Positions 1 through 64,000 of a DNA stretch of 64,000 bases are shown here, one piece after another. Both the position numbers and the translations under genes were made by a program. Under the pieces are notes generated by a model that worked only from the letters and a program-made list of their open reading frames with translations, did no database searches and had not been told where the DNA came from. Source of the stretch: Candidatus Omnitrophota bacterium (GTDB taxonomy: Bacteria > Omnitrophota > Gorgyraeia > Gygaellales > Profunditerraquicolaceae); the NCBI GenBank assembly GCA_041653955.1, contig JBAZEH010000005.1, positions 178 through 64,177 of the forward strand. The letters are read 5' to 3'. Numbering within the stretch: position 1 is the first letter of the stretch; the number at the start of each line of letters is the position of its first letter.

Positions 1-170
1 ACTCCGTGAAACGGTCCAGATGCGTATCGCAAAACCTGCATTTCAGGTTGCATCCGAAGAAACGTACGAATATTTGTTCTTCTCCGAAATACAACCCCTC
101 CCCCTGGACACTTGTGAAAACCTCTGTGATCTTGCCTAACATACTATTATCCATATATACTTTCTTTAAT

Positions 171-229
171 AGGGACACCCTTAGCTTTGGCTGAAAGGGT
201 GTCCCTTGATTGGATCCAAGGGTGTCCCT
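171..229. repeat. Palindromic repeat element, copy 1: GGGACACCC-TTAGCTTTGGCTGAAA-GGGTGTCCC-TTGATTGGATCCAA-GGGTGTCCC
   Basis: A 9-bp inverted repeat GGGACACCC/GGGTGTCCC around an ~16-nt core, with an extra GGGTGTCCC arm. It is closely related to copies at 48241, 51011, 3498, 3558 and 44721. It overlaps the last ~15 codons of queC. Confidence 0.7.
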
Positions 230-840
230 GCGCGGTAACGGCAGCTGTCGCATACTCCGCATGGTTTCCTGCCGCCGCGGTAACATGACCAGGTCAGGCC
301 GACAGGAACTCCTAAACTCAATCCCTTGCGGACTATCTCTGCTTTCCCCATCTTTATCAACGGAGTTACTATCTTCGGTCCCCTCTTTTTGACCCCGGAG
401 AGGGTGCCTGTGTTGATCACTTTGAGAAACGCGCGGTAAAACTCCGGACGGCAATCAGGATAACCGCTATAATCCTGCGTGTGCGCTCCGATAAATATCG
501 CCTCTGCCCCTGTTGCCTCGGCATAGGACAAGGCAAAACTTAAGAAAATTATATTGCGGCCCGGCACATAAGTCGACGGCACTTTACCCGTGCGGCGGCT
601 GGGGACTTTCAGCCTTTTATCTAATAGACTCGATCCTCCCCACGGCAATCCGATTTTCATCAACCGGATAGGAGAACCGCTTAACCGCGCTATCTTCCTG
701 GCGGCCCTTATCTCTTTCTTATGGCGCTGCCCGTAATCAAAAACCAGGCAAAAACATTTATATCCCTGCTTCCTGGCGATATATAAAGTTACGGCTGAAT
801 CAAGGCCTCCGGATAATAAAACTATCGCCTTCTTCATCAT
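181..840 (-). CDS. queC: 7-cyano-7-deazaguanine synthase QueC (C-terminal tail runs into the repeat element)
   Basis: The N-terminal PP-loop motif is [11 protein letters not shown]. The C-terminal zinc motif is CGVCDSC. The final ~15 residues are encoded by the palindromic repeat. Confidence 0.85.
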
Positions 841-1193
841 TCATAATAAGACGCGCAGCTGTTATGGCTTTCCCAGACGGTGATATATTTAAGGCCGGAC
901 AGCCTCTTCTGAAGGCTCTTATATATATACCGCGCTATATTCTCGGAGGTTGGATTCACTTTCTTAAAGTAAGGGGTCCTATCCAGGCACTTATGGTCCA
1001 GCTTATCCAGGACCCTATCCAACTCTTTTCTTAAATCCTTGAAATCCATCACCATCCCCGTCTTGTCGGTCTTCTCGGCCTCTACCGTAACCTCCACCTT
1101 CCAATTATGACCATGCAGTTCTTCGCACTTGCCCTTATAGCCCCTTAATGAATGAGCTGAACTGAAATATGCTTCTATTTTTATATTATACAT
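837..1193 (-). CDS. queD: 6-carboxy-5,6,7,8-tetrahydropterin synthase QueD
   Basis: 118 aa with the PTPS-fold signature (HSLRGYKGKCEELHGHNWKVEV) and a 4-nt overlap with queC. Confidence 0.85.
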   Translation of the reverse strand: MYNIKIEAYFSSAHSLRGYKGKCEELHGHNWKVEVTVEAEKTDKTGMVMDFKDLRKELDRVLDKLDHKCLDRTPYFKKVNPTSENIARYIYKSLQKRLSGLKYITVWESHNSCASYYE

Positions 1194-1983
1194 CGTGGGC
1201 CCTTCGCGCGTTAGGAAGCGGTACTCCCAAAAACCTTTTTGCCAGGCCGCTGAACCATTTCGGGTTATCGCTTACGTAAAACTTATGCCTCCCCTTCCTG
1301 CCGGATTTTGAATTGAGCAAACCCTCCGCAGTAAGGATCTCTTTTACTTCAACGGCTACCTGCTTTGCGGAATCTATCAGGATGATATCCTTACCCAGCG
1401 CCTTTCTGATCACCGGCTTAAGCAAAGGATAATGCGTGCAACCCAGGATCACCGTATCCACGCGCGCCTGTTTTAAAGGCTGGAGGTATTTCTTGGCAAT
1501 ACTCATCACTTCGCTTCCGGATAACCACCCCTCTTCGACAAAAGGAACAAAGAGCGGACAGGCAACGGCCGTTACTTTAATGAAAGGGTCAAGCTGTTTT
1601 ATCTCTTTTTTGTAAGCGCTGCTGTCTATGGTGCTGCGCGTTCCGATAACCCCGATGCGCTTATTCCTGGTGGCATATACCGCCTCCCTTGCCCCGGGAG
1701 TGATAACGCCTACGATCGGGACTTTGAAATGGTTCTTTATCTCCGGCAGAGCCAGGCTTGATACGGTATTGCAGGCTACACATATCAACTTTACATCCTG
1801 CTTAAGTAAAAAAAGGATATTCTCTATTGAGAAACGTATCACCGTCTCCCTGGATTTTATACCGTACGGCACGCGGGCGGTATCCCCGAAATAAACTATA
1901 TCTTCGCCCGGAAGCTGGCTGATCAACTCTTTGGCTACGGTCAAACCTCCTACACCAGAATCAAATACTCCTATAGGTTTCAT
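1186..1983 (-). CDS. murI: Glutamate racemase
   Basis: Starts MKPIGVFDSGVGGLTVAKEL and has the conserved catalytic Cys regions (VACNT, GCTHYP). Confidence 0.9.
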   Translation of the reverse strand: MKPIGVFDSGVGGLTVAKELISQLPGEDIVYFGDTARVPYGIKSRETVIRFSIENILFLLKQDVKLICVACNTVSSLALPEIKNHFKVPIVGVITPGAREAVYATRNKRIGVIGTRSTIDSSAYKKEIKQLDPFIKVTAVACPLFVPFVEEGWLSGSEVMSIAKKYLQPLKQARVDTVILGCTHYPLLKPVIRKALGKDIILIDSAKQVAVEVKEILTAEGLLNSKSGRKGRHKFYVSDNPKWFSGLAKRFLGVPLPNARRAHDV

Positions 1984-3080
1984 TGTCTTGCCATCTCCAT
2001 TGAAGCGCGTTCACGCGCATATATTTTTACCCCTTCACAGATACCCTCGGCTATCTGCTGGCGGTAATAAGAGTTTCTAAGCAGCTTCTCCTCCTGGTAG
2101 TTGGATAAAAAACCTGTCTCAACCAGTATCGCCGGCATACGCACTCCCTTTAAAACATAAAAATTTGCTGACTTGACACCGATGATCCTTATATTTACGC
2201 TGCTATCCACTGAATGGCATATACCGCGGGCTAATTTTACCGATTCCGCGCGGTTAGATGTATGGATCATATCCCAGAGTATAGCCCTTAAATTCAAAGA
2301 CGGGGTAGAAGCAAAAGAGGAGCTTTTCAGGCCCAAATTAGCGTTCTGCGCGCAATATAACGCGCGTTTGGAATCATCGGCCTTGGGAGAGACATAATAT
2401 ACCTCAAGCCCCTTCAGGCTCCTTACATGGTTGGCATTAGCGTGCACGCTGATAAAAAGGTCTGCTCCGGAACTATTTGCTATAGATACCCTGCGCGCCA
2501 GGGATACAAAGATATCGGATGAACGCGTCATCACTACATCTATCCCCTCGGCTTTCAACATTTTGCTTAGCCTTTTGGCTATATCCAGATTTACATCTTT
2601 CTCTTTCAAACCGTTCCTGCCTATCGCCCCGGGGTCCTTCCCTCCGTGCCCGGCGTCAATAACTACTTTTCTGATCCTGACTGCGGGAGCGCATGTTGCT
2701 GCTGTACGCTGCGGACGGTATCCTTTAAATAAACGGTCTAAGACCTGCTCTTTAAATCTATACGGGACTACTACCGCTCCCTGGTATATATCCACGGGGT
2801 AACTTAGGTACTCCGGAGCGTCATCTACCAATACAAGCTTCTCCCCTACCATTAAATTTATCTTATGCCCGCCCTTAGTAAGGCTGACTGTGCGGATAAA
2901 AGTATCATATTTCCACGATATATTCTGCGAACCGCAAAGAGAGGAGAGTGATACGTAGCTCACACCTCCGATATTATAAGTAGTCAGCGTTTCCCTGGTT
3001 GACACAGTGGCGCAACCGGAAAAGCTGAGGGCTAACAATCCAAGGGCCAGGATAAAAACTGATAATTTTCTGATTTTCAT
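1980..3080 (-). CDS. N-acetylmuramoyl-L-alanine amidase (Amidase_3) lipoprotein, AmiC-like
   Basis: Lipoprotein signal (LALSFSGC). C-terminal Amidase_3 motifs: VVIDAGHGGKDPGA ... FISVHANA. Confidence 0.75.
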   Translation of the reverse strand: MKIRKLSVFILALGLLALSFSGCATVSTRETLTTYNIGGVSYVSLSSLCGSQNISWKYDTFIRTVSLTKGGHKINLMVGEKLVLVDDAPEYLSYPVDIYQGAVVVPYRFKEQVLDRLFKGYRPQRTAATCAPAVRIRKVVIDAGHGGKDPGAIGRNGLKEKDVNLDIAKRLSKMLKAEGIDVVMTRSSDIFVSLARRVSIANSSGADLFISVHANANHVRSLKGLEVYYVSPKADDSKRALYCAQNANLGLKSSSFASTPSLNLRAILWDMIHTSNRAESVKLARGICHSVDSSVNIRIIGVKSANFYVLKGVRMPAILVETGFLSNYQEEKLLRNSYYRQQIAEGICEGVKIYARERASMEMARQ

Positions 3081-3092
3081 AAATGAGACAAA

Positions 3093-3490
3093 TGGTGGAG
3101 GTGGGCGGAATTGAACCGCCGTCCCCGGACAATCACGTAAAAGCCGCTACATGCTTAGTTTATCTTTTATGCTTACTTCTGCCTGCTCCGGTAAACAGGA
3201 TAAGGCAGACAGCAGCCTTTTTTAATTTCACCCGCGCCCCAAAGGCTAATTTACACGGGCTATCCTGCTATCCGCTCTCGTTTAAGCCACAGGCAGCCTA
3301 AGGAGAGGCTTCGCTAATTTAGTTAGCGAAGACTGGTGCCAGACCCATACCCATTGTGATGGGCATCGGCTGGACGCTGAACAGTTGTCTGTTTGCGTTT
3401 ATCTTGTGCAAGGGTTGTTAACGCGGCTAACCTCGCATCCGCGACATGCTGCTCTTACCCGACTCATCCAGGTCGAGACCTTTCACCCCC
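3093..3490 (-). ncRNA. ssrA: tmRNA (SsrA)
   Basis: The minus-strand RNA starts GGGGGUGAAAGGUCUCGAC and ends with a tRNA-like T-arm and acceptor, GGUUCAAUUCCGCCCACCUCCACCA. The 5'/3' acceptor pairing is intact. It is directly adjacent to smpB. Confidence 0.85.
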
Positions 3491-3497
3491 ATATTTT

Positions 3498-3594
3498 AGG
3501 GACGGTTCTTCAACCAAAGCGAAAAGTGTCCCCAAGAATGCTACTACCTGTACAAACAGGGACACTTTCCCGATTGGCTCGAGAACCGTCCCTA
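3498..3594. repeat. Two inverted copies of the palindromic repeat (3498-3534 and 3558-3594), filling the smpB-ssrA intergenic region
   Basis: Copy A is AGGGACGGTTCTTCAACCAAAGCGAAAAGTGTCCCC. Copy B is AGGGACACTTTCCCGATTGGCTCGAGAACCGTCCCTA. The reverse complement of B is near-identical to A. Both share the GGGACAC/GTGTCCC termini with the other copies. Confidence 0.7.
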
Positions 3595-3598
3595 CTTT

Positions 3599-4051
3599 TT
3601 ACTTTTTGCGCTTGATGGCGCGGCGCATCTCTAAATCCACTTCTTTGCGCTTGATAGTTTCTCGACGGTCATAAAGTTTCTTGCCTTTACAAAGAGCGAG
3701 CTCTATCTTGGCGAAACCCCTATCGTTAAAGTATGCCTTAAGGGGCACAAGAGTAAACCCCTTCTGCGCTATCTTACCCTCCAGCTTAATGATCTGGGCC
3801 TTACGCAACAAGAGGCGCCTGGGCCTTTTGGGCTCAACGTTCAGGTAGCTCGCCTGAACGTAAGGGCTTATATGCGTATTATAGAGTATTACTTCATTCT
3901 TCTCTACGCGGGCAAAACTATCTTCCATATTCATCTTACCCGCCCGCAAAGATTTTACTTCGCTGCCCTTAAGCTCTATGCCGCATTCAAGGGTTTCTAA
4001 AACCTCATAGTCCCTGCGAGCCTTCTTATTGCTGGAGATGAGCCCATTCAT
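3599..4051 (-). CDS. smpB: SsrA-binding protein SmpB
   Basis: 150 aa (NKKARRDYEVLETLECGIELKGSEVKSL ... ) with the basic C-terminal tail typical of SmpB. Confidence 0.9.
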   Translation of the reverse strand: MNGLISSNKKARRDYEVLETLECGIELKGSEVKSLRAGKMNMEDSFARVEKNEVILYNTHISPYVQASYLNVEPKRPRRLLLRKAQIIKLEGKIAQKGFTLVPLKAYFNDRGFAKIELALCKGKKLYDRRETIKRKEVDLEMRRAIKRKK

Positions 4052-5007
4052 TTTATCACGCTAAGGGTAAAATATAAACTCAAAAATAAGGGCAAGGTGA
4101 TAAGGCTTGCGAGATGGCTGAAGAATATACCCTGGCTGATAAGCAGGTCTTCCTTTTTATAATGGCTTGTGATCACAGATAATAAGGTCGCCGAAGGAGC
4201 GGCTAATTCTATCACTATCAATAAACCTGTCAATTGAGGTATTTTAAATATTACCAGCAGCCATACCCCCATAACAGGCAATATGATCAATTTTGCCAGT
4301 ACGAGGAGCGAGACCGCCTTCTTATCCACTTGCTTGAAACGTATGGCGGCGAGGTTCCCTCCCACTACAAGCATCGCCAAAGGAAGGGTACAATCACCTG
4401 CCGCTCGCAGCGGCTTCAGGAACGGTTCGGGTATTGACCTGTCTAAGCCAAAAAATATCAATATCAAAGTAACCAGTGTAGCTATTACCGGAGGGCTGAA
4501 CAGGCTGCCTAATTCAAATTTACTGGCCTTGGTAAAAGTAAGCATATACGCGCCTAAAGAGAACATGACCATATTGAATCCGGCGAGGAATAAAAATAAA
4601 TAGACGAACATAATGCTTAACTGTTCAGCCGGCAATAATGCCGCTACCAGCGCCAGCGGCAAATATCCTGAGTTCTGAAAAGTCACCAGGCTTAAAAACT
4701 GCAGTTTATGCTCATGCCCTTTTATAAAAACGGAGAATACCGCACCCGCCAGAAGGCCTGCGACGGTAATAGTGATACTTATCAAAGGGAATACCCACCA
4801 ATCAGGATACAGAGAAAAAGAGAAATCCCTGATCAGCTGGGTAAATATCAATAGTGGCAGTGTAACCTCTACGACCAGGCGGCTTAAGGCATGCAGACCT
4901 TCAGCCCCCAGTATATTCTTTTTAATAAGAAAATACCCCAGGGCGGCCAGCATGAATATCTCTGCCACTGCGGTACCGGTCACCTTAAATGACTCTAAAA
5001 ACATCAC
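4048..5007 (-). CDS. AEC-family (auxin efflux carrier-like) membrane transporter
   Basis: 319 aa, polytopic and hydrophobic, with an N-terminal half/C-terminal half repeat architecture typical of AEC/malate permease-like proteins. Confidence 0.65.
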   Translation of the reverse strand: MMFLESFKVTGTAVAEIFMLAALGYFLIKKNILGAEGLHALSRLVVEVTLPLLIFTQLIRDFSFSLYPDWWVFPLISITITVAGLLAGAVFSVFIKGHEHKLQFLSLVTFQNSGYLPLALVAALLPAEQLSIMFVYLFLFLAGFNMVMFSLGAYMLTFTKASKFELGSLFSPPVIATLVTLILIFFGLDRSIPEPFLKPLRAAGDCTLPLAMLVVGGNLAAIRFKQVDKKAVSLLVLAKLIILPVMGVWLLVIFKIPQLTGLLIVIELAAPSATLLSVITSHYKKEDLLISQGIFFSHLASLITLPLFLSLYFTLSVIK

Positions 5008-5068
5008 TTATAGCCCTCCTGAAATAATATATTATAACAACAAACCAACGTAGCCGCAATTCTTTTAA

Positions 5069-5097
5069 TTGACAGGAATAAACAGGTAAGATATACT
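5069..5097 (+). promoter_or_regulatory. Sigma70-type promoter for tRNA-Leu
   Basis: TTGACA (5069-5074), a 17-nt spacer, then TATACT (5092-5097), about 15 nt upstream of the tRNA 5' end. Confidence 0.4.
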
Positions 5098-5112
5098 TGG
5101 AATACTAATAAT

Positions 5113-5198
5113 GCGGAAGTGGTGGAATGGCAGACACGCAGCGTTCAGGGCGCTGTGGGGGCAACTCCATGAGGGTTCAACTCCCTCCTTCCGCACCA
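5113..5198 (+). tRNA. tRNA-Leu (anticodon CAG), type II with a long variable arm
   Basis: Sequence GCGGAAGTGGTGGAATGGCAGACACGCAGCGTTCAGGGCGCTG...GGGTTCAACTCCCTCCTTCCGCACCA. The anticodon loop is UUCAGGG. The variable arm is long. CCA is encoded. Confidence 0.85.
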
Positions 5199-5227
5199 TT
5201 TAATATCCGTCTTTCCTCGCCATTAGA

Positions 5228-7201
5228 ATGAAAAAAAATAAAACCCTCACCAGCAGGATCATCCTAATCATAGTTATCTGCATCCTGGGTATCGCGGCCT
5301 ACTCCAATACATTCAACAGCCCCTTCCATTTTGACGACGAATCCTCCATAACAGAGAACCTGAACATAAAAAACCTGAATAATTTAAGGATGATATGGGG
5401 GCATTGGCCCACCCGTTTCCTGACCACCCTATCCCTTGCCTTCAATTACCGTATGCATGGGCTTGATCCTTTAGGCTATCATATTTTAAACCTGGCAATA
5501 CACTTATGCGCGGCCATACTCGCTTTCTGGTTCATACTCCTGACATTTGCAACCCCAAACATGAGAGATGATGCGGCCGCCAGGCATGCAAACTCCTTTG
5601 CCTTCTTTGTCGCGGCCCTCTTTGTGGCGCATCCTATACAAACCCAGGCAGTGACCTATATCATCCAAAGGTCTGCCGGTTTAGCGGCCCTATTCTACCT
5701 ATTGGCACTATGCCTTTATATCAGATCCAGGATAATGCAGATAGAAGGAAAAACAAACTACGGCGTTTATTACGCCGCTTCCATCATAACCGCCCTGGCG
5801 GGTATATACACAAAAGAATCAATAGTGACCCTCCCCTTAGCTATACTCCTTTATGAATTTTGCTTCCTGAAAGGAGAACGGGGCATATCCTGGAAAAAAG
5901 TACTGCCGTTTTTTATCATCTCTCTTATAGTCCCGTTTACCGTTATCTTCAGGATATCTGAACACACACCCGATATCCCCGCGCGTTACTACCTGCTGAC
6001 GCAATTACGGGTAATGGTAACTTATATACGGCTCCTATTAATACCGGTAAACCAGAACCTGGATTACGACTATCCTATTATAAAAACATTACTGGATCCT
6101 GCGGCGATGGCAAGCGCCGCGCTGCTGGCGGTGATCCTGATCTTCGCGATACGTTCATTCCGGAAATACAGGATGATCTCATTCTCTATATTCTGGTTCT
6201 TCCTGGCACTCCTGCCTGAATCAAGTATAATGCCTATCCATGACCTGATCTTCGAACACAGGCTGTACCTTGCGGCATTAGGATACGGAATATTCCTGAC
6301 CAGCGCGATATATTACGCTTTTAAAAACAGGTACGCGAAAACAGCCCTGCTTATGCTGATAATACTGGCTTATGCTGTTTCAACATACAAGAGGAACTAT
6401 ATATGGCAGGATACCGTAGTATTATCCAAAGATATAGCGATTAAATCACCGCGCAAAGCAAGGGCGTACCTGCATCTGGGGAATGCATATGCAAAAAAGA
6501 AGATCTATGATAAGGCAATAGAAAGTTTTAACAGGGCGCTTGAATTGGCGCCTGATTACGGGGATGCTTATTATAATATCGGGGCCGCCTATTATGAAAA
6601 AGGGGATATGGAAAACGCCCTCCCCTATTTAGACAGCGCGATACGGATAAATCCGAAAGACTCCGAGGCCTATTATTACAGGGGATTGGTTTTAAACAGC
6701 AGGAAGGAGCATGCCAGGGCAATATCAGATTTTAAAGAAGCGATCCTCATAGCCCCTGAACGGGTAGAGCCATACCGCGCGCTCGCTGATACCTACCGGG
6801 CGGCAGGCAAAGATAAGGAAGCGGCCGCACTATATGATAAAGCGATATCGGCGCATCCGTATATCTGCGAACTGTATATTTATGCCGCCATCTTTTACGG
6901 GAATAAAGGGGACCACGCCAAAGTGCTTGACCTTTGCTCCAAAGCGATCAGGATAAACCCTTACTCATCCGAGGCATACTTTAACCTCGGGGCAGCTTAC
7001 GGGAATATGGGGTATTTTAAAGAAGCTATAAATTCCTTTAGAAAAGCAGTGGCCATTAATCCCAGACTAGCCGCAGCCCATAACGCCCTGGCCATAGCAT
7101 ACTATAATATAAAAGATTACCGCCTCGCGAAAAAACATGCCGATAAAGCCGTAGCGCTAGGATATCCGGTATGCCCCTCATTGCTGGGATCTCCTGAATA
7201 A
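5228..7201 (+). CDS. Integral membrane protein with a TMTC/DUF1736-like N-terminal domain and C-terminal TPR repeats (putative PMT-like glycosyltransferase)
   Basis: 657 aa with about 10 TM helices in the N-terminal 400 aa. The C-terminus carries at least 6 TPR repeats (AYLHLGNAYAKKKIYDKAIESFNRALEL ... ). Confidence 0.55.
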   Translation: MKKNKTLTSRIILIIVICILGIAAYSNTFNSPFHFDDESSITENLNIKNLNNLRMIWGHWPTRFLTTLSLAFNYRMHGLDPLGYHILNLAIHLCAAILAFWFILLTFATPNMRDDAAARHANSFAFFVAALFVAHPIQTQAVTYIIQRSAGLAALFYLLALCLYIRSRIMQIEGKTNYGVYYAASIITALAGIYTKESIVTLPLAILLYEFCFLKGERGISWKKVLPFFIISLIVPFTVIFRISEHTPDIPARYYLLTQLRVMVTYIRLLLIPVNQNLDYDYPIIKTLLDPAAMASAALLAVILIFAIRSFRKYRMISFSIFWFFLALLPESSIMPIHDLIFEHRLYLAALGYGIFLTSAIYYAFKNRYAKTALLMLIILAYAVSTYKRNYIWQDTVVLSKDIAIKSPRKARAYLHLGNAYAKKKIYDKAIESFNRALELAPDYGDAYYNIGAAYYEKGDMENALPYLDSAIRINPKDSEAYYYRGLVLNSRKEHARAISDFKEAILIAPERVEPYRALADTYRAAGKDKEAAALYDKAISAHPYICELYIYAAIFYGNKGDHAKVLDLCSKAIRINPYSSEAYFNLGAAYGNMGYFKEAINSFRKAVAINPRLAAAHNALAIAYYNIKDYRLAKKHADKAVALGYPVCPSLLGSPE

Positions 7202-7210
7202 TACAAGAAA

Positions 7211-8593
7211 CTAATAAAGCTTATTGCCCCTTCTTCCCACGGCGTCAAATCCAAACAGCTCTTCAAGCCTGTCGGGTATATGTTCGGAAAGAATGGCTAG
7301 CGCAGCTGCCGCAAGCTCTAATTTTTCGCGGAATAGCTCGCAGCTTCTATCGTAAGGTACAGCGGGGTCCCCGTTGAAATAATAGTTTATATTAAGGCAG
7401 GAACCTGTCGTACGGCAGAGCGCGAAAAGTTCACACTCCCCGCAGTGTAAAAAACGCCCTTTTATCTTCCGCGTGAAAGCGCGGTAAGCCCTCTTATCTA
7501 AACCGGAAAGCACGTTACCGAGCCTGAAATCTTCTATGCCCAAAAAAGACGTGCAAGGATAAATATCGCCTTCAGCGGTTACGGCAAATTGCCCTCTTGC
7601 CGCGGGGCAGCCCCCGGTGACCTCATGGCTATAATAAAGCCTCTGCATCAATTTAAAAAAACGGTTGAAGAATGTTTTACGGTAATCAAGGGATCCGGCT
7701 AACGTATCCTTTATGTAACACCTCGCCAGTTTTTCATATTCCCTGCGCAAGATCGCGCGCTGTTCCGGAGTATTGAAGAAATACCTCTCCCTGCTGGGGG
7801 TTATCCTGTGGCAGGCATCTTCGCTTTCAAACAACTCGACGCGCTCAAAACCCAGCCTTTTTAAGTCGGAATATAAAGCCGGCATATCGCTGCAAAACGG
7901 AGTTACTGTAGCGCGCCCCACAAGCCTCTTCATAATACCGTCGGGCATATTTTTCAGGTTTGAGGCGATCTTATTAAAACTGCCCTTGCCCGTAACGAAA
8001 GGCCTGTTATTATCATGCACCTTTTTACGGCCGTCTACACTCACGGCGATCTGCACGCCGCTGTCAATCAACTTCTTTGCCAAGGCGGGAGTAAGCAGGG
8101 TGCCGTTAGTGGCAAGCAGAAAATGAAAATTTACCCCCCACCTCTTTTGATTGCCCCTGCAGTATTCTACCGCCGCGAAAAGAGTCTTGGTGTTCAAAAG
8201 CGGTTCTCCGCCGTAAAAATCCACCACAAGGTCGTTATCATCTCCGCGCATATCAACCAGCATATCAACAGCCTTAAAGGCGACTCTGCTGCTCATTTCT
8301 CCGGAAGAGGCAGCGGCTTTAACCCGGCGGCCTTTGACTTTTGAAAAAGCGCGGTTTGAGTATTTCCCCCGGTCATTCCAGCAATATAAACATTTTAAAT
8401 TACAGCGGGAGGTAAGGTTAAGGGTAATATCGGTGACGCAGTCTTTTGCGGTATCATCCCCCGAAGAGACCCCTGCGGTAACCGGAAAATATTCCAGTAT
8501 TTCACGGGGTATACCGTATCTTCTTCCGGATCCATACGCGTGAGCTAAAGAAAAATGCGATGGAAGCGAAAATCCGTCATTCCATTTCTTCAA
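7211..8593 (-). CDS. Radical SAM/SPASM-domain enzyme (anSME/peptide-maturase-like); non-ATG (TTG) start
   Basis: The CxxxCxxC motif (SRCNLKCLYCWND) sits at residues 64-71, followed by GGEPLL. C-terminal SPASM cysteines: GGCPA ... CTSF ... HCGECELFALC ... GSC. There is no Met codon before residue 100, so the start must be TTG or GTG. Confidence 0.8.
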   Translation of the reverse strand: MKKWNDGFSLPSHFSLAHAYGSGRRYGIPREILEYFPVTAGVSSGDDTAKDCVTDITLNLTSRCNLKCLYCWNDRGKYSNRAFSKVKGRRVKAAASSGEMSSRVAFKAVDMLVDMRGDDNDLVVDFYGGEPLLNTKTLFAAVEYCRGNQKRWGVNFHFLLATNGTLLTPALAKKLIDSGVQIAVSVDGRKKVHDNNRPFVTGKGSFNKIASNLKNMPDGIMKRLVGRATVTPFCSDMPALYSDLKRLGFERVELFESEDACHRITPSRERYFFNTPEQRAILRREYEKLARCYIKDTLAGSLDYRKTFFNRFFKLMQRLYYSHEVTGGCPAARGQFAVTAEGDIYPCTSFLGIEDFRLGNVLSGLDKRAYRAFTRKIKGRFLHCGECELFALCRTTGSCLNINYYFNGDPAVPYDRSCELFREKLELAAAALAILSEHIPDRLEELFGFDAVGRRGNKLY

Positions 8594-8711
8594 TGCATTA
8601 TATGTTTCGGGGGATAGATTGTAAAAATCGCCTGTGCGGGTTGAGATACCGATACAACGGCCTAGCTTCTTGAAAAGATATACTGGCTTCTTGATGGGCT
8701 CTTCCCTATAA

Positions 8712-8795
8712 TTACCAGAGCACCCTGCCCGAGCGGCAATAACGAGAGAGCTTCCTTTTTGCTTTAGAGACTTTATTTACCCTGGTCGCTTTCAT
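8712..8795 (-). CDS. Unannotated 27-aa, highly basic small ORF (MKATRVNKVSKAKRKLSRYCRSGRVLW) between the M48 peptidase and the radical SAM gene
   Basis: ATG is preceded by AAGGAG with a 5-nt spacer. The ORF lies 63 nt downstream of the upstream gene stop and 118 nt upstream of the rSAM/SPASM gene, on the same strand. It is below the length cut-off of the ORF track. 10 of 27 residues are Lys/Arg, and it ends in Trp. Confidence 0.4.
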   Translation of the reverse strand: MKATRVNKVSKAKRKLSRYCRSGRVLW

Positions 8796-8858
8796 ATTTA
8801 CTCCTTAACTGTTATTTTCCTACACGTCAACGCAAATTGCAAGAAAAATCTACGCGGC

Positions 8859-10193
8859 TTATTTATGAGGGGTCTGTTCGATATTGATATAATCGGTGAA
8901 ATTTATATCCTCCCCTATCTCCTGCTTTACGGTGCGCACCCTGTCAGGGGTATAGGGGTGGGTTTTAAAATAAGAATATTGCCTGGGAGGCCTTCTGCGG
9001 TCCAACTCTTCCAATTTACGCAAAAAAGCGATCATCCCCTTAGGATCATATCCAGCTAATCTGGCGTAACGGCTCGCTAACTGGTCGGCGAGCAGCTCAT
9101 CTTCCCGCGAGTATCCCGTCATTATTGAAGCGAAGGCGAGGTCTGTTGCGCCTCCGGCACCCGCCGTCTGGGGCACAGCCGCAGTCAATATCCTGAAAAA
9201 ATTATACCCCATTATAGCCTGTAGTTTCTTTATGCTATGCCTGGCAACGATATGCGCGACTTCATGCGCCAGGACGCACGCCAGCTCATCGTCATTATCT
9301 ACCTTATCCACGAGCCCGCTGTTCACGTATATAAACCCTCCGGGCAGGGAAAAGGCATTCGCCTCATCATCCTCTATCACCTTAAAAGTATATTTTATAT
9401 CTTTCCTGTCGCAGACATCCACGATCTTCCTGCCGATATCCTCAACGCGTTTCTGCACCAGGGGGTCCAGAACAAGCTTATACTCCTCTTCTACCTGCCG
9501 CGCCACGGATTCCCCTATTTTTACCTCTCTATCAGTACTGTAATAGTATGCCTCTTCCTGCTTAGTCACAATATTGTATTCGGTAGAACACCCCGAGGCA
9601 AAAAAGCATAACAGGATAAAAACGGAGATCAGCCCCATATCCCTGAATATGCGGTATAATCTCCTTAAAGGCAGGCCCACAACATTATAAAAACACCCCT
9701 CTATGCGCCGGATAAAAAACGCGCCTTTGCCCTGGATATCAAAGCTGCCCGCTTTATCCAGCGGAGAAACGCGGGCAAAATAATCTTTTATCTGTTTATC
9801 GCTTAACCTGTCCATATATACCTTTGTCTTCTCGCACCCCGTCTTTACCTTACACTTATCCTTGTCTATGACGGCGACCCCGGTATAAAGCCACTGCGGC
9901 TTACGGGAGAGCCTTTTCAACATCCGGCGCGCGTCCTCCATATCTTTAGGCTTACCGAACAGTTTGCCATCCTGCACCGCTATCGTGTCGGCCCCGATAA
10001 TAATACCGCCCTTTACCTTCGCGGACACGCTCTTAGCTTTAGCCAGGGCATTCCTCTTCACCAATGCCGCGTATGATTGCCCGCGCTTTCTGTCCTCTGT
10101 TATTTCAGCAGGCAGGACCCTGAACTTCAACCCGAATATCTCAAGCAGTTTCCTGCGCGCCCTGGAGTCGGAAGCTAAATATATTTTTCTCAT
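8859..10193 (-). CDS. maf: In-frame fusion ORF: Maf-like nucleoside triphosphate pyrophosphatase (N-terminal 186 aa) + lipoprotein-signal M48 zinc metallopeptidase (C-terminal ~260 aa); the M48 part may also start internally at ATG 9638
   Basis: The N-terminus MRKIYLASDSRARRKLLEIFGLKF matches Maf. At residue ~186 a lipoprotein signal (MGLISVFILLCFFASGC) begins, followed by an M48 HEXXH motif (LAHEVAHIVARH). No stop codon separates the two parts. The track ORF extends to 10283, but the Maf-type start is the ATG at 10193, abutting the upstream gene stop. Confidence 0.7.
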   Translation of the reverse strand: MRKIYLASDSRARRKLLEIFGLKFRVLPAEITEDRKRGQSYAALVKRNALAKAKSVSAKVKGGIIIGADTIAVQDGKLFGKPKDMEDARRMLKRLSRKPQWLYTGVAVIDKDKCKVKTGCEKTKVYMDRLSDKQIKDYFARVSPLDKAGSFDIQGKGAFFIRRIEGCFYNVVGLPLRRLYRIFRDMGLISVFILLCFFASGCSTEYNIVTKQEEAYYYSTDREVKIGESVARQVEEEYKLVLDPLVQKRVEDIGRKIVDVCDRKDIKYTFKVIEDDEANAFSLPGGFIYVNSGLVDKVDNDDELACVLAHEVAHIVARHSIKKLQAIMGYNFFRILTAAVPQTAGAGGATDLAFASIMTGYSREDELLADQLASRYARLAGYDPKGMIAFLRKLEELDRRRPPRQYSYFKTHPYTPDRVRTVKQEIGEDINFTDYINIEQTPHK

Positions 10194-10194
10194 C

Positions 10195-11439
10195 TCATAA
10201 CAGGGCCGCGCTCTCTCCGGCAAGATAACCGGTAGAGAATGCGGCCTGTAAATTAAACCCGCCTGTATCGGCGTCCACGTCAATTATCTCTCCGGCAAAA
10301 TAAAGCCCTTTGATAAGACGCGACTCCATCGTGCGAGGGTTTATATCCTTTAAAGAGACCCCTCCGCGGGTGACCATCGCGTCTTCTATGGGGCGGGGCC
10401 TTACAATATCAAGGCGCATCCCCTTAAACAATGATACCAGCGCCTCCCGCTCTTTAAGGGTAACCTGGCTCGCTTGCCTCTTTTCCGGAACCCTGGCTAT
10501 ATCAATGAACAGGTCCACTAACCGCGCTGGCAACAGGCTCTTCAGCGTATTTTTGATATTTTTTCTGGGGTTAGCCTTAAACTCCCTTAAGAGGCGCGCG
10601 TGCAGCTGCTCCCTGCTTAAGGCTGGTTTCAGGTCTATCTCTACATATACGGAGCTGCCAGGCTTAAACCAATCCGCTATCCGGCCGCTTAAAGAAAGGA
10701 CAAGCGGGCCGGAGATGCCGAACCCCGTAAACATAAGCTCCCCTATTTCAGAACTTATCTCTTTTTTTGTATCACTGAATCTTAAGCGTATATTCTTCAG
10801 CGTCACCCCTTCCAGCAATTTTGGGTAATGCTGCCTTGCCTCAAGGGGCACCAGTCCCGGGCGAAACGGCACTATACGGTGCCCTAATCTGCCGGCCAGC
10901 TTTAATCCTTCCCCCGTAGAGCCGGTAAAACCGTAAGATACCCCTCCGGTAGCTAAAATAACTTTATCGGCCGCGATCACCCTGCCGTCTGCAAGAGATA
11001 AACCTTTTATTGTATTATCCCGCGTGAATATATCTTTAACTACGGACTTATAAATTATTTGCACCCCGTTCTTCAGCAATTCTTTCTTGAGGATTTCGGC
11101 CACGCTTACCGAGCTGTCAGTCTGCGGAAAAACGCGCAGCTGCCTTTCAATCTTCAATTTCAGCCCCCTCTTTTCAAAGAAACGCATCAATTCAAGATTA
11201 AAGAATTTCTTGAAGGCATCCCTTAAGAACTGTCCGTTACCGGTAAACCTCTTGATAAAGGAATCTAGATCGCAGGTGTTGGTGAGATTGCAGCGGCCCT
11301 TGCCGCTCAAAAGAAGTTTCCTGCCTAAGATAGGATTTTTTTCTATTAAAGTTACCTGACGGATGAGCTCGCCTGCTTTTATGGCGGCCATCATCCCCGC
11401 CGGCCCGCCGCCCACCACAACTATTTTTTTATTATCCAC
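10195..11439 (-). CDS. NAD(P)/FAD-dependent oxidoreductase, HI0933/BaiN-like flavoprotein family
   Basis: Rossmann motif VVVGGGPAGMMAAIKA near the N-terminus. The 414-aa length is typical of the family. Confidence 0.7.
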   Translation of the reverse strand: MDNKKIVVVGGGPAGMMAAIKAGELIRQVTLIEKNPILGRKLLLSGKGRCNLTNTCDLDSFIKRFTGNGQFLRDAFKKFFNLELMRFFEKRGLKLKIERQLRVFPQTDSSVSVAEILKKELLKNGVQIIYKSVVKDIFTRDNTIKGLSLADGRVIAADKVILATGGVSYGFTGSTGEGLKLAGRLGHRIVPFRPGLVPLEARQHYPKLLEGVTLKNIRLRFSDTKKEISSEIGELMFTGFGISGPLVLSLSGRIADWFKPGSSVYVEIDLKPALSREQLHARLLREFKANPRKNIKNTLKSLLPARLVDLFIDIARVPEKRQASQVTLKEREALVSLFKGMRLDIVRPRPIEDAMVTRGGVSLKDINPRTMESRLIKGLYFAGEIIDVDADTGGFNLQAAFSTGYLAGESAALL

Positions 11440-11445
11440 CTGAAA

Positions 11446-12000
11446 TCAAACGCCCAGGTCTTTTATGGTAAATATGGATTCTAGTTTAAGCCCGATTCCG
11501 GAGAGATTTTCGCCTGCCCCTTCCATCCTGTCTACTATTACGATCGCTTTCTCCACGCGGACGCCCAGCTCATCCAGCGCCTCCTTTGCCTCAATAAGCG
11601 AACCGCCGGTAGTAGCCACGTCATCAACAAGTATTGCCTTATCTGTATTATTTAAAGGGGGCCCTTCTATCCGGCGCTGCGTCCCATGCCCCTTCGCCGC
11701 CTTCCTGACGATAAATGTTTTAATGGGTATCTTCTCAATATGGCTTAACGCGGCAGCCGCGCCCACAATAGGGTCAGCGCCCAAGGTAGGCCCTCCTATA
11801 GCGGTAATACCCGTGCCTTCTGCCAACCCCAGGATAATAGAGGCTACCAGATACGCCCCTTCAGGGGTAAGGGTAATAATCCTGCCGTCAAGATAATAGC
11901 TGCTCTTCTTGCCGGAAGATAGCGTAAAATCACCTTTTTTAAACGCCTCTTTCTTAAGCAGCGCTAACAGGCTTATTTTAAGGTCTTCTATTCTTTCCAT
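11446..12000 (-). CDS. pyrE: Orotate phosphoribosyltransferase
   Basis: PRPP-binding motif AILVDDVATTGGS and OPRTase-like N-terminus. The start is set at the ATG at 12000, preceded by GGGAG. Confidence 0.8.
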   Translation of the reverse strand: MERIEDLKISLLALLKKEAFKKGDFTLSSGKKSSYYLDGRIITLTPEGAYLVASIILGLAEGTGITAIGGPTLGADPIVGAAAALSHIEKIPIKTFIVRKAAKGHGTQRRIEGPPLNNTDKAILVDDVATTGGSLIEAKEALDELGVRVEKAIVIVDRMEGAGENLSGIGLKLESIFTIKDLGV

Positions 12001-12037
12001 ATATATAATTTTACTCCCGTAGCATATAAGTGTCAAA

Positions 12038-13843
12038 TTATATTGTGTCCAGGCATCTCGCGGAGGCAGCAGGAAGCTTTATCGTAAAGGTAGCCCCCTC
12101 ATCAGGGGAACTTTGCGCGTAAACAGAGCCACCCTGGGTCTTGGCGATATGGTAAACAATAGCCAGGCCCAATCCCGTGCCTTCACCTATGGGCTTGGTG
12201 GTAAAAAAAGGATCAAATATCCTGGCGATATTATCGTGCGGTATACCGATACCCGTATCCGAGATACTGATCAACACAGACCTTTCTTCCTCCAGGTATC
12301 CTGTCCTTACAGTAATCATCCCTCCGTCCTTATCCGACTTCTTGCGTATGGCCCATTGGGCGTTAGTAACAAGGTCAAATATTGCCTGCTGTAAAAGCTG
12401 CGGGTCACTCCTGACAAAAGGGAGGTCAGGGATAAACTCGGTTTTGATACTGATATTCTGCAGCTTCAGCTCATGCTCCACCAGCGCCAATACTCTTTCC
12501 GCCATTTCGTTTAAAGAGAGGTCCTGCGATATCCCCGCGGACTGGTGGGAAAAACTCAACAAGGAACGGATTATTTTGGTGCATCTTTGCGCGGATTCCT
12601 CTATGCTGGCCAGTATTTGCTTAAAATCCTCGTAATCAAACTTACGCTCCTGCTCAGCCATCATCCTGACCAGCTGGACATTATTCAACACGCCCGATAA
12701 AGGATTATTTATTTCATGGGCTACGCCTCCGGCCAGCAGGCCTATAGAAGCCATCTTGGCAGACTGCAGCAGCTGTTCCTGGGCCTCTTTAAGCTTATCA
12801 TAGGCGGATTGCAGCTTTTCTTCTGTCTTCCTGCGTTCCGCTATCTCACTGATAAGCTTATCTTTCTGTTCAAAGAAACGGAATATCAGCAAGGCTATCC
12901 TTCCAAAATCGCTCCTCTCCTTGCATAACCCGGAAATATATTCCGGTTCATTCTTGCTTAATGTCATAGATATCATCCTCAAGGGGGCAGATATCCAGCG
13001 GGTAAGCGCTAAAGAAAAGGTGGCTAAAGTGACGGCCGCGAAAATAAGCAGTAAAATATACAGCCTTTTACTCGTAGCCATAAAACCCTTTAATACGGCT
13101 GACTTAGATGAAATATCCAACCGCGCTAACGGAGCCCCGTCCCAAGCTGCCAACTCCCTGGAGAAATAGATCGTATCCTTTGCGTTTCCTGCGCCTGAAG
13201 CCGGTTCTACGCTGCTGCGGCCCATAGCCCCCATAGGCACAACCTCTATCTTGCTGCCGGTCACTCTTTCTATCTCTCCTACATATTCGCTATCCCATAG
13301 GCGCGCCGTAAAAAAGTACCCCCGAGGAAGCGTCTTCCTTTCGGGGTCGCTGGTAGGATGCACGGTAGCGCCGTGAAATTCCATCAAACCTTCCGGAGTC
13401 CAGGCGTAAAACTCGCTGAACCTGGATTTCTCAAAGATTATGGATATGGCTTCTTTCGGCAGCGGTATCTCAACAAGGTTACTGCCCTCTATGTTGTTAA
13501 AAGAGTGTATCAACTCTCCGTTAAGGGAATAAGTCCAGGCAGCGTTCGCGCCGAAAGTTACCATCGATGCCTCTATATTCTCACGCGCCCATTCCTTATC
13601 CCTGCTCCTGGTAAAATCTACGAATTCATCCCAATAAGTATAATCATAGACAAAAGATACCAGGGCCCTGCTCTTAAGGCCGATAACGGTATCAAAGACA
13701 ACCTCCTTATCCGCCCTTTGCCCGCTAAGCAGCGCGGCGGCTCTTTGATGTTCAAAGTTGCTATGTAACAGCATTAAAACCGCGAATAAGGCCAGTAGCA
13801 AAAACAACAGGAGGGTTATTTTGGTATGTATCTTCATGGTCAT
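12038..13843 (-). CDS. Sensor histidine kinase (periplasmic sensor, HisKA + HATPase_c); no response regulator adjacent
   Basis: H-box HEINNPLSGVLNN and N/G-box DTGIGIP ... GTGLGLAIV. There are two TM segments. Confidence 0.8.
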   Translation of the reverse strand: MTMKIHTKITLLLFLLLALFAVLMLLHSNFEHQRAAALLSGQRADKEVVFDTVIGLKSRALVSFVYDYTYWDEFVDFTRSRDKEWARENIEASMVTFGANAAWTYSLNGELIHSFNNIEGSNLVEIPLPKEAISIIFEKSRFSEFYAWTPEGLMEFHGATVHPTSDPERKTLPRGYFFTARLWDSEYVGEIERVTGSKIEVVPMGAMGRSSVEPASGAGNAKDTIYFSRELAAWDGAPLARLDISSKSAVLKGFMATSKRLYILLLIFAAVTLATFSLALTRWISAPLRMISMTLSKNEPEYISGLCKERSDFGRIALLIFRFFEQKDKLISEIAERRKTEEKLQSAYDKLKEAQEQLLQSAKMASIGLLAGGVAHEINNPLSGVLNNVQLVRMMAEQERKFDYEDFKQILASIEESAQRCTKIIRSLLSFSHQSAGISQDLSLNEMAERVLALVEHELKLQNISIKTEFIPDLPFVRSDPQLLQQAIFDLVTNAQWAIRKKSDKDGGMITVRTGYLEEERSVLISISDTGIGIPHDNIARIFDPFFTTKPIGEGTGLGLAIVYHIAKTQGGSVYAQSSPDEGATFTIKLPAASARCLDTI

Positions 13844-13937
13844 AATTATGCCATATTTTGCTTATATATCAATATATTTTACGTCAAAAATGCTGCCGAG
13901 TTCTAAGATTGACAAACCTTATTTTAATTGTTATGAT

Positions 13938-14669
13938 ATGGGCATGTTAGGCGGGTTTTTTAATGCTCTGGCCGATATTATTTACCCCAGGGTATGCCTG
14001 GTCTGCAGAGGGCCCCTTAAAGAAAGGCCTTCTATTGATAACTTAGTATGCGCGGGGTGCTGGAGCAATATCAAAAAGAACTCTCCCCCCTTCTGCCGGT
14101 GTTGCGGCAGGCAATTGGCAAAACCCGTGACAAAAACTATATGCCCTGTCTGCGTAAGAAAACCCGTGCACTTTGACCGGGCATTTGCCCCTTGCCCTTA
14201 TGAGGGGATAGTCAAAGAGCTGATACGCGCTTTTAAATACCGCGGCAAGGATTATCTGGGCCCGACGCTGGCCAGCTTAATGACGGAATTTATAAAGGAG
14301 TACGCTATCCCTGTAGAACTTATGGATATGATCATACCTGTGCCGCTATCCAACGTCAGGCTGAGGGAAAGGGAATTCAACCAGGCGCGCATATTAAGCG
14401 AGAATATCGCGCGCGCCTTTAATAAAGAGCTGTCGGGCGACAGCCTCAAGCGCGTAAAACATACGCGCAACCAGGCAGAACTGGAGGCCGGCGAACGCCT
14501 TTTGAACGTAAAAGACAGCTTCGCCGCGGTAAAAAAAGAAATTATAAAAAACAGGAATATCCTGCTGGTTGACGACGTGCTGACTACGGGCGCGACCTGC
14601 TCGGAGGCAGCGCGCGCCTTAAAAGGCGCCGGGGCCAATGTAGTTTTTGTCCTGACGCTGGCTAACTAA
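13938..14669 (+). CDS. comF: ComF/GntX-family phosphoribosyltransferase-domain protein
   Basis: N-terminal Zn-finger-like region CLVCRG ... CAGCW and a C-terminal PRTase motif LLVDDVLTTGAT. The start is taken at the internal ATG (13938), clear of the divergent kinase gene. Confidence 0.7.
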   Translation: MGMLGGFFNALADIIYPRVCLVCRGPLKERPSIDNLVCAGCWSNIKKNSPPFCRCCGRQLAKPVTKTICPVCVRKPVHFDRAFAPCPYEGIVKELIRAFKYRGKDYLGPTLASLMTEFIKEYAIPVELMDMIIPVPLSNVRLREREFNQARILSENIARAFNKELSGDSLKRVKHTRNQAELEAGERLLNVKDSFAAVKKEIIKNRNILLVDDVLTTGATCSEAARALKGAGANVVFVLTLAN

Positions 14670-14671
14670 AT

Positions 14672-15769
14672 ATGAAAATACTGCGTAATTATTTTTTGAA
14701 GGAATTTATCGGCCCTCTTTTCATGGCATTGGGGGTGCTTACCTTTGTCATGATACTCGGAAACCTTATCAAGATCGCCGATTTAGTCATAAACAAGGGC
14801 GTGGATATCTTCAATGTCTCCAAGCTGCTGGTATTAATGATACCCTATCTCCTGACATACACCATGCCTATTGCCGCTCTTACGGCAGTGCTTCTTTCTT
14901 TGGGAAGGCTCTCAAGCGACAATGAGATAATAGCCATCAGGGCAAGCGGCATCAATATGTTCAGCCTTATAGCCCCGCTGCTTATAGTCGGGTTGATAAT
15001 AAGCCTGATACTGGTGGTATTTAATGACCGGGTCATACCTTACGCGCATTTCGCCACCAGGAAGACGATCATGGAGATCGGGGTAAAAAACCCTACTGCC
15101 GCGCTTGAGCCGGGGATATTCATAGACTCCTTCGAGAAATATGTCCTTTTTATCTATAAAATAGATAAGAACAAGCTGAATAACGTGCGCATATACGAAC
15201 CGCAGGGGGAAGACAGGCCGGCGCGCACTATCGTAGCCAAAAGAGGGGAATTTATCGCGGTGCCGGAAAAGAATATGATCAAATTAAAGCTTATGGAGGG
15301 GACTTCCGATGAGCCGGACCCGGAAAACCCGAACAATTTCTATAAGCTGAACTTCAAGACCTATTTCATGACCCTGAACCTTGGCCAGATGCGCGATACG
15401 AGCAATATTGAGAAAAAACCCAAGGATATGACCATACAAGAGTTAAAACACGAGATCAAAAAAAGAGAAAAAGATGGTATTGACCCTGCCCCGCTTATAA
15501 CCGAAATAAACGAAAAGATATCCCTCGCCTTCGCCTGCTTTGTGCTGATGCTCTTCGGTATACCCCTGGCAATAATCACCCGCCGCCGCGAGAAATCCAT
15601 CAACTTCGGCATGGCCTTTCTTATCGTCGGGATATATTACCTCATGCTCCTGGGCTCCCAGGCCCTGGGGATACAGGGTAAACTGAATCCCATGATCGCC
15701 ATGTGGATACCCAATATAATACTGGGGGGGATAGGGGCTACGCTGACATATAAATTATGCGTATCTTAG
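14672..15769 (+). CDS. lptF: LPS export ABC permease LptF (YjgP/YjgQ family)
   Basis: 365 aa. Starts MKILRNYFLKEF. Six-TM YjgP/YjgQ topology with a periplasmic beta-jellyroll insert. It is paired with a second paralog. Confidence 0.75.
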   Translation: MKILRNYFLKEFIGPLFMALGVLTFVMILGNLIKIADLVINKGVDIFNVSKLLVLMIPYLLTYTMPIAALTAVLLSLGRLSSDNEIIAIRASGINMFSLIAPLLIVGLIISLILVVFNDRVIPYAHFATRKTIMEIGVKNPTAALEPGIFIDSFEKYVLFIYKIDKNKLNNVRIYEPQGEDRPARTIVAKRGEFIAVPEKNMIKLKLMEGTSDEPDPENPNNFYKLNFKTYFMTLNLGQMRDTSNIEKKPKDMTIQELKHEIKKREKDGIDPAPLITEINEKISLAFACFVLMLFGIPLAIITRRREKSINFGMAFLIVGIYYLMLLGSQALGIQGKLNPMIAMWIPNIILGGIGATLTYKLCVS

Positions 15770-16857
15770 ACCGCTATATATTGAAATCCGTCCTGGCGCT
15801 ATTCTTCCAATGCCTGCTCACCTTCCTCTTCCTTTACGTCATAATAGATATATTCTCGCACTTAGACGATATATTAAAACATAAGACGAGCCTGGAGATG
15901 ATAGGCAGGTATTACCTGTCTTATCTGCCTATAATATTCGTGCAGGTCTCCCCCATTGCCTGCCTCTTAAGCACCCTGTACACTTTCGGGGCGCTCAACC
16001 GCAATAATGAACTTATCGCCATGCGCGCATCCGGACTGAATATATTCCAGATAACCAAAACCGTGATCATATTCGGGATAATCCTTAGCGCCTGCGTATT
16101 CTGGGTAAATGACAGGTTCGTCCCTTCTTCCATGGCGCTGACCGAGAAGATCAAATCGCAGATGGAGTCCGGAGCCAGGAAGACAAAAGAAAAAGGGCAT
16201 GAAACCATCAGCAACCTCTCCATGTACGGCTTAAAGAACAGGTTATTTTTCGTAAATAAGTTCTCGCCTTCCGCGAATACTATGGAAGGGATAATAATAC
16301 TTGAGCACGACGATAAGCAGAATATCACTAAAAAGATAGTGGCAAACAAAGGGGTTTACAGGGACGGGTTATGGTGGTTCTATCAGTGCATAACTTATCA
16401 TTTCGACGATAATGTCCAGATGAGAGAAGAGCCGCAATACGAGGAAGAAGAGATAATGGAGATACCGGAAACACCTTATGACTTCCTGCATCAGATGCTG
16501 CGCCCGGAATTCATGACCATCTCCCAGCTTAATAACTATATCTGGAAACTATCCGAAAGCGGCGCTACCACGGTAATAAGGAACCTTAAGGTAGACCTTT
16601 ACCAAAGGTTCACATCGCCGCTTACCAGCATAGTCATTATTCTGCTGGGGATACCTTTTTCTATGGTAATGCGCAAACGCGCCACAGGATTATCTTCAAT
16701 AGGACTGTCGCTTATGGTAGGATTTTTGTATTACGTCTTCAACGCGGTAAGCATTGCCCTGGGTAAGGCGGGGGTATTCCCTCCGATAATAGCAGCATCA
16801 TTAAGCCATATCGTCGCCCTTACTACGGCGTTATACCTGATACATAAACTACCCTGA
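15757..16857 (+). CDS. lptG: LPS export ABC permease LptG
   Basis: 366 aa. Starts MRILDRYILKSVLALF. It is the second YjgP/YjgQ paralog and overlaps lptF by 13 nt. Confidence 0.75.
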   Translation: MRILDRYILKSVLALFFQCLLTFLFLYVIIDIFSHLDDILKHKTSLEMIGRYYLSYLPIIFVQVSPIACLLSTLYTFGALNRNNELIAMRASGLNIFQITKTVIIFGIILSACVFWVNDRFVPSSMALTEKIKSQMESGARKTKEKGHETISNLSMYGLKNRLFFVNKFSPSANTMEGIIILEHDDKQNITKKIVANKGVYRDGLWWFYQCITYHFDDNVQMREEPQYEEEEIMEIPETPYDFLHQMLRPEFMTISQLNNYIWKLSESGATTVIRNLKVDLYQRFTSPLTSIVIILLGIPFSMVMRKRATGLSSIGLSLMVGFLYYVFNAVSIALGKAGVFPPIIAASLSHIVALTTALYLIHKLP

Positions 16858-16863
16858 AGAAAA

Positions 16864-18003
16864 TCATACATATATTCTCGGCACACGGCTGCCCAGCCCG
16901 CAGACTATCTCATAAGGTATGGTATACGAAAGTTCAGCCAGCTCCTCGGCGGTTATCTTTTGCCTTCCTTGCGAGCCGATAAGCACTACTTCATCCCCTA
17001 TCCTGGCCTTAAGGCCGCCCACATCAACCATTATCTGATCCATACATATCCTGCCGCTTATCTTAAAACGCTTACCGCCTATCAGGACCGGAGCGTTATT
17101 GGAAAGATTGCGCGGATAACCATCCCCATAACCGATAGGTAAAGTAATAATATTAGCTGCTTTTTTAGTAATATAAATATGGCCATAACTTACACCGTGG
17201 CCCTTAGAGAGCCTCTTCATGAACAGGACCCTGCTCTTCAGGCTTAAGACCGGCTTGAAGCTGACCTTCAACCCCTTCTTGGGATAAAGGCCGTATATCA
17301 CCAACCCCGGGCGGACCATATTAAAATGGCTATCCTTATGGCCGATAATACCCATACTGTTTGCCGCGTGCACTAAAGGTATACTGATCCCCGCCTTATC
17401 CAGCCTGTGCGTGAGGAGCTTAAGCAGGTTAATCTGATAAGAAGTGAATCTTTTATCCATATCCGCGAACGGAAAATGCGTAAATATACCCTCTATATTT
17501 ACGCGCTTTAATTTATGGACCCTTTTTACGAGATCTTCCGCGTCCAGGTGCGATACGCCGATCCTGCCCATCCCGGTATCCACCTTTATATGCACATTTA
17601 CGTTTTTACCCAGGGACCTGGCCTTATTATCCAACGCGCGGGCCAGAGATTCATCGCAAACGGTGACGGTAAGTCCATATTTAAATACGGGAGGAATATC
17701 TTTCTTCATGATCAGTCCGAGTATCAATATAGGGACCTTTACCCCTGCCTCCCTTAATTTTATCCCTTCATCTATTGATGCCACACCCAGATAATCCACT
17801 CCGCAGGATACCAGTTTTTTACTTACCGGTATAAGCCCGTGCCCGTAGGCGTCTGCCTTAACGCAAACCATGACCCTGGTTTTAGGAGCCACCAGCTTTT
17901 TTATCTGTCTGAAATTATAAGCCAGGTTATTTAAATTTACCTCTGCCCACGTGGGCCTGTATCCTATGCTCTTGGCCTTATTCATCTTTTTCTGATCTGG
18001 CAC
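16864..18003 (-). CDS. alr: Alanine racemase
   Basis: PLP-binding motif VKADAYGHG. The 379-aa length is typical. Confidence 0.85.
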   Translation of the reverse strand: MPDQKKMNKAKSIGYRPTWAEVNLNNLAYNFRQIKKLVAPKTRVMVCVKADAYGHGLIPVSKKLVSCGVDYLGVASIDEGIKLREAGVKVPILILGLIMKKDIPPVFKYGLTVTVCDESLARALDNKARSLGKNVNVHIKVDTGMGRIGVSHLDAEDLVKRVHKLKRVNIEGIFTHFPFADMDKRFTSYQINLLKLLTHRLDKAGISIPLVHAANSMGIIGHKDSHFNMVRPGLVIYGLYPKKGLKVSFKPVLSLKSRVLFMKRLSKGHGVSYGHIYITKKAANIITLPIGYGDGYPRNLSNNAPVLIGGKRFKISGRICMDQIMVDVGGLKARIGDEVVLIGSQGRQKITAEELAELSYTIPYEIVCGLGSRVPRIYV

Positions 18004-18662
18004 TCTTTGGGATAGATATAAACCGGTTTAACTTTGAAGCCCCTTCCGGATCTTCCTTTTTTGATTATCTGCACTGCCGCTTTAATAATATTATGCCCGG
18101 AAGGATACCAGTGGTCCTTTTCCAGCAACATACCGATATCCATCTTTGTCAGGATCTTATCCTTATACATGCCTATCGCATCCCCCAGGCACACTACCCC
18201 TTTTCTGGCCGTTATCTTTTTAAGTAGCTCATCTATAGTCAGAAGCATATAAGGGGTAATACGTTTTAATTTACCCGCGCTGTTACTGTAAATGGCGCAA
18301 TAAATAAGGCCTCTTTTGGCATCGATGATCGGAGCAATATATTTAGCTTCAGCAGGGGCATTAGCCGCCAGTATATCCAGGGTAGGTATCCCTATAACCG
18401 GCTTATTTAATGACAAAGCAAGCCCTTTTATCGCGGCGATCCCCACGCGCATACCGGTAAAAGAACCGGGGCCTAAACCGCAGGCAAGATAATCTATATC
18501 CTTCATCCGCCAGCCGATCGCATTGACCACCCTCTTTATGGTTAAGGCGAGCAGACCTGAAAGCCTCCTTTCAACCTCAAGCCTGTATTCGCATACCATC
18601 CCGTCGTTGTATACGCCTATGCAAAGGAATTTTGAAGTAGTGTCAATCCCTAATATCTTCAT
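17982..18662 (-). CDS. tsaB: tRNA t6A37 biosynthesis protein TsaB (YeaZ)
   Basis: Starts MKILGIDTTSKFLCIGV, an inactive Kae1/YgjD paralog. It is adjacent to tsaE. Confidence 0.8.
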   Translation of the reverse strand: MKILGIDTTSKFLCIGVYNDGMVCEYRLEVERRLSGLLALTIKRVVNAIGWRMKDIDYLACGLGPGSFTGMRVGIAAIKGLALSLNKPVIGIPTLDILAANAPAEAKYIAPIIDAKRGLIYCAIYSNSAGKLKRITPYMLLTIDELLKKITARKGVVCLGDAIGMYKDKILTKMDIGMLLEKDHWYPSGHNIIKAAVQIIKKGRSGRGFKVKPVYIYPKECQIRKR

Positions 18663-19128
18663 TTATCTTTCGCAGCAGCTCTTTATGGCGCCTGCCAAAA
18701 GCGCTGAATTCAAATGCCCTGGTTAAATCCGATCTTATCCTTAATCTTATCTTCAAATACTCCCGCGGCAGCAGGCTTTTCAGCCTGTCCGCCCATTCTA
18801 CTACAGTCACCCCGTCATCATAGAAATACTCTTCATATCCCAGCGCCAGTATATCATTTACCCTCTCTAACCTGTAAAGGTCAAAATGGTATAAGGGTAT
18901 CCTGCCGCGGGAGTGCTGCCTTATCAAAACGAAGGACGGGCTTATAACATCACCCATTTTTATTCCAAGCCCGGAAGCAATACCCTTAGTAAGCACTGTT
19001 TTACCAGCGCCAAACTCTCCGAACAGGCATATTATATCACCTTTACGCGAGTTTTTCGCTATCACACTGCCTATCTTTAATGTCTCTTTGACCGATCTAG
19101 ATACCATATAAAACACTTCTCCATCCAA
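18643..19128 (-). CDS. tsaE: tRNA t6A37 biosynthesis ATPase TsaE (YjeE)
   Basis: P-loop motif LFGEFGAGKTVLTKGI. It is a small ~150-aa protein. Confidence 0.75.
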   Translation of the reverse strand: MDGEVFYMVSRSVKETLKIGSVIAKNSRKGDIICLFGEFGAGKTVLTKGIASGLGIKMGDVISPSFVLIRQHSRGRIPLYHFDLYRLERVNDILALGYEEYFYDDGVTVVEWADRLKSLLPREYLKIRLRIRSDLTRAFEFSAFGRRHKELLRKINEDIRD

Positions 19129-19139
19129 TCAATACTATC

Positions 19140-19174
19140 AGGGACGTCTTTACAAACAAAATAAAGGGTGCCCC
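19140..19174. repeat. Degenerate copy of the GGGAC ... GTCCC palindromic element
   Basis: AGGGACGTCTTTACAAACAAAATAAAGGGTGCCCC keeps the termini and spacing of copy A at 3498. It lies in the thiL-tsaE intergenic gap. Confidence 0.3.
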
Positions 19175-19204
19175 AAATTCAAAGAGATCCCTATATTAGC
19201 GAAG

Positions 19205-20104
19205 CTAAAAATGGAGGTATCCTTTGGGCTTAATAACCCTTACCCTGCCCTTTTTATCAACTAATCTTAAACCACACTCCTTATGCACTACCTGCCCGAT
19301 AGGCTGGCAAAAATCAAGCCTGCTTCTGCGCAAATTCTTTGATTCGCTTTTGGACATCGTAAAAAGAAGCTCAAAATCCTCCCCCGTATAAAGCGCATCA
19401 TCTATATTGCGCGCGCTCCTGCTCAAAGGGATAAGGTCCTCATATATTACCGCGCCCTTATCGCTCTCTTTAAGTATGTGCCCCAGGTCCTGCGCCAAGC
19501 CGTCGGATATATCGATCATGGAGTTGACCTTGAAATCTTTAACAAGCGCTCTCGCTTCCTTTAACCTGGGGGTGAAGGTAAGGTGTTTCCCGGCAATAGA
19601 GCCCCCAAGTTTACCGGTAACGAATATAACATCCCCCTCTTTTGCCTGGCTCCTTAAAACAAGCTTCTTCCTGTCCACAAACCCGGCCATACTCACGTCA
19701 ATAGCCAGCTGCCTTGAACGGCTGATATCCCCGCCGACGAGATTTATACCGTACTTTTCCGTTACGCTCAACATCCCTTTAACCAGCTTATCCGTAAAAT
19801 GAAGCGTACTGTTAGCAGGTATAGCCAGCGATACCAGGCAGTAACGCGGTTCCCCTCCGCAGGCCGCGATATCGCTTACCGATATTGCTATCGCCTTTCT
19901 GCCGATAAGATACGGGTCCTCTTTAACGGTAAAATCCACCCCCGCCACTATCATATCGCAGGTAAGAAGCATATATTTATCCTTGCTTAACCTTACTACG
20001 GCGCAATCATCTCCCGTACCTTTTACCACAGAGGTATCGGTCTTTATAAGCCTCTTTAACCTGTCGATCAAACCAAACTCCCCTATATTTTTTATGGAAA
20101 CCAT
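19205..20104 (-). CDS. thiL: Thiamine-monophosphate kinase
   Basis: Has the GDDCAVV motif and AIR-synthase-related fold. Confidence 0.8.
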   Translation of the reverse strand: MVSIKNIGEFGLIDRLKRLIKTDTSVVKGTGDDCAVVRLSKDKYMLLTCDMIVAGVDFTVKEDPYLIGRKAIAISVSDIAACGGEPRYCLVSLAIPANSTLHFTDKLVKGMLSVTEKYGINLVGGDISRSRQLAIDVSMAGFVDRKKLVLRSQAKEGDVIFVTGKLGGSIAGKHLTFTPRLKEARALVKDFKVNSMIDISDGLAQDLGHILKESDKGAVIYEDLIPLSRSARNIDDALYTGEDFELLFTMSKSESKNLRRSRLDFCQPIGQVVHKECGLRLVDKKGRVRVIKPKGYLHF

Positions 20105-21148
20105 CTATCTATCCAGCACTTTAACGATATTCTTATTATACGGGGGCCTGATAACCCCCTTATCCGTGATTATGGCGCTTATCAGTTTATGCGGCGTAAC
20201 GTCAAAAGCGGGGTTGAATATTGCAGCGCCTTTTGGGACTACCGGTTCACCCCAGAAAAGCCTTCTTACCTCTTCGGCATCACGCTCTTCAATAGGTATA
20301 TCTTTACCGCTTTTGATCATCAGGTCAAAGGTAGACTGCGGCGCCGCGATATAAAAAGGTATCTTATGGTAATAGCTTAATACCGCGAGGTTATAAGTCC
20401 CGATCTTATTAGCGGTATCCCCGTTTGCCGCGATCCTGTCCGCTCCGGCAATAACCTTTTTTATCTTCCCCTGGCTCATCAATGTCGCGGCCATATTATC
20501 GCATATAAGGGTAACATCAACTCCGTTCTCCTTCAATTCCCAGGCGCTAAGGCGCGCCCCCTGTAACAGTGGCCTCGTCTCGCAGGCATACACCTTAAGG
20601 CGCTTACCCGACTCTTTTGCTTTATATATCACTCCCAGCGCCGTCCCGTAATCAATAGTAGCGAGAATCCCCGCATTACAAATTGTCAATATCGTATCTT
20701 TATCTTTAAAAAGCTTATCGCCGTACCTGCCTATCTTACGGCAGGCAACCCTATCCTCTTCTATTATCTTTAGCGCTTCTTTCAGGAGTAATGATTTTAT
20801 GGAGGATACACTTTTCTTTCTATTTATTACCGCAACACTGCACATCCTCTCAATACCCCAGAAAAGGTTCCTTGCCGTCGGGCGGGATGATGACATATAT
20901 TTTGCCGCCTTGTCCAGCTCTTTGGCAAAACCGGAAAATTCTTTTGTCCGCGAATCCCTTATTGCCAGATACACCCCAAGCGCGCCTGCAGCGCCAAGCG
21001 CTGGAGCGCCGCGCACCTTCAACTCCTTTATCGCCTTCCATAGCTCCGCGGCATCAGCGATCCGTTTATATTTCAGCTTTAACGGCAGCTCTGTCTGGTC
21101 TATTATCCTTACGGCGTTATCTTTCCACTCTATGGTCCTTAGAGCCAT
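20105..21148 (-). CDS. mtnA: S-methyl-5-thioribose-1-phosphate isomerase (eIF-2B alpha/beta/delta-related family)
   Basis: Starts MALRTIEWKDNAVRIIDQTELP. 347 aa. Confidence 0.7.
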   Translation of the reverse strand: MALRTIEWKDNAVRIIDQTELPLKLKYKRIADAAELWKAIKELKVRGAPALGAAGALGVYLAIRDSRTKEFSGFAKELDKAAKYMSSSRPTARNLFWGIERMCSVAVINRKKSVSSIKSLLLKEALKIIEEDRVACRKIGRYGDKLFKDKDTILTICNAGILATIDYGTALGVIYKAKESGKRLKVYACETRPLLQGARLSAWELKENGVDVTLICDNMAATLMSQGKIKKVIAGADRIAANGDTANKIGTYNLAVLSYYHKIPFYIAAPQSTFDLMIKSGKDIPIEERDAEEVRRLFWGEPVVPKGAAIFNPAFDVTPHKLISAIITDKGVIRPPYNKNIVKVLDR

Positions 21149-21746
21149 CTTTTCCTTTTTCTATGGAGTTTATCCGCGCGGTTATCTGCCTCCTGATATC
21201 GCGGCAACACCCGGGTTTTAAATTCTCCAATACCTTTCTATACGCATCCAGCGCCCCCCGCTGGTCACCGAGATTAAAGAGCGCATCAGCCATATTATCG
21301 TAGGTCACCGCCCTGCCAGGCTCAAGGCTAAGCGCTTTCTTAAAACACTTTATCGCCTCGGTATGACGGCCTATATTGTTCAGAAGCCACCCCTTATTAT
21401 GATAAACAGTTGCGTAATCAGGCTCTGCCTCTATACCCTTATCAAAATAATAAAGCGACGCATCTATTATCCCGAGCTCGACCATACACAATGCCCGGTC
21501 ATTATACGCTGCCCCGTCATAAGGGTTGTATCTTATGGCGCGGTCAAAATATTCTATAGCCGCGGTGAATTTATCTTTCAAGAGTTCGATCTGGCCTTTA
21601 AAATATTCCGCTTCCCCTTTAAACCCGCTTTGCTCTGCCTGCCTTAACCCCTCTTTGGCCAGCCTGGCTGCTTCCCTGCGCGTTCCATAAGTTATCGCCT
21701 CATCCAGCCTTGCCCTAAGTTCCGGCAGCTTGGCATGCTTATCCAT
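21117..21746 (-). CDS. TPR-repeat protein
   Basis: 209 aa with 4-5 TPR units (AIEYFDRAIRYNPYDGAAYNDRALCMVELG ... ). Confidence 0.6.
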   Translation of the reverse strand: MDKHAKLPELRARLDEAITYGTRREAARLAKEGLRQAEQSGFKGEAEYFKGQIELLKDKFTAAIEYFDRAIRYNPYDGAAYNDRALCMVELGIIDASLYYFDKGIEAEPDYATVYHNKGWLLNNIGRHTEAIKCFKKALSLEPGRAVTYDNMADALFNLGDQRGALDAYRKVLENLKPGCCRDIRRQITARINSIEKGKDGSKDHRVER

Positions 21747-21749
21747 AGT

Positions 21750-22868
21750 TTATAGCCCGATCATCCTGGCGGCGAGGCTCCTCTTTATCTTGATGGCAGC
21801 GTGAGGGCATGCCTCCTGGCAGCAAAAACAGGCGATACATCCCGAGTAATCAAAGGCGAGCCTGTTATTCTTAATGCTTATTATCTTATTCGGACACGCC
21901 TGGATGCAATAACCGCACCTGACGCACTTATCATTGTCCGCGTAAGGGTAATATTTTACGAACCTGCTTAATAACCGCACGACTAACGAAGGAAGCTTTG
22001 TCCTTAAGGAAGAAGAAGGCAATATAAAAGGCCTGTCTATGACATCCTTAAGGCTCTCCCCCATTATTGATATGGACCTGATATCCGCAGTACCCAGGCC
22101 CCTTGCCGCCGCCTGCCTGGTGCTTGATATATCCTTAGGCTCGATCCCCATGATCAAAGCCATAATGCTGTCTATGGCAACGCAGTCCTTTCCGGCGAGC
22201 AACAAGCCGAGGTTACGCAATTTCCCGCCCGTAGCTGGCCCGTCCCCTTCCATAGCCACAATGCCGTCAACCACGGTCAGGGAAGGCCTGACCTCCTCGT
22301 AAATATCCACAAGCATCCTGGCAAAATCATGCTTATCATAATATTTCTTATGCAGCTCCGTCTTGTGGGTCTTCCATACAAAACCGAAAAGATTTTTTAT
22401 CGCTCCGGTAAGGGTCATCATCTCGTGCGTTTTGAACTTGGGGACATTCACGATGCAATCACACTTATCGATCCATGCGGCCAGAGGAAATCCGCGTCTC
22501 CAGACCTTATTTTCAAAATACACCGGCTCGGCCCCTTCATCCTCGCAGACCTTCTTTATCCCCGATCTTTCATAAACCTCGCCCGGGTCCTCCGCCTGCT
22601 TGCCCCAAACACTGGGCCCGTCGCCAACATAAACCGCGCAACCTGATTCTTTCAGGATCTTTATTACCGCGCGCACCACCTCAGGATGTGTGTCTACTCC
22701 TGATGCCGGCTCCTTTGCCATCAGCAGGTTGGGCTTTACCAGGACCCTGCTTTTGGCAGGGACAAAAGCAGATATACCTCCGATCAGGTCTATCCCCCTT
22801 CTCACCGCCTCCAAAACGCATCCGGGATCATAATCAGCGCATTTAACTACCGAAATCTCTGCTTTCAT
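21750..22868 (-). CDS. DUF362-domain protein with a C-terminal 2x[4Fe-4S] ferredoxin domain
   Basis: The C-terminal CVRCGYCIQACP ... CIACFCCQEACP is a ferredoxin domain. The N-terminal ~300 aa matches DUF362. Confidence 0.6.
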   Translation of the reverse strand: MKAEISVVKCADYDPGCVLEAVRRGIDLIGGISAFVPAKSRVLVKPNLLMAKEPASGVDTHPEVVRAVIKILKESGCAVYVGDGPSVWGKQAEDPGEVYERSGIKKVCEDEGAEPVYFENKVWRRGFPLAAWIDKCDCIVNVPKFKTHEMMTLTGAIKNLFGFVWKTHKTELHKKYYDKHDFARMLVDIYEEVRPSLTVVDGIVAMEGDGPATGGKLRNLGLLLAGKDCVAIDSIMALIMGIEPKDISSTRQAAARGLGTADIRSISIMGESLKDVIDRPFILPSSSLRTKLPSLVVRLLSRFVKYYPYADNDKCVRCGYCIQACPNKIISIKNNRLAFDYSGCIACFCCQEACPHAAIKIKRSLAARMIGL

Positions 22869-23629
22869 GTCAAATCAAAGAATCTTATGGCGTTCTCCGT
22901 GGTGCTCTTTGCGATTTCATCAAAAGACACCCCCTTTATACGCGCGGCCTCTTCGGCAAGAAGCCTTACGTACGAGGGTTCATTACGCCTGCCGCGTAAG
23001 CCCTCCGGAGGCAAAAAGGGAGCGTCCGTCTCAAGCATCAACCTATCTAAGGGGGTTTCTCTTAAAAACCCTCTCAGGCTCTCTGCTTTCTTATAAGTGA
23101 TATTGCAGGTAAAAGAGATATAAAAACCCAGGCCAAGGCAGCTCTTGAGAAAATCCCCGTCCCCCGAAAAACAATGCACAACCGCCCGCAAGGGCAGGAA
23201 CTCATTCAATATCTTAAAGGTATCGGCCTGGGCCTCGCGGTTATGTATTACTAAAGGAAGGTCAAAATCCTTCGCCAGGCCTGCCAGATACCTGAATAAT
23301 GCCTTTTGGTTATCGCGCGCGGAATAGTTCTTATAATAATCCAGCCCGGTCTCGCCTATAGCTACTACTTTATCCTGCCCTGCCAGCTCCCTTATCCTTG
23401 CCTTAGCGCTATCGTCCGATATATCCGCCTCGTGGGGGTGCAGCCCTACGGCCGCGTATATAAAGTCATAGCTGCGCGATAACTCAAGCGATTTCTCTGA
23501 GCCTTTAAGGCTTGAGCCTATATTTATAATATGTCCTATGCCTTCTTTTTGGGCGCGGCTGATAACTTCTCCGCGATCGGGTTCAAACTCGGGAAAATCG
23601 AGGTGGCAATGGGTATCTATCAACATCAC
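22865..23629 (-). CDS. tatD: TatD-family metal-dependent hydrolase
   Basis: Starts MMLIDTHCHLDFPEF. 254 aa. Confidence 0.85.
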   Translation of the reverse strand: MMLIDTHCHLDFPEFEPDRGEVISRAQKEGIGHIINIGSSLKGSEKSLELSRSYDFIYAAVGLHPHEADISDDSAKARIRELAGQDKVVAIGETGLDYYKNYSARDNQKALFRYLAGLAKDFDLPLVIHNREAQADTFKILNEFLPLRAVVHCFSGDGDFLKSCLGLGFYISFTCNITYKKAESLRGFLRETPLDRLMLETDAPFLPPEGLRGRRNEPSYVRLLAEEAARIKGVSFDEIAKSTTENAIRFFDLT

Positions 23630-23646
23630 ATGCGGATATCGGTCTT

Positions 23647-25140
23647 TTAGGGTGCCGTCTTGTCTATACGCGGGAATAAAGGATTACCTTTCTTTATCTT
23701 ATCAGACCCGATCTGTTCTCTTATGAGCGCGGCCGTCTTCGGCATAAAAGGAGCTATCTGTCCTGCTACTTCCCTGATTACATCTACCAGCAAACGGATA
23801 AAAGTCTTTAATTCATCGGCCTTATTTTCCTTTGCCAGGTTCCAGGGTTTTGTGTCTTCAATATATTTATTCGCCATACCTATCAGAATCCAGGTATGTT
23901 CAAGGGCAAAGCTGAAATTAGGTATAGCCATTGCAAGAGACACCTCTTCGGATAAGGACTTTATCTTATCCTCTATCTTCCTGCCCTGCTCATCCGGCGC
24001 CCCTCTTTCGGGTATCTCGCCTTGAAAATATTTCTCTATCATAGTAAGGGTGCGGTAAATAAGATTACCGAGGTCATTCGCCAAGTCGCTATTGAATCTT
24101 TTGATTATCGCTTCCTCGGAAAAGTTGCCATCCCCTCCGAAGGGGATATCGCGCAGCAGGAAATACCTGTATACGTCTATCCCGAACTTATTCACCATAT
24201 CTATGGGGTTGACCACATTCCCGCGCGATTTGGACATTTTATTCTCATCTATCATCCACCACCCGTGGGCAAATATGCTCTTGGGTGGCTCTATGCCTAA
24301 CGCCTTAAGCATAATAGGCCAATATACGGCATGCTGCCTTAAAATATCCTTACCTATCAAATGCAGGTCTGCCGGCCACCAGCGAGAGCTGTATTTGCCG
24401 TCGGCATCAAAGGAGCCGACGGCGCTGATATAATTAATAAGGGCATCGAACCAGACATAAGTCACATGCTGGGGGCTGAAAGAAAGCGGTATCCCCCAGC
24501 TCATGCGCTCTTTAGGCCGCGAGATACAAAGGTCCGTCAATTTATTCAATTCCAGGAAACTTAAAACTTCATTACGCCTTATATCAGGAAGTATGAAATC
24601 CGGATGGCCCTTGATATAACCTGCCAGCCAATCCTGGTATTGGGATAATTTAAAAAAGTAGTTCGTCTCGGTAATCTTCTCTACCGGCCTTTTGCAGTCC
24701 GGGCATAATCCCTCTTCTGCCTGCTTCTCAGTCCAGAATGTCTCGCAGGGAGTGCAATACCACCCTTCGTATTTTGCCTCGTAAATATCTCCTTTATTAT
24801 GGAGTATCTCAAGGGCTCTTTTTACAAAACCGGTATGCCTTTCTTCGGTAGTGCGGATAAAATCATTGTAGGATATATTCAGCTCTTTCCAAAGGCCCTT
24901 GAAGATCGATACCGTTTTATCGGCGAACTGTCCCGGTTCCAGTTTCTGCGCTTCCGCGGCCCGTTGTATCTTCTGGCCATGCTCGTCAGTGCCTGTAAGC
25001 AGCCAGACATTATCATCTCCTATGGCGCTACGCATATGCCGGGCAAGCGCGTCAGCGGCAATAGTGGTATAAGAATGCCCTATATGCGGAGAGGCATTGA
25101 CGTAGTATAACGGGGTGGTTATATAGAATTTCTTATTCAT
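23647..25140 (-). CDS. metG: Methionine--tRNA ligase (short form, lacking the C-terminal EMAP/tRNA-binding domain)
   Basis: HIGH motif (SPHIGHSYT), KMSKS, and Zn-knuckle cysteines (CTPC ... CPDC). The start is at the ATG at 25140 (MNKKFYITTPLYY). Confidence 0.9.
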   Translation of the reverse strand: MNKKFYITTPLYYVNASPHIGHSYTTIAADALARHMRSAIGDDNVWLLTGTDEHGQKIQRAAEAQKLEPGQFADKTVSIFKGLWKELNISYNDFIRTTEERHTGFVKRALEILHNKGDIYEAKYEGWYCTPCETFWTEKQAEEGLCPDCKRPVEKITETNYFFKLSQYQDWLAGYIKGHPDFILPDIRRNEVLSFLELNKLTDLCISRPKERMSWGIPLSFSPQHVTYVWFDALINYISAVGSFDADGKYSSRWWPADLHLIGKDILRQHAVYWPIMLKALGIEPPKSIFAHGWWMIDENKMSKSRGNVVNPIDMVNKFGIDVYRYFLLRDIPFGGDGNFSEEAIIKRFNSDLANDLGNLIYRTLTMIEKYFQGEIPERGAPDEQGRKIEDKIKSLSEEVSLAMAIPNFSFALEHTWILIGMANKYIEDTKPWNLAKENKADELKTFIRLLVDVIREVAGQIAPFMPKTAALIREQIGSDKIKKGNPLFPRIDKTAP

Positions 25141-25927
25141 TATAAGGCACCTGCGCCTGCGAACCATCTTCCAGCAACACCGTAACTATACGCTTGAACA
25201 CATTGACCCCGATCACTTTTCCCTTGCCCTGCTTGGTATTCACATGTTCGCCTTCCCGGGGGAGCCCCTTGGAAAGGATCTTGTAAGACTCATATTCAAA
25301 ATAAAGGCAGCACATCAGCCTGCCGCAAAGGCCCGATATCTTGGGAGGGTTCAGGGGAAGGCCCTCCTCCTTAGCCATCTTAATAGTCACCGGTTCAAAA
25401 TCTTTTAAAAAAGTACCGCAGCATAACTGCCTTCCGCAATGGCCGAATCCTCCGAATAGCCTCGCTTCATCGCGCACTCCTATCTGCCTTAACTCTATCC
25501 TGGCCTTGAATATCTTGGCAAGGTCCTTGACCAGGTTCCTGAAGTCTACGCGCCCGGAGGCGGTAAAATAAAATATTATCTTTGAGCGGTCAAAAGAGTA
25601 TTCCGCGCGCACAAGCTTCATATCCAGCTTATGCTCCTCTATTTTTTTAAGGCAGGCGCTGAACGCCTCCCTGGCTTTTCCCTTATTGTCCTCTATCTGT
25701 TTTAAATCGTTATCTCTGGCAATACGTATTATCTTCTTAAGCGGCTCCTGCGTATTATTGTTCAGCAGGGCATCTTTAGGCGAAACTACCTGCCCATAAT
25801 CCAGGCCGCGGTCATGCTCGACAACGACATAATCGCCTTCCTTCACATTCCAGCTCCCCGCGTTATAAGGAAATGTCTGCCCGAAAACCCGAAGCCTTAC
25901 AAGGACCTTATTCTCATTTTTTTCCAC
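25133..25927 (-). CDS. ricT: PSP1-domain protein (RicT/YaaT-like)
   Basis: PSP1 C-terminal domain with the cysteine cluster GHCGRQLCCG ... GLCGRLMCC. It sits immediately downstream of holB, as in Firmicutes. Confidence 0.7.
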   Translation of the reverse strand: MEKNENKVLVRLRVFGQTFPYNAGSWNVKEGDYVVVEHDRGLDYGQVVSPKDALLNNNTQEPLKKIIRIARDNDLKQIEDNKGKAREAFSACLKKIEEHKLDMKLVRAEYSFDRSKIIFYFTASGRVDFRNLVKDLAKIFKARIELRQIGVRDEARLFGGFGHCGRQLCCGTFLKDFEPVTIKMAKEEGLPLNPPKISGLCGRLMCCLYFEYESYKILSKGLPREGEHVNTKQGKGKVIGVNVFKRIVTVLLEDGSQAQVPYNE

Positions 25928-25928
25928 T

Positions 25929-26903
25929 CTATGCCCCGTTTTTAAGCGCCCATTTTAAATTAGATAACAATAGCTTTGTATTCACATTACGATCCAGATA
26001 AAAGAAGGAGCCCGATATGGAATTCATTATCTCATACAGGTCAGTAAAGGCGTAACGGTTCATCACCCTTAACAGGTCATCCTTGCGGTCAAGGTTGATC
26101 AGCTCCGAGTAAGAAGTCCCTATCTTTACCATATATATATCCCTGAACCATCCCGCGAGTATATTCAATGAATCCTTGACGCTATCCCTGCTATCCGCGG
26201 TAAACTCCGTTCCCCGGCGCCTGTCCGCGAGGGCCAGCGCGTCAATGACCCTGTTCTTATCTTTCAATATATCCGTCTCTTTCAGGCTCAAGGCGCGTCC
26301 TATCCTTCCTTCGCAGAAATAAGCCAGGTAATGGGAAAGTGTATCATCTATGCGGAAATCTTTTTTTAATACCTGTTCAAGCAGGGTCCTTTTTAAAGGA
26401 TAGAATTTTATCGTTTTACAGCGCGAGACTATGGTCTTAAAGAGGAGCGCCGGCTTCGCGCTGACCAGGATGATCAAGGTATGCTCAGGGGGCTCTTCCA
26501 GCACCTTCAACAGCGCGTTAGCAGCGTCGGAGGTAAGATTATGGGCGTTATCTACAATAAATACCTTCCTCTTGCCTTCGTAAGGCCTTAAGCTGGCTTC
26601 TTTCTGAAGGCGGCGGATATATTCTATCTTTACGGCATCAGAAGCGCCCTCTTCTTCGCTTCCGATAATATGCACATCGGGATGCTCCCCCTTCTCTATC
26701 TTGAGGCAGGAAGCGCATCTATCGCAGGAATCCGTTCCTTCTTTTTCGCAGTTCAGCGCTTTAGCAAGGGTCCTGGCAGTAAACATCTTGCCTACCCCCT
26801 CTTCCCCGGAAAAAAGATAACTGCCGGTAAAACGCGAATTGCTTATATATTCCCTGATTATCCCTATTGAAGTATCCTGGCCTTTTATATCCCTGAAAGA
26901 CAT
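25929..26903 (-). CDS. holB: DNA polymerase III delta' subunit
   Basis: AAA+ clamp-loader fold (GSYLFSGEEGVGK) and Zn module CEKEGTDSCDRCASC. It is adjacent to tmk. Confidence 0.8.
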   Translation of the reverse strand: MSFRDIKGQDTSIGIIREYISNSRFTGSYLFSGEEGVGKMFTARTLAKALNCEKEGTDSCDRCASCLKIEKGEHPDVHIIGSEEEGASDAVKIEYIRRLQKEASLRPYEGKRKVFIVDNAHNLTSDAANALLKVLEEPPEHTLIILVSAKPALLFKTIVSRCKTIKFYPLKRTLLEQVLKKDFRIDDTLSHYLAYFCEGRIGRALSLKETDILKDKNRVIDALALADRRRGTEFTADSRDSVKDSLNILAGWFRDIYMVKIGTSYSELINLDRKDDLLRVMNRYAFTDLYEIMNSISGSFFYLDRNVNTKLLLSNLKWALKNGA

Positions 26904-26904
26904 A

Positions 26905-27534
26905 TTATCTTAAAAGTTTATCTACCAATTTTCTGATAGAGGACTGGGTGTTATCCTTATCCTTATCCACTCTGACTACTTTTATCCTCCCCGGCTCAAG
27001 GCGCGCCATCTTATGGTATCCGTTCAATACCCTGCCATGGTAAGACAATGAGCGCCTTTCAATACGGTCCTTTGAATTACGGCGGTGCTTCAGGCCCTCT
27101 TTAAGCGGGAGGTCCAGGAATATGGTCATATCCGGTTTTACACCGCAGGATGCGTATTCTCCTATGCCCTTTATCAGTTTTATATCCATCCCCAGCCCAT
27201 AACCCTGATAAGCAACGGTAGAATCAAGAAACCTGTCGCAGATGACTATCTTCCCCTGCTTGACGGCAGGCAGGATGACCTCAGTTGCCACCTGCGCGCG
27301 CGCTGCCATATAAAGAAGCATCTCCGCCAACGGGGAGATGGAATCATTCTTATGGTCCAGCAATATCTTCCTTATCTTCTCGCTTATCTTTGTCCCGCCT
27401 GGTTCGCGCAGATAAACGGCAGAAAAACCCTCCCTTTTCAGATACTGATAAAGTAGTTTTGATTGCGTGCTTTTGCCGCAGCCTTCGGAACCCTCAAATG
27501 TTATAAATTTGCCTTTCATATTTTCCGACGCCAA
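26905..27534 (-). CDS. tmk: Thymidylate kinase
   Basis: P-loop motif FITFEGSEGCGKST and a DR(F/Y) motif. Confidence 0.9.
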   Translation of the reverse strand: MASENMKGKFITFEGSEGCGKSTQSKLLYQYLKREGFSAVYLREPGGTKISEKIRKILLDHKNDSISPLAEMLLYMAARAQVATEVILPAVKQGKIVICDRFLDSTVAYQGYGLGMDIKLIKGIGEYASCGVKPDMTIFLDLPLKEGLKHRRNSKDRIERRSLSYHGRVLNGYHKMARLEPGRIKVVRVDKDKDNTQSSIRKLVDKLLR

Positions 27535-28895
27535 ACCGTCCCCTCTTTTGTGTCCTCTAAAATAACGCCTTTTTCTTCAAGCTCTATCCTTATATTATCC
27601 GATAAAGAGTAATCTTTATTTTTGCGCGCAGTATTCCTTTGGGTGATCTTGTCTTCAATTTCCGTATCGCTGATCATGACAGATCTTTGCTTCATCTCCA
27701 AAGAGATCCCTAGGATGCCGAGCAGCTCTTTCAATGTATTCTTCGCCGCAACGGCAAACCTGGGCTTATCTATATTCTTATTCGTTATATTTACCAGGTC
27801 AAAGACAGAAGCAAGGGCCTGGGGAGTATTAAAATCATCATCCATAGCGCTTATAAAGTTATTCCTTATATCTCCTACTTCTACGGGCAGCCTGGCTGCC
27901 TCCTCTCCGTCTATCTTCCCGAGCAGTATCATTATCCTCTCCAGCGCCTTCCTGGCTTCTTCTATCTTCTCTTCATTATAATCTATCGGATGCGAATAGT
28001 GCGCAGAGAGAAAGAACAACTTCAATAGATCCGCATTATCATATTTGGAGAGGAAATCCTTTATGGTCACAAAATTACCGAGGGATTTGGACATCTTTTG
28101 TCCGTTAATAGTAAGCAGGCCGTGATGCATCCAGTATTTAGCGAAGGGTTTACCGGTAAGGGCTTCTGCCTGGGCGATCTCATTCTCATGGTGCGGGAAT
28201 ATCAGGTCCCTGCCCCCTGCGTGTATATCCAGGGTATCTGTTTTCAGGAACTCCTGCGACATCACCGAACACTCTATATGCCATCCCGGACGCCCCGCGC
28301 CCCAGGGGCTCTCCCATGACGGTTCACCGGGCTTTGAAATTTTCCAAAGGGCAAAATCCAGGGGGTCCTGTTTATTCTCGTCGGACTCTATGCGAGCCCC
28401 GCTTTGCATCTGATCTATACCCTGCCCGGAAAGTTTACCGTAATCCGTGAACTTGCGCACGTTGAAATATACCCCGCTATCTGTGGCGTAGGCGAAACCT
28501 TTCGCCATCAAACCCTCTATATACTTTATCATCCCGGGGATATTATCGGTCGCCCGGGGCTCATGGTCGCCTTTCTTTATGCCAAGCTCCTTAAGGTCTT
28601 CGTAATACCTGTCGATATATCTGCTTACCAGCTCCTTCCAGTCCGTTTTTAATTCATTGGCGCGGTTTATGATCTTATCATCTATATCGGTAATATTGCG
28701 CACGAACTTCACGTCAAACCCGCGGTATTTCAGGTAACGCCTTACAACATCAAATATATACAGGCTCCTGGCATGCCCTATATGGCTTTCATCATACACG
28801 GTGACCCCGCAGGTATACATATTTACCACAGGCGGTCTTAAAGGAATGAGTTCCTCTTTTTTACGGGAGAGGGAATTATGTATGGAGACTGGCAT
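27516..28895 (-). CDS. cysS: Cysteine--tRNA ligase
   Basis: HIGH motif (ESHIGHARS) and KMSKS. The start is taken at the ATG at 28895 (MPVSIHNSLSRKKEEL). Confidence 0.9.
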   Translation of the reverse strand: MPVSIHNSLSRKKEELIPLRPPVVNMYTCGVTVYDESHIGHARSLYIFDVVRRYLKYRGFDVKFVRNITDIDDKIINRANELKTDWKELVSRYIDRYYEDLKELGIKKGDHEPRATDNIPGMIKYIEGLMAKGFAYATDSGVYFNVRKFTDYGKLSGQGIDQMQSGARIESDENKQDPLDFALWKISKPGEPSWESPWGAGRPGWHIECSVMSQEFLKTDTLDIHAGGRDLIFPHHENEIAQAEALTGKPFAKYWMHHGLLTINGQKMSKSLGNFVTIKDFLSKYDNADLLKLFFLSAHYSHPIDYNEEKIEEARKALERIMILLGKIDGEEAARLPVEVGDIRNNFISAMDDDFNTPQALASVFDLVNITNKNIDKPRFAVAAKNTLKELLGILGISLEMKQRSVMISDTEIEDKITQRNTARKNKDYSLSDNIRIELEEKGVILEDTKEGTVWRRKI

Positions 28896-28902
28896 GAATA
28901 TA

Positions 28903-29592
28903 TTATTTATCTTCCAACTTCCTGATCCGCTTCTCAAGCTCTTCTATGTTCTGCATGATCGGATCAAGAATATGGATATGGTCTAAACTGATATCTATCT
29001 TTTTCCCGTCCTGTTTGGTGATCCTGCCCGGCACGCCTACGACCGTAGAGTTAGGCGGGACATCCTTGATAACTACCGCGTTCGCCCCTATATATGAATT
29101 ATCCCCGACGGTAATATTGCCGAGCACCTTGGCGCCCGCTCCGATAACCACGTTATTGCCGATAGTAGGGTGGCGCTTGCCTTTTTCTAATCCTGTCCCG
29201 CCCAGGGTCACCCCCTGGTAAAGAAGCACGTTATCCCCGATAATGGCGGTCTCGCCTATCACCACCCCCATACCGTGGTCTATGAAGAACCCCTTGCCTA
29301 TCGTTGCCCCCGGGTGTATCTCGATACCCGTAAAATGCCTGGATACCTGGCTGATCAGCCGCGCTATGAAAGTAAGCCCCATCTTATAGAAAAAATGCGC
29401 CGTGCGGTGGCTTATCAAAGCGTGCAGCCCCTGGTAAAGTACGAGTATCTCAAAAAAACCCTTGGCAGCCGGGTCTTTTGCGCGCGCGGCCCGTATCTCT
29501 TTGTAAAAGATAAGCGAAAGAATAAAAGTCTTCAATAAGATCAAAGACAAGATAATAAGCGCTATCTTCAATAAAAGCGTGCAAACTATCAT
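28903..29592 (-). CDS. cysE: Serine O-acetyltransferase (hexapeptide repeat), with an unusual hydrophobic N-terminal extension
   Basis: Left-handed beta-helix motif ([31 protein letters not shown]). The first 30 aa are TM-like, so the true start may be internal. Confidence 0.8.
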
Positions 29593-30077
29593 TTATCCTC
29601 CCTGGGTGTTATTGCGGCTATGGCGTAAACCGATATAGCCTCTTTCCTGCCTATCTCCCCTAACCCCTCATTGGTCTTGGCTTTGATATTGACTTTATCT
29701 TCTCCGATCATCAGAATGCCCGCTATCTCCTGCCTCATCTTTCTCTTAAAAGGAGAAAGCACGGGCTCCTGCGCGATTACTACCGCGTCTACATTATTAA
29801 TAATAAAACCTTTTTCAGCCAACAACGCGCGCACCTCCTTTAATAATTCTGAGCTTGAGACCCCCCGGTACCTGGGGTCAGTGTCAGGAAAATGTTCCCC
29901 TATGTCCCCTTCCCCCGCCGCGCCCAGGAGCGCGTCGCATATGGCGTGTAAGAGCACATCTCCGTCGGAGTGGCCAAGCAGGCCGTTGATATAGGGTATC
30001 TCTATGCCCCCGATGAATAACCTGCGCCCGGCTACCAGCCGGTGTATATCATAACCGATACCTATCTTTTGCGGCAT
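29589..30077 (-). CDS. ispF: 2-C-methyl-D-erythritol 2,4-cyclodiphosphate synthase
   Basis: Starts [10 protein letters not shown], followed by [11 protein letters not shown]. Confidence 0.9.
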
Positions 30078-30766
30078 AGTTCTTTAGAGATCGCCTTCGC
30101 CAATATCAAGTCTTCCGGAGTAGTTATCTTTATATTGTCATACCTGCCCATTACAACACTCACCCTTTTACCCAGCCTCTCCACCAGCATGGAATCATCA
30201 GTCGCCAGGCTGCGGCCGGGGCCTTTATGCGCCCTTAAGATCAATTCTTTCTTGAATACCTGCGGGGTTTGTATCTCCCACAATGAACCCCTGTCTATCG
30301 TCTCCTTAACCGTATTTACTTCGCAACTCCCCCTCGCGACTTTCTTTATCGTCGCTTTTACCGGGACCCCGGCTATGGCAGCCCCTGACTTCTCCGCCGC
30401 TTTTATTACCGAAGATAATGTTTTTCTATCAATAAAAGGCCTCGCGCCGTCATGGATAAGGACCATCTCCGTAGCGCTGCCAATCGCCTTAAGGCCATTG
30501 GCTACCGAGTCAGAACGCCTTTCTCCTCCCAGGACTATATCTTTGACCTTTTTTACGCCAAACCTTCTGACCTGCTTATATATCTGCCCCGAATTCCGCC
30601 GGTTTACTACTATTATTATCTCTTTAACCTCCGGGGCCTTCGCGAGGGCTTTAAGGCTGTAAATAATAATGGGCCTTTTGCCTATTCTGACAAGAGGTTT
30701 GGCTATCCTTGACCTTAATCTTAGGCCTTTGCCGGCGGCAAGGAGTATCGCCGTGACATATCTCAT
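30062..30766 (-). CDS. ispD: 2-C-methyl-D-erythritol 4-phosphate cytidylyltransferase
   Basis: Starts [12 protein letters not shown]. 234 aa. It overlaps ispF and is not fused to it. Confidence 0.85.
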
Positions 30767-31743
30767 TTGTTCAGCTTGGTGAATATCATCCTGCCGGCCT
30801 GGGTCTGGAGAACAGAGGTGACCGCGACCTTTACCTCCTGCCCGAGCATCCTGCGCGCGTCTTCCACCACGACCATGGTGCCGTCTTCCAGATACCCTAT
30901 TGCCTGGTTATGCTCCTTGCCTTCTTTCAAAAGCTTGATGCGCATCTCTTCCCCGGGAAATACCATAGGTTTTAAGGCATTCGCCAACTCGTTTATATTA
31001 AGCACTTTTATACCCTGAAGGCTGGCTACGCGGTTCAGATTGAAGTCTACGGTCAATATCTTCGCCTCTAATATCTTTGCCAGCTTCACGAGTTTAGCGT
31101 CTACTTCCGGTATATCGGGAAGCTCCTCTTCATGCAGGGTTATATCCTGCCCCATCTCCTTTTGAAGCGTATGCAATATCTCAAGGCCGCGCCTGCCTCT
31201 CTGGCGCTTGATGGAATCGGTAGAATCAGCTATATGCTGCAATTCCCTTAAGATGAATTTGGGAAGGACCAGCTTATTCTCAAGGAACTTCGTTTTGCAT
31301 ATATCCAGTATGCGGCCGTCGATGATAACGCTGGTATCAAGAAGGGTCAAATCCTCCGACTGGTTCTGCCTGCGCAGGCGCACGTAAGGTATGATTATAT
31401 TAAACTCATCCTTCCCGCGTAAACCTATGACCATACCCAGATAACAGAATACCAGCGTAAGCGTGACCCTTATTACCGATAAACTGGAACTGGATATGGG
31501 GGCGAGCGTGAACGCGTCGGTAACGAGCTTGGCCATGATCAAACCGAGTATAAGCCCGAACACAGTGCTGGAGAGCCCCCTCATAGATACGCGGCGCATC
31601 CCCATCTCAACGATTATGATGATACCGCTTAATGCTACTCCTATCATGGCTCCCAATATCCCCATGTCATTGGGTTCAAAGATCTGAAAACCGATGAGCG
31701 CGCTCGCAAGTAAAAAAAGAATACGAACAGCTAATAAATTCAT
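30763..31743 (-). CDS. Membrane-anchored PIN + TRAM domain protein (YacL-like)
   Basis: N-terminal TM helices, then a PIN domain ([12 protein letters not shown]) and a C-terminal TRAM. It sits between radA and ispD, as in Bacillus. Confidence 0.7.
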
Positions 31744-31755
31744 ATAATTACCTCC

Positions 31756-33129
31756 TTATAATTTCCCTATGGCGATATCTAATGCTTCTTTAAGCGTGGA
31801 AACAGGTATCAGTTCTATATCATCTTTCCTGTAATCCAGCCCCTTATGATTATTTTTCGGTAATACGCAGTGCTTAAAACCCAGTTTTGCCGCTTCATTT
31901 ATGCGCAGTGTCGCCTGCGATATGCTCCTGATCTCTCCGGATAAACCTACTTCTCCCAGGAATACCGCGTCTGAAATGGCGACCCGCTCGCGGAAAGCGG
32001 AACTTATCGCTATGGCAACGCCCAGGTCTGCCGCGGGGTCCTCTATCTTTATCCCTCCGGCGACATTCACGAATACGTCTTCAGAACCAAGATGCAAACC
32101 TATGCGCTTCTCCAATACCGCCACCAAAAGGCTCAAGCGGTTAAAATCAAACCCTTGCGTCCTGCGGCGCGCGTAACCAAAGGTTGACCTGCTTACCAAC
32201 GACTGTATCTCAACCAGCAGCGGACGGCTCCCTTCCAGCACCGACACTACTACGGAGCCTGAGACATCGCGCGGTTTCTCCGAAAGGAATATCTCAGAGG
32301 GGTTCTTTACCTCTTTTAACCCCTCGGAGGCCATTTCAAATACGCCGATCTCATTTGTCGAACCGAACCTGTTCTTTACCGCGCGCAATATCCTATAGGT
32401 AGAGAACCTGTCCCCTTCAAAATAAAGCACGGTATCAACTATATGCTCAAGGACCCTCGGCCCAGCTATGGCCCCTTCTTTGGTGACATGGCCGATGATA
32501 AAAATTGATGTGCCTGTAGTCTTGGCCAATTGCGTGAGTATGCCCGCGCACTCCCTCACCTGGCTTACGCTCCCGGGAGAAGAGCTTATCGTCGGCTCAA
32601 AGATGACCTGTATAGAATCAATGATCACCACTTCAGGGTTGATCTTTTTTATATACTCAATTATCAAAGAAAGGTCCGTCTGGTTGACTATATAAAGGTC
32701 ACCGTCTTTACCCGCCCCTAATCTCTTGGCCCTTAATTTTGTCTGGCTGACAGATTCTTCTCCGCTTACATAAAGGACCGTGTGGCCGTGCCCTGTAAGC
32801 TGGTTTGATACCTGAAGGGAGACTGTGGATTTTCCTACTCCGGGGTCACCGCCGATCAATACCACGCAGCCATGGACTATCCCGCCCCCCAACACCCTGT
32901 CTAACTCCGATATGCGGGTTTTAAGCCTGGACTCCTCCCTGATCTCTACATCCTTCAGCAGGACCGGTTCATCTTTATATAATGCCTTCCTTTCCTTTCC
33001 CTTGACCGAAGGCGCGGCGTAATCCTCTTCAACAAAGGAGTTCCAGCTGTTGCAATCAGGGCACCTGCCGAGCCATTTCGGGGATTGATACCCGCAATTC
33101 TGACAGGCGAATACCGTCTTAGTCTTCAT
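31756..33129 (-). CDS. radA: DNA repair protein RadA/Sms
   Basis: Zn finger CQNCGYQSPKWLGRCPDCNSWNS, a RecA-like P-loop GDPGVGKST, and a Lon-like C-terminal domain. Confidence 0.9.
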   Translation of the reverse strand: MKTKTVFACQNCGYQSPKWLGRCPDCNSWNSFVEEDYAAPSVKGKERKALYKDEPVLLKDVEIREESRLKTRISELDRVLGGGIVHGCVVLIGGDPGVGKSTVSLQVSNQLTGHGHTVLYVSGEESVSQTKLRAKRLGAGKDGDLYIVNQTDLSLIIEYIKKINPEVVIIDSIQVIFEPTISSSPGSVSQVRECAGILTQLAKTTGTSIFIIGHVTKEGAIAGPRVLEHIVDTVLYFEGDRFSTYRILRAVKNRFGSTNEIGVFEMASEGLKEVKNPSEIFLSEKPRDVSGSVVVSVLEGSRPLLVEIQSLVSRSTFGYARRRTQGFDFNRLSLLVAVLEKRIGLHLGSEDVFVNVAGGIKIEDPAADLGVAIAISSAFRERVAISDAVFLGEVGLSGEIRSISQATLRINEAAKLGFKHCVLPKNNHKGLDYRKDDIELIPVSTLKEALDIAIGKL

Positions 33130-33132
33130 CTG

Positions 33133-33747
33133 CTATTTCTTTTCTTTTGTTTTACGGAAAAGCTTCCAGGGGTTCTTCCGTATATCCGTGATCAAAGCAT
33201 CCAGCTCTTTATATACCTCGTCATCATATAGCAGCTTGCCTATCGTGCCTTCCTTATTTATCAGCTTCTTGATACTCTCATCCAAGTTCTTGGCTATATC
33301 CCTGGCTAATACCGAGATCTCCTGCATCGGTATAGGGTCAACCCCTACCATACTTCCTTTCGGGGGCAGGGCATTTTCATTATCCTCTCCAGGCATTATC
33401 TCTATATACTTCTCGCCCAGCAACCCCAGGGTATTCACCCATACCTGCGAATCAATGGGGACCTTTATATTATTTTTTATATAACCTGTTATCCGCACTT
33501 TAGGGGCGGGATCTCCTCCCGGAGTATAAAAGCTTATATTTTTAACTTCCCCCACATCCACTCCGGCAAACCTTACCGGAGCTCCCACCTTGACGCCGTT
33601 GGCGAAATTGAAAATGAAATTCAGCTCATATCCCGTAGCTATGCTCCTGAATTCCTTCATAGATAATACAAAGAAACTCAATATGATAATGCCGACAAAA
33701 ACAAATATACCTACCTTTAATTCTAATTTTGACTGACCGAATATCAT
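33133..33747 (-). CDS. mlaD: MlaD-family (MCE domain) protein
   Basis: N-terminal TM anchor plus an MCE domain. It sits next to mlaF/mlaE. Confidence 0.7.
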   Translation of the reverse strand: MIFGQSKLELKVGIFVFVGIIILSFFVLSMKEFRSIATGYELNFIFNFANGVKVGAPVRFAGVDVGEVKNISFYTPGGDPAPKVRITGYIKNNIKVPIDSQVWVNTLGLLGEKYIEIMPGEDNENALPPKGSMVGVDPIPMQEISVLARDIAKNLDESIKKLINKEGTIGKLLYDDEVYKELDALITDIRKNPWKLFRKTKEKK

Positions 33748-33762
33748 CGGTTACCTCCGGTT

Positions 33763-34524
33763 TTATTTAAAACTTTCTAAAGTTTCCGTTATCGGCCCTT
33801 GAGCCAGGCCGTTTATAAACTGATGCACTACCGCGTGGTCCGTGTTCTGTATCTCTTCGGGCGTGCCTTCGGCGATGATCCTGCCCTGGTACATCATGGC
33901 GATCCTGTCGGCCACTTTATAGGCGCTCTTCATATCGTGAGTGACCACGATAGAAGTAATATTCAGTTTATCGTGCATACTCCTGATAAGTTCATTGATA
34001 CTATCCGCCGTTATGGGGTCAACTCCGGTAGTGGGCTCATCATATAATATGATATCTGGCTTGATGCAGATGGCGCGGGCAAGCGCCACGCGCTTTTTCA
34101 TCCCGCCGCTTAATTCGGAGGGCATCAAATTCCCTATACCGCACAGGTTGACCATGCATAATGATTCTTCTATCCTCTCCAGCAGGCCCTGCTTGCTGAT
34201 CTTGGTATGCTCTATAAGCCCGAAGCCTACGTTTTCTCCCACAGTCAGCGAATCAAATAACGCCCCGCCCTGGAAGACCAGCCCGATACGGAGCCTCAAG
34301 GCATCAAGTTCTTTTTCATTCAATGTATCAAGGTCCTTCCCTTCTATATATATCTTCCCCTTATCAGGCCTTAATACCCGCACTATATGCTTAAGGAGCA
34401 CGGACTTGCCGCAGCCGGAGCGCCCGATGATCACATAGGTTTTTCCCTTTTCGATCTTCAGGTTCAGGTTATCGATAACCTTATGCTCCCCGAACGATTT
34501 GTATAATCCTTCTATATTTATCAT
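33763..34524 (-). CDS. mlaF: ABC transporter ATP-binding protein MlaF
   Basis: Walker A (GRSGCGKS), signature (LSGGMKKR) and Walker B (ILYDEPT). Confidence 0.75.
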   Translation of the reverse strand: MINIEGLYKSFGEHKVIDNLNLKIEKGKTYVIIGRSGCGKSVLLKHIVRVLRPDKGKIYIEGKDLDTLNEKELDALRLRIGLVFQGGALFDSLTVGENVGFGLIEHTKISKQGLLERIEESLCMVNLCGIGNLMPSELSGGMKKRVALARAICIKPDIILYDEPTTGVDPITADSINELIRSMHDKLNITSIVVTHDMKSAYKVADRIAMMYQGRIIAEGTPEEIQNTDHAVVHQFINGLAQGPITETLESFK

Positions 34525-34563
34525 AAATGAGCCCGCATTAATCGCTATAAAAGGGCGCTATGT

Positions 34564-35346
34564 TCATGGAAATATGAAATAGAACAGCGCCGTGAAGAAG
34601 CAATCACAGGCGATGATCATGATGAACATCGTCACAACTGCGCGCGCCGTAGCCTTGCCAACACCCTCTGCCCCGCCTTCTACGTTAAAGCCCTCATAGC
34701 AGCTCACGAAGGCGATTATCATCCCGAAAACCAGCGCCTTGGCTAACCCCGTAAATAAGTCTTTATAGAGCAGCGCGCTAAAAGTAACATAACGGTACAT
34801 ACCCCCTGAAACACCCAGCTTATAAACGCAAATAAGGTAACCCCCGAATATGCCTACTAAATTGGCATATAACGTCAGTAGCGGTTCCATTATGCTCAAG
34901 GCTACCAGGCGCGGGACTACCAGGTATTTTATCGGGCTGGTGGCAAATGCCTCAAGGGCGTCTACCTGCTCGGTCACCTGCATGGAGCCGATCTCGGCGG
35001 TAATTGACGCCCCTACCCTTCCGGCAACTATCAAAGCTGTGATAACAGGCCCCATCTCCCTTACCATGGAGAGCGCGACGATACTGGCGATATACATCTC
35101 GGCTCCCATGCGCTGCATCTGATAGGCTGTCTGAAGAGCCAGGATCACCCCGATAAAAAAAGCTATCAGTGAAATTATAGGCAGGCTGTCTACGCCGGCC
35201 TTTTTACACTGTTCAAAGATACGCTCTCTTTTTAACGGGGTAACGAAAAGCCAGTAAAAGGTCTGGCCTGACAGATATGCCAGCCCGCCAAAAAGGCGCA
35301 TAAACGACATTACCCTGCCGCCTAAGATGATGAGGAATTTTTTCAT
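34564..35346 (-). CDS. mlaE: ABC transporter permease MlaE
   Basis: 260 aa with MlaE/Ttg2B-type topology. Confidence 0.75.
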
Positions 35347-37757
35347 GCCTCGAAAAGCAGCTCCTGGTTCTTGCGGGACACTTTTATCTTAGAGCCATCC
35401 TTGAACTTCTTGGATATTATTTCGGATGCCAGAGGATCTTCAAGAAACCTTTGTATCGTCCTCTTTAAAGGCCGCGCCCCGAATACGGGGTCAAAGCCTT
35501 TTTCAATCAGGAACTCCTTTGCATCCTGGCTTACCTCCATAATGATATTATGCTCTTTAAGCCTCTCGGAAACAAACCCGATCTCAATATCAATAATATG
35601 AAAAAGGTCCTCCTTGACCAGCGGACGGAAGACTATGGTATCGTCAATACGGTTCAGGAACTCGGGCTTAAATGTGCGCTTTACTTCTTCAAGCAGCTTA
35701 TCCCTCATCTCCTGATAGGTCACGTCCTCCTTTTGGGCCTTAAAGCCCATCGAACCGCTCTTGCGGATAAGTTCGGCCCCCACGTTAGAGGTCATGATCA
35801 CGACGGTATTGCGAAAATCCACCTTCCTGCCGAAACTATCGGTAAGGCGACCCTCTTCAAAAACCTGAAGGAGAAGATTAAACACGTCGGGATGGGCCTT
35901 TTCAATCTCATCCAGCAGTATAACGGAATAAGGCCTGCGCCTCACCCTCTCGGTAAGCTGGCCGCCCTCCTCATAACCCACGTATCCGGGAGGCGCCCCT
36001 ATTAAACGCGAGACATTGAATTTCTCCATATATTCGGACATATCCAGCTGTAATAACGCGTCTTCATCTCCGAACATATATTCGGCGAGCGCCCGCGCCA
36101 AAAGGGTCTTGCCTACGCCTGTGGGCCCCAGGAATATAAATGAACCGATAGGCCGCTTGGGGTCTTTTATGCCCGCGCGCGAACGCCTAACAGCGTGCGC
36201 GATAGCGGAGATCGCCTCCTCCTGCCCTATAACGCGCTTATGCAGCTCCTCTTCTATCTTTAACAACTTCTCGCTCTCTTTTTCCTCCAGGCGGAATATC
36301 GGTATCCCTGTCCACTGGGACACTATCTTGGCGATCTCTTCTTCGCCGACTTCAGGCCTCATCTTGTCTTTTGCCTGCGACCATTCACCGTTCAATTTCT
36401 CAAGGTCCTGGCGCGCCTGCCTCTCCTGGTCCCTTAATGCCGCTGCCTTCTCAAACAGCTGGCTTTTGATGTAAGATTCTTTTTCTTTTCTTATGGATTC
36501 TACTTTTTGTTCCAGCTCCTTGATCTCCGGGGGCACAACCAATACATTCAATCTCGCGCGCGAACCCGCTTCATCTATAAGGTCCACGGCCTTATCGGGA
36601 AGGAAGCGCCCTGAAATATAACGGTCTGACATCTTTGACGCTGCCTCAAGGGCCTCATCCTTAAAGGTCACGCGGTGGTGCGCTTCATATTTATCGCGCA
36701 AACCCTTTAATATTTCTACCGTCTGCTCAACCGAAGGAGGCTCGACCATTATGGTCTGGAACCTGCGCTCAAGGGCCGCGTCCTTCTCTATATATTTCCT
36801 GTATTCATCCATCGTGGTCGCGCCGATACACTGCATCTCGCCGCGCGATAATGACGGCTTCAGGATATTTGACGCGTCTATCGCCCCTTCGGCCGCTCCC
36901 GCGCCTACGAGGGTATGCAATTCATCGATGAATATAATAACATCCTGGGAGCGTTTTATCTCCTCCATTATTGCCTTTATGCGTTCTTCAAACTGCCCGC
37001 GGTATTTTGTGCCGGCGACCATTAATGCCAGGTCCAGGACGATGATCCGTTTATTGCGCAATACCTCCGGCACATTGCCGGATATGATCGACTGGGCAAG
37101 CCCTTCCACTATCGCGGTCTTACCCACACCCGCCTCCCCTAACAAAACAGGATTATTCTTCGTGCGCCTGCTTAATACCTGTATGACCCGTTCGATCTCA
37201 TTTTGCCTGCCTATCACAGGATCAAGTTTATTCTCTTTTGCCAGCTCGGTCAGATTCCTGCCGAAGGCATCCAGCGCCGGCGTCTTTGTCTTGGCAGCGG
37301 GAGAACCCGCATTGGGCAGCGCCGAGCCAAGAAGCTCCATAACTTCAGACCTCACTGTATTAAGGTCCAACCCAAGGTTCAATAATACCTGCGAGGCTAT
37401 CCCCTCTCCTTCGCGAATCAAGCCAAGCAATATATGCTCTGTGCCGATATAATTATGCCCGAGAGAACGCGCCTCTTCGGCAGCCAGCTCCAATGCCTTC
37501 TTGGCGCGGGGGGTAAAAGGTATATCCCCGATGATCTGCGTAGTGGGGCCCGGCTGGACTAACTTTTCTATCTCAAGGCGGATCTTCTCTAAAGAGACAC
37601 CTACCTTCTGCAATACATTCGCGGCTACGCCCTCTCCTTCGCGGACAAGGCCCAGCAATATATGCTCTGTGCCGATATAATCGTGATTAAAACGCCTCGC
37701 TTCCTCCTTGGCTAAGATGATGACTTTTCTGGCCCTCTCGGTGAATCTGTTGAACAT
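35343..37757 (-). CDS. clpC: ATP-dependent Clp protease ATP-binding subunit ClpC
   Basis: Duplicated Clp N-domain ([37 protein letters not shown]), two AAA+ modules and a UVR-like middle domain. Confidence 0.9.
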
Positions 37758-37766
37758 CCTTCCTCC

Positions 37767-38816
37767 TTATTTCATTAGTTTATTCCTGATTAATTCAGCC
37801 CTTTTCACATCCCTCTCCTGGCTTGATAGTTTCTTATTCTCCAGCTTCTGCAGATGCGACGGCTGAGTGGTGATAAACAGTTCATTTATGGCGCTGCGAT
37901 CAATATCCTTTACGATCCCCAGGTCACACCCGAGCCTCACCATAGACAACAGCTCGGTAGTCTCCTGGCTGGTAATGATATGGGCGCTCTTTAATATGCC
38001 GAAACTGCGGCTTACCCTGTCTTCCAATAATGCCCTGTTACGGGACAACAGCATCTCTCTTGCCTGGCCCTCCTGTTCAATGACCTGCCGGATCAGGCCG
38101 CTTAAGTTTTCTATTATATCGTCTTCGCTGTGGCCTAAAGCGACCTGGTTGGATACCTGAAAAAAATTGCCGGTAGCCTTCGTCCCTTCTCCGTAAAGCC
38201 CGCGCGTGGTAAAGCTCAACTTGGCTATTGCCGCGAGCACCCGGTTTATCTGCGCCGACATCACCAGCGCCGGAAGATGCAGCATAACAGAGGCGCGCAT
38301 ACCTGTGCCGGTATTAGTCGGGCAGGCAGTCAAATATCCCCAGTCCGCGAAGAACGCGAAATGCAGTTCTTTAGCGAACGAATCATCTATCTTATTTACG
38401 ATATTCCACGCCTCAAAGAGGTTGAACCCCGACTGCATCACCTGCATCCTTATATGGTCCTCCTCATTGATCATTATGGACAATATCTCCCCGTCGTCTA
38501 TCATGACCGCTTTATTATCGGCTTTCTGGGCATGCTCATAAGACATCAGGTGCCTCTCGACCAGGAATTGTTTATCTATGCTATCCAGTTCCCCTAACTT
38601 AAAAAGGGTGGTCCCTTTCAGGTAATCCGTCTTATCCGCCGCCTGCGCGATCATCCCAAGCACGCTTTCGCCCTGCTTCTTATCTGCCCAGTGCGGAAAA
38701 GGTATCTTATCCAGGTTCCTGGCTAAGCGTACGCGGCTTGATATAACGATATCGGAGTTCGGGCCTGTCCCTTTGAGCCACTCGCTGCTATGATCCATAA
38801 GGTCGTTCAATTTCAT
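37767..38816 (-). CDS. mcsB: Protein arginine kinase McsB
   Basis: ATP:guanido phosphotransferase domain. It lies immediately upstream of clpC. Confidence 0.85.
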   Translation of the reverse strand: MKLNDLMDHSSEWLKGTGPNSDIVISSRVRLARNLDKIPFPHWADKKQGESVLGMIAQAADKTDYLKGTTLFKLGELDSIDKQFLVERHLMSYEHAQKADNKAVMIDDGEILSIMINEEDHIRMQVMQSGFNLFEAWNIVNKIDDSFAKELHFAFFADWGYLTACPTNTGTGMRASVMLHLPALVMSAQINRVLAAIAKLSFTTRGLYGEGTKATGNFFQVSNQVALGHSEDDIIENLSGLIRQVIEQEGQAREMLLSRNRALLEDRVSRSFGILKSAHIITSQETTELLSMVRLGCDLGIVKDIDRSAINELFITTQPSHLQKLENKKLSSQERDVKRAELIRNKLMK

Positions 38817-39316
38817 TTATTCTCCAGCTCCTTTATCTGATCGCGTATCTTCGCGGCTTCCTCAAATGCTTCGCTCTCTATCGCTTTCTGGAGGCGGTTA
38901 CGCAACTCCTGCAGGCCCGTATCAGCGCTTTCGTCAACAGTCTTGGCAGTCTTAAAGGGGGATTTCCCAAAATGTATGTTAGAACCGTGTATCTTTTTAA
39001 GCAGGGGCCCGAGGTACTTCCTGAAAGCGACATAACACTCGCTGCATCCGAGCCGTCCCAGCTTCTTGAAATCAGAGTAAGCGAGCCCGCAGTTGGGGCA
39101 TTTAACGGCCGCGATGGAATCCTTTTCTTTGTTCGCGGGTTTTTCGAAATCAGCCATCCCCCCAAGCAGGTCGCTCAATCCGAACTGCTGTTCCATCTGC
39201 ATGCTCTTCTGATTCGCGCACTGCTCGCAAAGATGCAGTTCATTCATCTGATCGTCTACTATCTCAGTAAGATGCACTGTCGCGGGGTTCTTCCCGCAGA
39301 TATCGCACAACATCAA
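38813..39316 (-). CDS. mcsA: McsA-like activator of McsB (Zn-finger + UVR motif)
   Basis: CxxC pairs (CDICGKNP ... CEQC ... CPNCG ... CSEC) and a C-terminal UVR motif (LQKAIESEAFEEAAKIRDQIKELE). Confidence 0.7.
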   Translation of the reverse strand: MMLCDICGKNPATVHLTEIVDDQMNELHLCEQCANQKSMQMEQQFGLSDLLGGMADFEKPANKEKDSIAAVKCPNCGLAYSDFKKLGRLGCSECYVAFRKYLGPLLKKIHGSNIHFGKSPFKTAKTVDESADTGLQELRNRLQKAIESEAFEEAAKIRDQIKELENK

Positions 39317-40182
39317 TACCTTACCCCTTCTTTCTTGGTGGCGCCCTTAAACTTCTTCATCAGGCTTAAAGTGGCCTTCCCCGGCCTTCCGCTGCCGATC
39401 ATGCGGCCGTCAACCTTCACCACCGGAATTATCTCCGCGGCGGTCCCGGTCAGGAAACACTCATCAGAATTATATACCTCATGGCGCGTAAGCACATGCT
39501 CATGCACGGGTATCTTATTTTTCTTGGCGATCTCAATGACCGTGTCGCGGGTAATACCCCTTAATGTCCCCATACACTGCGGAGGGGTATAAAGATTGTT
39601 GGATTCCACGATAAAAATATTATCCCCGGTGCATTCCGCAACATAACCCAGCGAATCAAGCATAATAGCCTCTTCATATCCGGAGTTGGTTGCCTCGATC
39701 TTCGCAAGGATATTATTCAGGTAATTTAATGACTTTATCTGGGGGTTAAGCGCCTCCGGAAGGTTCCTTATAGTGGGCACGGTTACGATCTCAAGCCCCT
39801 CCTTATAGAACTTATCCGGGTATAAGGCTATCTTATCTGCGATAATTATAACTGTTGCCTTCCCTTCGCATTTACGCGGGTCAAGGCCAAGGTCGCCTTC
39901 CCCCCTGGTCACCAAAAGGCGGATATAGGCGTCCGCCAGCTTATTCTCTTTTAAGGCCGCGATAACCGCCTTTATCATCTGCTCCCTGCTCATAGGGATC
40001 TTAAGCATGATAGTATGCGCCGATTCAAACAGGCGGTCAATATGCTCATTCAATTTAAAGACCATGCGGCTATAAGAACGAATACCCTCAAATACGCCGT
40101 CCCCGTATAAAAGGCCGTGGTCGAACACGGAGACCTTCGCGTCTTTCTTGTCGTAAAATTTACCGTTTATATAAATCTTCAT
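39313..40182 (-). CDS. ilvE: Branched-chain-amino-acid aminotransferase (fold type IV)
   Basis: Starts [37 protein letters not shown]. Confidence 0.8.
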   Translation of the reverse strand: MKIYINGKFYDKKDAKVSVFDHGLLYGDGVFEGIRSYSRMVFKLNEHIDRLFESAHTIMLKIPMSREQMIKAVIAALKENKLADAYIRLLVTRGEGDLGLDPRKCEGKATVIIIADKIALYPDKFYKEGLEIVTVPTIRNLPEALNPQIKSLNYLNNILAKIEATNSGYEEAIMLDSLGYVAECTGDNIFIVESNNLYTPPQCMGTLRGITRDTVIEIAKKNKIPVHEHVLTRHEVYNSDECFLTGTAAEIIPVVKVDGRMIGSGRPGKATLSLMKKFKGATKKEGVRY

Positions 40183-40895
40183 TTTACCTCCTGATTTATC
40201 AATATGCCGTCCTTTAAATGATATATCTCCTCCGCTATCTTTGCCAGGTCCCGGTTATGCGTTACCATTATTACCGACGTATTATTTTCTCGGTTTATAT
40301 TTTGCAATAAAGCGATTATCCCTTCGCTCGCGTTTGAATCAAGATTGCCGGTAGGCTCATCGCACAGGAGCAGGTCAGGCTTATTCACCAGGGCCCTGGC
40401 GATAGCTACCCTTTGTTGTTCGCCTCCGGAAAGCTGGCTGGGGAAATGTGTGCCGCGCTCTTTCAATCCTACCTGTTCAAGGAGCCTTAAGGCCTCCTTC
40501 TTAGGGTCTGCCCGCGAAGAACCTTGGCCCGCCTTTATCAGGGCCGGCAGCGATATATTCTCAAGCGCGGTGAATTCCGGCAGCAGATGATAAAACTGAA
40601 ACACAAAACCTATCCTTCTATTCCTTAACCCCGAGAGTTCCCTGTCGCTAAGGCGGTATATATCCTCGTTATCAAGAAGGACCCTGCCGCCTGTCGGCGC
40701 ATCTAACCCTCCAAGGATATGCAATAAGGTTGATTTACCCGCCCCGGAAGGGCCGACTATCGCCGCGAAACGCCCTTTATTTATCTTAAGGTCTATCCCC
40801 TTTAATATTTCTAATTGTTTATTGCCGCTATAATAAGCCTTCAACAGCCCGGAGGCTTCCAGCAAAACGCTCTTATTCATATCGTAAGGCCTCAA
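40179..40895 (-). CDS. lolD: ABC transporter ATP-binding protein, LolD/MacB-like
   Basis: Walker A (GPSGAGKST), signature ([13 protein letters not shown]) and Walker B (LLLCDEPT). Confidence 0.7.
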
Positions 40896-42063
40896 CCGTA
40901 TTGAATCTCGCTGCTTTAGCCGCGGGGTAAATAGTTGAGACCAGGGTAATCGCTATTGCCGCTAAAACTATCAGGGCGATATCCGGCCATAATTCTATGG
41001 ATACCGGCAGCCTGTCTATATAGTAGATATCCTGAGGTAATTTTATGAACTGATATTTTTTCAGTAAACCGCAAAGCGCTATCCCCCCGAGCGCGCCCGA
41101 GAGTATCCCTAATATGCCTATGGCAAGCCCCTCACAAGTAAATATCTTCATTATGCCGGATGAGCTCATCCCTATCGCCTTCAATATCCCTATATCCCTG
41201 GTCTTCTCTACCACCATCACCACGAGCGTGCTGATAATATTAAAAGAGGCAACAAGGATTATAAGCGTCAATATGATGAACATAGTCAGTTTCTCCAGCT
41301 TCAACGCGGCGAAAAAGTTCCGGTTCATCTCCATCCAGGTCTTCAGATTATAATCAAGCCCCAGGGACCCGGACAATTCATCCCTCACCCTGCCTGCCAG
41401 ATTCAGGTCATCCAGTTTCACGGCGATAGCGCTAAACTTATTATTTAATCCCAATATCCCCTGCGCTGTCCCTATATCGGTAAAAACCAGGTTCATATCG
41501 TAATCATACATCCCCGAGCTGAATATACCCGCGACCTTTAAGGCGCGCTCTTTGCCGAAGGGGGAATAGGTCGTGATATCAGAACCCATCCCCACCCCTA
41601 AATACAGCGCCAGCTCCTTACCGATGATTATATCATTTTCACCCAGTTCATTTATATTACCGGCCAACAGATATTGCCCTATTTTGGTGACTGTCGGCTC
41701 TGTCAGCGGGTCTATGCCCTTTAACCCCGCCGCGAACAAACGTTTGCCTTCTTTTATCAAGACCTGCCCCTGAAGATACGGGCTTATACCCGTAACATGG
41801 GGATTAGCGGATATCTGGCCGGCTATCCTGTAATACTCCTTATCTTCTATCCCGCCAAAACCGGCTACGGTGATATGAGAGTAGTTCCCGACAATCTTAT
41901 CGCGCAGGTCCTTATCAAACCCGGTCATCACGCCGATCACCACGATAAGCGCCATTACCCCTATCGCCACCCCCATCACGGATATGACGCTGATAAGCGA
42001 GATAAACTTCTCTTTTCTCCTGGTGGCGAGGTAGCGCCAGCTTATAAACAACTCCGTTTTCAT
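40873..42063 (-). CDS. lolE: FtsX-like ABC permease, LolC/LolE-like
   Basis: 396 aa with 4 TM helices and a large periplasmic loop. It overlaps the ATPase gene. Confidence 0.7.
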   Translation of the reverse strand: MKTELFISWRYLATRRKEKFISLISVISVMGVAIGVMALIVVIGVMTGFDKDLRDKIVGNYSHITVAGFGGIEDKEYYRIAGQISANPHVTGISPYLQGQVLIKEGKRLFAAGLKGIDPLTEPTVTKIGQYLLAGNINELGENDIIIGKELALYLGVGMGSDITTYSPFGKERALKVAGIFSSGMYDYDMNLVFTDIGTAQGILGLNNKFSAIAVKLDDLNLAGRVRDELSGSLGLDYNLKTWMEMNRNFFAALKLEKLTMFIILTLIILVASFNIISTLVVMVVEKTRDIGILKAIGMSSSGIMKIFTCEGLAIGILGILSGALGGIALCGLLKKYQFIKLPQDIYYIDRLPVSIELWPDIALIVLAAIAITLVSTIYPAAKAARFNTVEALRYE

Positions 42064-42127
42064 AGGGACACTTCTTGAGCCGATTGAGTGACGCTTCTTG
42101 AACCAATCAAAGAAGCGTCCCCTTGGT

Positions 42128-43573
42128 TTATTTTTCAGGTTTGAGTAACGGAAATAAGATCACATCACGGATAGAAGGCTGGTCCGTGAATAACATCACT
42201 AATCTGTCTATACCGATACCTAATCCGCCCGCGGGAGGCATACCATGTTCAAGGGCGAGCACAAAATCCTCATCTACTGCCTTCTTTTCATCGTGCAGCG
42301 CATCTTTGATCTCATCCTCAAAACGCTTCTTCTGTTCTATGGGATCGTTAAGTTCCGAATAAGCGTTGCCGACCTCCATACCCGCCATATACAGTTCAAA
42401 CCTTTGTGAAACCAGGGGGTTTTCTTTCTGCGTCTTGGCTAAAGGGCATAAGCTCGTAAAATAATCCGTAACAAAAGTCGGGTTAGCGTGCATATCCTCT
42501 TCAAGCAAATCTTCAATTATCTTGGCAACCTGAGAACGGCTAAGTTTGTTCAGCCCTTTTGCAAAACCCTTATCCTGCAGTTTCTTTAACATAACCGCCG
42601 CTTCATCAGAAGGGTCAATACCGAACTTTTCCTTAACCAGGCTGGTAAAAGAGCGCCTCTGCCAGGGGGTCTTCAGGTCTATCTCCTTACCCTGATAAGC
42701 CAGCGTTGTCTTACCCAGGACTTCCCGGGCCGCGTAAGCTATCATCTCCTCCGCGAGCCGCATCATATCCTCATAATCCGCGAAAGCGGCATAAACCTCA
42801 AGCATGGTGAATTCCGGGTTATGCCTCGTAGATACCCCTTCATTGCGGAAACTACGGTTTATCTCATAGACCTTATCCAATCCGCCGACAAGAAGCTGTT
42901 TAAGGTATAACTCCGGGGCGATCCTTAAATATAAAGCCGAATCATACTCATTGTGATGCGTCTTAAAAGGCCTTCCCGCGGCTCCTCCGGGCACGGGATG
43001 CATCATCGGCGTCTCCACCTCCATAAAGCCCTTCTCATCCAGAAAACCCCTTATGGCTTTAATGATCCGCGAACGCATAACAAAGACTTTTTTAACTTCT
43101 TCATTGGCGATAAGGTCCAAATAGCGCTGGCGATAACGCAGCTCCACATCTTTAAGACCATGCCATTTTTCAGGCAGGGGCCTTAAGGCCTTAGTTAATA
43201 TTATATAATCCTCTGCTTTTACGGTGAATTCTCCGGCGTGGGTCTTAAAAAGCGTGCCCTTTACGCTTATGATATCCGCTATATCCATATCCTGCAGGCC
43301 GTTAAATTTATCATCCCCAATGATAGCCTGCTTAAGATAAAGCTGTATTTTACCGGTAGAATCCCTTAAGTCCGCAAACAGCACTTTTCCATGAGAACGT
43401 TTGGCTATAATGCGGCCGCAAATACTTACAGGCCTATCCTCCTGGAAATCCTTCAGGGCCTCACCGATACTGATGCACCCGGCAAAGGGCTTATTATGGT
43501 ATAAACTCGCCCCCCCCACCGAAAGGTGCTCAAGTTTTTCCCTTCTTTGAGCTATAATCTCGCTTAATTCCAT
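42128..43573 (-). CDS. lysS: Lysine--tRNA ligase (class II)
   Basis: OB-fold anticodon-binding domain plus class II motifs 1-3 (FRNEG ... GGLGIGIDRL). Confidence 0.9.
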   Translation of the reverse strand: MELSEIIAQRREKLEHLSVGGASLYHNKPFAGCISIGEALKDFQEDRPVSICGRIIAKRSHGKVLFADLRDSTGKIQLYLKQAIIGDDKFNGLQDMDIADIISVKGTLFKTHAGEFTVKAEDYIILTKALRPLPEKWHGLKDVELRYRQRYLDLIANEEVKKVFVMRSRIIKAIRGFLDEKGFMEVETPMMHPVPGGAAGRPFKTHHNEYDSALYLRIAPELYLKQLLVGGLDKVYEINRSFRNEGVSTRHNPEFTMLEVYAAFADYEDMMRLAEEMIAYAAREVLGKTTLAYQGKEIDLKTPWQRRSFTSLVKEKFGIDPSDEAAVMLKKLQDKGFAKGLNKLSRSQVAKIIEDLLEEDMHANPTFVTDYFTSLCPLAKTQKENPLVSQRFELYMAGMEVGNAYSELNDPIEQKKRFEDEIKDALHDEKKAVDEDFVLALEHGMPPAGGLGIGIDRLVMLFTDQPSIRDVILFPLLKPEK

Positions 43574-43651
43574 AGTTTTATAATTATATATGATAATTAA
43601 AGTTATGTCAATTAAAGAAAAGGGGCAGGGAGGTGTATTTGACGGCTAAAT

Positions 43652-43689
43652 AAGGGGCACTTCTACTTTCAGACCAAGAAGCGCCCCTT
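43652..43689 (-). terminator. Putative rho-independent terminator downstream of htpX
   Basis: A GC-rich hairpin (AAGGGGCAC ... GCGCCCCTT) flanked by A/T runs on both sides, so it may be bidirectional. Confidence 0.4.
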
Positions 43690-43700
43690 ATCTTTTTAGG

Positions 43701-44663
43701 TCAGGATTTATACTCAGAAAGCTGCTTTATGCGCTTAAGCATATTGGGATGGGTACTTAATGCTTCCATAAGCCTGTCTGTAAAACCCAGGCGTATGGTC
43801 TTATTTTTTAATTCCGATAGTTCGGATGGGTCTATGGTGCCGCTGTTATTCAAATCCAGCTGCTTTAACTCCCTGATCTCATTAACTGCCTGAGAAGGGT
43901 CATTAACAAAAAACGCCTTTAATCCCTCCACTTCCTTGAGCGATTCTTTGTTCATGCGGGCTGAACCATAAACAAGCTTATACAGGCTTGAGGCGAGTGC
44001 TGAAGGGTCATTCCCCAAAAGCACGGAACCCCTGTCCGCGAAATATTCCCTTATGCGGGAGGCATACAGCACCAGAAGGTTGGTGATAAAATAGAAGATA
44101 AAAGCAGCCAATCCTACCAGCACGGTATTGCCCCCCCTATCGTCGCGCCTCCTGCCGAAAAAAAGGAAGTGCCAGGCGATACGGTACATGACCATCGGTA
44201 TAACCGATAACAGGGTAATCGTCAGGACATCGCGGTTTTTAAGATGGGATAGCTCATGGCCCAGGACTGCCCGCAGCTCTTCTTCATTCAATAAATTCAG
44301 GATACCCTGCGTAACACAAACCCTCCCATCCCTCCTGCCCCTTCCGAAAGCAAAAGCATTGGGAAGGGCTACATGAGACACGCATACCTTTGGAACAGGG
44401 ATATTGGCGCGCGCGGCCAGATCCTCCACCATCTCATATAAACGCGGGTACTCCTCTCTTTTGACGTATTTAACGCGCATCGTCCATTCTACCAGCTTGG
44501 GCCCCAGCATATATTGGATAAACATGATCACAAAAGACAATATCAGGTAAAAAGAGAATCCTTGTATACGAAAAAATCTGGTGCCTATAAGCACCATAGC
44601 CGTATATATCAATCCAAAAAGCACGGTGAGCAGCAACCACATCCTTATTCTTAAACTCCACAT
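43701..44663 (-). CDS. htpX: Membrane zinc metalloprotease HtpX (M48B)
   Basis: N-terminal TM helices and HELSH (LGHELSHLKNRD). 320 aa. Confidence 0.85.
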   Translation of the reverse strand: MWSLRIRMWLLLTVLFGLIYTAMVLIGTRFFRIQGFSFYLILSFVIMFIQYMLGPKLVEWTMRVKYVKREEYPRLYEMVEDLAARANIPVPKVCVSHVALPNAFAFGRGRRDGRVCVTQGILNLLNEEELRAVLGHELSHLKNRDVLTITLLSVIPMVMYRIAWHFLFFGRRRDDRGGNTVLVGLAAFIFYFITNLLVLYASRIREYFADRGSVLLGNDPSALASSLYKLVYGSARMNKESLKEVEGLKAFFVNDPSQAVNEIRELKQLDLNNSGTIDPSELSELKNKTIRLGFTDRLMEALSTHPNMLKRIKQLSEYKS

Positions 44664-44689
44664 CTTCCCCTCCCCAAAGCAAAGACGCT

Positions 44690-44757
44690 TTCCAACGCAA
44701 AGCGGAAAGTGTACCCCCTTAGGGACACTTTCCCGATTGGCGCGAGAACCGTCCCTA
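44690..44757. repeat. Palindromic repeat locus upstream of htpX: a partial A-type copy (44690-44718) plus a full B-type copy (44721-44757)
   Basis: AGGGACACTTTCCCGATTGGCGCGAGAACCGTCCCTA differs by 1 nt from the copy at 3558-3594. It is preceded by CAACGCAAAGCGGAAAGTGTACCCC, which resembles the 3' half of the copy at 3498. Confidence 0.65.
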
Positions 44758-44761
44758 TGAA

Positions 44762-45169
44762 TTACTTTGTCACCTCAACCTGAATGGTGAGCCTTATAAT
44801 AGGATTATCCGGATTATTCGTATGCACATATACGTACTGCTTTACCGGTCCGTAATACCCCTTACTGTTAAACTTAACCCCTATGCTGGCCTCCTCCGCG
44901 GGCATAATGATCTTAGACGTTATATCATAAGCGGTGCATCCGCAGGAGCTGGTAATATCTTTTATCCTTATCTCTTTGTCGGATTCATTCTTTAAAACGA
45001 ACCTGTGGGATGCGATCTCGCCTTCCTTTATACGGCCGAAATCCCAGGTATATGGTTCATCTCCCTGCATCCGCTTCTCTTCATTCCGCGCCTCCTGTGC
45101 GTGGCAGCCCTGCAGAGGCAAGGATAACAATATCAAAAATAAGAATATCTTTGTCATTACGGCCTCCAT
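44762..45169 (-). CDS. DUF1573-domain secreted/lipoprotein
   Basis: Signal peptide ending LQGC and the DUF1573 core (YTWDFGRIKEGE ... CGCT). Confidence 0.55.
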   Translation of the reverse strand: MEAVMTKIFLFLILLSLPLQGCHAQEARNEEKRMQGDEPYTWDFGRIKEGEIASHRFVLKNESDKEIRIKDITSSCGCTAYDITSKIIMPAEEASIGVKFNSKGYYGPVKQYVYVHTNNPDNPIIRLTIQVEVTK

Positions 45170-46347
45170 AATAAAAATATACCCAGCGCAAAAAATAACA
45201 CTGCCATCAATAATTTGATCGCGGCGAGATGCCTTTTCATAAATCTGGAGAAATCTTCGGAGGTTGCGCCCAATAAAGCGAATAAAAAGATAACGAATAA
45301 CGGAACGATGAACATAATATTGTAAAGGGCCAGATACCCCAAGGCATGCAATTTAAGAGGGGTCGCCTTGAGTACAAAGGTTATCGTAGGCAGGTACACC
45401 TGGCCGGTGCAGACCGCCTCTAATACCGACACCAGGAACCCGACGGTCAACGCGCTTAAAGCCATCTTTAAAATATGAGGGCCCCTGATTTTGCTATCCT
45501 TATCCCCGGTTTTTCTATAATGCATCCCGATCACTGAGTGTATCCGGTTTTTTATCGCCGGGGGCAACTGCAGCAATAACCCTCCCGTATCCTTTGTCTT
45601 TTTAAACTTAAAGAGATCATAAAGGGCGAATAAGCCTAATACCACGCTTAATGACCCTATGGCCAGGTTGAATATCTTTGAGACGATCCAAACCCCCTTT
45701 AACCTGTAAAAAAAATTGAATAAACCCACCCCGATAACCAGGTAAGTCAAAAATACAGCGAATATAAAAGTGAGCCCGATAACTACCAGCTCCTTCTTTC
45801 TATATCCCTGGAGCGATAGAAAAGATATGAAAAATACGATAACGGTGAACGCGCAGGGGTTTATCCCGTCGGTAAGCCCGGCGCTTATAACGGCAAGGGG
45901 GCCGAAAGTCTTAAAATAAGCGATCAGGTCTATAGAAGGCGAACCCGTCTTATACTGCGGCGAGCGGCTTAATGTTCCGCTGATCAGCTCCTTCAAACCG
46001 TCTTTTATCCTCCCCCTGCCGTCCAGGAAATGTCCCCTGAAATAGAATGTCGGCAGGACGCCCTCTATCTGCGGTTTATATTTTTCCCTGAGGCTCAATA
46101 GAAGTTTATAGTTCTCCATATCAGTGATATCGCGGTACTCTATGCGTATCCTGCCGGCAAACTCTTTTTCTATCCCGGGCATTACCGTCTCCTTGGTTTC
46201 GGTGCATTTATGACAAGTAGGAGAAAAAAATACTATCAATTCATCCCCTGCCGTGTATGGCGCATCCTGCCCATAGGCAGAAAAGAAAGGCGCCGCGCAC
46301 AGCAAAAGAGAAACAATAGGTATAGAAAAAAACTGTTTTACGCGCAT
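45157..46347 (-). CDS. Thiol:disulfide interchange protein: N-terminal thioredoxin-like domain fused to a DsbD/CcdA-type transmembrane domain
   Basis: CxxC (CHKC) in the N-terminal soluble domain. The C-terminal polytopic membrane domain (GINPCAF) resembles CcdA/DsbD. Confidence 0.6.
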   Translation of the reverse strand: MRVKQFFSIPIVSLLLCAAPFFSAYGQDAPYTAGDELIVFFSPTCHKCTETKETVMPGIEKEFAGRIRIEYRDITDMENYKLLLSLREKYKPQIEGVLPTFYFRGHFLDGRGRIKDGLKELISGTLSRSPQYKTGSPSIDLIAYFKTFGPLAVISAGLTDGINPCAFTVIVFFISFLSLQGYRKKELVVIGLTFIFAVFLTYLVIGVGLFNFFYRLKGVWIVSKIFNLAIGSLSVVLGLFALYDLFKFKKTKDTGGLLLQLPPAIKNRIHSVIGMHYRKTGDKDSKIRGPHILKMALSALTVGFLVSVLEAVCTGQVYLPTITFVLKATPLKLHALGYLALYNIMFIVPLFVIFLFALLGATSEDFSRFMKRHLAAIKLLMAVLFFALGIFLLWRP

Positions 46348-46361
46348 AGTTTACCGGTAAG

Positions 46362-47153
46362 TTACGCTTTTTCTTTCAGGGCGTTGAATAGATCGCGGGC
46401 CTTTTCAAATGAGGCATTCTCGTGGACCACGCTGCGTATCGCCGAGATCATGGCTATCGGCCAGCGCGACTGCCATATATTCCTGCCCATATCCACTCCC
46501 CTTGCCCCCCGGGCAATCGCCTCATGGGCCATATTTATGGCGTCAAGCTCATCTTTCAGTTTAGGCCCTCCGGCGATCACTACCGGGACAGGACAGGACT
46601 GGATTATTTTCTCAAAATCATCGCAGTAATAAGTCTTCACTATATGGGCGCCTAATTCCGCGGCAATACGGCAGCAGGTAGAAAGATATTTGGCATCCCT
46701 TTTCTCCAGCTCTTTCCCGACGGCGGTAACCGCCAGGACCGGTATCCCGTATCTCTGGCCTTCATCTACAAGCCTGGATAAATTGATCAACGTCTGATGT
46801 TCATGGTCGGTCCCAACATAGATGGATAAAGCCACGGCGCTGGCGTTAAGCCTTATGGCGTCCTCAAACGCAAGGGCAATCCCCTCATTCGAAAGGTCTT
46901 TACCGAGGATACTATTCCCTCCGGATGCCCGTAATACCATAGGCGTGTTATATGCGGGGTCTATGCAGTTACGCAGGATGCCCCTTGTAAGCATCAACGA
47001 ATCAGCGTAAGGGATCAAAGGCTCGATCGTCTTACGCGGGTCCTCCAGCCTGCTCACCACACCCAGAAAATACCCGTGGTCAAGCGCCAGCATCACGGTC
47101 CTTCCATCCTTTTTGAATATACGCTGCATTCTATTCTTTATTCCCCAATCCAT
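46362..47153 (-). CDS. Class I fructose-bisphosphate aldolase, DhnA/FbaB-type (or related ADH synthase family)
   Basis: 263-aa TIM-barrel aldolase signature (VMLALDHGYFLG ... ) of the DeoC/FbaB family. Confidence 0.65.
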   Translation of the reverse strand: MDWGIKNRMQRIFKKDGRTVMLALDHGYFLGVVSRLEDPRKTIEPLIPYADSLMLTRGILRNCIDPAYNTPMVLRASGGNSILGKDLSNEGIALAFEDAIRLNASAVALSIYVGTDHEHQTLINLSRLVDEGQRYGIPVLAVTAVGKELEKRDAKYLSTCCRIAAELGAHIVKTYYCDDFEKIIQSCPVPVVIAGGPKLKDELDAINMAHEAIARGARGVDMGRNIWQSRWPIAMISAIRSVVHENASFEKARDLFNALKEKA

Positions 47154-47167
47154 CGCGCTCCTCCTTA

Positions 47168-48196
47168 TTATTTCTGCGGATAAATGATTACTTTTATGGA
47201 TCCTTGGGCCCCTACAACAAGTTTAAATCCCTCCCCTGTCCCGGATAAATTAAAACGGTGCGTAATCATATCACGGATATTTAATTTATGCCCCGCGATC
47301 AGGCCAAGCGCTTCTTTATAATCAGAAGGGCTCCCCGCGTATGAACTCGTAAGGGTTATTTCGGTGCGCCAGAATATCTTATTGAAATCAAACGGGATCT
47401 CTCTGTCTTTATCCGTAGGGGCAAAAAAGAGGATAGTCCCGCCGCGTTCAACAGACCCCAGCGCCTGCTGAATAGCAGAAGGCGCCCCCGCGGTCACTAT
47501 TACCAGGTCCGCGAGCCTGCCCTGGTTCAACCCGCGTAATATATCGGCAGAATAATCTTTGGCGTTTATGGCCCTATCCGCTCCAAATCTCTCGGCTGCC
47601 TTAAGGCGGTAATCCGCTATATCGGTGGCTATGATCCTTGCCGCTCCGTTTACCCTGGCAAGATGTATATGCAATAACCCGGCGATACCGCTTCCTGCTA
47701 CCAAAACATTCATTCCCTTTTTCAGGCCCGCTGTCCTCTGTCCCCTGATCACGCAGGCCAAAGGCTCGATAAAGGTAGCCTCATCAAAAGATACTGTATC
47801 AGGAAGAGAGAAAACTCCGCGATCCACGTTTATCCTGGGGAGACGGGAATATTCACAAAATCCTCCCGGATCAAAGTTAGTGCTGCGCAATGTATCGCAA
47901 ACTGTTTCATGCCCGGATAAACAATAATTGCATTTTCCGCAAGGGACATGGTGCGCGCAGGCCACTCTGTCCCCCTTCTTATAATTATCTACACCCTCTC
48001 CGGCTTCTTCTATGACACCGGCTATCTCATGCCCTAATACAAGGGGCGTGCGGTTTATGCGATACCACTCCATAACATCGCTGCCGCATATCCCTGACGC
48101 CTCAACCCGTATAACCAGTTCGCCCGGTCCCGCCTTGGGCTTAGGCATCTGTTCTATCCGTATATCGTTATTATTATAATAAACTGCCGCGCGCAT
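47168..48196 (-). CDS. Zinc-dependent alcohol dehydrogenase (MDR family, sorbitol/threonine dehydrogenase-like)
   Basis: GHEIAGVIEE Zn-binding motif, structural Zn cysteines CGKCNYC, and the Rossmann motif VAGSGIAG. Confidence 0.8.
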   Translation of the reverse strand: MRAAVYYNNNDIRIEQMPKPKAGPGELVIRVEASGICGSDVMEWYRINRTPLVLGHEIAGVIEEAGEGVDNYKKGDRVACAHHVPCGKCNYCLSGHETVCDTLRSTNFDPGGFCEYSRLPRINVDRGVFSLPDTVSFDEATFIEPLACVIRGQRTAGLKKGMNVLVAGSGIAGLLHIHLARVNGAARIIATDIADYRLKAAERFGADRAINAKDYSADILRGLNQGRLADLVIVTAGAPSAIQQALGSVERGGTILFFAPTDKDREIPFDFNKIFWRTEITLTSSYAGSPSDYKEALGLIAGHKLNIRDMITHRFNLSGTGEGFKLVVGAQGSIKVIIYPQK

Positions 48197-48240
48197 AGTA
48201 TTGATATTTTACCACCTATTTGGCGTTTTTCAACAAAAAG

Positions 48241-48275
48241 AGGGACACCCCTTCAGCCAAAGCTAAGGGTGTCCC
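48241..48275. repeat. Palindromic repeat copy (reverse orientation) upstream of the GH94-like gene
   Basis: AGGGACACCCCTTCAGCCAAAGCTAAGGGTGTCCC is the reverse complement of the 171/51011 type. It lies in the divergent adh / GH94-like promoter region. Confidence 0.7.
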
Positions 48276-48285
48276 TTTAAAAGGC

Positions 48286-48314
48286 TTGAAAAAGCAGTAC
48301 GGATATGCTAAATT
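48286..48314 (+). promoter_or_regulatory. Possible sigma70 promoter for the GH94-like gene
   Basis: TTGAAA, a 17-nt spacer, then TAAATT, about 10 nt before the ATG at 48325. This would make the mRNA nearly leaderless. Confidence 0.25.
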
Positions 48315-48324
48315 GTTAGCCAAT

Positions 48325-51006
48325 ATGAATGAGCCACTCTGGAGATTTGTAGACGATAAAGGCACATTTATCTCTGAAAACGCCTCCCGGCTGAAAAGCC
48401 TTTATTTACCTCTCTGCAACTCCTTTCCTATAATATCTTCTATCTCGCCTGACCTGCACGGGGATATAAAAACGGATTATAATTCTTACCTCCTTGAACC
48501 GGTATCCCGCGGCGGGCTATCTAATCTTAAAACAAGCCGTAACTTCTGGATATATATTAACCCGCGCAAGGCGTGGTCGGCAACCGGAGTATCCAAAGAG
48601 GCTAACCGTCTGGAAGACAAATTTACTTTAGAGGCAGGTTTATTGTGGCAAAAAGTAACCCGCCGGAACAAAAAGATCGGCTTAAGAGCTGAAATTACCT
48701 CTTTTGTCCCGGCCTCCGGAGAACCGGCAGAAATAATGCTCGTGGATATCACGAATATCTCCTCAAGGGCCGTAAAGTTCATACCCACAGCAGCCATACC
48801 TTTATTCGCGAGGTCCGCGCATAACCTGCATGACCATCGCCATGTAACTTCTCTTCTGCAACGCGTACAAAAGGAAAAATACGGGGTGATCGTTAAACCC
48901 ACCCTCATATTTGATGAATCGGGGCATAAAAAAAACCATACCTGCTATTTTGTCCTGGGCACGGACGGCAAACTCTCCTCGCCCCAATATATCTACTCTA
49001 CGCAGGCAGAGTTCACCGGAGAATCAGGAGACCTGGAAGCCCCCGAAGCAATATTAAAAAATATATTACCCGCCAAAAACAGCCATATACAAGGAAAGGA
49101 ATCTATGGCTGGATTGCGCTTTAAGACCTGCGCTTTAAAACCTAAAGGAACAGTATCATATATTATAGTGATGGGCATAACAGAAGATAAATCCGGGGTC
49201 GGTAAAATATTCTCAAAATTCAATAATCCGGTTAAAATAAAAAAGGCGCTGGAAGAAAATAAAGCATATTGGCGGGAAATAAGTTCTTCTATCGCATTAA
49301 AAACAAAGGATACCGAAGCTGATAATTGGTTCAAGTGGGTGAATATCCAGCCGGTATTAAGGAAGATATCCGGCTGCTCCTTCCTGCCTGATTTTGATTA
49401 CGGCAAGGGCGGCAAAGGCTGGCGCGACCTATGGCAGGACTCCCTCTCCCTTATATTAAATAACCCCCGGGAAGTAAGGCCCTTATTGCTTAACAACTTC
49501 AGGGGCGTACGCATAGACGGCTCAAACGCCACGATTATAGGGAAAAACTCCGGGGAGTTCATCGCTGACCGAAATAATATCAGCCGCGTATGGATGGACC
49601 ATGGTATATGGCCGTTTATCACCACCCACCTTTATATTCATCAGACCGCTGATCTGGGAATACTATCAGAACAGACCCCCTATTTCAGGGACCGCCAGTT
49701 ATCAAGAAGCAAGGAGTTGGACCCTGGCTGGAGCCCGGAACACGGTAATCTGCTTAAGGCCGGGAATAACGAGGTATATTACGGAACGGTGTTAGAGCAT
49801 ATTTTAGTGCAGAATTTAGTGCAATTCTTCAACGTCGGAGAGCATAACCATATTAGCCTTGAAGGAGCGGATTGGAACGACGGATTAGATATGGGATACA
49901 AACACGGGGAAAGCGTGGCTTTCAGCTGTATGTACGCTCAGAATCTGGCGAGCCTCGCCCAGCTCCTGGAGCGCCTTGACACCGATAATGTGATCATTTT
50001 TAAAGAGCTGGCCGCGCTCATTGATTCCATAACGCAGGGCGCGATAGATTATTCCGATGCCAAGGCAAAACGCGGGCTCCTGGAGAGATATTTCCGGGAT
50101 ATTAAATGCGGGGCATCTTTAGAAAAGATAACTATACCAAGATCCGGACTGATCAAAGACCTGAACAATAAATCCGAGTGGATGCGCGCACACATAAAAA
50201 ACAGCGAATGGTTAAAAGAAGGGTTTTTTAACGGTTATTACAATAATGATAAGGAACGCCTGGAAGGGAATATCAACGGGGTAATACGCATGACACTGGC
50301 AGGCCAGGCCTTTGCGGTAATGAGCGGTATCGCCGATAAAACACAGACCGGATCGCTTTTGAAAAATGTGGATCGGTATCTTAAAGACAAGAGATCCGGA
50401 GGAATTCATTTAAATACGGATTTTAAAAAAGAACAGCTTAATATGGGGAGGGCGTTCTCTTTTATTTATGGGGACAAGGAAAACGGGGCATTCTTCAGCC
50501 ATATGTCGGTGATGTTCGCTTACGCCTTATACAAACAAGGATTCGCGCGGGAAGGTTTTGAGGTGCTGAACTCTATTTATAAGATGGCCGTGGACACTCC
50601 AAAAAGCAAGATATACCCCTGCCTTCCGGAATATTTCAATGCCGAAGGCCGCGGCATGTACAGTTACCTGACAGGTTCAGCCAGTTGGTATATACTCACC
50701 TTATTGACTCAATCATTCGGAATAAGGGGTGAATATGGCGACCTTGTAATAGAACCTAAACTTACCTTTAAACAGTTCGGCCCCGATAAAAAGATCGCTA
50801 TATCAACATCGTTCGCCGGTAAACCCCTGGAAGTAAGGTTTATAAATCCTGGCAGGAAAGATTTTGGAGTTTATTCCATAAATAAAGTAAGCATTAACTG
50901 GAAAACTATTGCTGAAAATATCAAGAAACCCCGCTTCTTAATACACCGCAGCCAGATCGCATCTTTATCAAATAATATCAATACTATTGAAGTAATATTG
51001 GATTAA
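48325..51006 (+). CDS. GH94-like glycoside phosphorylase/hydrolase ((alpha/alpha)6-barrel; cellobiose/chitobiose-phosphorylase superfamily)
   Basis: GKGGKGWRDLWQD resembles the GH94 GRGMGFRDSNQD motif. GADWNDGLD resembles the GH94 catalytic W-N-D. The protein is about 890 aa. The start is uncertain: the track ORF begins at TTG 48220, but that would read through the repeat. Confidence 0.55.
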   Translation: MNEPLWRFVDDKGTFISENASRLKSLYLPLCNSFPIISSISPDLHGDIKTDYNSYLLEPVSRGGLSNLKTSRNFWIYINPRKAWSATGVSKEANRLEDKFTLEAGLLWQKVTRRNKKIGLRAEITSFVPASGEPAEIMLVDITNISSRAVKFIPTAAIPLFARSAHNLHDHRHVTSLLQRVQKEKYGVIVKPTLIFDESGHKKNHTCYFVLGTDGKLSSPQYIYSTQAEFTGESGDLEAPEAILKNILPAKNSHIQGKESMAGLRFKTCALKPKGTVSYIIVMGITEDKSGVGKIFSKFNNPVKIKKALEENKAYWREISSSIALKTKDTEADNWFKWVNIQPVLRKISGCSFLPDFDYGKGGKGWRDLWQDSLSLILNNPREVRPLLLNNFRGVRIDGSNATIIGKNSGEFIADRNNISRVWMDHGIWPFITTHLYIHQTADLGILSEQTPYFRDRQLSRSKELDPGWSPEHGNLLKAGNNEVYYGTVLEHILVQNLVQFFNVGEHNHISLEGADWNDGLDMGYKHGESVAFSCMYAQNLASLAQLLERLDTDNVIIFKELAALIDSITQGAIDYSDAKAKRGLLERYFRDIKCGASLEKITIPRSGLIKDLNNKSEWMRAHIKNSEWLKEGFFNGYYNNDKERLEGNINGVIRMTLAGQAFAVMSGIADKTQTGSLLKNVDRYLKDKRSGGIHLNTDFKKEQLNMGRAFSFIYGDKENGAFFSHMSVMFAYALYKQGFAREGFEVLNSIYKMAVDTPKSKIYPCLPEYFNAEGRGMYSYLTGSASWYILTLLTQSFGIRGEYGDLVIEPKLTFKQFGPDKKIAISTSFAGKPLEVRFINPGRKDFGVYSINKVSINWKTIAENIKKPRFLIHRSQIASLSNNINTIEVILD

Positions 51007-51010
51007 TTCG

Positions 51011-51070
51011 AGGGACACCCTTAGCTTTGGCAAAAAGGGTGTCCCTCGATTGGCAAAAAGGGTGTCCCTA
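51011..51070. repeat. Palindromic repeat copy with a duplicated arm, between the convergent GH94-like and STAS-PilZ genes
   Basis: AGGGACACCC-TTAGCTTTGGC-AAAAA-GGGTGTCCC-TCGATTGGC-AAAAA-GGGTGTCCC. It is in inverted orientation relative to the copy at 48241. Confidence 0.7.
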
Positions 51071-51790
51071 ATTGTCGGTGGACATGAAGGAGAGGTTTCT
51101 TTCAATGAACTCAATAAGTTTCTGTTGTATGGCTGGTGAGATATTATGAAACTCGACCCCCATCCCGGGGTACGAGTGATGCTGGACCTGTTTATCCGGC
51201 AGCCAGACGACCTTAGCCTCAAGCTCTATCTCTTCCTGTTTAGGGGGGAGTCTTAACTTTAAAAGTATATGGTCCCCCAGCTTGAACTGGCCGCATCCAT
51301 ATATGTACGCCCCGATAGCGCTTAGGTTTATAAGGTCCCCCTTAAAACAGGAGGCTGCCTTGCCATATCTCTCTTTAAGCTCTATTTTTATATCAATGGG
51401 GAGGCGCTTGAACCTGCGCCTTAACTGCATCTTCTTGATATTTTCTATGATCTTGTCCTCTTTAAAGCTGTTCATCGCCAGGTCCTCGGTCCCGTAGATA
51501 TCTATTACCCTGTCTAGCCCGGCAACGGAGAATACCCCTTTAAGATGCGCGGGGATATTAATGAATTTCATTCTACCGTTATTATTCGCGACCTCTTTAT
51601 AAGCTATTACTATCACGGAGATACCCATATAATCTATGAAATCAACCGCCTCAAAATTACATAGTATATCGGTATAGCCGTCGTGAATACACTGGCCTAC
51701 CACCTCTACAAAATTAGCGGCATTCACGTCAATGCGCCCGGCTATATCAAGTATAACAACATTTCCCCTCTGCCTTGCCCTTATCTCCAT
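51068..51790 (-). CDS. STAS (anti-sigma-factor antagonist, SpoIIAA-like) domain fused to a PilZ c-di-GMP-binding domain
   Basis: The N-terminal ~110 aa is STAS-like (GNVVILDIAGRIDVNAANFVE). The C-terminus has the PilZ motifs RRRFKR (RxxxR) and NLSAIG ((D/N)xSxxG). Confidence 0.65.
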   Translation of the reverse strand: MEIRARQRGNVVILDIAGRIDVNAANFVEVVGQCIHDGYTDILCNFEAVDFIDYMGISVIVIAYKEVANNNGRMKFINIPAHLKGVFSVAGLDRVIDIYGTEDLAMNSFKEDKIIENIKKMQLRRRFKRLPIDIKIELKERYGKAASCFKGDLINLSAIGAYIYGCGQFKLGDHILLKLRLPPKQEEIELEAKVVWLPDKQVQHHSYPGMGVEFHNISPAIQQKLIEFIERNLSFMSTDN

Positions 51791-51802
51791 GTTACCTCTT
51801 TC

Positions 51803-52471
51803 TTATAAAACACAGGTATTGTCAATTATACCGCCGATATCTTCCAGCCCCTCAAGAATAATATCCGCGCTCTTAAGATATGCCGGCGGCAGGCTGGTCG
51901 CGAGGGCTATGCAAAACATACCCGCCCTCTTTGCCGATTCTATACCCAGGGGGGCGTTCTCTATCACCACGCACTCCCGCGGTTTACATCCGATAACCTC
52001 GGCAGCCCTTAAGTAGGGCGCCGGGTGAGGTTTGCTGTCTTTAAGCTGGTCCCCTGATACGATACAATCAAATAACCGCCGTATCTTTAGCGGCAATATC
52101 TTCCTTATCTCATCCGCGGGCGTCCCGGTGACCAGGCCCAGGGGGTATCCTTTCTTCTTTAAACACAACAGGAACTCCTCGGTACCCTTAAAGATAAACC
52201 GCCTGAAATACTTCTTGAATATCTTCTGGCGGCTCGCGAATATCTTCTTTAAAAGCCTACGCGTCGGTTTTTTATTCGCGCGCCTTAAGAATACTTTCAG
52301 CGTCTTATCCCAATGCTCACCTTCTTTAGAATAGATATCAAAACAGCTCAACCTTACCCCGAAAGGCCTTAAGGCCTCATACCAGGCGATAAAATGATAC
52401 GGCATGGAATCAACGATAACTCCATCCATATCGAATATGATCGCCTTTGGCTTGAATCCCAGTTTCTTCAA
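51803..52471 (-). CDS. HAD-IA family hydrolase (beta-phosphoglucomutase-like)
   Basis: Motif I FDMDGVIVDS. 222 aa. Confidence 0.7.
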   Translation of the reverse strand: MKKLGFKPKAIIFDMDGVIVDSMPYHFIAWYEALRPFGVRLSCFDIYSKEGEHWDKTLKVFLRRANKKPTRRLLKKIFASRQKIFKKYFRRFIFKGTEEFLLCLKKKGYPLGLVTGTPADEIRKILPLKIRRLFDCIVSGDQLKDSKPHPAPYLRAAEVIGCKPRECVVIENAPLGIESAKRAGMFCIALATSLPPAYLKSADIILEGLEDIGGIIDNTCVL

Positions 52472-52476
52472 TCTGT

Positions 52477-53232
52477 TTATCCTCCCAAGCTTACCTTAAA
52501 GATAGTCGCCGCTCCCAACATAATTATCAATATCCCTATATACTTTTTTAACCTGTCCGAATAGATATTCTTTACAGTGAATGCGGCAACCGGAACGGCG
52601 CCGGTTGCAAACAATACCAGTATCCCTGTCAGCTTCCAGTCTATTGCCCTGCCGCTGGCGATATAGGCGAGAAAACCAACTAAACAGGTTATCGCTTCGC
52701 TAAAAGCCGTTATCCCAACTGCATTTTTGGCGTTTACCCCGGAGATCAGCTGACCGCCCATGACCAACGGCCCATACCCTCCTCCGGATATGCCTTTGTT
52801 GAAAGACGCCAGCAGGCTTATGCCGGCTATTTTACGCCATGAGAAACGCATAGGCCTCTTGATCGTCGCCATTATTATAACGCCCATCATCAATACCAGG
52901 GTGCCTATATAAAGCGTAAGCATCCATTTGGGGATCCTTACCGCCACAAATACCGATACGATGACCCCCGCGGCGCTGATCAAACCGAGCAAAGAGGCTA
53001 TCCTGAAATCGGAGGAACGAAAATTAAGATCAACGTTACGCAGGTTATGATGGAATACGCACGCGGCGATATCCGTGAACAGTTGCGAAACCAATATAGC
53101 CGGCACGACCTTTAACGGCTCATGGCCCATGATTATCAGGACAGGCGCCAGGGCAGTGCCATACCCCATGCCGAGGCCGGAGTCAAGATACTCGCTGATA
53201 AAAGTTATTATACCCGTCAATAAAAACAACAT
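52477..53232 (-). CDS. TauE/SafE (TSUP) family sulfite/anion exporter
   Basis: 251 aa, 7-8 TM, with the duplicated 4-TM repeat of the TSUP family. Confidence 0.7.
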   Translation of the reverse strand: MLFLLTGIITFISEYLDSGLGMGYGTALAPVLIIMGHEPLKVVPAILVSQLFTDIAACVFHHNLRNVDLNFRSSDFRIASLLGLISAAGVIVSVFVAVRIPKWMLTLYIGTLVLMMGVIIMATIKRPMRFSWRKIAGISLLASFNKGISGGGYGPLVMGGQLISGVNAKNAVGITAFSEAITCLVGFLAYIASGRAIDWKLTGILVLFATGAVPVAAFTVKNIYSDRLKKYIGILIIMLGAATIFKVSLGG

Positions 53233-54486
53233 TTAAACCTTTATCTCGCCTGCTTTCTTAAGCGCCATCTTAGCAAATACCGGGCCTACGAGTTCATGTA
53301 TTACCGTAGACCCTATCGTTATGCTGATTATAAGATCGGCGATATCCGCGAAGGCAGTTTGCTGTTTTATCATAAGCGCCAATCCTATCACGATCCCGCC
53401 TTGCGGGATAAGGCCCCCTGCGGTGTACCTCCTGACTTTCTTCTCTGCCCCTGAAATGGAGGCGCCTATAAAAGAGCCGGCGGCCTTACCGAGCGCCCTG
53501 AAGATAAAAAAGAATACTACAAGTATGGCGCTCTTAGCCAGTATCCCGAAATTAAGGCTCATCCCGCTTAAGGTAAAGAATAATACGAATATCAATTCCT
53601 CCGGCCTCTCCAATATCATGAATATCTTCTCTCTTTCGGGATTAAAATTCACTACGATCGCCCCCATAGCCATCGTCGCAAGCAGTTCATCTGCCCCAAT
53701 GAGCTGGGCAATACCATAACATAAAAATAAAAGCCCAAGGGTCGCCACAATAAATACCCCTTCGGTCTCTTTCCTTATAAAATAAGACACCTTATTGAAT
53801 ATGGACCCGAAAAGAATGCCTAATCCGACGCCCCCGAAAATGATGGCTGCCGGCTTTAATAATAAGGAATCCACGCTGAATGCCTTATGCAAAATAAGTG
53901 AACCGGCGACCACCACTGCCAGGCTGTAGTTGACTATCCCCAGGACATCATCCAATACCGAAACCCCCATTATCGTTGAGGTAACGTCGCCTTTGGCTTT
54001 ATATTGATGGGTTACCGCGAGCGTCGCGGAAGGGTCAGTCGGAGAAGCCAAGGAAGCTAACAGCAGGCTTATCGGTATGAAAGTAGCGACCCAGGTCGCT
54101 TCTGATATGTGGATAAAAAAAGGAGATATCAGCAGGAAACCCGCCGCAACCGCGATAAAAGCAAGCTCCGCTTCCCAGGCGGTGATATAGAGTATAGTTT
54201 TGCCTAATTTTTTTATACCGGAGAGTAAAAGCGTCCCCCCTACCGAAAAAGTGATGAATGCCAGCGAAATATTCGTGATCAGCCCGGTATGGTTAGGGAA
54301 ATCTTCGGGAATGAAGTGAAAAGAAGCGGGGTTCAAGATGACTCCGGCGATAATATATCCTGTTACCTTAGGGAGCCTGAACTTAACAGCGAGCTCGCCA
54401 AAGATAAATCCCGTTATGATAATAACGCCGACTATAAGGATGGATTGCATAAATAGTATTGTATATAAAAAGGCGCGATGCCGCAA
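53233..54486 (-). CDS. Cation:proton antiporter (CPA family Na+/H+ exchanger)
   Basis: 417 aa, polytopic, with the Na_H_Exchanger fold (GELAVKFRLPKVTGYIIAGVILNP). Confidence 0.7.
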   Translation of the reverse strand: MRHRAFLYTILFMQSILIVGVIIITGFIFGELAVKFRLPKVTGYIIAGVILNPASFHFIPEDFPNHTGLITNISLAFITFSVGGTLLLSGIKKLGKTILYITAWEAELAFIAVAAGFLLISPFFIHISEATWVATFIPISLLLASLASPTDPSATLAVTHQYKAKGDVTSTIMGVSVLDDVLGIVNYSLAVVVAGSLILHKAFSVDSLLLKPAAIIFGGVGLGILFGSIFNKVSYFIRKETEGVFIVATLGLLFLCYGIAQLIGADELLATMAMGAIVVNFNPEREKIFMILERPEELIFVLFFTLSGMSLNFGILAKSAILVVFFFIFRALGKAAGSFIGASISGAEKKVRRYTAGGLIPQGGIVIGLALMIKQQTAFADIADLIISITIGSTVIHELVGPVFAKMALKKAGEIKV

Positions 54487-55221
54487 CTAAATATATTGCA
54501 GCGCCCTTTTGATATCTTCGGATCTGGCTACCCTGACATCTTTCAGCGGGTACTCCAATCCAAGATACTCCCACTTATGCTTTCCGAGGGTATGATATGG
54601 CAGGAATTCAAAATTAGACGCGTGGCGAAAACCGCGGACCAGACTACCTAGCGCTTTTAAGTCCTTTTCTGTATCGTTGAGTCCGGGCGCAAGGACATAA
54701 CGTATCCAATACGGCTTTTTGTTCTCTTCAAGCAAATTAATAAAATCCAACACCTGCTTTAGGTCTCTTGAGGTAATACGCTTGTGCAGATCCTTGTCTA
54801 CCGACTTTATGTCTACAAGAAAAAGATCGGTTAACTCAAGAAGCGAAAACAGTTTATATTCATCCTGTGGGCGGTAAAAGGCGCCCGTGTCTATCGCGGT
54901 ATGCACGCCCCGTTCTTTACAGAGGCAGAATAACTCCTTCAGAAAATCCATTTGCAGCAATGGCTCGCCTCCGGAGACCGTTATGCCTCCTTTTGAGGAA
55001 ATAATATACGGCATGCACTTATCCAGCTTCCTGACAACCTGTTCGGCGCTCATCTGCCTGCCTGCCCTTTCATTCCAGGTGTCGGGGTTATGGCAATACA
55101 AACAGCGCGCCAGGCAGCCCTGCATAAAAAGCACAAACCTTATCCCGGGGCCTTCGTGCGTGCCGAACGTCTCAAAAGAATGGATATTCCCTATAACGGT
55201 TTTACTCTTACATGCTTTCAT
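54487..55221 (-). CDS. pflA: Pyruvate formate-lyase activating enzyme (radical SAM)
   Basis: CxxxCxxC ([14 protein letters not shown]). 244 aa. It overlaps the 3' end of pflB. Confidence 0.85.
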
Positions 55222-57418
55222 GGAATGTCCTTGCCAATACCTCTTTCTGCTGCTCCGTGGATAATTTATTAAAGTGCACCGCGTATCCGGATACCCTGAT
55301 GGTCAGCTGCGGGTATTTATGCGGGTTCTTCATAGCGTCCTCAAGGGTTTCCTTGTCAATCACGTTGACATTAAGATGGTGCGCCCCCTTCATGAAGTAG
55401 CCGTCAAGCAGTGATTTTAAATTTGACCTCCTGCTCTCATGGGTATTCCCCAGCGCTTCGGGGAGCGATGAGAAGGTATTGGATATCCCGTCGCGGCATT
55501 CCGTATAGGGGATAGCGGCCACTGAATTAAGGGACGCGATTATCCCGTTATCATCCCTGCCGTGCATAGGGTTTGCTCCCGGGGCAAAAGGCTCCCCCTT
55601 TTCTCTCCCGTCAGGGGTAGAGCCGGTCTTCTTGCCATACATAACATTTGAGGTAATAGTAAGGATCGATATTGCCGGGAAGGAATTCCTGTAAAGCTTA
55701 TGCTTCTTAAGCTCTGTAAGGAACAGGTTCACCAGGTCAACTGCCCTGCCATCGACCTTATCGTCGTCATTGCCGAATTTAGGAAAATCTCCTTCTATAT
55801 TAAAAGATGTGGTCAGGTTCTTCTTATTCCTTATGGCGCTCACCTTAGCGTAACGTATAGCGCTTAAGGAATCGGCCGCCACCGATAACCCGGCGATACC
55901 AAAAGCCATATAACGGGTAAGCTCGGTATCCAACAGGGCCATCTGGGCTCTTTCATAATAATAGGTGTCGTGAGAGCAATGGATGATATTCAGGGCTTCA
56001 ACATAGGTCTTCACAGTCCATCTTAAAACCTGCATGAACTTCTCTTTCACTTCATTGTGGTCTAAAGGATTTGATTTGATAGGCGCTATATCCGGGACTA
56101 CCTTCTCTCCCGTTATCTCATCGCGGCCTTCATTCAAGGCGTAAAGAAGCGCCTTGGGCAGATTGCAACGCGCCCCGAAATACTGCATCTCGCTCCCATT
56201 TTTAAGCAGGGATACACAGCAGGATATGCTATAGTCATCCCCTCCGATAAGGCGCATCATATCGTCATTTTCGTATTGTATAGAGCTGGTCTTTATAGAA
56301 ACATCCGCGCAAAAACCCTTGAATGGTTCAGGCAGGCGGCTTGACCAAAGCACGGTAAGATTGGGCTCCGGGGCCGGGCCCAGATTAAACAGTGTCTGGA
56401 GGAACCGGTATGAACTTCTGGTCACCTTGTGCCTTCCGTCTATACCTACGCCCCCTATACTTTCAGTGACCCAAACCGGGTCTCCGGCGAATATGTCGGA
56501 GTATGCTTTGGTGCGCAGGTGCCGGACGATCCTGATCTTTATCACAAAATCATCTATCAACTCCTGGGCTGTTTCTTCCGTAATGACCCCGCGCTTCAGG
56601 TCATTCTCAATATATATATCAAAGAAATTGCTCACGCTCCCAAGGCTCATCGCCGCGCCATCCTGTTCTTTTACGGCGGCAAGATAAGCGAGGTATACCC
56701 ATTGTATCGCTTCGCTTGCGTTTTGTGCTGGCCTTGAAAGGTCAAAACCATACATATTCCCCAAAGCAATGATATCTTCAAGGGCAGTGATCTGCTCGGC
56801 GATCTCACCCCTTAATCTTATAGCCTCTTCGGTAGAATAATCTTCAAGGGTCTCCTTGTCATGTTTCTTCGCCGCAATAAGTTTTTTGATACCGTAAAGC
56901 GCGACCCTCCTGAAATCACCTATTATCCTCCCGCGGGAGTAATTATCCGGCAGTCCTGTAATTAAACCGGTATGCCTGGCTTTTAATATATCCGCGGTAT
57001 AGGCATCAAATACGGCATCATTGTGGGTTTTGCGGTATTTGGTATATATCTCTTTTACTCTGGGGCTAAGCTTATAGCCGTAATCTTCACAGGCTGCCTC
57101 TACAAGCCTTATCCCGCCTAAAGGCTTGATAGCCCTCTTTAACGGCTCATCGGTTTGAAGGCCCTTGATCAATTCCAGCTTCTCATCTATATACCCCGGC
57201 TTATGGCTGGTTATGGTAGATACGGTTTCGGTATCTATATCATACACCCCGCCCCTCTTATTCTCCTCTTCAAATAGCTTCAGGCACTTATCCCACAGGG
57301 CTTTGGTCCTGGCTGTAGGCCCCTTTAAGAATGAACTATCACCGTCATAAGGAGTATAGTTCCTGTTGATAAAATCCCTTACGTCTATTGTCTTATCCCA
57401 CCTGCCTCTTTTAAACAT
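55208..57418 (-). CDS. pflB: Pyruvate formate-lyase (glycyl radical enzyme)
   Basis: C-terminal glycyl-radical motif [29 protein letters not shown] and active-site CC (SISCCVS). The start is set at the ATG at 57418 (MFKRGRW), preceded by GGGGGTG. The track ORF extends 24 codons further upstream. Confidence 0.9.
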
Positions 57419-57430
57419 CTTAACACCCCC

Positions 57431-57580
57431 TGCCCAGAAAGGGCGCACCCGGCAATCCAATAAGCCGAGGTGCCTATAAAAAGAAAACACCCGGGTTACA
57501 AAAACCCAGGTGTACGGTTTTCACTTCTTTTTAAGCGCTTCCTCATGGTTTCCCATGTTGACCACCAGTCGCGCTTCACC
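57431..57580 (-). promoter_or_regulatory. Candidate ZTP (pfl-motif) riboswitch in the pflB 5' leader
   Basis: The 5' subdomain is AGCGCGACUGGUGGUCAACAUGGGAAACCAUGAGGAAGCGCU, with P1 GCGC/GCGC enclosing GACUGG and a GGGAAACC hairpin, as in the pfl/ZTP consensus. About 75 nt downstream is a 3' subdomain-like CCGGGUGCGCC ... UGGGCA, directly before the RBS. The linker holds a stable hairpin with a U-run (57476-57512). Confidence 0.45.
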
Positions 57581-57594
57581 AAATTGTCATACTA

Positions 57595-57622
57595 AGTATA
57601 CCACAAAAAAGGCCTGTGTCAA
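57595..57622 (-). promoter_or_regulatory. Sigma70-type promoter for pflBA
   Basis: Minus-strand TTGACA (57617-57622), a 16-nt spacer, then TATACT (57595-57600). This gives a ~175-nt leader. Confidence 0.4.
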
Positions 57623-58413
57623 GCAGGTTTTACAGCCAAAAGGACCTTAAAGCTATTATGCCGCGGCACCGGTTTTACCGCTACCACCCTGAACCCAGCC
57701 CTCCTGCACAACCTCGCCCACCCTTTAAAGCTTACGCAATATTCTCCTTCATTAAGGATATGTTTTACCCCGTTTACAAACATCCTTCTGAATGCCCCGG
57801 TGCCTGCCTCTTTTAACGCAGGCACCCATTCATCTTTTAAAACATCCAGGATACGTAACAGCCTTTTTATATCTGTGTGTTTTCCGGAGGTATCCATATC
57901 CACATCGCCTATGACCAGCCTTCCCCCTGGCTTAAGGAACCTGTAAAATCTCTTAAGCGGTACGGATTTATCCCTGATATGATGCAATGCAACCGTAGAA
58001 ACAATAATATCAAATGCATTATCCCTGAACTTCAGGGAAGAAAAATCTGAAAGCTTACAGCAAACCCTCGCCTCAAGTCCAAGTTTCTTTATCTTCTTCT
58101 TCATAATAGACAGCATCTTCCTTGAGCTGTCAATACCGGTCACCGTGCAATCTGCTTTAGCCAGTAATTTCAGGCTTGAGAGCCCGGTTCCGCATCCGAT
58201 ATCAAGCACCCTGCTGCCGTCTTTGACCCCAGCAAGCCGTGCTGCAAGGTCCAGAATCCCCTTATGAAAGCTTATACTGCCCAATGTCGCGTCATATTCA
58301 TTTGACCATGACCCGAACCATCTCCTGGTTTCCGATCTCTTAGTTTTAACACTGACCTTTCTTTTCATCTTTTCTCCTGATAGGCGGTTTATGTTTTTAT
58401 TATATAGAAACAA
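57619..58413 (-). CDS. Class I SAM-dependent methyltransferase
   Basis: Motif I VLDIGCGTGL and motif post-I/II (GGRLVIGD). The likely start is the internal MKRKVS. Confidence 0.75.
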   Translation of the reverse strand: MFLYNKNINRLSGEKMKRKVSVKTKRSETRRWFGSWSNEYDATLGSISFHKGILDLAARLAGVKDGSRVLDIGCGTGLSSLKLLAKADCTVTGIDSSRKMLSIMKKKIKKLGLEARVCCKLSDFSSLKFRDNAFDIIVSTVALHHIRDKSVPLKRFYRFLKPGGRLVIGDVDMDTSGKHTDIKRLLRILDVLKDEWVPALKEAGTGAFRRMFVNGVKHILNEGEYCVSFKGWARLCRRAGFRVVAVKPVPRHNSFKVLLAVKPA

Positions 58414-58504
58414 AAAACCCTACGCAAGCATTTTACCTGCCTGGCGGCAGTTAAGCTCACATAGGGCAATACTAAATGCGGACCGGCCGGGCCTGCTTTC
58501 TTAA

Positions 58505-59278
58505 CTAAACCCGGCCCTCCTTTAAATTATTCTTAATCTCCCAATATTTGCAATAAGTATAAAACTGATATATCCCGGAGTAAATAGCGAGGAAAAAACC
58601 GATAAAGCCGTCCTTATATCCTTTTTTTACAAAATAGAATTTCATAAAACGCGAGAATATTTTTATGAAACATATCCTCAGGCTCATCTTCCTCCCATCC
58701 CTTATCCATTTCTTTGCCTCAAAGTCTGTCTGATGATTGACCTTGGCGAACAGGGAGTGAAAATCAGGGTAATTATAATGCAGGATATCTTTATTCAGGG
58801 TAAAGGTTTTACCCTCCATAAAAGCGCGCGGATGGAACTCGGATTCTTCATAGCGAAATTTATCTTTTCTAAACATCTTCAATTTCGCGTTAGGATACCA
58901 CCCCCCGTGTTTTATCCAATAATTACCCAGGAAGTTCCGATGCGGTATATTATATCCGTTAAACTCCGGGGCCTTGTCAAATATCCCTATTATTTCTTTT
59001 CTTAACTCCGGGGTAACCCGCTCATCGCAATCAAGGCTTAATACATAATCATTACCGGCTTTTGAATAGGCAAAATTACGCGATGCGCCTTCCATATCCC
59101 ATTTTCTCTGATAGATCTTATCGGTATATTTCTTCGCGATTTCCAATGTCTTATCAGAGCTGTAATCATCTACTACTACGATCTCATCTACCCAATCCAC
59201 CACGGATTCCAGGCACTCTGCTATATTCTTTTCTTCGTTTCTGGCCATGACTACTACCGACAATGGGATTTTTTTCAT
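58505..59278 (-). CDS. Glycosyltransferase family 2
   Basis: LSVVVMARNEEKNIAECLESV ... VDDYSSD ... DCDE (DXD). Confidence 0.8.
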   Translation of the reverse strand: MKKIPLSVVVMARNEEKNIAECLESVVDWVDEIVVVDDYSSDKTLEIAKKYTDKIYQRKWDMEGASRNFAYSKAGNDYVLSLDCDERVTPELRKEIIGIFDKAPEFNGYNIPHRNFLGNYWIKHGGWYPNAKLKMFRKDKFRYEESEFHPRAFMEGKTFTLNKDILHYNYPDFHSLFAKVNHQTDFEAKKWIRDGRKMSLRICFIKIFSRFMKFYFVKKGYKDGFIGFFLAIYSGIYQFYTYCKYWEIKNNLKEGRV

Positions 59279-59441
59279 AATGTTCTCTCGTTTTATTTTT
59301 TATGCTTATCTTAAGCAGCTTTAAATAAAACCTTCTTGCAACATATTATATCACAGAAGGATAAAATATAAAATTTAATCTCCGGATAATTCAGTTTTGA
59401 ACAGTAACCAATCCTTACTAAACTATCTCATCAAAGAATGA

Positions 59442-59469
59442 TAGCCCTACTCATATGAATAGGGCTACT
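59442..59469 (-). terminator. Putative terminator hairpin downstream of the intron-containing tRNA
   Basis: Palindrome TAGCCCTAC ... GTAGGGCTA, followed by a U-rich stretch on the minus strand. Confidence 0.35.
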
Positions 59470-59476
59470 CTAAGTA

Positions 59477-59797
59477 TGGCTCCCCCTCGAGGACTCGAAC
59501 CTCGGACCTGGTGGTTACAAGCAACCCGGAGTTACTCCCGGACCTGGACTATATCTTTGCCATGGCTTTCGCTTTAGGCAGCAGGTGCATAGTCTCTGAA
59601 CCTTCCCTGATTTCTCAAGGCTCGGCTGCTGATTACCCTCGCCTTTACGTTCGGGCTTCCAGCAATTCTCCTGCTTTTTCAACCGCGATTTCCCGCGGAA
59701 GCTGCCTTTATTCATCCCTCGCGCCCCTGCGCCCGGGACAAACCCCGCGTTCGCGGGATTTGACAGCCACTCGCTCTACCGACTGAGCTAAGGGGGA
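59477..59797 (-). tRNA. tRNA-Asn (GUU) gene interrupted in the anticodon loop (between positions 35 and 36) by a group I intron. Exons are 59763-59797 and 59477-59517.
   Basis: The 5' exon is UCCCCCUUAGCUCAGUCGGUAGAGCGAGUGGCUGU. The 3' exon is UAACCACCAGGUCCGAGGUUCGAGUCCUCGAGGGGGAGCCA. Joined, they give a 76-nt cloverleaf with U1-A72, G73 and anticodon loop CUGUUAA. The 5' exon ends in U, and the intron ends in G. Confidence 0.7.
59518..59762 (-). ncRNA. Group I self-splicing intron (~245 nt, no ORF)
   Basis: The core elements are GUUCAGAGACUA (P7 5' strand), AAGAUAUAGUCC (P7 3' strand), a P9 hairpin CCGGGAGUAACUCCGGG, and a terminal omega-G. A candidate internal guide sequence GGCAGC is complementary to the exon end GCUGU. 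Confidence 0.65.
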
Positions 59798-59841
59798 ATT
59801 TGAATATGTATTTTAACTGAAAAAACCTGCTAAATCAAGCC

Positions 59842-61770
59842 CTAAATGATCCGGCCCTCCAACTCTTTTATCTTGCTGTCTATTCCACAAATCAGCTCTT
59901 CTATCTCTTTCATGCGGCGTCCGTATTCCCTCGCAGTATCCTCATCACGGTAAATATGAGGACCGGATAAAGCGCGCGCCTTAGCGTAACTCTCCAGGCG
60001 CAGCCCCTCTTTTTCTTTCTCAAGTTTATTGATAATCACGCGCAAAGAAACATTGTGCCCCTTGCGTTTCTTCTCCTCTTCTTTTCTCTTCTTCTCTGCT
60101 TCTTTTAACTTTTGCTTTTCCTGTTCGCGCCTCGCCTTATCCAAGTCAAGAGAAGATCTCTTTCTTTCTATTATCACCTCTTCCGTATCTTTTTTATCAA
60201 GGTAATAATCAAAATTACCTGGGAACTTCCTGATCCTCCCCTCTTTCACCTCAAAGACCGAATTTGCGATAGAACGTACGAAATATATATCATGGCTGAT
60301 AAACACGAGCGTGCCTTCATATTCCGTTAAGGCCCGGACCAGCGCCTCCACTGCGTCCACATCCAGGTGGGTCGTAGGTTCATCCAATAGAAGGAAGTTC
60401 GGGGGGTTTATCAGGAGTTTAGCGAGTATAAGACGGCTCTTCTCTCCTCCTGAAAGCACCTTTACCTTCTTGTCGGAATCATCTCCGGTAAAAAGGAATG
60501 CCCCCAGGATAGTGCGTATGTTTTCTTCGGACATATACCCTGGCGCGGCGGAATATGCCTCCTGCAAAACTGTATTTTCCGGGCTAAGCACATCCATGCG
60601 TGTCTGGGAAAAATACCCTACATCCACATTGTGCCCTACGGTACGCGAGCCTCTGTCAATGCCGGTTACTCCCGCGAGTATCTTTAAAAGCGTTGATTTT
60701 CCTGCTCCGTTCTCCCCGGCCAGCACCGCCTTCTCACCCTGCGTAACCTCAAAATCCAGGCTGTCATATACATTGATATCGCCGTAAGACTTAGAGACCC
60801 CTTCCAGCGCTATCACCTTATAGCCGCTTCTTTGTGTAGGCGGAAAGCGAAAATTTCCTATGCTTTCTCTCGGGTCCCCGGGCACCACGATCTCTTCTTG
60901 CTCTATCCTCTCCAGGACCCTGCGTTTGGCGCGCACTGACGCGGCTTTATTCGGTTGGGCGTGGAAACGCTGCACAAACTTCTCCAGCTGCTTGCGTTTC
61001 TTATCCTGCTCTTTAAATTGCTTTAATAAATGAATGCGCTTTTCCGCTTTTATCCTGTGGTAATGTTCGTAATTACCGCGCACCTTAAAGATAGCGCCGT
61101 TCTCCAGTATAAGGGTATAATTTGTAACTTCATTAAGAAAGGCTTTATCGTGGGAGATCATGACGAATGTGCCGTCAAAACCGGACAGATACTCTTTAAG
61201 CCATAGCGCGGCATTTAAGTCCAGGTAGTTCGTAGGCTCATCCAAAAGCAGGATATCATACTGATAGGTCAGTAGCTTTGCCAGCAGGACGCGCATCTGC
61301 CAGCCGCCGCTCATCTGGGATATAGGCCGGTTGAAATCTCTCTCTTTAAAACCAAGGCCCGCCAGTATCTTCTTTGCCTTATGCTCAAGCACGAAGAATC
61401 CGAGCGTTTCCAGCTTATGTAATATATCTCCGTACTTCTTTGAGCCCGCCTCATTCTTCTCCTCCAGCCTCTCCATCTCTTTCCTGAGGAGCATTATCCG
61501 CCCGTCTCCTTCTATGAGCTCCGACAGAACCGAGGCCTCGGATTTAAAACTCGACTCCTGGGGCAGGTATCCTATATAGGTATTTTTATGGACAGATATG
61601 TTTCCCGCGGAAGGCTCTGTCTCATTGAGGATAAGTGAAAAAAGAGTAGTCTTCCCGGCGCCGTTAGGCCCGATAAGGCCTATCTTTTCTCCCTGGTTTA
61701 TGCTCAAGGAGATATCCTTAAAAAGGATCTTCTGGCCGTAATTTTTGGATAAATTAGTAATAGTGATCAC
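59842..61770 (-). CDS. ABC-F family ATPase (tandem ABC domains with a linker; translation factor-type, Uup/EttA-like)
   Basis: Two Walker A motifs (GPNGAGKTT; GENGAGKST), two signature motifs, a charged inter-domain linker, and a C-terminal basic coiled-coil tail. Confidence 0.85.
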   Translation of the reverse strand: MITITNLSKNYGQKILFKDISLSINQGEKIGLIGPNGAGKTTLFSLILNETEPSAGNISVHKNTYIGYLPQESSFKSEASVLSELIEGDGRIMLLRKEMERLEEKNEAGSKKYGDILHKLETLGFFVLEHKAKKILAGLGFKERDFNRPISQMSGGWQMRVLLAKLLTYQYDILLLDEPTNYLDLNAALWLKEYLSGFDGTFVMISHDKAFLNEVTNYTLILENGAIFKVRGNYEHYHRIKAEKRIHLLKQFKEQDKKRKQLEKFVQRFHAQPNKAASVRAKRRVLERIEQEEIVVPGDPRESIGNFRFPPTQRSGYKVIALEGVSKSYGDINVYDSLDFEVTQGEKAVLAGENGAGKSTLLKILAGVTGIDRGSRTVGHNVDVGYFSQTRMDVLSPENTVLQEAYSAAPGYMSEENIRTILGAFLFTGDDSDKKVKVLSGGEKSRLILAKLLINPPNFLLLDEPTTHLDVDAVEALVRALTEYEGTLVFISHDIYFVRSIANSVFEVKEGRIRKFPGNFDYYLDKKDTEEVIIERKRSSLDLDKARREQEKQKLKEAEKKRKEEEKKRKGHNVSLRVIINKLEKEKEGLRLESYAKARALSGPHIYRDEDTAREYGRRMKEIEELICGIDSKIKELEGRII

Positions 61771-61775
61771 GATAA

Positions 61776-62375
61776 TTAAATCGGACGGCGGGCTTCAAGT
61801 GCCATGGATAAAGTCGTTGCGTCGGCATATTCCAGGTTAGAACCCATAGGTATTCCTATACCTAAACGCATCAGTTTCACTCCCAGCGGGCCTAACAGTT
61901 TAGCAAGGTATAAAGCTGTAGTCTCTCCTTCTGTATCCGCGTCTGTAGCTATAATGACTTCCCGGATACTCCCCTGTTTTATTCTCTGGATGAGGCCATC
62001 TATTTTTAGATCGCTTGGCCCCTTACCGTCCAGAGGCGATATGGCGCCAAGCAGGACATGGTATGCGCCGTTAAATTTTCCGGTCTTTTCTATTGAAGTC
62101 ACGTCTCCCGGGTTCTCAACTACGCATATAATATCCTTCCTGCGGCGCTCATCCTGGCATACGCGGCACAGTTCCTGCTCGCTCAGATTATTGCACACGC
62201 GGCAGAAACGGACATTCTCTTTCACCTTTGCGAGTGCCTCCAAAAGCCCCTGCACCTCCTGGCGGGGAGCGCCAAGGATATAACCGACTATACGTTCGGC
62301 GCTGCGCCTGCCGATGCCGGGCAGCCTAGTCAGCTTCTCTATCAGTTTTTCTATTGATTCGGTATAATTAGGCAT
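61776..62375 (-). CDS. recR: Recombination protein RecR
   Basis: HhH domain, C4 Zn finger (CRVCNNLSEQELCRVC) and Toprim domain. 199 aa. Confidence 0.9.
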   Translation of the reverse strand: MPNYTESIEKLIEKLTRLPGIGRRSAERIVGYILGAPRQEVQGLLEALAKVKENVRFCRVCNNLSEQELCRVCQDERRRKDIICVVENPGDVTSIEKTGKFNGAYHVLLGAISPLDGKGPSDLKIDGLIQRIKQGSIREVIIATDADTEGETTALYLAKLLGPLGVKLMRLGIGIPMGSNLEYADATTLSMALEARRPI

Positions 62376-63973
62376 TATTCCTCTTTTATCACGCGGCCGT
62401 TAAAAGCATCCAGCGCCGACCTGATGAACGCGTCGGATTTATGGCTGTCTTTCTGCTCGATATCTCCGGAAAGCGCGAAATTTACCCTAAGGCTGGTATT
62501 TAATATACCCGAAATAGTCTTCTCTATTATCGCTTTATTTTCTTTTCCTTCCAACGCCTCCTTATGCAGCGAATGGCTCATCGGGAAAGAAACGGTCAGC
62601 ACGCTCTTATCAAACCTCGTAGGGGTGCCTTCGTCAAGATACGTAGCCACCGACATCTTGATATGCGAGAGGCTGTCTATGATATTACGCCATGCCCCTT
62701 TTATACTATCCAAACGGGCAGGCGGCTCCTGCGGCTCGGATTCAAAAGAATGTTTTTCTGTTTCAGGGGGCGTTGTCCCCGGATCTATTTTCTTTATATC
62801 CATTTTAAGCTGTTTATTCAACGCGCGAGGGGCCTCAATATCCCTTGGGCTATTCGGCTTAATAACATTAGAATACGCGCCTTTCTTGTCATGGGCAAGT
62901 TTTACCAGGCTTACCTCAAGGGGGATACGCAAAGAATCAAGCCTCTTGGTCATCTCCTGCGTATTGACCAGGGTATTAAAAGCGCTGAATATCTCCTCCA
63001 AACTAAAGGCATTTGCCTGTTCCAGCAGCCTATCGCATATTTCTTTGGGTAAGTCTATTAGTTTTGGGTCTGCCTGGGTCACCTTGGCGATCATAAGATT
63101 GCGGAAATGTTCAATAAGGTTTATAAGGAAATTACCCATATCCTTTCCGCTGTCAACAATATTATTGAAAGACTCCAGGGCCCCGCGCGCGTCTTTTTTC
63201 ACTATCTTATCAGCGATATCAAAAAGGTTATCCTGTTCCACCAGCCCCAGCATTGAAATAACGTCTTCCAGGGAAACCCGGTCTTTAGCGAACGATATCA
63301 ACTGGTCTAATATGGACTCCGCGTCCCTTAAGGAGCCGTCGCTTGCTTTTGCAATGGCAAACAGGACCTGCGGGTCTACATTATTTATCTTCTCCGCCCG
63401 CGCTATCTTTTCAAGCTGCCCGATGATCTCCATTATGGAAACCCTGCGGAAGTCAAGGCGCTGGCAGCGCGAAAGTATCGTCGGGATGACCTTATGGGGA
63501 TGGGTAGTGGCAAATATGAATTTAACAAAAGGCGGTGGCTCTTCAAGGGTCTTGAGCAAAGCGTTAAAACCTTCCGAAGTGATCTGGTGCACCTCGTCTA
63601 TTATATAGATCTTATATTTACCCTGCGTAGGGGCGAATTTTACGCTCTCTCTAAGCGCCCTTATCTCGTCTATGCCGCGGTTAGAGGCTCCGTCTATCTC
63701 TATAACATCCAGGCTGCGGCCCTGAGCGATATCCAGGCACGCCGGGCAACTATTGCATGGATTTTCCGTAGGCCCGTTCTTGCAGTTAAGCGCCTTGGCT
63801 AATATCCTGGCGGTAGAAGTCTTGCCCACTCCCCTGGGGCCCGAGAACAGGTAGGCGTGAGCCAGCCTGTCTTTATGGATGGCATTCTTAAGAGTGGAGA
63901 CGACAGTATCTTGCCCTATTATTTCGTTAAAATCCTTGGGCCGCCATTTTAAAGCGAATACAGTATATGACAT
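62375..63973 (-). CDS. dnaX: DNA polymerase III subunit gamma/tau
   Basis: N-terminal MSYTVFALKWRPKDFNEIIGQ ... GPRGVGKTS and a Zn module CNSCPAC. There is no ybaB between dnaX and recR. Confidence 0.85.
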   Translation of the reverse strand: MSYTVFALKWRPKDFNEIIGQDTVVSTLKNAIHKDRLAHAYLFSGPRGVGKTSTARILAKALNCKNGPTENPCNSCPACLDIAQGRSLDVIEIDGASNRGIDEIRALRESVKFAPTQGKYKIYIIDEVHQITSEGFNALLKTLEEPPPFVKFIFATTHPHKVIPTILSRCQRLDFRRVSIMEIIGQLEKIARAEKINNVDPQVLFAIAKASDGSLRDAESILDQLISFAKDRVSLEDVISMLGLVEQDNLFDIADKIVKKDARGALESFNNIVDSGKDMGNFLINLIEHFRNLMIAKVTQADPKLIDLPKEICDRLLEQANAFSLEEIFSAFNTLVNTQEMTKRLDSLRIPLEVSLVKLAHDKKGAYSNVIKPNSPRDIEAPRALNKQLKMDIKKIDPGTTPPETEKHSFESEPQEPPARLDSIKGAWRNIIDSLSHIKMSVATYLDEGTPTRFDKSVLTVSFPMSHSLHKEALEGKENKAIIEKTISGILNTSLRVNFALSGDIEQKDSHKSDAFIRSALDAFNGRVIKEE

Positions 63974-64000
63974 CTCAATCCTCTTTAACCATTTCTTTAA

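Follow-up and report, generated by a model that had tools for sequence, protein, structure and literature searches.

What occupies the spacer between smpB and the tmRNA gene ssrA in this Omnitrophota genome, where two palindromic repeats lie in opposite orientation, and does it serve the tmRNA gene or belong to a repeat family that is not specific to this locus? An REP unit is a short imperfect palindrome, and an REPIN combines two inverted REP units in a single long hairpin. The repeats are, in our judgment, very probably REP sequences of an REPIN-RAYT system, and their spread is probably the work of a tyrosine transposase that has been domesticated (RAYT); its catalysis and the mobility of the repeats are assigned by comparison with E. 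coli TnpA-REP. The features of the locus, numbered in the 64-kb window (the whole stretch of DNA that was analyzed, 64,000 nt), are as follows.

3498-3533, minus strand: left REP unit of the REPIN (nhmmer E = 6.6e-8)
3534-3557, no strand: hairpin loop of the REPIN, a 24-nt spacer whose sequence is not conserved
3558-3593, plus strand: right REP unit of the REPIN (nhmmer E = 1.7e-7)
3093-3490, minus strand: tmRNA gene ssrA, context (ARAGORN; Rfam RF00023, 169.8 bits)
3599-4051, minus strand: smpB, context (Pfam PF01668 on the identical product; ORF list)

Read on the plus strand, the left unit (3498-3533) is AGGGACGGTTCT-TCAACCAAAGCG-AAAAGTGTCCCC, of the CCAAAGC type, and the right unit (3558-3593) is AGGGACACTTTC-CCGATTGGCTCG-AGAACCGTCCCT, of the CGATTGG type. 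The GTCCC-to-GGGAC distance is 26, within the 24-26 length class, and the two units are 81% complementary when the right one is taken as 3559-3594. The whole smpB-ssrA spacer folds as a single hairpin (-56.5 kcal/mol, z = -7.0). The REPIN begins 5 nt past the smpB stop codon and ends 7 nt short of the tmRNA 5′ end, confirming that an inverted pair fills the spacer, as an earlier note on this DNA had described. Among relatives in which smpB is followed by ssrA (SmpB 58-79% identical), the repeat was present at 0 of 24 loci, and the pair was found solely in the same species (L114, SmpB 99%). The spacers of 6 of the 24 relatives were merely 3-11 nt long; the longer ones hold other, unrelated palindromes, and a hairpin thus recurs at that spot. 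The same note had held that the ssrA promoter must lie in the spacer. A scan of the smpB-ssrA spacer for sigma-70-type promoters found none, and the 3-11-nt spacers of the six relatives also speak against this claim; in this group, therefore, the promoter that serves ssrA would lie inside smpB or 5′ of it. No tmRNA gene besides the window's own was found near repeat copies in the 112 comparative loci, among the matches listed. The smpB-ssrA pair is a species-specific insertion and not a regulatory site for the tmRNA gene. It would represent one REPIN insertion, fixed in this species, that is presumably transcribed within the smpB-ssrA precursor; at most it may have a secondary effect, such as shielding the 3′ end of smpB once the tmRNA has been excised by RNase P.

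The window holds six full 34-nt units (GGGACAC..wTTGG..GTCCC), called with an nhmmer profile, and four partial or decayed ones; together they make up 7 elements per 64 kb, or about one per 9 kb. The unit is exactly 34 nt long, or 36 nt counting the flanking A/G and T, and has the form GGGACAC-YYT-N5-TTGG-N10-GTCCC. Its ends, GGGAC and GTCCC, pair in all cases, and a self-complementary subtype forms stems of 9-12 bp. The pattern GGGACAC-N10-40-GTGTCCC matched the window three times versus 0.00 expected by chance, and GGGAC-N18-32-GTCCC matched seven times versus 0.6 expected, a number to which 0 shuffles got. One of these seven matches, at 47943, is unrelated to the repeat family. The commonest 12-mer of the window is the arm AGGGACACCCTT, and the top-ranking 12- and 16-mers are REP k-mers. 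Besides the smpB-ssrA pair, the window carries the following elements.

171-229, plus strand: REP unit and a half, comprising a full self-complementary unit (171-206, nhmmer) and a half unit (207-229)
19140-19190, minus strand: remnant of a decayed REPIN, between tsaE and thiL (nhmmer E = 4.6; fold z = -1.4)
42064-42122, minus strand: REP unit and a half, its arms variant: GGGGACGCTTCTT / AAGAAGCGTC / AAGAAGTGTCCCT (nhmmer partial matches)
44684-44756, plus strand: REPIN 5′ of an M48 (htpX-like) peptidase gene (fold -36.5 kcal/mol, z = -4.7)
48241-48276, minus strand: lone self-complementary REP unit (nhmmer profile, fold)
51011-51069, plus strand: REP unit and a half in a convergent gap, comprising a full unit (51011-51046) and a half unit (51047-51069)

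The copies that the earlier note had positioned are all present, the family being enriched over chance, but its list had missed the element at 42064-42122 on the minus strand. What it described as a second GGGTGTCCC arm does occur: at 207-229 and at 51047-51069, a half unit made up of the loop and the 3′ arm adjoins a full unit. Near 44690, where it had listed a partial copy, lies the degenerate left unit (~44684-44720) of an REPIN whose right unit (44721-44756) is intact and whose loop measures 4 nt, so that a pair similar to the smpB-ssrA one indeed lies upstream of the htpX-like gene. The element at 42064-42122 (fold -25.3 kcal/mol, z = -3.3) lies between an FtsX-like permease gene and the gene for a class II aminoacyl-tRNA synthetase of D/K/N type (Pfam tRNA-synt_2), the unit at 48241-48276 occupies the divergent gap between a GH94-like gene and one that resembles zinc alcohol dehydrogenase genes, and the element at 51011-51069 folds at -37.3 kcal/mol (z = -5.9). 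All elements in the window lie outside ORFs except two: the one at 171-229, which reaches into queC (181-840, minus strand) over its final ~16 codons and stop codon, and one at the GH94-like gene, whose TTG start is over-extended. Every copy is thus located in non-coding DNA or at the end of a gene.

The same repeat family was found in at least 46 other species-level genomes, nearly all labelled Omnitrophota. Our comparative set comprised 112 loci from 46 other genomes, among the matches listed, with 195 full units. Only 19% of the 195 units fell inside crude ORF calls, which covered 92% of the DNA of these loci (112, among the matches listed). Among the matches listed, too, the arm sequence was kept across genomes whose orthologous proteins are 41-83% identical, and the flank profile showed no conserved bases other than A or G ahead of GGGAC and T behind GTCCC. 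The invariance of GGGACAC, TTGG and GTCCC in the family profiles was partly imposed by the search patterns and is in that respect circular; the same unit ends were nevertheless recovered by profile, free of any pattern constraint, around independently retrieved RAYT genes. Orthologous sites held an element that was intact, decayed or absent. At the queC 3′ end, an REPIN was seen at the same place in one relative (L037) and was absent from another (L052). In the tsaE-thiL spacer, an intact pair exists in one related genome (L038:6448-6535), the element is absent from a second (L095), and it is decayed in the window; because of that intact pair, the degenerate copy noted earlier at 19140, weak when taken alone, can be read as a decayed element. 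The phylum also has a GTAG-type REP that is distinct from this family and accompanied by an RAYT of its own (L051, L126).

The architecture of the pairs was uniform. Relative orientation was identical in 53 of 53 pairs from the comparative loci, among the matches listed. In the 52 distinct pairs among these matches, left positions 1-11 paired with right positions 34-24 in 79-100%, the outer arms showing several compensatory pair types, and the inner arms paired in 87-100%. The two units differ in sequence from each other: the canonical left unit reads AGGGAC-armX-..CCAAAGC..-GTGTCCCC and, after a short spacer, the canonical right unit reads GGGGACAC-..CGATTGG..-armX′-GTCCCT. Spacer sequence is free, even inside one genome, whereas spacer length is constrained and falls in steps of ~9.5 nt (6, 16, 25, 34 and 44 nt; 57 pairs, among the matches listed). 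Beside the paired CCAA/TTGG, an all-mismatch three-base bubble (TCG/GCT) was kept in 46 of the 52 pairs, again among the matches listed. Side motifs were seen in some spacers, AGATAA/TTATCT in several of 14 nt and GAATTYGAAAT in those of 32 nt; their offsets varied and no model resulted. Single units could not be regarded as simply a self-folding subtype, since 46 of 81, among the matches listed, had nothing beyond the 5-bp end stem.

Clustering of the ORFs at repeat loci yielded a family of 160-166 aa adjoining the repeats. The 160-aa transposase matched Pfam Y1_Tnp (E 1e-17 to 1e-19) and scored 77-79 bits over its full length with NCBIfam REP_Tyr_transpos (curated cutoff 80), versus 21-24 bits with the IS200 model. 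The motifs PNH(I/V/A)H, LWQGR and Y120-V-E-x-N124-P were invariant in 32 RAYT sequences. They agree with the TnpA-REP class 2 signature, namely NHxH, WQ and Y[IV]xxNP with N instead of Q at catalytic Y+4 (Quentin et al. 2018, PMC6006769), including the N at Y+4. The AlphaFold model of the protein (pLDDT 86) found its best PDB match in 4ER8, the E. coli RAYT-REP complex (TM 0.78), versus TM ≤0.56 for IS608, ISDra2 and IS200 TnpA (normalised by query length).

The search for a cognate IS200/RAYT-type transposase that the earlier note had proposed was thus positive: other Omnitrophota assemblies yielded 11 cases, distinct at the protein level, of an RAYT-like gene flanked by repeat units, six of them via protein homology alone. 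Among the loci selected by the repeat, four of five full-length RAYT genes were flanked on both sides; of the fifth, which borders a contig end, a single flank was available. Likewise flanked were all six proteins (11 loci) chosen by homology and long contigs; at these loci, the left unit ends 59-92 nt 5′ of the ATG and the right unit begins 0-12 nt past the stop. The arm subtype agrees between both flanks of an RAYT gene. All six homology-selected RAYTs share one neighborhood, in which a ~550-aa protein precedes the RAYT and a ParA-T2SSE protein comes after it, usually with DUF192 in between, and the RAYT gene sits among pilin-like and T2SSE ATPase genes. DUF192 was also the next gene at three of the five repeat-selected loci; its gene was set aside as a system component and treated as a syntenic neighbor. 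Most RAYT protein sequences were recorded on one or few contigs, and the genes may be vertically inherited, to judge by their shared neighborhood. A tblastn search found no RAYT gene in the 64-kb window, whose right end (ABC-F, recR, dnaX) does not match the RAYT neighborhood; we infer that an RAYT is present in the window's own genome.

The REPIN may accordingly be pictured as a gene-less version of the left and right units that bracket the 160-aa Y1/HUH RAYT in other Omnitrophota. If it works like E. coli TnpA-REP and the TnpA of IS200/IS605, the RAYT would recognize the folded single-stranded element; which strand is active is probably signaled by the conserved three-base mismatch beside the paired CCAA/TTGG. 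The enzyme would cut at the hairpin foot and re-join the element into other single-stranded DNA, which would leave no target duplication; the surviving copies would be mainly those downstream of genes. A check for target-site duplications, also suggested earlier, found none at any boundary offset: flanking direct repeats were 0-1 nt long in 128 of 140 elements and 3-4 nt in just five, among the matches listed. A DDE-type MITE, with terminal inverted repeats and a target duplication, was rejected, there being no duplication excess at any boundary shift. The suggestion of REP/MITE-like selfish repeats is thereby retained in its REP-RAYT form, to which the 11 flanked RAYT cases and the varying orthologous sites point, but not as a classical MITE.

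The Omnitrophota system shares much with gammaproteobacterial REPIN-RAYT systems (E. coli REP/BIME with TnpA-REP; Pseudomonas REPINs with Group 2/3 RAYTs): short, extragenic, imperfect palindromes; inverted doublets that form long hairpins with compensatory changes; a repeat-bracketed Y1/HUH transposase at a stable chromosomal position; and no target duplications. Doublets of two different REP variants recall the E. coli Y/Z units, and the conserved stem irregularity recalls that of E. coli REP, where the bulge is required for TnpA-REP activity (PMC8266576). The Omnitrophota unit differs from gammaproteobacterial REPs in lacking GTAG, in its conserved ends, (A/G)GGGAC..GTCCCT, and in a large 10-12-nt loop carrying wTTGG, and the spacer of the REPIN is fixed in length class and not in sequence. 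An REP family is as a rule restricted to one species or genus, whereas this one is common to at least 46 species-level genomes. No GTAG (GT[AG]G) tetranucleotide was present 5′ of the hairpin foot in the flank profile; the family therefore lies outside the GTAG superfamily, and not outside REP-RAYT systems generally, atypical REPs having been described for other TnpA-REP classes (PMC6006769). With the GTAG- and CGTC-tagged superfamilies (Di Nocera et al. 2013, PMC3733652), it shares the prevalence of one dimer orientation and of heterodimers over homodimers, the preference for co-directional and convergent gaps, and occasional units at or inside gene ends. However, neither tag stands in the defined position here, stems of 5-12 bp with loops of 10-12 nt fit none of the 28 families of that study, and the CGTC families are without a transposase link, unlike the Omnitrophota family (PMC3733652). 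Neisseria uptake sequences and Correia elements are likewise short repeats common to related species, often as inverted pairs downstream of genes, but the former are 10-12 nt long and have no transposase, the latter have terminal inverted repeats and TA duplications, and neither brackets a Y1 transposase gene.

Several other readings of the elements were weighed. It is improbable that they are primarily host RNA signals, that is, factor-independent terminators or attenuators, mRNA 3′-end stabilizers or processing sites, with the smpB one shaping precursor processing. Such a role would suit the strong hairpins, the position of single units at a median of 21-25 nt past the upstream stop codon, the ~3-fold excess of convergent over divergent gaps (14 versus 4 for whole elements, singles plus pairs; both among the matches listed), and the unrelated palindromes in the longer smpB-ssrA spacers of relatives; E. 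coli REPs, moreover, are known mRNA stabilizers. However, an intrinsic terminator was rejected, as the loops are 10-12 nt long and the 3′ flank profile, weakly enriched in T, shows no run of Ts past the stems, and a terminator scan of 3000-4200 returned nothing at the repeats. The elements occur in both orientations to transcription: 16 single units in the same and 32 in the opposite orientation, a weak bias, and pairs at 17 versus 8 in their chirality relative to genes, which is not significant (p = 0.11), both among the matches listed. Rfam 15 gave no match at gathering score at the repeats, with generic microRNA-model matches reaching 28 versus 85 bits, and so a structured RNA module, one of the roles raised earlier, is not upheld as the primary one. 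Elements also lie in divergent, promoter-side gaps (48241), six relatives have no hairpin at all between smpB and ssrA, and the bracketing of a transposase gene by the units would be left unexplained. We give hardly any credence to the proposal that the units are operators for a palindrome-binding regulator of proteostasis genes (ssrA, htpX). It draws on the two window pairs upstream of ssrA and the M48 (htpX-like) peptidase gene, but fails against the 24 related smpB-ssrA spacers lacking the element, the scarcity of tmRNA genes near copies (no other among the matches listed, 112 loci), the location of most copies downstream of genes, and adjoining genes that are functionally unrelated (queC, class II aminoacyl-tRNA synthetase, GH94-like, PilZ/STAS, thiL, mtnA).

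Derivation of the repeats as miniature (PATE- or MITE-like) forms of an ordinary multi-copy, horizontally moving IS200/IS605 element, and not from a single-copy domesticated RAYT, is very unlikely. IS200/IS605 elements and PATEs have in common with the Omnitrophota system a Y1 HUH transposase (here within the Y1_Tnp superfamily), left and right hairpin ends that differ, and a single-strand mechanism that leaves no target duplication. Against this stand the one conserved syntenic gene site for six proteins, the presence of most RAYT sequences on one or few contigs, the lack of a tnpB partner gene, and a protein nearer to RAYT than to IS200/IS608 in profile score, fold and the Y-x3-N motif, with N rather than Q at Y+4. 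Double-stranded sites for a host protein, conserved for that use and not for transposition, are doubtful as well; the protein would be nucleoid-associated, gyrase or IHF-like, as at E. coli BIMEs, or the receptor for an uptake signal in the adjoining pilus-like system. The ~9.5-nt spacer steps with free spacer sequence, the retention of arm sequence across deep divergence, and the place of the RAYT gene within a pilin-like/T2SSE ATPase cluster are consistent with such sites. Nevertheless, the binding protein is hypothetical, the ~9.5-nt step, taken from a sample of 57 pairs among the matches listed, differs from the 10.5 bp of B-DNA, and the compensatory arm changes point to within-strand pairing and not to a fixed double-stranded recognition sequence.

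Two features are unexplained by the REPIN-RAYT account that we prefer: the ~9.5-nt spacer steps and the conserved three-base mismatch. The conservation of the arms across divergent genomes, together with a spacer constrained in length and free in sequence, hints at selection beyond selfish spread. Because the arms are kept at 41-83% protein identity, spacers fall into ~9.5-nt classes and the bubble persists in 46 of 52 pairs, we allow a small chance that REPINs are under selection as structural DNA sites, or that the RAYT builds pairs with a built-in ruler that places the second unit at set distances. Either, if true, would be a mode of REP biology not yet described.

The Omnitrophota repeats add to the known REPIN-RAYT systems, which to our knowledge have so far been studied almost only in Proteobacteria, and extend them to an uncultivated phylum of very small cells; a literature search found no published REP/RAYT description for Omnitrophota. 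They represent an REP type without the GTAG tag, the feature that most detection tools depend on. For annotators, the hairpins beside smpB-ssrA, htpX and other genes here are to be read as repeat insertions and not as gene-specific regulatory sites, and the repeats account for some contig breaks and some ORFs that overrun their true ends. The fixed RAYT synteny and the kept repeat sequence over dozens of species-level genomes offer unusual comparative depth, with which the question of why bacteria retain RAYTs and their repeats over the very long term may be addressed.

Between its invariant ends the repeat unit of the window, a short imperfect palindrome (REP), is exactly 34 nt long and reads GGGACAC-YYT-N5-TTGG-N10-GTCCC. 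Patterns based on these ends far exceeded chance in the window (3 matches versus 0.00 expected; 7 versus 0.6 expected), and a unit-profile search recovered six full copies as well as two half units abutting full ones. The profile matches included the following features.

42064-42122, a one-and-a-half-unit element that the earlier note did not list
~44684-44720, a degenerate partner unit
19140-19190, a weak remnant

The window is chromosomal and gene dense, with 47% G+C and the majority of its genes on the - strand. About 430 nt of its ~3.1 kb of ORF-free DNA is taken up by the elements, and its commonest 12-mers and 16-mers are REP-derived words. All copies lay outside genes except two. The element at 48241-48276 was overlapped solely by an over-long TTG-initiated ORF, and queC takes its final ~16 codons and its stop codon from the element at 171-229 (positions 181-229). 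The queC frame likewise enters the repeat at L037:774-811 (L-numbers denote loci retrieved from other genomes or metagenomes), although QueC is only 64% identical there. The palindromic family proposed in the earlier note was confirmed.

Other features were also noted in the window. A 10-bp palindrome, GCCTTAAGGC, had six copies (17006, 30486, 40484, 43180, 47598, and 52366), every one intragenic, and its frequency in other Omnitrophota loci was ~0.33 per 64 kb; TTACCGGTAA was present four times. At 59477-59797 (-), a tRNA gene is split in its anticodon loop by a group I intron (Rfam RF00028, 61.4 bits); the intron spans ~59537-59761 (-), and ARAGORN with introns allowed predicted tRNA-Asp(GTC) with a 225-nt intron. 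At 57497-57582 (-), a ZMP/ZTP riboswitch (RF01750, 46.1 bits) immediately precedes the gene (55208-57490) of a PFL-like glycyl-radical enzyme, the setting in which the "pfl motif" is classically found.

One genome per bacterial species was then scanned with GGGACACYYTNNNNNTTGGNNNNNNNNNNGTCCCT. The matches listed comprised at least 112 stretches from at least 46 genomes, nearly all Candidatus Omnitrophota MAGs, with some labeled "uncultured Planctomycetales" and single contigs labeled Firestonebacteria and Bacillota. Because proteins orthologous between these loci and the window were only 41-83% identical, the repeat family spans considerable divergence. The profile identified 195 full units in the listed loci and the window; 19% of them fell within crude ORF calls, though such calls covered 92% of the DNA. 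Whole elements, single or paired, lay mostly in gaps between co-directional genes, and they occupied 14 of 48 convergent but 4 of 43 divergent gaps (chi-square p ~0.02). Target-site duplications, for which the earlier note had suggested a search, were absent at the elements. Orthologous sites differed in content. In the tsaE-thiL spacer the pair is intact in L038, reduced to a decayed remnant in the window (19140-19190), and missing from L095. At the 3′ end of queC, the window and L037 have an element and L052 has none, and the mtnA-thiL junction has a pair in L090 and none in the window or L028. Downstream of queC in L052 (800-850), a different short repeat, GTAGGCTGTAGGCTGTATACTGTACA, replaces the GGGAC element.

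Altogether 86 single units and 53 pairs were counted, and the relative orientation was identical in all 53 pairs and opposite in 0. Read on one strand, the canonical left unit is GGGAC-armX-..CCAAAGC..-GGGTGTCCC, followed by the spacer and then the right unit, GGGACACCC-..CGATTGG..-armX'-GTCCC. Among 52 distinct pairs, positions 1-11 of the outer arms (armX and armX') were paired with the partner in 79-100% and the inner arms in 87-100%, and CCAA of one unit pairs with TTGG of the other. The base pairs at outer-arm positions 6-11 were of various kinds (A-T/G-C, C-G/T-A/G-C, and others), so it is the pairing itself that is preserved. The three positions after CCAA/TTGG, however, were Watson-Crick in merely 2-10% of pairs: TCG in one unit faces GCT in the other, giving T.T, C.C, and G.G mismatches, and such TCG/GCT heterodimers made up 46 of the 52 pairs. 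Since full units are often abutted by half units (loop plus arm), the natural ends of an element are arm-loop-arm-loop-arm, e.g., at 171-229, 42064-42122, and 51011-51069.

The spacers, measured as the distance between the left unit's GTCCC and the right unit's GGGAC, fell into discrete classes.

Spacer lengths of inverted pairs
3-7 nt: 22 pairs
15-16 nt: 17 pairs
24 nt: 5 pairs
26 nt: 2 pairs
34 nt: 5 pairs
44 nt: 1 pair

Below 44 nt, zero pairs fell between the classes. Five longer spacers, of 47, 52, 72, 111, and 111 nt, lay outside them, and those of 47 and 52 nt include a third, degenerate unit. The Rayleigh statistic of spacer length peaked at 0.79 for a 9.5-nt period, a value from a small sample with common descent ignored. 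Such steps are not required by a hairpin loop, and B-DNA phasing would yield 10.5. Each genome favored one class, and spacer sequences were unrelated across genomes and often within one genome. Many 14-nt spacers carry AGATAA/TTATCT at variable offsets (pairs in L029, L062, L024, L097, L099, L018, L036, and L054), and a GAATTYGAAAT palindrome is common to 32-nt spacers (L048, L103, L111, and L079).

All ORFs of the repeat loci were clustered, and families were checked for above-expected adjacency to repeats. The clearest was a 160- to 166-aa protein present in five genomes and, in addition, as one fragment; its Pfam match, Y1_Tnp (E 1e-17 to 1e-19), marks it as a Y1/HUH transposase. It matched the NCBIfam "REP-associated tyrosine transposase" (RAYT) model over its full length at 77-79 bits (cutoff 80) and the IS200 model at 21-24 bits. 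Its sole PDB sequence match was 4ER8, E. coli TnpA-REP, which was also the best structural match of its AlphaFold model (pLDDT 86, pTM 0.83) at TM 0.78/0.76 over the full length, versus at most 0.56 (query-length normalized) for the IS608, ISDra2, and IS200 transposases. The protein has the motifs PNHxH, LWQGR, and Y-V-E-x-N-P; the class 2 TnpA-REP signature has the same motifs, with N, not Q, four residues past the tyrosine (Quentin et al., PMC6006769). The gene has the same bracketing as the pairs that lack a gene: in these loci, a left unit lay ~55-75 nt upstream of its start and a right unit 2-27 nt past its stop.

Because these loci had been selected for the repeat, flanking was retested without bias through homologues. 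A profile search found thousands of ~160-aa homologues, called "transposase [Candidatus Omnitrophota]" where named, and six were taken with location on long contigs as the sole criterion, giving 11 loci (L194-L204). All 11 were flanked, with the left unit ending 59-92 nt before the start codon, the right unit starting 0-12 nt past the stop, and the arm subtype agreeing between sides. The RAYT association that the earlier note had proposed to look for exists in other Omnitrophota. The RAYT sense strand was the CCAAAGC..CGATTGG strand in 8 of 10 cases. The neighborhood of all six proteins ran from a ~550-aa protein through RAYT and usually DUF192 to a 720-aa ParA-T2SSE protein; DUF192 was also the next gene in three of five repeat-selected loci (L043, L050, and L113). 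The ~550-aa protein had no Pfam match, and pilin-like (Class_III signal) genes were close by; the cluster resembles a pilus or secretion cluster. By the criteria of PMC5581495, this RAYT behaves like one that is vertically inherited and immobile, and unlike an insertion sequence. A common sequence, AATTTTTGTTAGATTT..CGTCTATT, precedes the RAYT genes and is probably their promoter. The phylum has a second REP-RAYT system, a 221-aa RAYT (L051:3478-4143) flanked by a GTAG-type REP, TTCCACCTCGTAGGTGGAA.

The inverted pair between smpB and ssrA had been read in the earlier note as a possible regulatory site, and the note also held that the ssrA promoter must lie there.

3093-3490 (-), tmRNA gene
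3599-4051 (-), smpB

For the tmRNA, a long tag peptide of 25 residues with FAN at its end was predicted: ANRQLFSVQPMPITMGMGLAPVFAN. The 108-nt gap contains two inverted 36-nt units (3498-3533 and 3558-3593), 24 nt apart and mutually 81% complementary, and as a single strand it folds into one long hairpin (-56.5 kcal/mol, z = -7.0). Searching metagenomes with SmpB yielded 25 loci with smpB followed by ssrA, a gene order conserved in this group. The pair was present only in L114, whose SmpB is 99% identical and whose spacer is the same as that of the window, and was absent from the other 24 (SmpB 58-79% identical), which does not support the regulatory reading. The spacers of these 24 were 3-162 nt, and six were just 3-11 nt, so that transcription of ssrA in this group starts inside smpB or ahead of it and the promoter premise does not hold. 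Most longer spacers hold palindromes that are particular to the species and have no relation to the GGGAC repeats (L115-L155); that of L126 is the GTAG-type REP found around the L051 RAYT. This suggests that the smpB-ssrA spacer tolerates or attracts hairpin insertions, as a recurrent hairpin or an insertion hot spot. Speculatively, the window pair might affect smpB mRNA stability or precursor processing.

The repeats are very probably a REP/REPIN family served by the RAYT, a REPIN being an inverted REP pair that folds as one hairpin. Proteobacterial REP/BIME/REPIN systems show one preferred doublet orientation, heterodimers, variable-length linkers, and a required stem irregularity (PMC3733652, PMC8266576), and the Omnitrophota family similarly has oriented doublets, heterodimers, variable spacers, and a stem mismatch. 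Our full-text literature search found no paper linking REP, REPIN, RAYT, or IS200 with Omnitrophota. The family differs from known proteobacterial REP systems in its host phylum, in lacking the GTAG tag, and in the large wTTGG loop of its unit, and, unlike described REP systems, its repeat sequence is common to dozens of species-level genomes.

Follow-up and report, generated by a model that had tools for sequence, protein, structure and literature searches.

Genes and features at the locus

The window (the whole analysed stretch of 64,000 nucleotides) carries, on its minus strand, a Maf-M48 fusion gene, a small ORF and a gene encoding a radical SAM (rSAM)/SPASM enzyme. Their coordinates and main features are given in Table 1.

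Table 1. Genes, domains and sequence signals of the locus
Feature	Position	Strand	Basis
Maf-M48 fusion, 444 aa (Maf residues 1-189, M48 219-428)	8859-10193	-	PF02545 183.8 bits, PF01435 113.8 bits
Shine-Dalgarno AAGGAG	8801-8806	-	5 nt upstream of peptide ATG; read from the sequence
Putative precursor-peptide gene, 27 aa, MKATRVNKVSKAKRKLSRYCRSGRVLW	8712-8795	-	ORF; ATG 8793-8795, TAA 8712-8714
rSAM translation-initiation region (proposed): purine-rich GGGAAGAG (8699-8706), then ATC (8693-8695)	8693-8706	-	16 nt downstream of peptide TAA
Radical SAM/SPASM peptide maturase, 494 aa	7211-8695	-	Full-length alignment to orthologues of ~500 aa; proposed ATC start 8693-8695
RRE-like (PqqD-type) N-terminal domain, residues ~1-70	8486-8695	-	AF2 fold, predicted
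CX3CX2C motif (C98, C102, C105), radical-SAM [4Fe-4S] cluster	8381-8404	-	Invariant in 56/56 aligned members; PF04055 match
SPASM domain, seven invariant Cys (C363, C381, C418, C421, C427, C433, C452)	7340-7609	-	56/56 sequences; two auxiliary [4Fe-4S] clusters

An earlier note had described the 27-aa ORF, the AAGGAG before its ATG and a start 63 nt past the stop of the upstream ORF, all of which were confirmed. At almost every homologous locus the peptide ATG has a strong Shine-Dalgarno sequence, GGAGG or AGGAG, ahead of it. The N-terminal part of the peptide is rich in Lys and Arg and carries a conserved [IVL]-N-K motif; the C-terminal core LSRYCRSGRVLW follows, with the stop codon directly after it. 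It had no match in Pfam, NCBIfam, PDB or the literature searched.

The public annotation and the ORF listing contain only a 460-aa version of the rSAM protein, starting from TTG 8593. Upstream of this codon the frame remains open, and its product, IKKPVYLFKKLGRCIGISTRTGDFYNLSPETYNA, can be aligned to the N-terminal region that all orthologues conserve. The ATC at 8693-8695 is the most likely start, since the open frame ahead of this conserved region offers no ATG, GTG or TTG; an ATT or ATC was found at the same position, 5-7 nt after GGAGG/AGGAG, in about 12 orthologous loci. The 118 nt previously counted as the gap between the peptide and rSAM genes are not intergenic but coding in the rSAM frame, leaving an actual gap of ~16 nt, and the N-terminal extension, put at about 60 residues, comprises approximately 94, the RRE-like domain included. 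The observation that no Met precedes residue 100 in the 460-aa version was correct.

The AF2 model of the 494-aa enzyme has a pLDDT of 87.8 (90-96 for residues 1-40). The predicted N-terminus comprises strands 5-10, 13-18 and 24-27 and helices 29-41, 50-59 and 64-69, i.e. the beta-beta-beta-alpha-alpha-alpha order of a PqqD-like winged helix with three strands and three helices, and a start at TTG 8593 would remove all three strands. This RRE-like domain is presumed to be the docking site for the N-terminal part of the peptide.

Conservation of the peptide gene and its neighbours

In a search of reference genomes that started from the rSAM protein, 37 of 39 loci had an ORF ending in LSRYCRSGRVLW and a stop codon next to the orthologous rSAM/SPASM gene, and the same small ORF was also present at two distant loci beyond these 39. 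In a metagenome scan that started from the peptide, an rSAM gene was adjacent in 51 of 52 matches, the sole exception lying at a contig edge. This showed that the two genes are obligate, reciprocal neighbours across Omnitrophota and Elusimicrobia, the range of the cassette, and that they have the arrangement of a RiPP precursor/maturase pair, in which a short precursor gene beside an enzyme gene is conserved across genomes. The peptide gene is placed downstream of the rSAM gene at five genome loci and one metagenome locus, on the opposite strand (convergent) but still adjacent; the peptide is therefore an independent gene product. Neither a protease or exporter, nor a peptidase, flavoenzyme or other tailoring gene, was conserved with the pair at the genome loci or the 52 metagenome loci.

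The peptide core follows the pattern [YF]-C-R-[SC]-G-R-V-L-W-stop across the family. Tyr19 is exchanged only for Phe in the aligned loci, every locus of either subfamily has Cys20, and Trp is the last residue, with the stop codon directly after it, in all ~90 loci. Among the core residues are an invariant Tyr or Phe, three Arg and a Trp at the C-terminus; Asp, Glu and Thr are absent. In a paralogous rSAM clade (38-42% identity) the accompanying peptide is a variant ending in ...AAFCRCGRVLW. The combination of a variable N-terminus with an invariant core is a pattern unusual for antibiotic RiPPs.

Pairwise comparison of the core codons revealed 4850 synonymous versus 228 nonsynonymous differences, the former including switches between TCN and AGC and between CGN and AGR. 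Variation at codon positions 1, 2 and 3 was 0.058, 0.013 and 0.408, respectively. These values indicate strong purifying selection at the amino-acid level and support the small ORF as a conserved gene that is translated. The proposal that the ORF is real was thereby borne out: it recurs, core unchanged, far beyond what chance would give, and most of the variation falls on the third codon position. Loss of the ORF from homologous loci, with variation that is not codon-like, had been named as grounds for rejecting it, and the reverse was found.

It could be argued that the small ORF is a regulatory uORF or translational-coupling device, or the 5' end of the rSAM gene displaced by a frameshift, and not a substrate. 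This would fit the short distance between the peptide stop and the rSAM start, which is 16 nt in the window and 2-3 nt in L011 (where the rSAM start is also non-canonical), and the extension of the rSAM frame across the 3' half of this ORF. However, such extreme amino-acid conservation would be superfluous in an ORF serving only for coupling, the convergent downstream peptide genes at six loci do not suit it, and in many loci a 60-185 nt spacer with a terminator hairpin separates the two genes. Moreover, a peptide-rSAM fusion does not fit the orthologues, in which the PVYLF motif is preceded by only 4-15 residues. Gene order and the selection pattern have already refuted this reading, which retains next to no probability.

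The upstream gene does encode a true M48 peptidase, as stated in the earlier note, but not a plain M48 lipoprotein, since a Maf domain is fused at its N-terminus. This Maf-M48 protein is a widespread Omnitrophota fusion that is found without the cassette and always follows PRT and HI0933-flavoprotein genes, forming the conserved string PRT - HI0933-flavoprotein - Maf-M48. In L081, the closest relative, the Maf-M48 gene directly abuts the orthologous TPR gene, with neither peptide nor rSAM gene between them (the flanking products are 79% and 62% identical to those of the window for Maf-M48 and TPR, respectively). The same flanks without the insert support the conclusion that the peptide and rSAM genes behave as a cassette.

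The earlier note had proposed that three genes act as one module, with the M48 lipoprotein peptidase cutting the leader from the rSAM-modified peptide. The same-strand adjacency of the M48 gene in the window speaks for such a module, as does a different gene, encoding a PDZ-M48 lipoprotein, located directly upstream of the rSAM gene in one lineage (L005, L019, L036). Nevertheless, an M48 gene was adjacent in only 4 of 42 genome loci and near none of the 52 peptide-first metagenome loci, and Maf-M48 keeps its own context without the cassette. In addition, M48 lies behind a lipoprotein-type signal or anchor and should consequently be exposed outside the cytoplasm, the compartment of the rSAM enzyme. 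The three-gene module is largely refuted by synteny and is very improbable; Maf-M48 is a chance neighbour outside the system. Of the proposed peptide-modification trio, the peptide and rSAM pair stood and the M48 gene, as a conserved third component, did not.

Relatives of the rSAM enzyme

The enzyme matches PF04055 (47 bits versus a cut-off of 29.5) and has the fold of rSAM enzymes. The CX3CX2C motif noted earlier at residues 64, 68 and 71 of the 460-aa ORF was verified (it corresponds to residues 98, 102 and 105 of the 494-aa protein), and the SPASM Cys cluster proved to be a seven-Cys motif: G376-x4-C381, C418-x2-C421-x5-C427-x5-C433 ... C452 (PF13186/TIGR04085). Its last spacing is x5, compared to x3 in the family motif C-x9-15-G-x4-C ... 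CX2CX5CX3C ... C. With 19.2 bits the window protein is a weak match that falls slightly short of the PF13186 cut-off (21.5), although many orthologues carry this domain.

The best NCBIfam matches were all peptide maturases, namely PapB (212 bits), nif11 (190), SCIFF (184) and QhpD (172). The protein scored far under every equivalog cut-off, and it could therefore catalyse something else. The closest PDB entry by sequence was CteB (phmmer E=7e-39), which was also the closest fold (Foldseek E ~1e-29, TM 0.74/0.82, 484 columns); the superposition takes in the N-terminal domain, and the seven SPASM Cys align one-to-one. The nearest characterised relative is thus CteB, the SCIFF thioether maturase. 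The next best structural relative was anSME (Foldseek E ~1e-19 to 6e-19; phmmer 1e-11), while ChlB (6e-16) and SuiB (7e-12, TM 0.47) gave weaker Foldseek matches.

The system resembles SCIFF (CteA/ScfA and CteB/ScfB; TIGR03974; PDB 5WGG/5WHY) in having a short conserved peptide beside a single rSAM/SPASM enzyme with an N-terminal RRE, in its lineage-wide, housekeeping-like distribution, and in the lack of a dedicated protease or exporter. However, the enzymes share only ~26% identity, and the protein described here has the SPASM spacing CX2CX5CX5C and a family-specific FESEDACH insertion. SCIFF peptides contain six Cys, whereas the peptide has one (two in subfamily 2), a Lys-rich N-terminus and a C-terminal Trp, and shows no sequence similarity to them; the hosts are Omnitrophota and Elusimicrobia, as opposed to Clostridia. 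Membership in the ScfB/CteB family was rejected on the score (184.5 bits versus 425) and on the single Cys and dissimilar sequence of the peptide.

PapB of the freyrasin type (NF047865), the best NCBIfam match (E=1e-62, full-length to the model), is likewise an rSAM/SPASM enzyme with its precursor encoded next door, and it makes Cys thioethers, as proposed here. The score was nevertheless under the cut-off (212.2 bits versus 340), and PapB substrates carry repeated C-x3-D/E motifs, unlike the present core with its single Cys and no acidic residue. QhpD (TIGR03906) was also rejected (171.7 bits versus 453), with no qhp genes at any locus examined. Clustering with anSME (TIGR03942; PDB 4K36-39), which would have spoken against a peptide maturase, was not observed (75.6 bits versus a cut-off of 349.45); the enzyme belongs to the peptide-maturase clade of rSAM/SPASM proteins. 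Together, the peptide and the enzyme represent a new family of presumed rSAM-modified peptide, SCIFF-like and unnamed to date.

Proposed modification and alternatives

We consider it reasonably probable that positions 7211-8806 (minus strand) constitute a self-contained two-gene cassette, composed of a precursor peptide and the radical SAM/SPASM enzyme that modifies it by forming a thioether at Cys20. The peptide would be translated efficiently from its strong Shine-Dalgarno sequence and ATG, and its Lys-rich N-terminal part with [IVL]-N-K, assumed to be the leader, would dock on the RRE. The 5'-deoxyadenosyl radical would then take a hydrogen from a core residue, and the invariant Cys20 would form one intramolecular thioether of the sacti- or ranthipeptide type to a nearby core residue, resulting in a small ring inside YCRSGRVLW. 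The crosslink is probably a single, Cys-derived one; we infer the thioether chemistry from the nearest relatives. Asp, Glu or Thr acceptors like those of PapB, QhpD or CteB are missing from the core, which counts against this chemistry.

Enzyme output would be held far under peptide output. In the window this could be achieved by the non-canonical AUC start, whose position 16 nt past the peptide stop implies termination-reinitiation coupling, and in other lineages by AUU/AUC starts or hairpin terminators between the genes. Since neither a protease nor an exporter accompanies the pair in a conserved manner, the product probably acts within the cell and retains its basic N-terminal part, which is also the proposal made for SCIFF peptides.

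Other chemistries have to be weighed against the thioether. The earlier suggestion of a Lys-Trp or Arg-Tyr crosslink can be widened to a C-C or C-N cyclophane joining Trp27 or Tyr19 to an Arg or other sp3 carbon, as made by StrB, RrrB, WprB or the triceptide enzymes, or to epimerisation, with a different role for the Cys. Streptide, RRR, WGK and WprB precursors are also small and encoded immediately upstream of an rSAM/SPASM enzyme, and the Arg, Tyr and Trp residues linked in such systems (Arg-Tyr, Lys-Trp and Trp-Arg links are made by known rSAM enzymes; PMC11851443) occur in the core. The restriction of position 19 to Tyr or Phe, the ChlB match, and the presence of YhhB, FxsB and DynA among the weaker NCBIfam matches (1e-23 to 1e-15) point in the same direction. 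However, thioether formers scored far better (1e-62 to 1e-50 versus 1e-23 or weaker), CteB is structurally much nearer than SuiB, there is no shp/rgg context, and a pure C-C crosslink would not require a Cys that is invariant in both subfamilies. We therefore regard this chemistry as unlikely, and less likely than first proposed, though ahead of the other two alternatives considered below.

An anSME-like oxidation of Cys20 in C-R-S-G-R to formylglycine, yielding an aldehyde-bearing peptide, is improbable. It would agree with the rank of anSME among the structural relatives and its rSAM/SPASM fold, with a core (C-x-x-x-R, position +2 being Ser or Cys by subfamily) loosely like the sulfatase motif C-x-P/A-x-R, and with sulfatase-family genes neighbouring the pair in two lineages. 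Yet anSME has no RRE domain, the window protein has no Cys aligned to the first Cys of the anSME CX5C pair, C/S-x-P/A-x-R is missing from each of the eight sulfatase-like neighbours, which show HTAPSN or SSTTSAMPS in its place, and the conserved partner is a peptide, not a sulfatase. Marginally less probable still is a cofactor pathway like those of mycofactocin (MftA/MftB/MftC) and PQQ (PqqA/PqqD/PqqE), in which the enzyme would act on V-L-W, for example by oxidative decarboxylation and Trp crosslinking, and unlinked enzymes would free a small redox or signalling molecule. MftA is a precursor with a C-terminal Tyr, comparable to the strictly terminal Trp observed here; in both known pathways a short precursor has its modified residues invariant and C-terminal, and the rSAM/SPASM enzyme uses an RRE. 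The present core, invariant across phyla behind a variable N-terminus, shows the conservation of PqqA and MftA, a pattern typical of cofactor precursors and not of antibiotic RiPPs. On the other hand, the RRE is fused to the enzyme here and is a separate protein there, the MftC and PqqE models were absent from the top NCBIfam matches, no further pathway genes are conserved, and the invariant Cys would be left without explanation.

With regard to a wider role, we can only speculate that the product of the cassette is a modified basic micro-protein or peptide-derived cofactor, serving Omnitrophota and Elusimicrobia as a lineage-wide physiological component and not as an antibiotic, with a crosslink of a type new to rSAM enzymes. 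It might, for example, be a crosslinked peptide that binds nucleic acids or ribosomes, or else a redox cofactor of Cys/Trp origin like mycofactocin, PQQ or CTQ. Such a role is consistent with YCRSGRVLW-COOH being invariant across phyla, with the strict C-terminal Trp and the variable poly-Lys N-terminus, and, in addition to the missing exporter and protease, with the throttled translation of the enzyme from AUU/AUC starts.

Gene order and conservation of the peptide gene

On the minus strand the gene order is, 5' to 3', an orotate-PRT-like gene, an HI0933-type flavoprotein gene, a 444-aa ORF, the 27-aa peptide ORF and the radical SAM (rSAM) gene; the last two are referred to as the cassette. 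The 27-aa ORF, its ATG and the AAGGAG sequence 5 nt upstream were read in the window exactly as the earlier note described them. A TTGCAA-17-GAAAAT sequence upstream of the peptide, spotted by eye, failed the consensus promoter scan, and promoter/terminator consensus sites within 7000-10400 were no more numerous than in shuffled sequences. Rfam gave no match at E<=1 for the region of the peptide and rSAM genes, and its nucleotide conservation is explained by the coding sequence; a conserved RNA element there was rejected. A tRNA-Leu(CAG) gene lies ~2 kb from the cassette, on the far side of the TPR gene.

Positions of features in the window and in homologous loci (L numbers)
Feature	Sequence	Position	Strand	Remark
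Orotate-PRT-like gene	window	11446-12036	minus	
HI0933-type flavoprotein gene	window	10195-11439	minus	
444-aa ORF	window	8859-10193	minus	Maf-M48 fusion
27-aa peptide ORF	window	8712-8795	minus	
Radical SAM ORF	window	from 7211 upward	minus	
FESEDACH insertion	window	about 7810-7840	minus	rSAM residues 287-296
C-terminal tail LFG.DPVGRRGN.LY	window	7211-7260	minus	rSAM residues 478-494
TPR/membrane protein gene	window	5228-7201	plus	convergent to rSAM
tRNA-Leu(CAG)	window	5113-5198	plus	
Non-canonical rSAM starts (ATT/ATC)	L007, L009, L010, L013, L016, L025, L031, L037, L039	about 3990-4010		L007 GGAGG-TGTGTT-ATC; L010 GGAGG-TGTGAT-ATT; L037 AGGAGG-TGTATT-ATT
Intergenic hairpin	L030	about 3935-3975		L032-L034 at equivalent positions
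Intergenic hairpin	L004	about 3940-3985		
Subfamily-2 peptide	L040	3841-3921		
Subfamily-2 peptide	L041	1811-1891		
Subfamily-2 peptide	L042	3591-3671		
Subfamily-2 peptide	L044	2522-2602		
Subfamily-2 peptide	L045	1831-1911		
Membrane-anchored PF00884 gene	L001/L002	2384-3760		
Membrane-anchored PF00884 gene	L020	5739-7145		
Membrane-anchored PF00884 gene	L093, L100, L106, L111, L138			
B12-binding rSAM genes, genome loci	L007, L010, L016, L021-L025, L030, L032-L034, L038, L039			
B12-binding rSAM genes, metagenome loci	L087, L090, L092, L095, L101, L115, L121, L123, L135			

An enzyme-first scan, with one genome per species, yielded 39 orthologous loci (54-65% identity). An ORF ending in ...LSRYCRSGRVLW-stop, always with a strong SD sequence, adjoins the rSAM gene in 37 of them; the other two are a truncated locus (L038) and one at which the peptide was not found (L027). 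Two distant loci (L043 and L049) likewise carry the peptide. Peptide length ranges from 27 to 53 aa across loci. The N-terminus is Lys-rich and variable and retains an [IVL]-N-K motif; in the core, Tyr is swapped only for Phe, and no substitution occurs at R, C, R, S, G, R, V, L or W. Across 40 loci, pairwise comparison of the 12 core codons gave 4850 synonymous vs 228 nonsynonymous differences, with variability of 0.058, 0.013 and 0.408 at codon positions 1, 2 and 3, and with switches between TCN and AGC (Ser), CGN and AGR (Arg), and CTN and TTR (Leu). Such a pattern is what purifying selection on a translated gene leaves behind. The conservation of the small ORF with codon-like variation, on which the earlier note had staked its proposal, was thus borne out.

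In a peptide-first scan, a back-translated pattern was run against metagenome contigs and gave 55 matches. True peptides account for 52 of these (46 distinct sequences), and an rSAM orthologue adjoins 51 of them, the remaining one being at a contig edge; the matches at L098, L108 and L124 arose by chance inside unrelated ORFs. The two locus sets partly overlap, so that their counts are not fully independent; for example, L033 and L115 are of equal length (194,977 bp), carry an identical peptide and seem to be one contig. All genomes compared are MAGs.

In six loci (L005, L015, L019, L024 and L036 from genomes, L105 from a metagenome) the peptide gene directly follows the rSAM gene but is encoded on the other strand, and the peptide is therefore an independent gene product. 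A frameshifted 5' end or fusion of the rSAM gene was rejected, as the small ORF always ends in W-stop, is convergent in these six loci, and orthologues have just 4-15 residues ahead of PVYLF.

Start, expression and fold of the radical SAM enzyme

Orthologues from Omnitrophota and Elusimicrobia in the protein database (~55-68% identity) are mostly 495-508 aa long, compared with 460 aa for the called window ORF, and their N-termini read M..KPPVYLFKKLGRYLGISTxxGDFYDLSP. The window frame is open upstream of TTG 8593, encoding ...EEPIKKPVYLFKKLGRCIGISTRTGDFYNLSPETYNALKKWN; the 118 nt that separate this codon from the peptide stop, previously taken as intergenic, are therefore not so. ATG, GTG and TTG are all missing from this stretch, and translation from ATC 8693-8695 gives a 494-aa protein that aligns end to end with the orthologues. 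About a dozen orthologous loci have an ATT or ATC start 5-7 nt after a strong GGAGG or AGGAG, and ATG is the start in other lineages. We infer that the window gene starts at AUC 8695, 16 nt past the UAA of the peptide. In public databases, proteins of the clade are annotated at 460, 442, 402 and 362 aa and, judging by the alignments, are N-terminally truncated. The AUU/AUC starts lead gene callers to shorten the orthologues to 362-460 aa, with loss of the RRE, the predicted N-terminal peptide-binding domain; such shortened database entries include proteins P0001 and P0091-P0102.

AUU and AUC starts, as in infC, support initiation at a small fraction of AUG efficiency, and an AUC start combined with a 16-nt spacing would imply low, coupling-dependent translation of the enzyme. 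The spacer between the peptide and rSAM genes differs among loci, being shortest in L011 (2-3 nt) and reaching about 185 nt elsewhere. In L004, in L026 and in four Elusimicrobia loci (L030, L032-L034) it holds a strong GC-rich hairpin ahead of a U-run, and the Elusimicrobia loci share the stem GAAGTCCCCG...CGGGGACTTC. The hairpins probably act as partial terminators or attenuators and so determine how much peptide is made relative to enzyme; the window has instead the short spacer and AUC start. Both arrangements would yield much more peptide than enzyme, and such an excess is a common trait of RiPP operons.

The best NCBIfam matches of the enzyme are all peptide maturases, namely PapB (212 bits), nif11-type (190), SCIFF/ScfB (184), QhpD (172) and CcpM (141), each far below its curated cut-off; the anSME model scored 75.6 bits vs a cut-off of 349. 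On these scores and the substrate features tested, equivalog membership in SCIFF, PapB, QhpD, nif11 or anSME was rejected. The closest relative is CteB, the SCIFF maturase, which is the nearest solved structure by sequence (5WGG, E=7e-39; anSME, 1e-11). An AlphaFold2 model built from 56 homologues (pLDDT 87.8, pTM 0.89) has a predicted N-terminal beta-beta-beta-alpha-alpha-alpha unit at residues 5-69. RRE/PqqD-like folds are used by RiPP maturases to hold precursors, and the modelled unit, which has this topology, may have the same role. Foldseek likewise placed CteB first (E about 1e-29, TM 0.74/0.82, 484 aligned columns, hence including its RRE), followed by anSME (about 1e-19), ChlB (about 1e-16) and SuiB (7e-12, TM 0.47).

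All 56 sequences have, without exception, C98, C102 and C105 and the seven cysteines of the SPASM domain, which align with cysteines of CteB. The window protein has no Cys where the first Cys of the anSME CX5C pair aligns; in anSME this residue is reported, in the structure paper, to serve auxiliary cluster I as its fourth ligand, and its absence here carries little weight. Two near-invariant motifs are specific to the family, a C-terminal tail and an insertion that CteB lacks; the latter includes a conserved Cys295, which in paralogues is shifted to E(V/I)CE(S/T)E.

Neighbouring genes

The earlier note had joined an M48 lipoprotein peptidase to the peptide and the enzyme as a trio. The M48 domain is present (PF01435, 113.8 bits), but the protein is not a plain M48 lipoprotein: residues 1-189 form a Maf nucleotide pyrophosphatase domain (PF02545, 183.8 bits), joined to M48 by the lipoprotein-like hydrophobic segment MGLISVFILLCFFASGC. 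Its Maf part may be cytoplasmic and its M48 part extracytoplasmic. The fusion is widespread in Omnitrophota, with >120 full-length homologues carrying both domains (65-79% identity; NCBI name 'Maf and M48 domain-containing protein'), and always follows the PRT and HI0933 flavoprotein genes in a conserved string of its own.

ORF clustering of 42 loci showed that only the peptide and rSAM genes are universally linked. An M48 gene is adjacent in four of these, the window and three loci (L005, L019, L036) of a single lineage, in which the gene encodes another protein, a PDZ-M48 lipoprotein, and in 0/52 peptide-first loci (36 of these >=5 kb). In the closest relative, L081, the Maf-M48 protein is 79% identical to that of the window and is followed after 12 nt by a convergent TPR gene (62% identity over the full length to the window TPR protein), with no peptide motif anywhere in the locus. 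The window thus differs from L081 in having a 1.66-kb cassette between two genes that otherwise adjoin, and the trio was rejected.

In two lineages (L001, L002, L020; L093, L100, L106, L111, L138) the cassette has genes of the PF00884 sulfatase family as neighbours. The formylglycine signature C/S-x-P/A-x-R occurs in 0/8 of the encoded proteins, all of which have HTAPSN or SSTTSAMPS at its position; they are probably Thr/Ser-nucleophile enzymes of the alkaline phosphatase superfamily, not true sulfatases.

B12-binding rSAM genes (PF02310 + PF04055, about 470-540 aa), one to three in tandem, adjoin the cassette in both phyla, in 15/42 genome loci and 9/52 metagenome loci. The whole 64-kb window has none, and an obligatory third component was thus rejected, recurrent as these genes are. 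As neighbours they may be optional or lineage-specific, perhaps serving as tailoring methyltransferases, or they may just be paralogues that are plentiful in these genomes.

Proposed maturation and related systems

The peptide and the rSAM protein very probably form a substrate-maturase pair. The peptide would dock on the RRE by its Lys-rich N-terminus, which bears the [IVL]NK motif, and the enzyme would then join the invariant Cys20 to another core residue close by in a single intramolecular thioether. A Cys thioether as the bond formed is tentative, at best an even bet; taken as one statement, a substrate-maturase pair with a single Cys20 thioether is judged reasonably probable. No conserved protease or exporter accompanies the pair among the loci surveyed, so that the product probably remains intracellular and keeps its basic tail, in which it would resemble SCIFF peptides and differ from secreted bacteriocins. 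The cassette would work like the SCIFF peptide and CteB.

Other chemistries were weighed against the Cys20 thioether. An aromatic-to-Arg cyclophane link or epimerisation, both among the known rSAM chemistries listed in PMC11851443, is unlikely but retains a real chance. Conversion of Cys to formylglycine on the C-R-S-G-R motif, as by anSME, is improbable: an anSME with a sulfatase partner, which the earlier note had named among the things that would refute its reading, was rejected on the model score, the Cys alignment and the motif-less PF00884 neighbours. MftC-like chemistry, for which the strictly C-terminal V-L-W could serve as target, is decidedly improbable. The M48 peptidase as third module member, which its position in the window might suggest, is very improbable in view of its own conserved string, its rare adjacency and the L081 synteny. 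A purely regulatory upstream ORF has virtually no chance, being ruled out by the opposite-strand downstream placement in six loci.

The substrate-maturase pair belongs to the general kind of rSAM/SPASM maturases with a fused RRE and an adjacent precursor, and is a new family inside it. The peptide has no match beyond noise in Pfam, NCBIfam or PDB, and a profile search of 5.8 billion proteins found 26 called members, all 'hypothetical' and none named; its gene is usually missed by gene callers. A literature search on the motif string and on Omnitrophota/Elusimicrobia rSAM RiPPs returned only generic BGC surveys, with no description of the family. One more rSAM-RiPP family is in itself not surprising; for the specialist, the phylum-wide invariance, Lys-rich leader, single Cys and AUU/AUC starts are of note, as is the wide occurrence of an unannotated precursor family and rSAM/SPASM clade in the poorly understood, mostly uncultured Omnitrophota and Elusimicrobia. 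The invariance of the core over phylum-level distances makes it probable that the target or role of the product in the cell is conserved. Such a role is also suspected for SCIFF peptides, the function of which is still unknown. With two genes, a 27-residue substrate and one Cys, the system is an easy target for heterologous reconstitution, which could reveal a new crosslink; cloning of the annotated ORF would, if the modelled RRE acts as predicted, give an enzyme unable to bind its substrate.

A paralogous rSAM clade (38-42% identity; L040-L042, L044, L045) is preceded by MIRLLNRRKNRRSYRAAFCRCGRVLW, and this second subfamily widens the family core to [YF]-C-R-[SC]-G-R-V-L-W. Its peptides, MIRLLNR(R/K)KN.R.YRAAFCRCGRVLW, differ from the main family in an Arg-rich instead of Lys-rich N-terminus and in Cys for Ser at core position +2. 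Two loci of the main survey, L022 and L037, come from one MAG (JBAYMG01, isolate SO_2016_LW1_34), and their peptides have different N-termini (27 and 34 aa) and an identical core; a single genome can thus hold two copies of the cassette.

Follow-up and report, generated by a model that had tools for sequence, protein, structure and literature searches.

The leader of pflB in the 64-kb stretch of DNA analysed here (hereafter the window, whose positions are used throughout) carries, with a probability that we put at about 90%, an ordinary ZMP/ZTP-class riboswitch with a built-in transcription terminator, operating as a transcriptional ON switch. Both strands of the whole window were scanned against all 4227 Rfam families, and three matches above gathering scores were obtained. 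One of them, to RF01750 (ZMP-ZTP), was found on the minus strand between the pfl promoter and the pflB-pflA operon, which lie on the same strand. It spanned the full model (positions 1–86 of 86) with E = 2.4e-4 for the 64-kb window, both strands and 4227 families, and 1.7e-6 for the local 451 bases. Its score of 46.1 bits lies 7 bits above the gathering score of 39; the outer P1 of the model is mismatched, and about six to seven P1 pairs effectively form. A sequence-only reading of this DNA had proposed a ZTP (pfl-motif) riboswitch upstream of a pyruvate formate-lyase gene and had named RF01750 as the family to search. The search was significant and the gene is a real one, its product being a TIGR01255 equivalog (1120.5 bits; cutoff 994.2) that also matches PF02901 and PF01228. 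A further match, to BSnc120 (57466–57552, 18.5 bits against a gathering score of 114), was discarded as reflecting the terminator hairpin only. The features of the locus are collected in Table 1.

Table 1. Positions of the features described in the text, as numbered in the window
Feature	Position	Strand	Evidence or remark
−35 hexamer TTGACA	57617–57622	minus	promoter scan and sequence
−10 hexamer TATACT	57595–57600	minus	16-nt spacer from −35; TG immediately 5'
ZMP/ZTP riboswitch aptamer	57497–57582	minus	RF01750, 46.1 bits; custom model R1, 86.2 bits
P1 5' strand AAGCGC	57571–57576	minus	pairs with GCGCUU at 57538–57533; cmscan alignment
J1/2 GACUGGUG	57563–57570	minus	cmscan alignment
P2 hairpin CAUGG-GAAA-CCAUG, GNRA loop	57544–57557	minus	alignment and covariation
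P1 3' strand GCGCUU	57533–57538	minus	alignment and covariation
Linker between subdomains, AAAAAGAAGUG, 11 nt	57522–57532	minus	variable
3' subdomain AAAACC-GUACACCUG-GGUUUU	57501–57521	minus	cmscan alignment and covariation
Intrinsic terminator hairpin	57487–57513	minus	11 pairs, 6 of them G-C; 5-nt loop UUUGU
Terminator U-rich tract UUUCUUUUUA	57477–57486	minus	TTTCTTTTTA in DNA
42-nt insertion, hairpin GGCACC-UCGGC ... GCCGG-GUGCC, no U tract	57432–57473	minus	leader alignment
Shine-Dalgarno-like GGGGGUG	57424–57430	minus	5 nt ahead of the start codon
pflB, formate C-acetyltransferase, 736 aa	55208–57418	minus	predicted regulated gene
pflA, PFL-activating radical-SAM enzyme	54487–55221	minus	TIGR02493, 291.4 bits against a cutoff of 231.75
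Na_H_Exchanger-family protein, 417 aa	53233–54486	minus	
TauE/SafE-family protein, 251 aa	52477–53232	minus	
Intron-containing tRNA gene	59477–59797	minus	intron at about 59518–59762; missed by default ARAGORN

Anatomy of the aptamer and of the locus

The 5' subdomain runs in the order AAGCGC-GACUGGUG-...-CAUGG GAAA CCAUG-A-GG-AA-GCGCUU, with P1, a GACUGGCG-type J1/2, the P2 hairpin and a GG.AGC return strand. The strings GCGCGACUGG, AUGGGAAACCAU and GGAAGCGCU, in which the sequence-only reading had recognised P1, J1/2 and a P2 GNRA hairpin, align to P1–J1/2–P2 of RF01750 as it had supposed, and all the strings that it quoted are present on the minus strand. Within J1/2, CU (57568–57567) is paired with GG (57542–57541), and GGUG (57566–57563) constitutes the 5' strand of the pseudoknot. 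The linker differs in length and sequence among homologues, and the linker of the ZTP family is known to be variable (PMC7337938, PMC10085676). It is followed by a short P3 stem-loop with a CCG..CGCCUGGG block, in which AAAACC (57521–57516) is paired with GGUUUU (57506–57501) and the loop GUACACCUG contains the 3' strand of the pseudoknot, CACC (57512–57509). The 3' subdomain was placed there by cmscan with posterior probabilities near 1. The expected P3/pseudoknot pairing is thereby present, though at 57521–57501, about 65 nt further 5' than the stretch abutting the ribosome-binding site (RBS) to which it had been assigned.

Family members form the pseudoknot between J1/2, with the consensus GGCG, and the P3 loop, with the consensus CGCC (PMC7337938); in GGUG:CACC of the window, both bases of one pair differ from this and the helix is preserved. 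The conserved core bases GACUGG.G, ACC, GG.AGC and CCG..C.CCUGGG are all retained, and these nucleotides, taken together with the members of the class that have been studied (PMC7337938, PMC7266159), suggest that the window RNA would bind ZMP/ZTP specifically.

The aptamer occupies the 5' leader of a one-carbon/purine-related gene, on the same strand. The near-consensus promoter upstream of it, described beforehand as a good sigma70 promoter of the form TTGACA-16-TATACT, matches 11 of 12 hexamer positions in a promoter scan and is the single site of such quality in 57300–57800, against 0.5 expected in shuffles. Its −10 hexamer ends 177 nt before the pflB ATG (57418–57416), and TTGACA- and TAnAAT-type hexamers occur at the equivalent position in four relatives (L081, L082, L083 and L087). 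Transcription would be expected to start at about 57588, in which case the RNA would begin a few nucleotides before P1. According to the ORF list, the −35 hexamer overlaps the stop codon of an upstream methyltransferase ORF (57619–58413). A small terminator-like hairpin, GCTTGACACAGGC followed by CTTTTTTGTG (57612–57624, minus strand), overlaps both that stop codon and the pfl −35 hexamer and may terminate this class I methyltransferase gene. At the other end of the leader, the Shine-Dalgarno-like GGGGGUG aligns with GGAGGTG of L081 and L082. The start of pflA overlaps the end of pflB by a short distance, and the two genes are presumably co-transcribed. Two membrane-protein genes, of the Na_H_Exchanger and TauE/SafE families, abut pflA on the same strand with zero intergenic gap (52477–54486) and may share the pflB-pflA transcript and its control by the riboswitch; next to pfl, the window shows no gene for a focA-type formate channel.

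An intrinsic terminator overlapping the aptamer

The strong hairpin and U tract pointed out in the sequence-only reading are both there. That reading had set the hairpin between the two halves of the aptamer; its 5' arm is instead the 3' subdomain, and the hairpin is an intrinsic terminator. The 5' arm ACACCUGGGUU (57513–57503) takes in the pseudoknot 3' strand in full, together with four of the six bases on the 3' side of P3; the overlap with the aptamer falls at CACC 57512–57509 and GGUU 57506–57503, and the 3' arm, or invader, is AACCCGGGUGU (57497–57487). The aptamer and terminator folds are mutually exclusive because ACACCUGGGUU has two possible partners, J1/2 with the P3 5' strand on the one hand and AACCCGGGUGU on the other. 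Mutually exclusive folds had been anticipated, and in this respect the earlier proposal stands; the means put forward, a repeated CCGGGUG, does not, since the shared strand is ACACCUGGGUU and CCGGGTG occurs at chance level (seven copies in the window against 5.5 expected, a number reached by 29 of 100 shuffles).

In predicted folds, a transcript ending at 57501 forms P1 and P3, and addition of 57500–57477 causes the terminator to replace P3, the minimum free energy (MFE) passing from −22.3 to −40.1 kcal/mol with z = −3.7 for the longer transcript. The MFE fold of the full leader is the terminator state, and the order promoter, aptamer, overlapping terminator and pfl is the expected one. The RBS (57430–57424) is unpaired in the predicted folds, at a distance of over 50 nt from the terminator, and translational control by RBS sequestration is not favoured; about 70 nt, the inserted hairpin included, separate the terminator from the start codon and leave room for an added control layer. 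ViennaRNA favoured, in its MFE fold, a shifted P2 register, GUGGU/ACCAU (57544–57566, minus strand), which masks the pseudoknot 5' strand GGUG. The consensus P2 (CAUGG/CCAUG) was preferred because covariation supports it, and the alternative register might be passed through during folding or might be just an energy-model artefact.

For two ZTP riboswitches the mechanism has been shown experimentally (PMC10085676, PMC7337938). In the Clostridium beijerinckii pfl riboswitch, the invader first nucleates at the 3' strand of P3 and, if no ligand stands in its way, then proceeds through the pseudoknot by branch migration (PMC10085676). In that of Thermosinus carboxydivorans, the ligand-stabilised pseudoknot acts as an antiterminator, and otherwise P3 nucleotides pair downstream into a rho-independent terminator (PMC7337938). 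ZMP/ZTP serves as a signal that 10-formyl-tetrahydrofolate (10-formyl-THF) is in short supply, and members of the class are associated with genes of folate and purine metabolism (PMC7266159).

By analogy with these systems, transcription in the window would begin a short way past the TTGACA/TATACT promoter, P1, P2 and then P3 would fold in the nascent RNA, and GGUG of J1/2 would join CACC of the P3 loop in an H-type pseudoknot that forms the ligand pocket. At high ZMP/ZTP, that is, under 10-formyl-THF shortage, bound ligand would stabilise the pseudoknot and P3; the emerging AACCCGGGUGU would be unable to displace them from this ligand-locked state, and the polymerase would pass the U tract and transcribe pflB-pflA. 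Without ligand, AACCCGGGUGU would invade P3 and the pseudoknot to build the 11-bp terminator with ACACCUGGGUU, and transcription would stop at UUUCUUUUU. As a rationale for such a response, the formate made by PFL could replenish 10-formyl-THF. Formate from PFL feeds formate-THF ligase, an enzyme that this rationale requires in the host, and this accounts for the association of the class with pfl.

Conservation and covariation

The PFL protein was searched against species-representative genomes and its N-terminal 250 residues against metagenomes, which returned 80 and another 80 loci, respectively. The closest PFLs among the species-representative genomes (78–88% identity) came from metagenome-assembled genomes labelled Candidatus Omnitrophota or Planctomycetia/Planctomycetales. 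The contig of the window was absent at full identity from both scanned collections, in which the best matches reached 88%, and a Logan contig of SRR18595300 (L161) was found to hold a PFL protein and a leader identical to those of the window. Upstream of pfl in the four closest genome relatives (L001–L004), RF01750 scored above threshold, with 40.5–55.7 bits. A strict regular expression for the ZTP core was dropped after finding only four Clostridia-type leaders; the lineage of the window escaped it on account of its GGUG/CACC variant and A-U rich P3.

A custom covariance model, R1, in which the pseudoknot was not included, was built from the leaders of eight relatives. It located the aptamer upstream of pfl in all 12 loci with upstream DNA and a PFL at least 75% identical (L001–L004 and L081–L088), and all 12 carry the terminator too; the leader is thus kept ahead of pflB in relatives, and all the checks that the sequence-only reading had named as able to refute it came out in its favour. 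The model also found the aptamer in eight more distant pfl loci (L073, L075, L076, L077, L079, L098, L116 and L128), bringing the total to 20 of the 160 pfl loci fetched. The absence of the aptamer from the remaining 140 or so in the R1 search fits the known patchy association. Some relatives have additions of their own. L002 (1110–1500) and L085 (810–1200) have an insert of about 390 nt that separates the ZTP terminator from pfl and brings a TTGACA-like site of its own and a small ORF resembling, by eye, a GIY-YIG/UPF0213-type nuclease. Immediately ahead of the pfl RBS, L004 (about 290–356), L088 (about 1130–1201) and L002 (about 1430–1501) share an element made of AATTCGCA, a long hairpin and then GCTCATT(T/A)AAGGAG, which is lacking in the window and in L081–L087 and may be a mobile or repeated leader element.

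Covariation, proposed beforehand as a check on homologous leaders, was assessed over 23 pairs in an alignment of 19 distinct sequences taken from the R1 matches, with 500 shuffles. Standard pairs filled 94.5% of the cells, compared with 28–53% when the 3' partners were slid by one to three columns, and none of the 500 shuffles matched the observed paired fraction, double-change counts or covariation score. Changes on both sides were seen in 14 of the 23 pairs, a count that overstates independence, as close relatives share ancestry and several double changes may reflect few events. P1 pairs covary across the 19 sequences, and two-sided changes were found in three pairs of P2 and four of P3, nested helices that were fitted to R1 and that the model therefore favours. 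The pseudoknot lies outside R1, so its counts are independent of the model. It was paired in 100% of cases, and it covaries as GGCG:CGCC or GGUG:CACC, the third pair being C-G in 14 of the 19 sequences and U-A in five, the window among them. The predicted terminator pairs the pseudoknot 3' strand in 19 of 19 leaders, and in close relatives the invader reads GGUG where the loop is CACC and GGCG where it is CGCC. One strand covarying with two alternative partners is what mutually exclusive aptamer and terminator folds predict.

A lineage-specific insertion ahead of the ribosome-binding site

The distal stretch, CCGGGUGCGCC (57452–57442) ... UGGGCA (57436–57431), lies inside a 42-nt segment that is absent from five aligned relatives (L081, L082, L083, L087 and L003), all of which retain the aptamer and the terminator. 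L081 and L082 are the two nearest, their PFL N-termini being 88% and 86% identical to that of the window. Their leaders match it closely through the terminator, after which ...TTTTTATAG runs straight into the RBS GGAGGTG; in L083, L087 and L003, the terminator likewise runs into the RBS without an insert. Because these five leaders run directly into the RBS, the segment at 57473–57432 was recognised as an insertion carried by the window. It is a real one and not an assembly artefact, since L161, a separate assembly, has the identical leader.

Searched alone, 57405–57496 gave no RF01750 match even at E ≤ 10, and only sub-threshold chance matches to other Rfam families, such as isrB and MIR399; this distal region folds no better than shuffles (z = −1.3). 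No further copies of the inserted hairpin were present in the window within three mismatches. The insert does resemble the terminator (local alignment CACCT-GG.TT.TTG.A..CCGGGTG), with a score of 11 against 6.1 ± 1.3 that 31 of 5000 shuffles reached, both being G+C-rich hairpins and the shuffles having kept base composition only. The likeness, of modest strength, suggests that the insertion may have arisen by tandem duplication of the terminator hairpin, followed by decay and loss of the U tract, and such an origin would explain the double CCGGGUG and the faint resemblance to a 3' subdomain. The insertion is a lineage-specific addition outside the conserved riboswitch, and it probably has no function.

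Weighing of alternative explanations

The sequence-only reading had arranged the parts of the riboswitch differently. It took the distal CCGGGUGCGCC...UGGGCA by the RBS as the 3' subdomain and left the hairpin and U tract inside the linker, so that a long-range pseudoknot formed with ligand would block the terminator or expose the RBS by way of the repeated CCGGGUG. The distal stretch does contain GCC...GGC, its CGCC could form a helix with GGUG if one G-U wobble is allowed, and the length of ZTP linkers is known to vary (PMC7337938), but cmscan puts the 3' subdomain elsewhere, at the proximal site, where CACC complements GGUG by Watson-Crick pairs throughout and covaries with it. Moreover, five bases (CUUUC) split CGCC from UGGGC in the distal version of the otherwise invariant C.CCUGGG block, no family match is obtained from that region, the stretch is missing from five leaders that keep aptamer and terminator, and the CCGGGTG count is that of chance. 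We regard this arrangement as scarcely tenable. It might also be supposed that the motif arose by chance or is decayed, with pfl being constitutive or under protein control only, given that its score is just 7 bits over the gathering threshold. R1 itself produced a chance match of 22 bits at 43775–43822, inside a coding sequence, which draws on ACGCCTGGGTTTT alone and has no Rfam call. Against a chance origin of the motif in the pfl leader, its position, strand and order of parts are all correct, 12 of 12 close relatives keep the aptamer, whose P1, P2, P3 and pseudoknot show compensatory changes, and the invader changes along with the pseudoknot strand, which leaves a chance or decayed motif most improbable.

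A different possibility is that the aptamer is real and the 42-nt hairpin, perhaps a decayed copy of the terminator or the 3' subdomain, modulates expression after read-through by pairing with the freed invader, competing for J1/2, affecting access to the RBS or stabilising the 5' region of the mRNA. The resemblance of the insert to the terminator, its retention of CACC and of a complement to the invader, and its identity in the independent assembly L161 all speak for some role, and unrelated hairpin insertions are found at the same spot in L004, L088 and L002/L085. These last, however, suggest a site that tolerates insertions rather than a function, and the insert is missing from the nearest relatives, shows no excess of folding over shuffles, lacks a U tract and leaves the RBS outside the predicted stems. 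A second layer of control is, on balance, distinctly unlikely. Its more specific form, in which a decayed tandem duplicate of the terminator and 3' subdomain was co-opted as a second element, is very improbable; if true, the duplicate would be an alternative partner for the freed invader (or J1/2) after ligand-dependent read-through and would tune read-through, mRNA stability or pflB translation in this lineage. The preferred reading remains that of a single aptamer with an overlapping terminator.

Relation to known systems

The pfl RNA motif, or ZTP class, takes its name from the gene context seen here and reportedly goes back to Weinberg et al. in 2010 and Kim et al. in 2015. The class, its association with pfl and the terminator mechanism are already established, and the present copy is found by a standard Rfam scan. 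Compared with RF01750 (the pfl RNA motif; reviewed in PMC7266159), the window matches the full model in a one-carbon/purine-related context and shows no family-defining difference, the outer P1 pairs of the model not being formed. The C. beijerinckii switch, which serves as the model system in studies of how ZTP riboswitches fold cotranscriptionally (PMC10085676; bioRxiv 10.1101/521930), likewise has pfl as its regulated gene and consists of P1–J1/2–P2, a linker, and P3 with an H-type pseudoknot, followed by an intrinsic terminator. Its invader displaces P3 and then the pseudoknot in a transcriptional ON switch; the layout of the window matches, and the Clostridia-type leaders L073, L075 and L077 are laid out as in C. 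beijerinckii. By contrast, the third pseudoknot pair of the window is U-A (GGUG:CACC) where the consensus has C-G, its P3 is A-U rich (AAAACC/GGUUUU) where the consensus has a GCC/GGC core, its terminator is short (11 bp with a 5-nt loop; −17.7 kcal/mol against about −28 to −29 in Clostridia-type leaders), an extra 42-nt hairpin precedes the RBS, and the host is uncultivated. With T. carboxydivorans, the window shares the pseudoknot between J1/2 and the P3 loop, and the ligand would be expected to act on it in the same way; sequence and host differ.

No relevant paper emerged from a literature search on Omnitrophota riboswitches. What is new here is confined to three things: the lineage of the host, a naturally occurring U-A pair in the pseudoknot that the invader matches, and a hairpin insertion specific to this lineage. 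The GGUG:CACC variant with its invader is an example of three-way covariation that supports the strand-displacement model, and it introduces no new principle. For annotation, sequence and analogy together suggest that the pflB-pflA operon of an uncultivated bacterium can be labelled as putatively ZMP/ZTP-regulated, a regulation that would, as in Clostridia, tie the production of formate to stress in folate and one-carbon metabolism, and the corrected anatomy turns an apparent second 3' subdomain into a lineage-specific insertion.

Other structured RNAs in the window

The Rfam scan also detected a group I intron at 59525–59750 (RF00028; 61.4 bits, gathering score 50), which interrupts the anticodon loop of a tRNA gene. 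In-silico splicing after ...GGCUGU and ...GCUUG yielded a clean 76-nt tRNA-Asn(GUU), and the intron mode of ARAGORN reported a tRNA-Asp(GUC) with other boundaries; because the two disagree, the splice sites are provisional. Bacterial group I introns occur in tRNA genes for Leu(UAA), fMet, Arg(CCU) and Ile(CAU), and a simple literature search found no case of one in a bacterial tRNA-Asn. A tmRNA gene (RF00023, 169.8 bits) is located at 3093–3490 on the minus strand and has a long predicted tag peptide, ANRQLFSVQPMPITMGMGLAPVFAN.

Follow-up and report, generated by a model that had tools for sequence, protein, structure and literature searches.

The stretch of DNA analysed here (64,000 nt in length, hereafter the window) contains a tRNA-Asn(GUU) gene on its minus strand, between positions 59477 and 59797, whose two halves are separated by 245 nt. 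This split gene had been proposed from the letters alone (hereafter the sequence-only reading), and its coordinates prove to be exact (Table 1). When the two exons are joined, ARAGORN assigns the 76-nt product to tRNA-Asn(gtt), with a cloverleaf carrying the anticodon GUU, a U1-A72 pair, G73 and an encoded CCA, just as had been read from the sequence; the single mismatch of the joined tRNA is A27.C43. U1-A72 and G73 are typical of bacterial tRNA-Asn and act as identity elements. Because default ARAGORN calls only a tRNA-Leu and a tmRNA in the whole window (and nothing at the split locus), no intact tRNA-Asn gene lies within these 64 kb, as the sequence-only reading had also noticed. Run with its intron option on the raw locus, ARAGORN wrongly reports Asp(gtc), with an intron of 225 nt and an incorrect boundary.

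The split gene is flanked by a promoter-like site, which ends 12 nt upstream of tRNA position 1, and by a terminator-like hairpin. The gene order dnaX-recR-(ABC-F)-tRNA-Asn is common to the window and two other split loci, L086 (an Omnitrophota MAG) and L031, and the ABC-F protein of the window shares 75% identity with that of L086 and 71% with that of L031. Judged by these relatives, the window most likely derives from an Omnitrophota-like bacterium. Elsewhere in the window, a ZMP/ZTP riboswitch is found directly upstream of an ORF encoding 760 amino acids, which from its sequence may be a pyruvate formate-lyase-type glycyl radical enzyme. The tmRNA has a long insertion in its coding region relative to the Rfam model, and ARAGORN predicts an unusual tag of 25 residues for it (ANRQLFSVQPMPITMGMGLAPVFAN).

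Table 1. Features of the split tRNA-Asn gene and other features mentioned in the text (positions are those of the window)
Feature	Position	Strand	Details
Promoter-like site	59810-59838	minus	TTGATT, 17-nt spacer, TAAAAT; consensus scan 9/12; pattern match only
Exon 1	59763-59797	minus	35 nt; tRNA-Asn positions 1-35 (acceptor 5' strand, D arm, anticodon stem 5' strand, C32 U33 G34 U35); ends ...GGCUGU, ...GAGUGGCUGU
Intron	59518-59762	minus	245 nt; CAAAUCC...UUGCUUG; RF00028 match and covariation in 66 homologues
P1 5' strand	59762-59768	minus	Exon G30-U35 and intron C1; pairs with 59706-59700
P1-loop insertion	59715-59762	minus	Two GC-rich hairpins, 59762-59739 and 59738-59715
Internal guide sequence (P1 3' strand)	59700-59706	minus	GGCAGCU; GCAG in 66/66; directly 5' of P2
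P2 hairpin	59683-59698	minus	CCGCGG-GAAA-UCGCGG; 6/6 pairs changed on both sides; 94% of cells paired
P3 5' strand	59670-59675	minus	AGCAGG; pairs with 59585-59580; 5/6 pairs changed on both sides
P4-P5	59627-59664	minus	P4 UGCUGG/UCAGCA, P5 GCCC/GGGU, 14-nt L5; 89-98% paired, compensatory changes
P6 and P6a	59600-59626	minus	GAAA loop; 82-93% paired, compensatory changes
P7 5' strand	59590-59596	minus	GAGACUA with bulged A (guanosine-binding helix); pairs with 59551-59546; invariant in 66/66
P3 3' strand	59580-59585	minus	CCUGCU; only 4 nt (UGCA) after P7
P8	59559-59579	minus	GCCUAAAGC-GAAA-GCCAUGGC; outer 3 pairs covary; internal loop like the 11-nt GAAA receptor
P7 3' strand	59546-59551	minus	UAGUCC; preceded by J8/7 AAAGAUA
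P9 hairpin	59525-59542	minus	UCCGGG-AGUAAC-UCCGGG, GUAA loop; 5/6 pairs changed on both sides
P9.0 3' strand and terminal G	59518-59521	minus	CUU (59521-59519) pairs with AGG (59545-59543); G is 59518
Exon 2	59477-59517	minus	41 nt; tRNA-Asn positions 36-76 (U36 A37 A38, anticodon stem 3' strand, variable loop, T arm, acceptor 3' strand, G73, CCA); starts UAACCACC, ends GCCA
Terminator-like hairpin	59441-59468	minus	12-pair stem, T-rich tail, 9 nt past CCA; pattern match only
ZMP/ZTP riboswitch	57497-57582	minus	RF01750, 46.1 bits
760-aa ORF	55208-57490	minus	
tmRNA	3093-3490	minus	RF00023, 169.8 bits

The Rfam model RF00028 matches positions 59750-59525 (minus strand) over its full length (model positions 1-253), with a score of 61.4 bits (against a gathering score of 50) and an E-value of 3.9e-13. 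This match, framed by two tRNA halves, is far beyond chance expectation. The core elements on which the sequence-only reading had relied are all present: the motifs GUUCAGAGACUA and AAGAUAUAGUCC, a P9 hairpin with a GUAA loop, a terminal G, and a U before the 5' splice site. The intron has no open reading frame of its own. We drew the helices P1 to P9 by hand and then tested them against an alignment of homologues.

Homologues were collected by scanning one genome per species for a pattern in which the 3' strand of P7 is followed, after a gap, by GTAA and a T arm of the Asn type; this gave at least 120 loci. The split gene could be reconstructed at 106 of the 120 loci listed, and the joined exons were called tRNA-Asn(gtt) by ARAGORN, so that the split gene occurs in at least 106 species genomes. 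Among the matches listed these are mostly genomes of Patescibacteria, and Patescibacteria and Omnitrophota-like bacteria are the groups contributing most loci. All of the 106 split genes listed (106/106) have an exon 1 ending in CUGU, an intron ending in G, and an exon 2 beginning with UAA; the invariance of the G and UAA around the 3' splice site (terminal G in 106/106) and of the P7 3' strand is imposed by the search pattern, whereas GU at positions 34-35 and the guide GCAG are free of its constraint. The introns of these 106 loci range from 180 to 630 nt, 28 of them being 500 nt or longer. The search pattern also matches seven contigs of a viral collection (L245-L251, IMG/VR), including very long ones (543 kb and 170 kb). 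These contigs may belong either to large phages carrying the split gene or to bacteria of small genome size that were catalogued as viruses.

The hand-drawn structure was counted on an alignment of the 66 introns of at most 300 nt (alignment A1). Standard pairs fill 87.3% of the cells, compared with 35-43% in controls that shift the 3' partners by 1-3 columns; out of 54 pairs, 37 have changed on both sides, and none of 500 shuffles reaches the observed covariation score. Compensatory changes are found in P2, P3, P4, P5, P6, P6a, the outer part of P8 and P9 (e.g. P3 of L031 is a compensated version, UGUGGG/CCCACU). Among the matches listed, the closest introns (77-85% core identity) are those of L086, L010, L012, L031 and L062; L086, L010 and L012 are labelled as Candidatus Omnitrophota MAGs, and L031 was labelled Planctomycetales by an automated pipeline. 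Homology to the Patescibacteria members is clear from P2 to P7 (blastn E-values down to 1e-24), and the Patescibacteria intron tested by Nakagawa et al. 2026, mSystems (PMC13011429) is a more distant relative of the window intron, with a core identity of roughly 60-67% as estimated from members that resemble it. Three members (L010, L016 and L110; A1 columns 112-156) have an optional insertion of ~45 nt between J3/4 and the P4 5' strand, which starts with GUCC and can form a hairpin; it is absent from the window.

Both splice sites follow from the structure. The pairs U35.G, G34-C, U33-A and C32-G at the core of P1 are kept in all 66 aligned introns, and the 5' splice site lies after U35 (59763) because the invariant U.G wobble pair fixes it there. 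At the other end, the 3' splice site lies after 59518 because the terminal G directly follows P9.0, whose triplets covary within the six-member clade formed by the window intron and its closest relatives (AGG/CUU, GAA/UUC, AAG/CUU twice, ACC/GGU and GCU/AGU). A short-range alternative for P1, confined to the intron's first 25 nt (CAAAUCCC... with ...GGGGUUUG), was also considered and rejected because U35 would stand opposite U; that segment folds locally into a hairpin, and the conserved guide GCAGC is found 57 nt into the intron, directly before P2, where all homologues have it too. Exon 2 (UAACC) and the guide region were searched for a P10, but no more than a single G.U pair can form between them; pairing of the two exons in the anticodon stem probably stands in for P10 and keeps the exons together.

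Taken together, these features very probably represent a stand-alone tRNA-Asn(GUU) gene of an Omnitrophota-like host, into which a self-splicing group I intron of 245 nt is inserted at positions 35/36. By analogy with the intron family, splicing in the host organism would proceed as follows. The end of exon 1, GGCUGU, would pair with the intron guide GCAGCU to form P1, with U35 in the U.G wobble at the 5' splice site, and a free guanosine held in P7 would attack after U35. The terminal G, placed by the 3-bp P9.0, would then take over the G site, and the freed 3'-OH of U35 would attack after the terminal G, joining U35 to U36 to give the GUU anticodon. The predicted junction is ...GGCUGU joined to UAACC..., and the ligated 76-nt product would read ...GGCUGUUAACC.... 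Among introns at this position, guanosine-dependent self-splicing in vitro is on record only for Patescibacteria homologues (PMC13011429), and the window intron would splice likewise. One Patescibacteria tRNA-Asn intron self-splices precisely at 35/36 in vitro, with the junction sequenced, and changing its terminal G to C blocks exon ligation, so that the mature tRNA is not made (PMC13011429).

The same two halves can also be joined two nucleotides earlier, as a tRNA-Thr(UGU) with an intron at 33/34 (exon 1 ending ...GGCU, exon 2 starting UGUAACC). This product folds as well and ARAGORN calls it tRNA-Thr(tgt); many homologous split tRNA-Asn genes have in fact been misannotated as Thr(UGU) by ARAGORN and tFind (PMC13011429, Table 1). 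We nevertheless consider a threonine tRNA extremely improbable here, because its intron would end in U instead of G and both P1 and P9.0 would be off the splice sites: the covarying P9.0 would no longer adjoin the 3' splice site, and the wobble U.G of P1 falls at U35, not at U33. The U1-A72 pair and G73 of the window gene fit bacterial tRNA-Asn, while bacterial tRNA-Thr typically has G1-C72 with A73 or U73. Uninterrupted genes with these arms read GTT, and the sequenced spliced products of homologues are joined at 35/36 (PMC13011429). The preference of the sequence-only reading for asparagine over Thr(UGU), and its placement of the insertion at 35/36, are thus borne out by P1, P9.0, the terminal G and the uninterrupted genes.

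Such uninterrupted tRNA-Asn genes are common: at least 120 metagenome contigs carry one with the exact junction GGCTGTTAACCAC. The best of them among the matches listed is identical to the joined exons at 68 of 76 positions, and L128 has the whole anticodon arm as in the window, A27.C43 mismatch included. As uninterrupted genes with the same junction and arms exist, the predicted product is an ordinary bacterial tRNA-Asn. None of the uninterrupted metagenome matches listed (at least 120) is an intron-free allele with the window's flanking genes.

It could be argued that the intron is inactive and decaying, that this copy of tRNA-Asn is a pseudogene, and that an intact copy lies elsewhere in the genome. 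The homing endonuclease gene is missing, the P1-loop insertion is unusual, P7.1/P7.2 is absent, and our view is limited to 64 kb of the genome, so that a second copy is possible. We regard decay as very unlikely, however, since all core helices are intact and compensatory changes have occurred in the clade, a sign that the fold is under selection. The tRNA made by the exons is clean (its one mismatch, as seen above, also occurs in uninterrupted genes), the position of the gene after recR and the ABC-F gene is conserved in related genomes, and the interrupted tRNA-Asn gene tested in Patescibacteria is the sole copy in its genome (PMC13011429).

The P1 loop sets the window copy apart from its relatives that carry an endonuclease gene: in the window the homing endonuclease gene is absent, and two GC-rich hairpins stand in its place. 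This loop is a variable site. It has 4-10 nt in many members (including L086) and unrelated hairpins in the window, L010 and L012; L086 lacks the insertion of the window, and L010 and L012 have other ones. In L031 (7233 region, minus strand of the locus), L052 and L017 the loop contains an ORF of about 107 codons, whose last codons run into the guide sequence and P2 and which shows the pattern CxxC...HH...CANCHRELH; its match to the Pfam HNH family is weak (E-value 0.0045, 17.5 bits, under the cut-off of 21.4 bits). As to the hairpins of the window, no second copy of them was found in the 64 kb at up to 3 mismatches, so they are not a repeated element there. The minimum-energy fold of the isolated P1 domain has P1 capped by the two hairpins (-37.7 kcal/mol, z -4.05). 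We observed that the 3' strand of the first hairpin, GGGGUUUGU (59739-59747, minus strand), can pair with the guide GCAGCUUCC (59706-59698) like the exon strand does, and the RF00028 alignment took this pairing rather than that of exon and guide. The pairing of GGGGUUUGU with the guide could reflect chance, but it could also compete with the proper fold or mark a cryptic splice site, and the structured insertion of 57 nt in the P1 loop could slow the formation of P1.

A second difference concerns the segment between P7 and the P3 3' strand. Since only 4 nt lie there, the window intron has no P7.1/P7.2, the extension that marks subgroup IA. The same UGCA is all that separates P7 from P3 in the five closest introns (L086, L031, L010, L012 and L062), whereas most other members, nearly all from Patescibacteria and, among Omnitrophota, L052 and L017 included, have about 45-55 nt; the Nitrospirota and Bipolaricaulota introns described in the accessible parts of PMC13011429 also carry the extension. 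The segment typically consists of UCCCGCAAGGGAGUA, a hairpin and GAAGCGCC, and we read it as a putative P7.1/P7.2, which the clade of the window intron has apparently lost. This clade has a GAAA loop on P2 together with a P8 internal loop identical or similar to the 11-nt GAAA receptor (exactly CCUAAG...UAUGG in L031 and L012; CCUAAAG...CCAUGG in the window), and the P8 internal loop would, from its sequence, act as the receptor. A third structural class in alignment A1 (e.g. L008, L014, L033, L036, L111 and L117) also lacks P7.1/P7.2; its J3/4-P4 region reads GGGAUAAC GGUGAA, with ...CGCCGUAGAGACUAGAUACC in addition. Within it, P2 helices capped by GAAA tend to occur with receptor-like P8 loops, and those capped by other GNRA loops with plain P8 helices.

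Peripheral elements stabilise group I cores. The clade lacks one that its relatives have kept, and the intron might accordingly be functional but not autonomous, depending on a host protein or on unusual conditions to fold and splice. We consider such dependence unlikely, though less so than decay: the clade has the L2 GAAA loop and the receptor-like P8, and a core of 188 nt is not unusually small for a tRNA intron that splices itself. The combination of such a loop with such a receptor stabilises very small autonomous introns, e.g. that of Azoarcus. Self-splicing without a helper is the reading we retain.

The sequence-only reading had pointed to the IC3 subgroup for comparison. The compact build without P7.1/P7.2 agrees with this affiliation, but the nearest sequence relatives do not: the architecture of the window intron appears IC3-like, yet these relatives belong to the tRNA-Asn introns classed IA1. 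A tentative history, for which the balance of our judgement falls just short of even, is that an Omnitrophota lineage of the 35/36 tRNA-Asn intron descends from the HNH-carrying intron of the IA1 type that is common in Patescibacteria, lost P7.1/P7.2 and came to rely on the contact between the L2 GAAA loop and P8. If so, the IC3-like architecture may have been reached secondarily, and the HNH copies in L031, L052 and L017 may have been retained, which we hold with the same reserve. Endonuclease-bearing 35/36 introns would then extend beyond Patescibacteria, and the HNH-bearing Omnitrophota-like copies would argue for transfer between Omnitrophota-like bacteria and Patescibacteria.

The split gene matters for annotation. 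Standard tRNA finders miss or mislabel it, and therefore the genome would seem to be without tRNA-Asn and completeness estimates of Omnitrophota bins would be affected; the same problem has been described for Patescibacteria (PMC13011429). Should the genome have no other copy, the decoding of asparagine codons would depend on RNA self-splicing. For the evolution of the family, the locus adds a phylum and a natural variant without P7.1/P7.2. Its interest for the way in which small group I introns remain folded is modest, and it opens no new question.

An asparagine host with an insertion at 35/36 had been taken by the sequence-only reading for a new case, against four known host tRNAs, a list that is out of date: the number of known bacterial tRNA intron classes was raised from four to 21 by Williams 2020 (bioRxiv 10.1101/2020.01.27.920355). 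According to Nakagawa et al. (PMC13011429), one of these classes is 'Asn.4Ug', which tFind sometimes labels 'Thr.2Ug'. The combination of host and site was thus catalogued in 2020, has been spliced in vitro (PMC13011429) and, by our scan, occurs in at least 106 species genomes. Nakagawa et al. found 15 group I introns at 35/36 of tRNA-Asn(GUU) in 95 complete Patescibacteria genomes, and a wider survey of theirs, covering 4,934 complete genomes, gave 28 introns at 35/36, 19 of them in Patescibacteria and the remaining ones in Cyanobacteriota, Nitrospirota, Bacillota_A, Bipolaricaulota and Pseudomonadota. Out of these 28 introns 25 were classed IA (the tRNA-Asn family IA1), and HNH genes were found in four tRNA-Asn introns, all in Patescibacteria. 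The single Omnitrophota entry in the accessible parts of that paper is an IC3 intron at 33/34 of fMet, and the core strings of the window have no match among the Table S5 entries listed there. A full-text literature search for Omnitrophota together with group I intron gave no paper with either term in its title or abstract.

With its insertion at 35/36 and its core homology, the window intron belongs to the published family and is a further example of it. What is mildly new is the Omnitrophota-like host, the clade without P7.1/P7.2 and the GC-rich hairpins that replace a small HNH gene in the P1 loop; the HNH-bearing relatives outside Patescibacteria are a modest extension. The window intron shares with Asn.4Ug and the Nakagawa family the host tRNA, the insertion site, the bases at the splice sites (CUGU before the intron, G at its end, UAA after it), the guide GCAG(C) and the order of helices, and some of its relatives have the same HNH endonuclease gene in the P1 loop as that family does. 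The Nitrospirota and Bipolaricaulota introns, as far as the accessible parts of PMC13011429 give them, have guide, P2 and core sequences as in the window. In contrast, the host is Omnitrophota-like, and Omnitrophota is a phylum that those parts, on complete genomes, do not list for a 35/36 tRNA-Asn intron, the clade is without the P7.1/P7.2 of the IA1 members, and the P1 loop is formed by two GC-rich hairpins, being neither short nor the site of an endonuclease gene. Compared with the IC3 introns of cyanobacterial tRNA-Leu(UAA), inserted at 34/35, and of Azoarcus tRNA-Ile(CAU), the window intron differs in host tRNA and insertion site, and its nearest relatives are not among the IC3 introns in the accessible part of Table S5. 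Like those of tRNA-Leu(UAA) and tRNA-Ile(CAU), it is compact, with P1 to P9 in order and without P7.1/P7.2, P2.1 and P5abc; its P2 is capped by GAAA, its P9 by a GNRA loop, and its P8 resembles the 11-nt receptor. In this architecture it resembles the Azoarcus intron.
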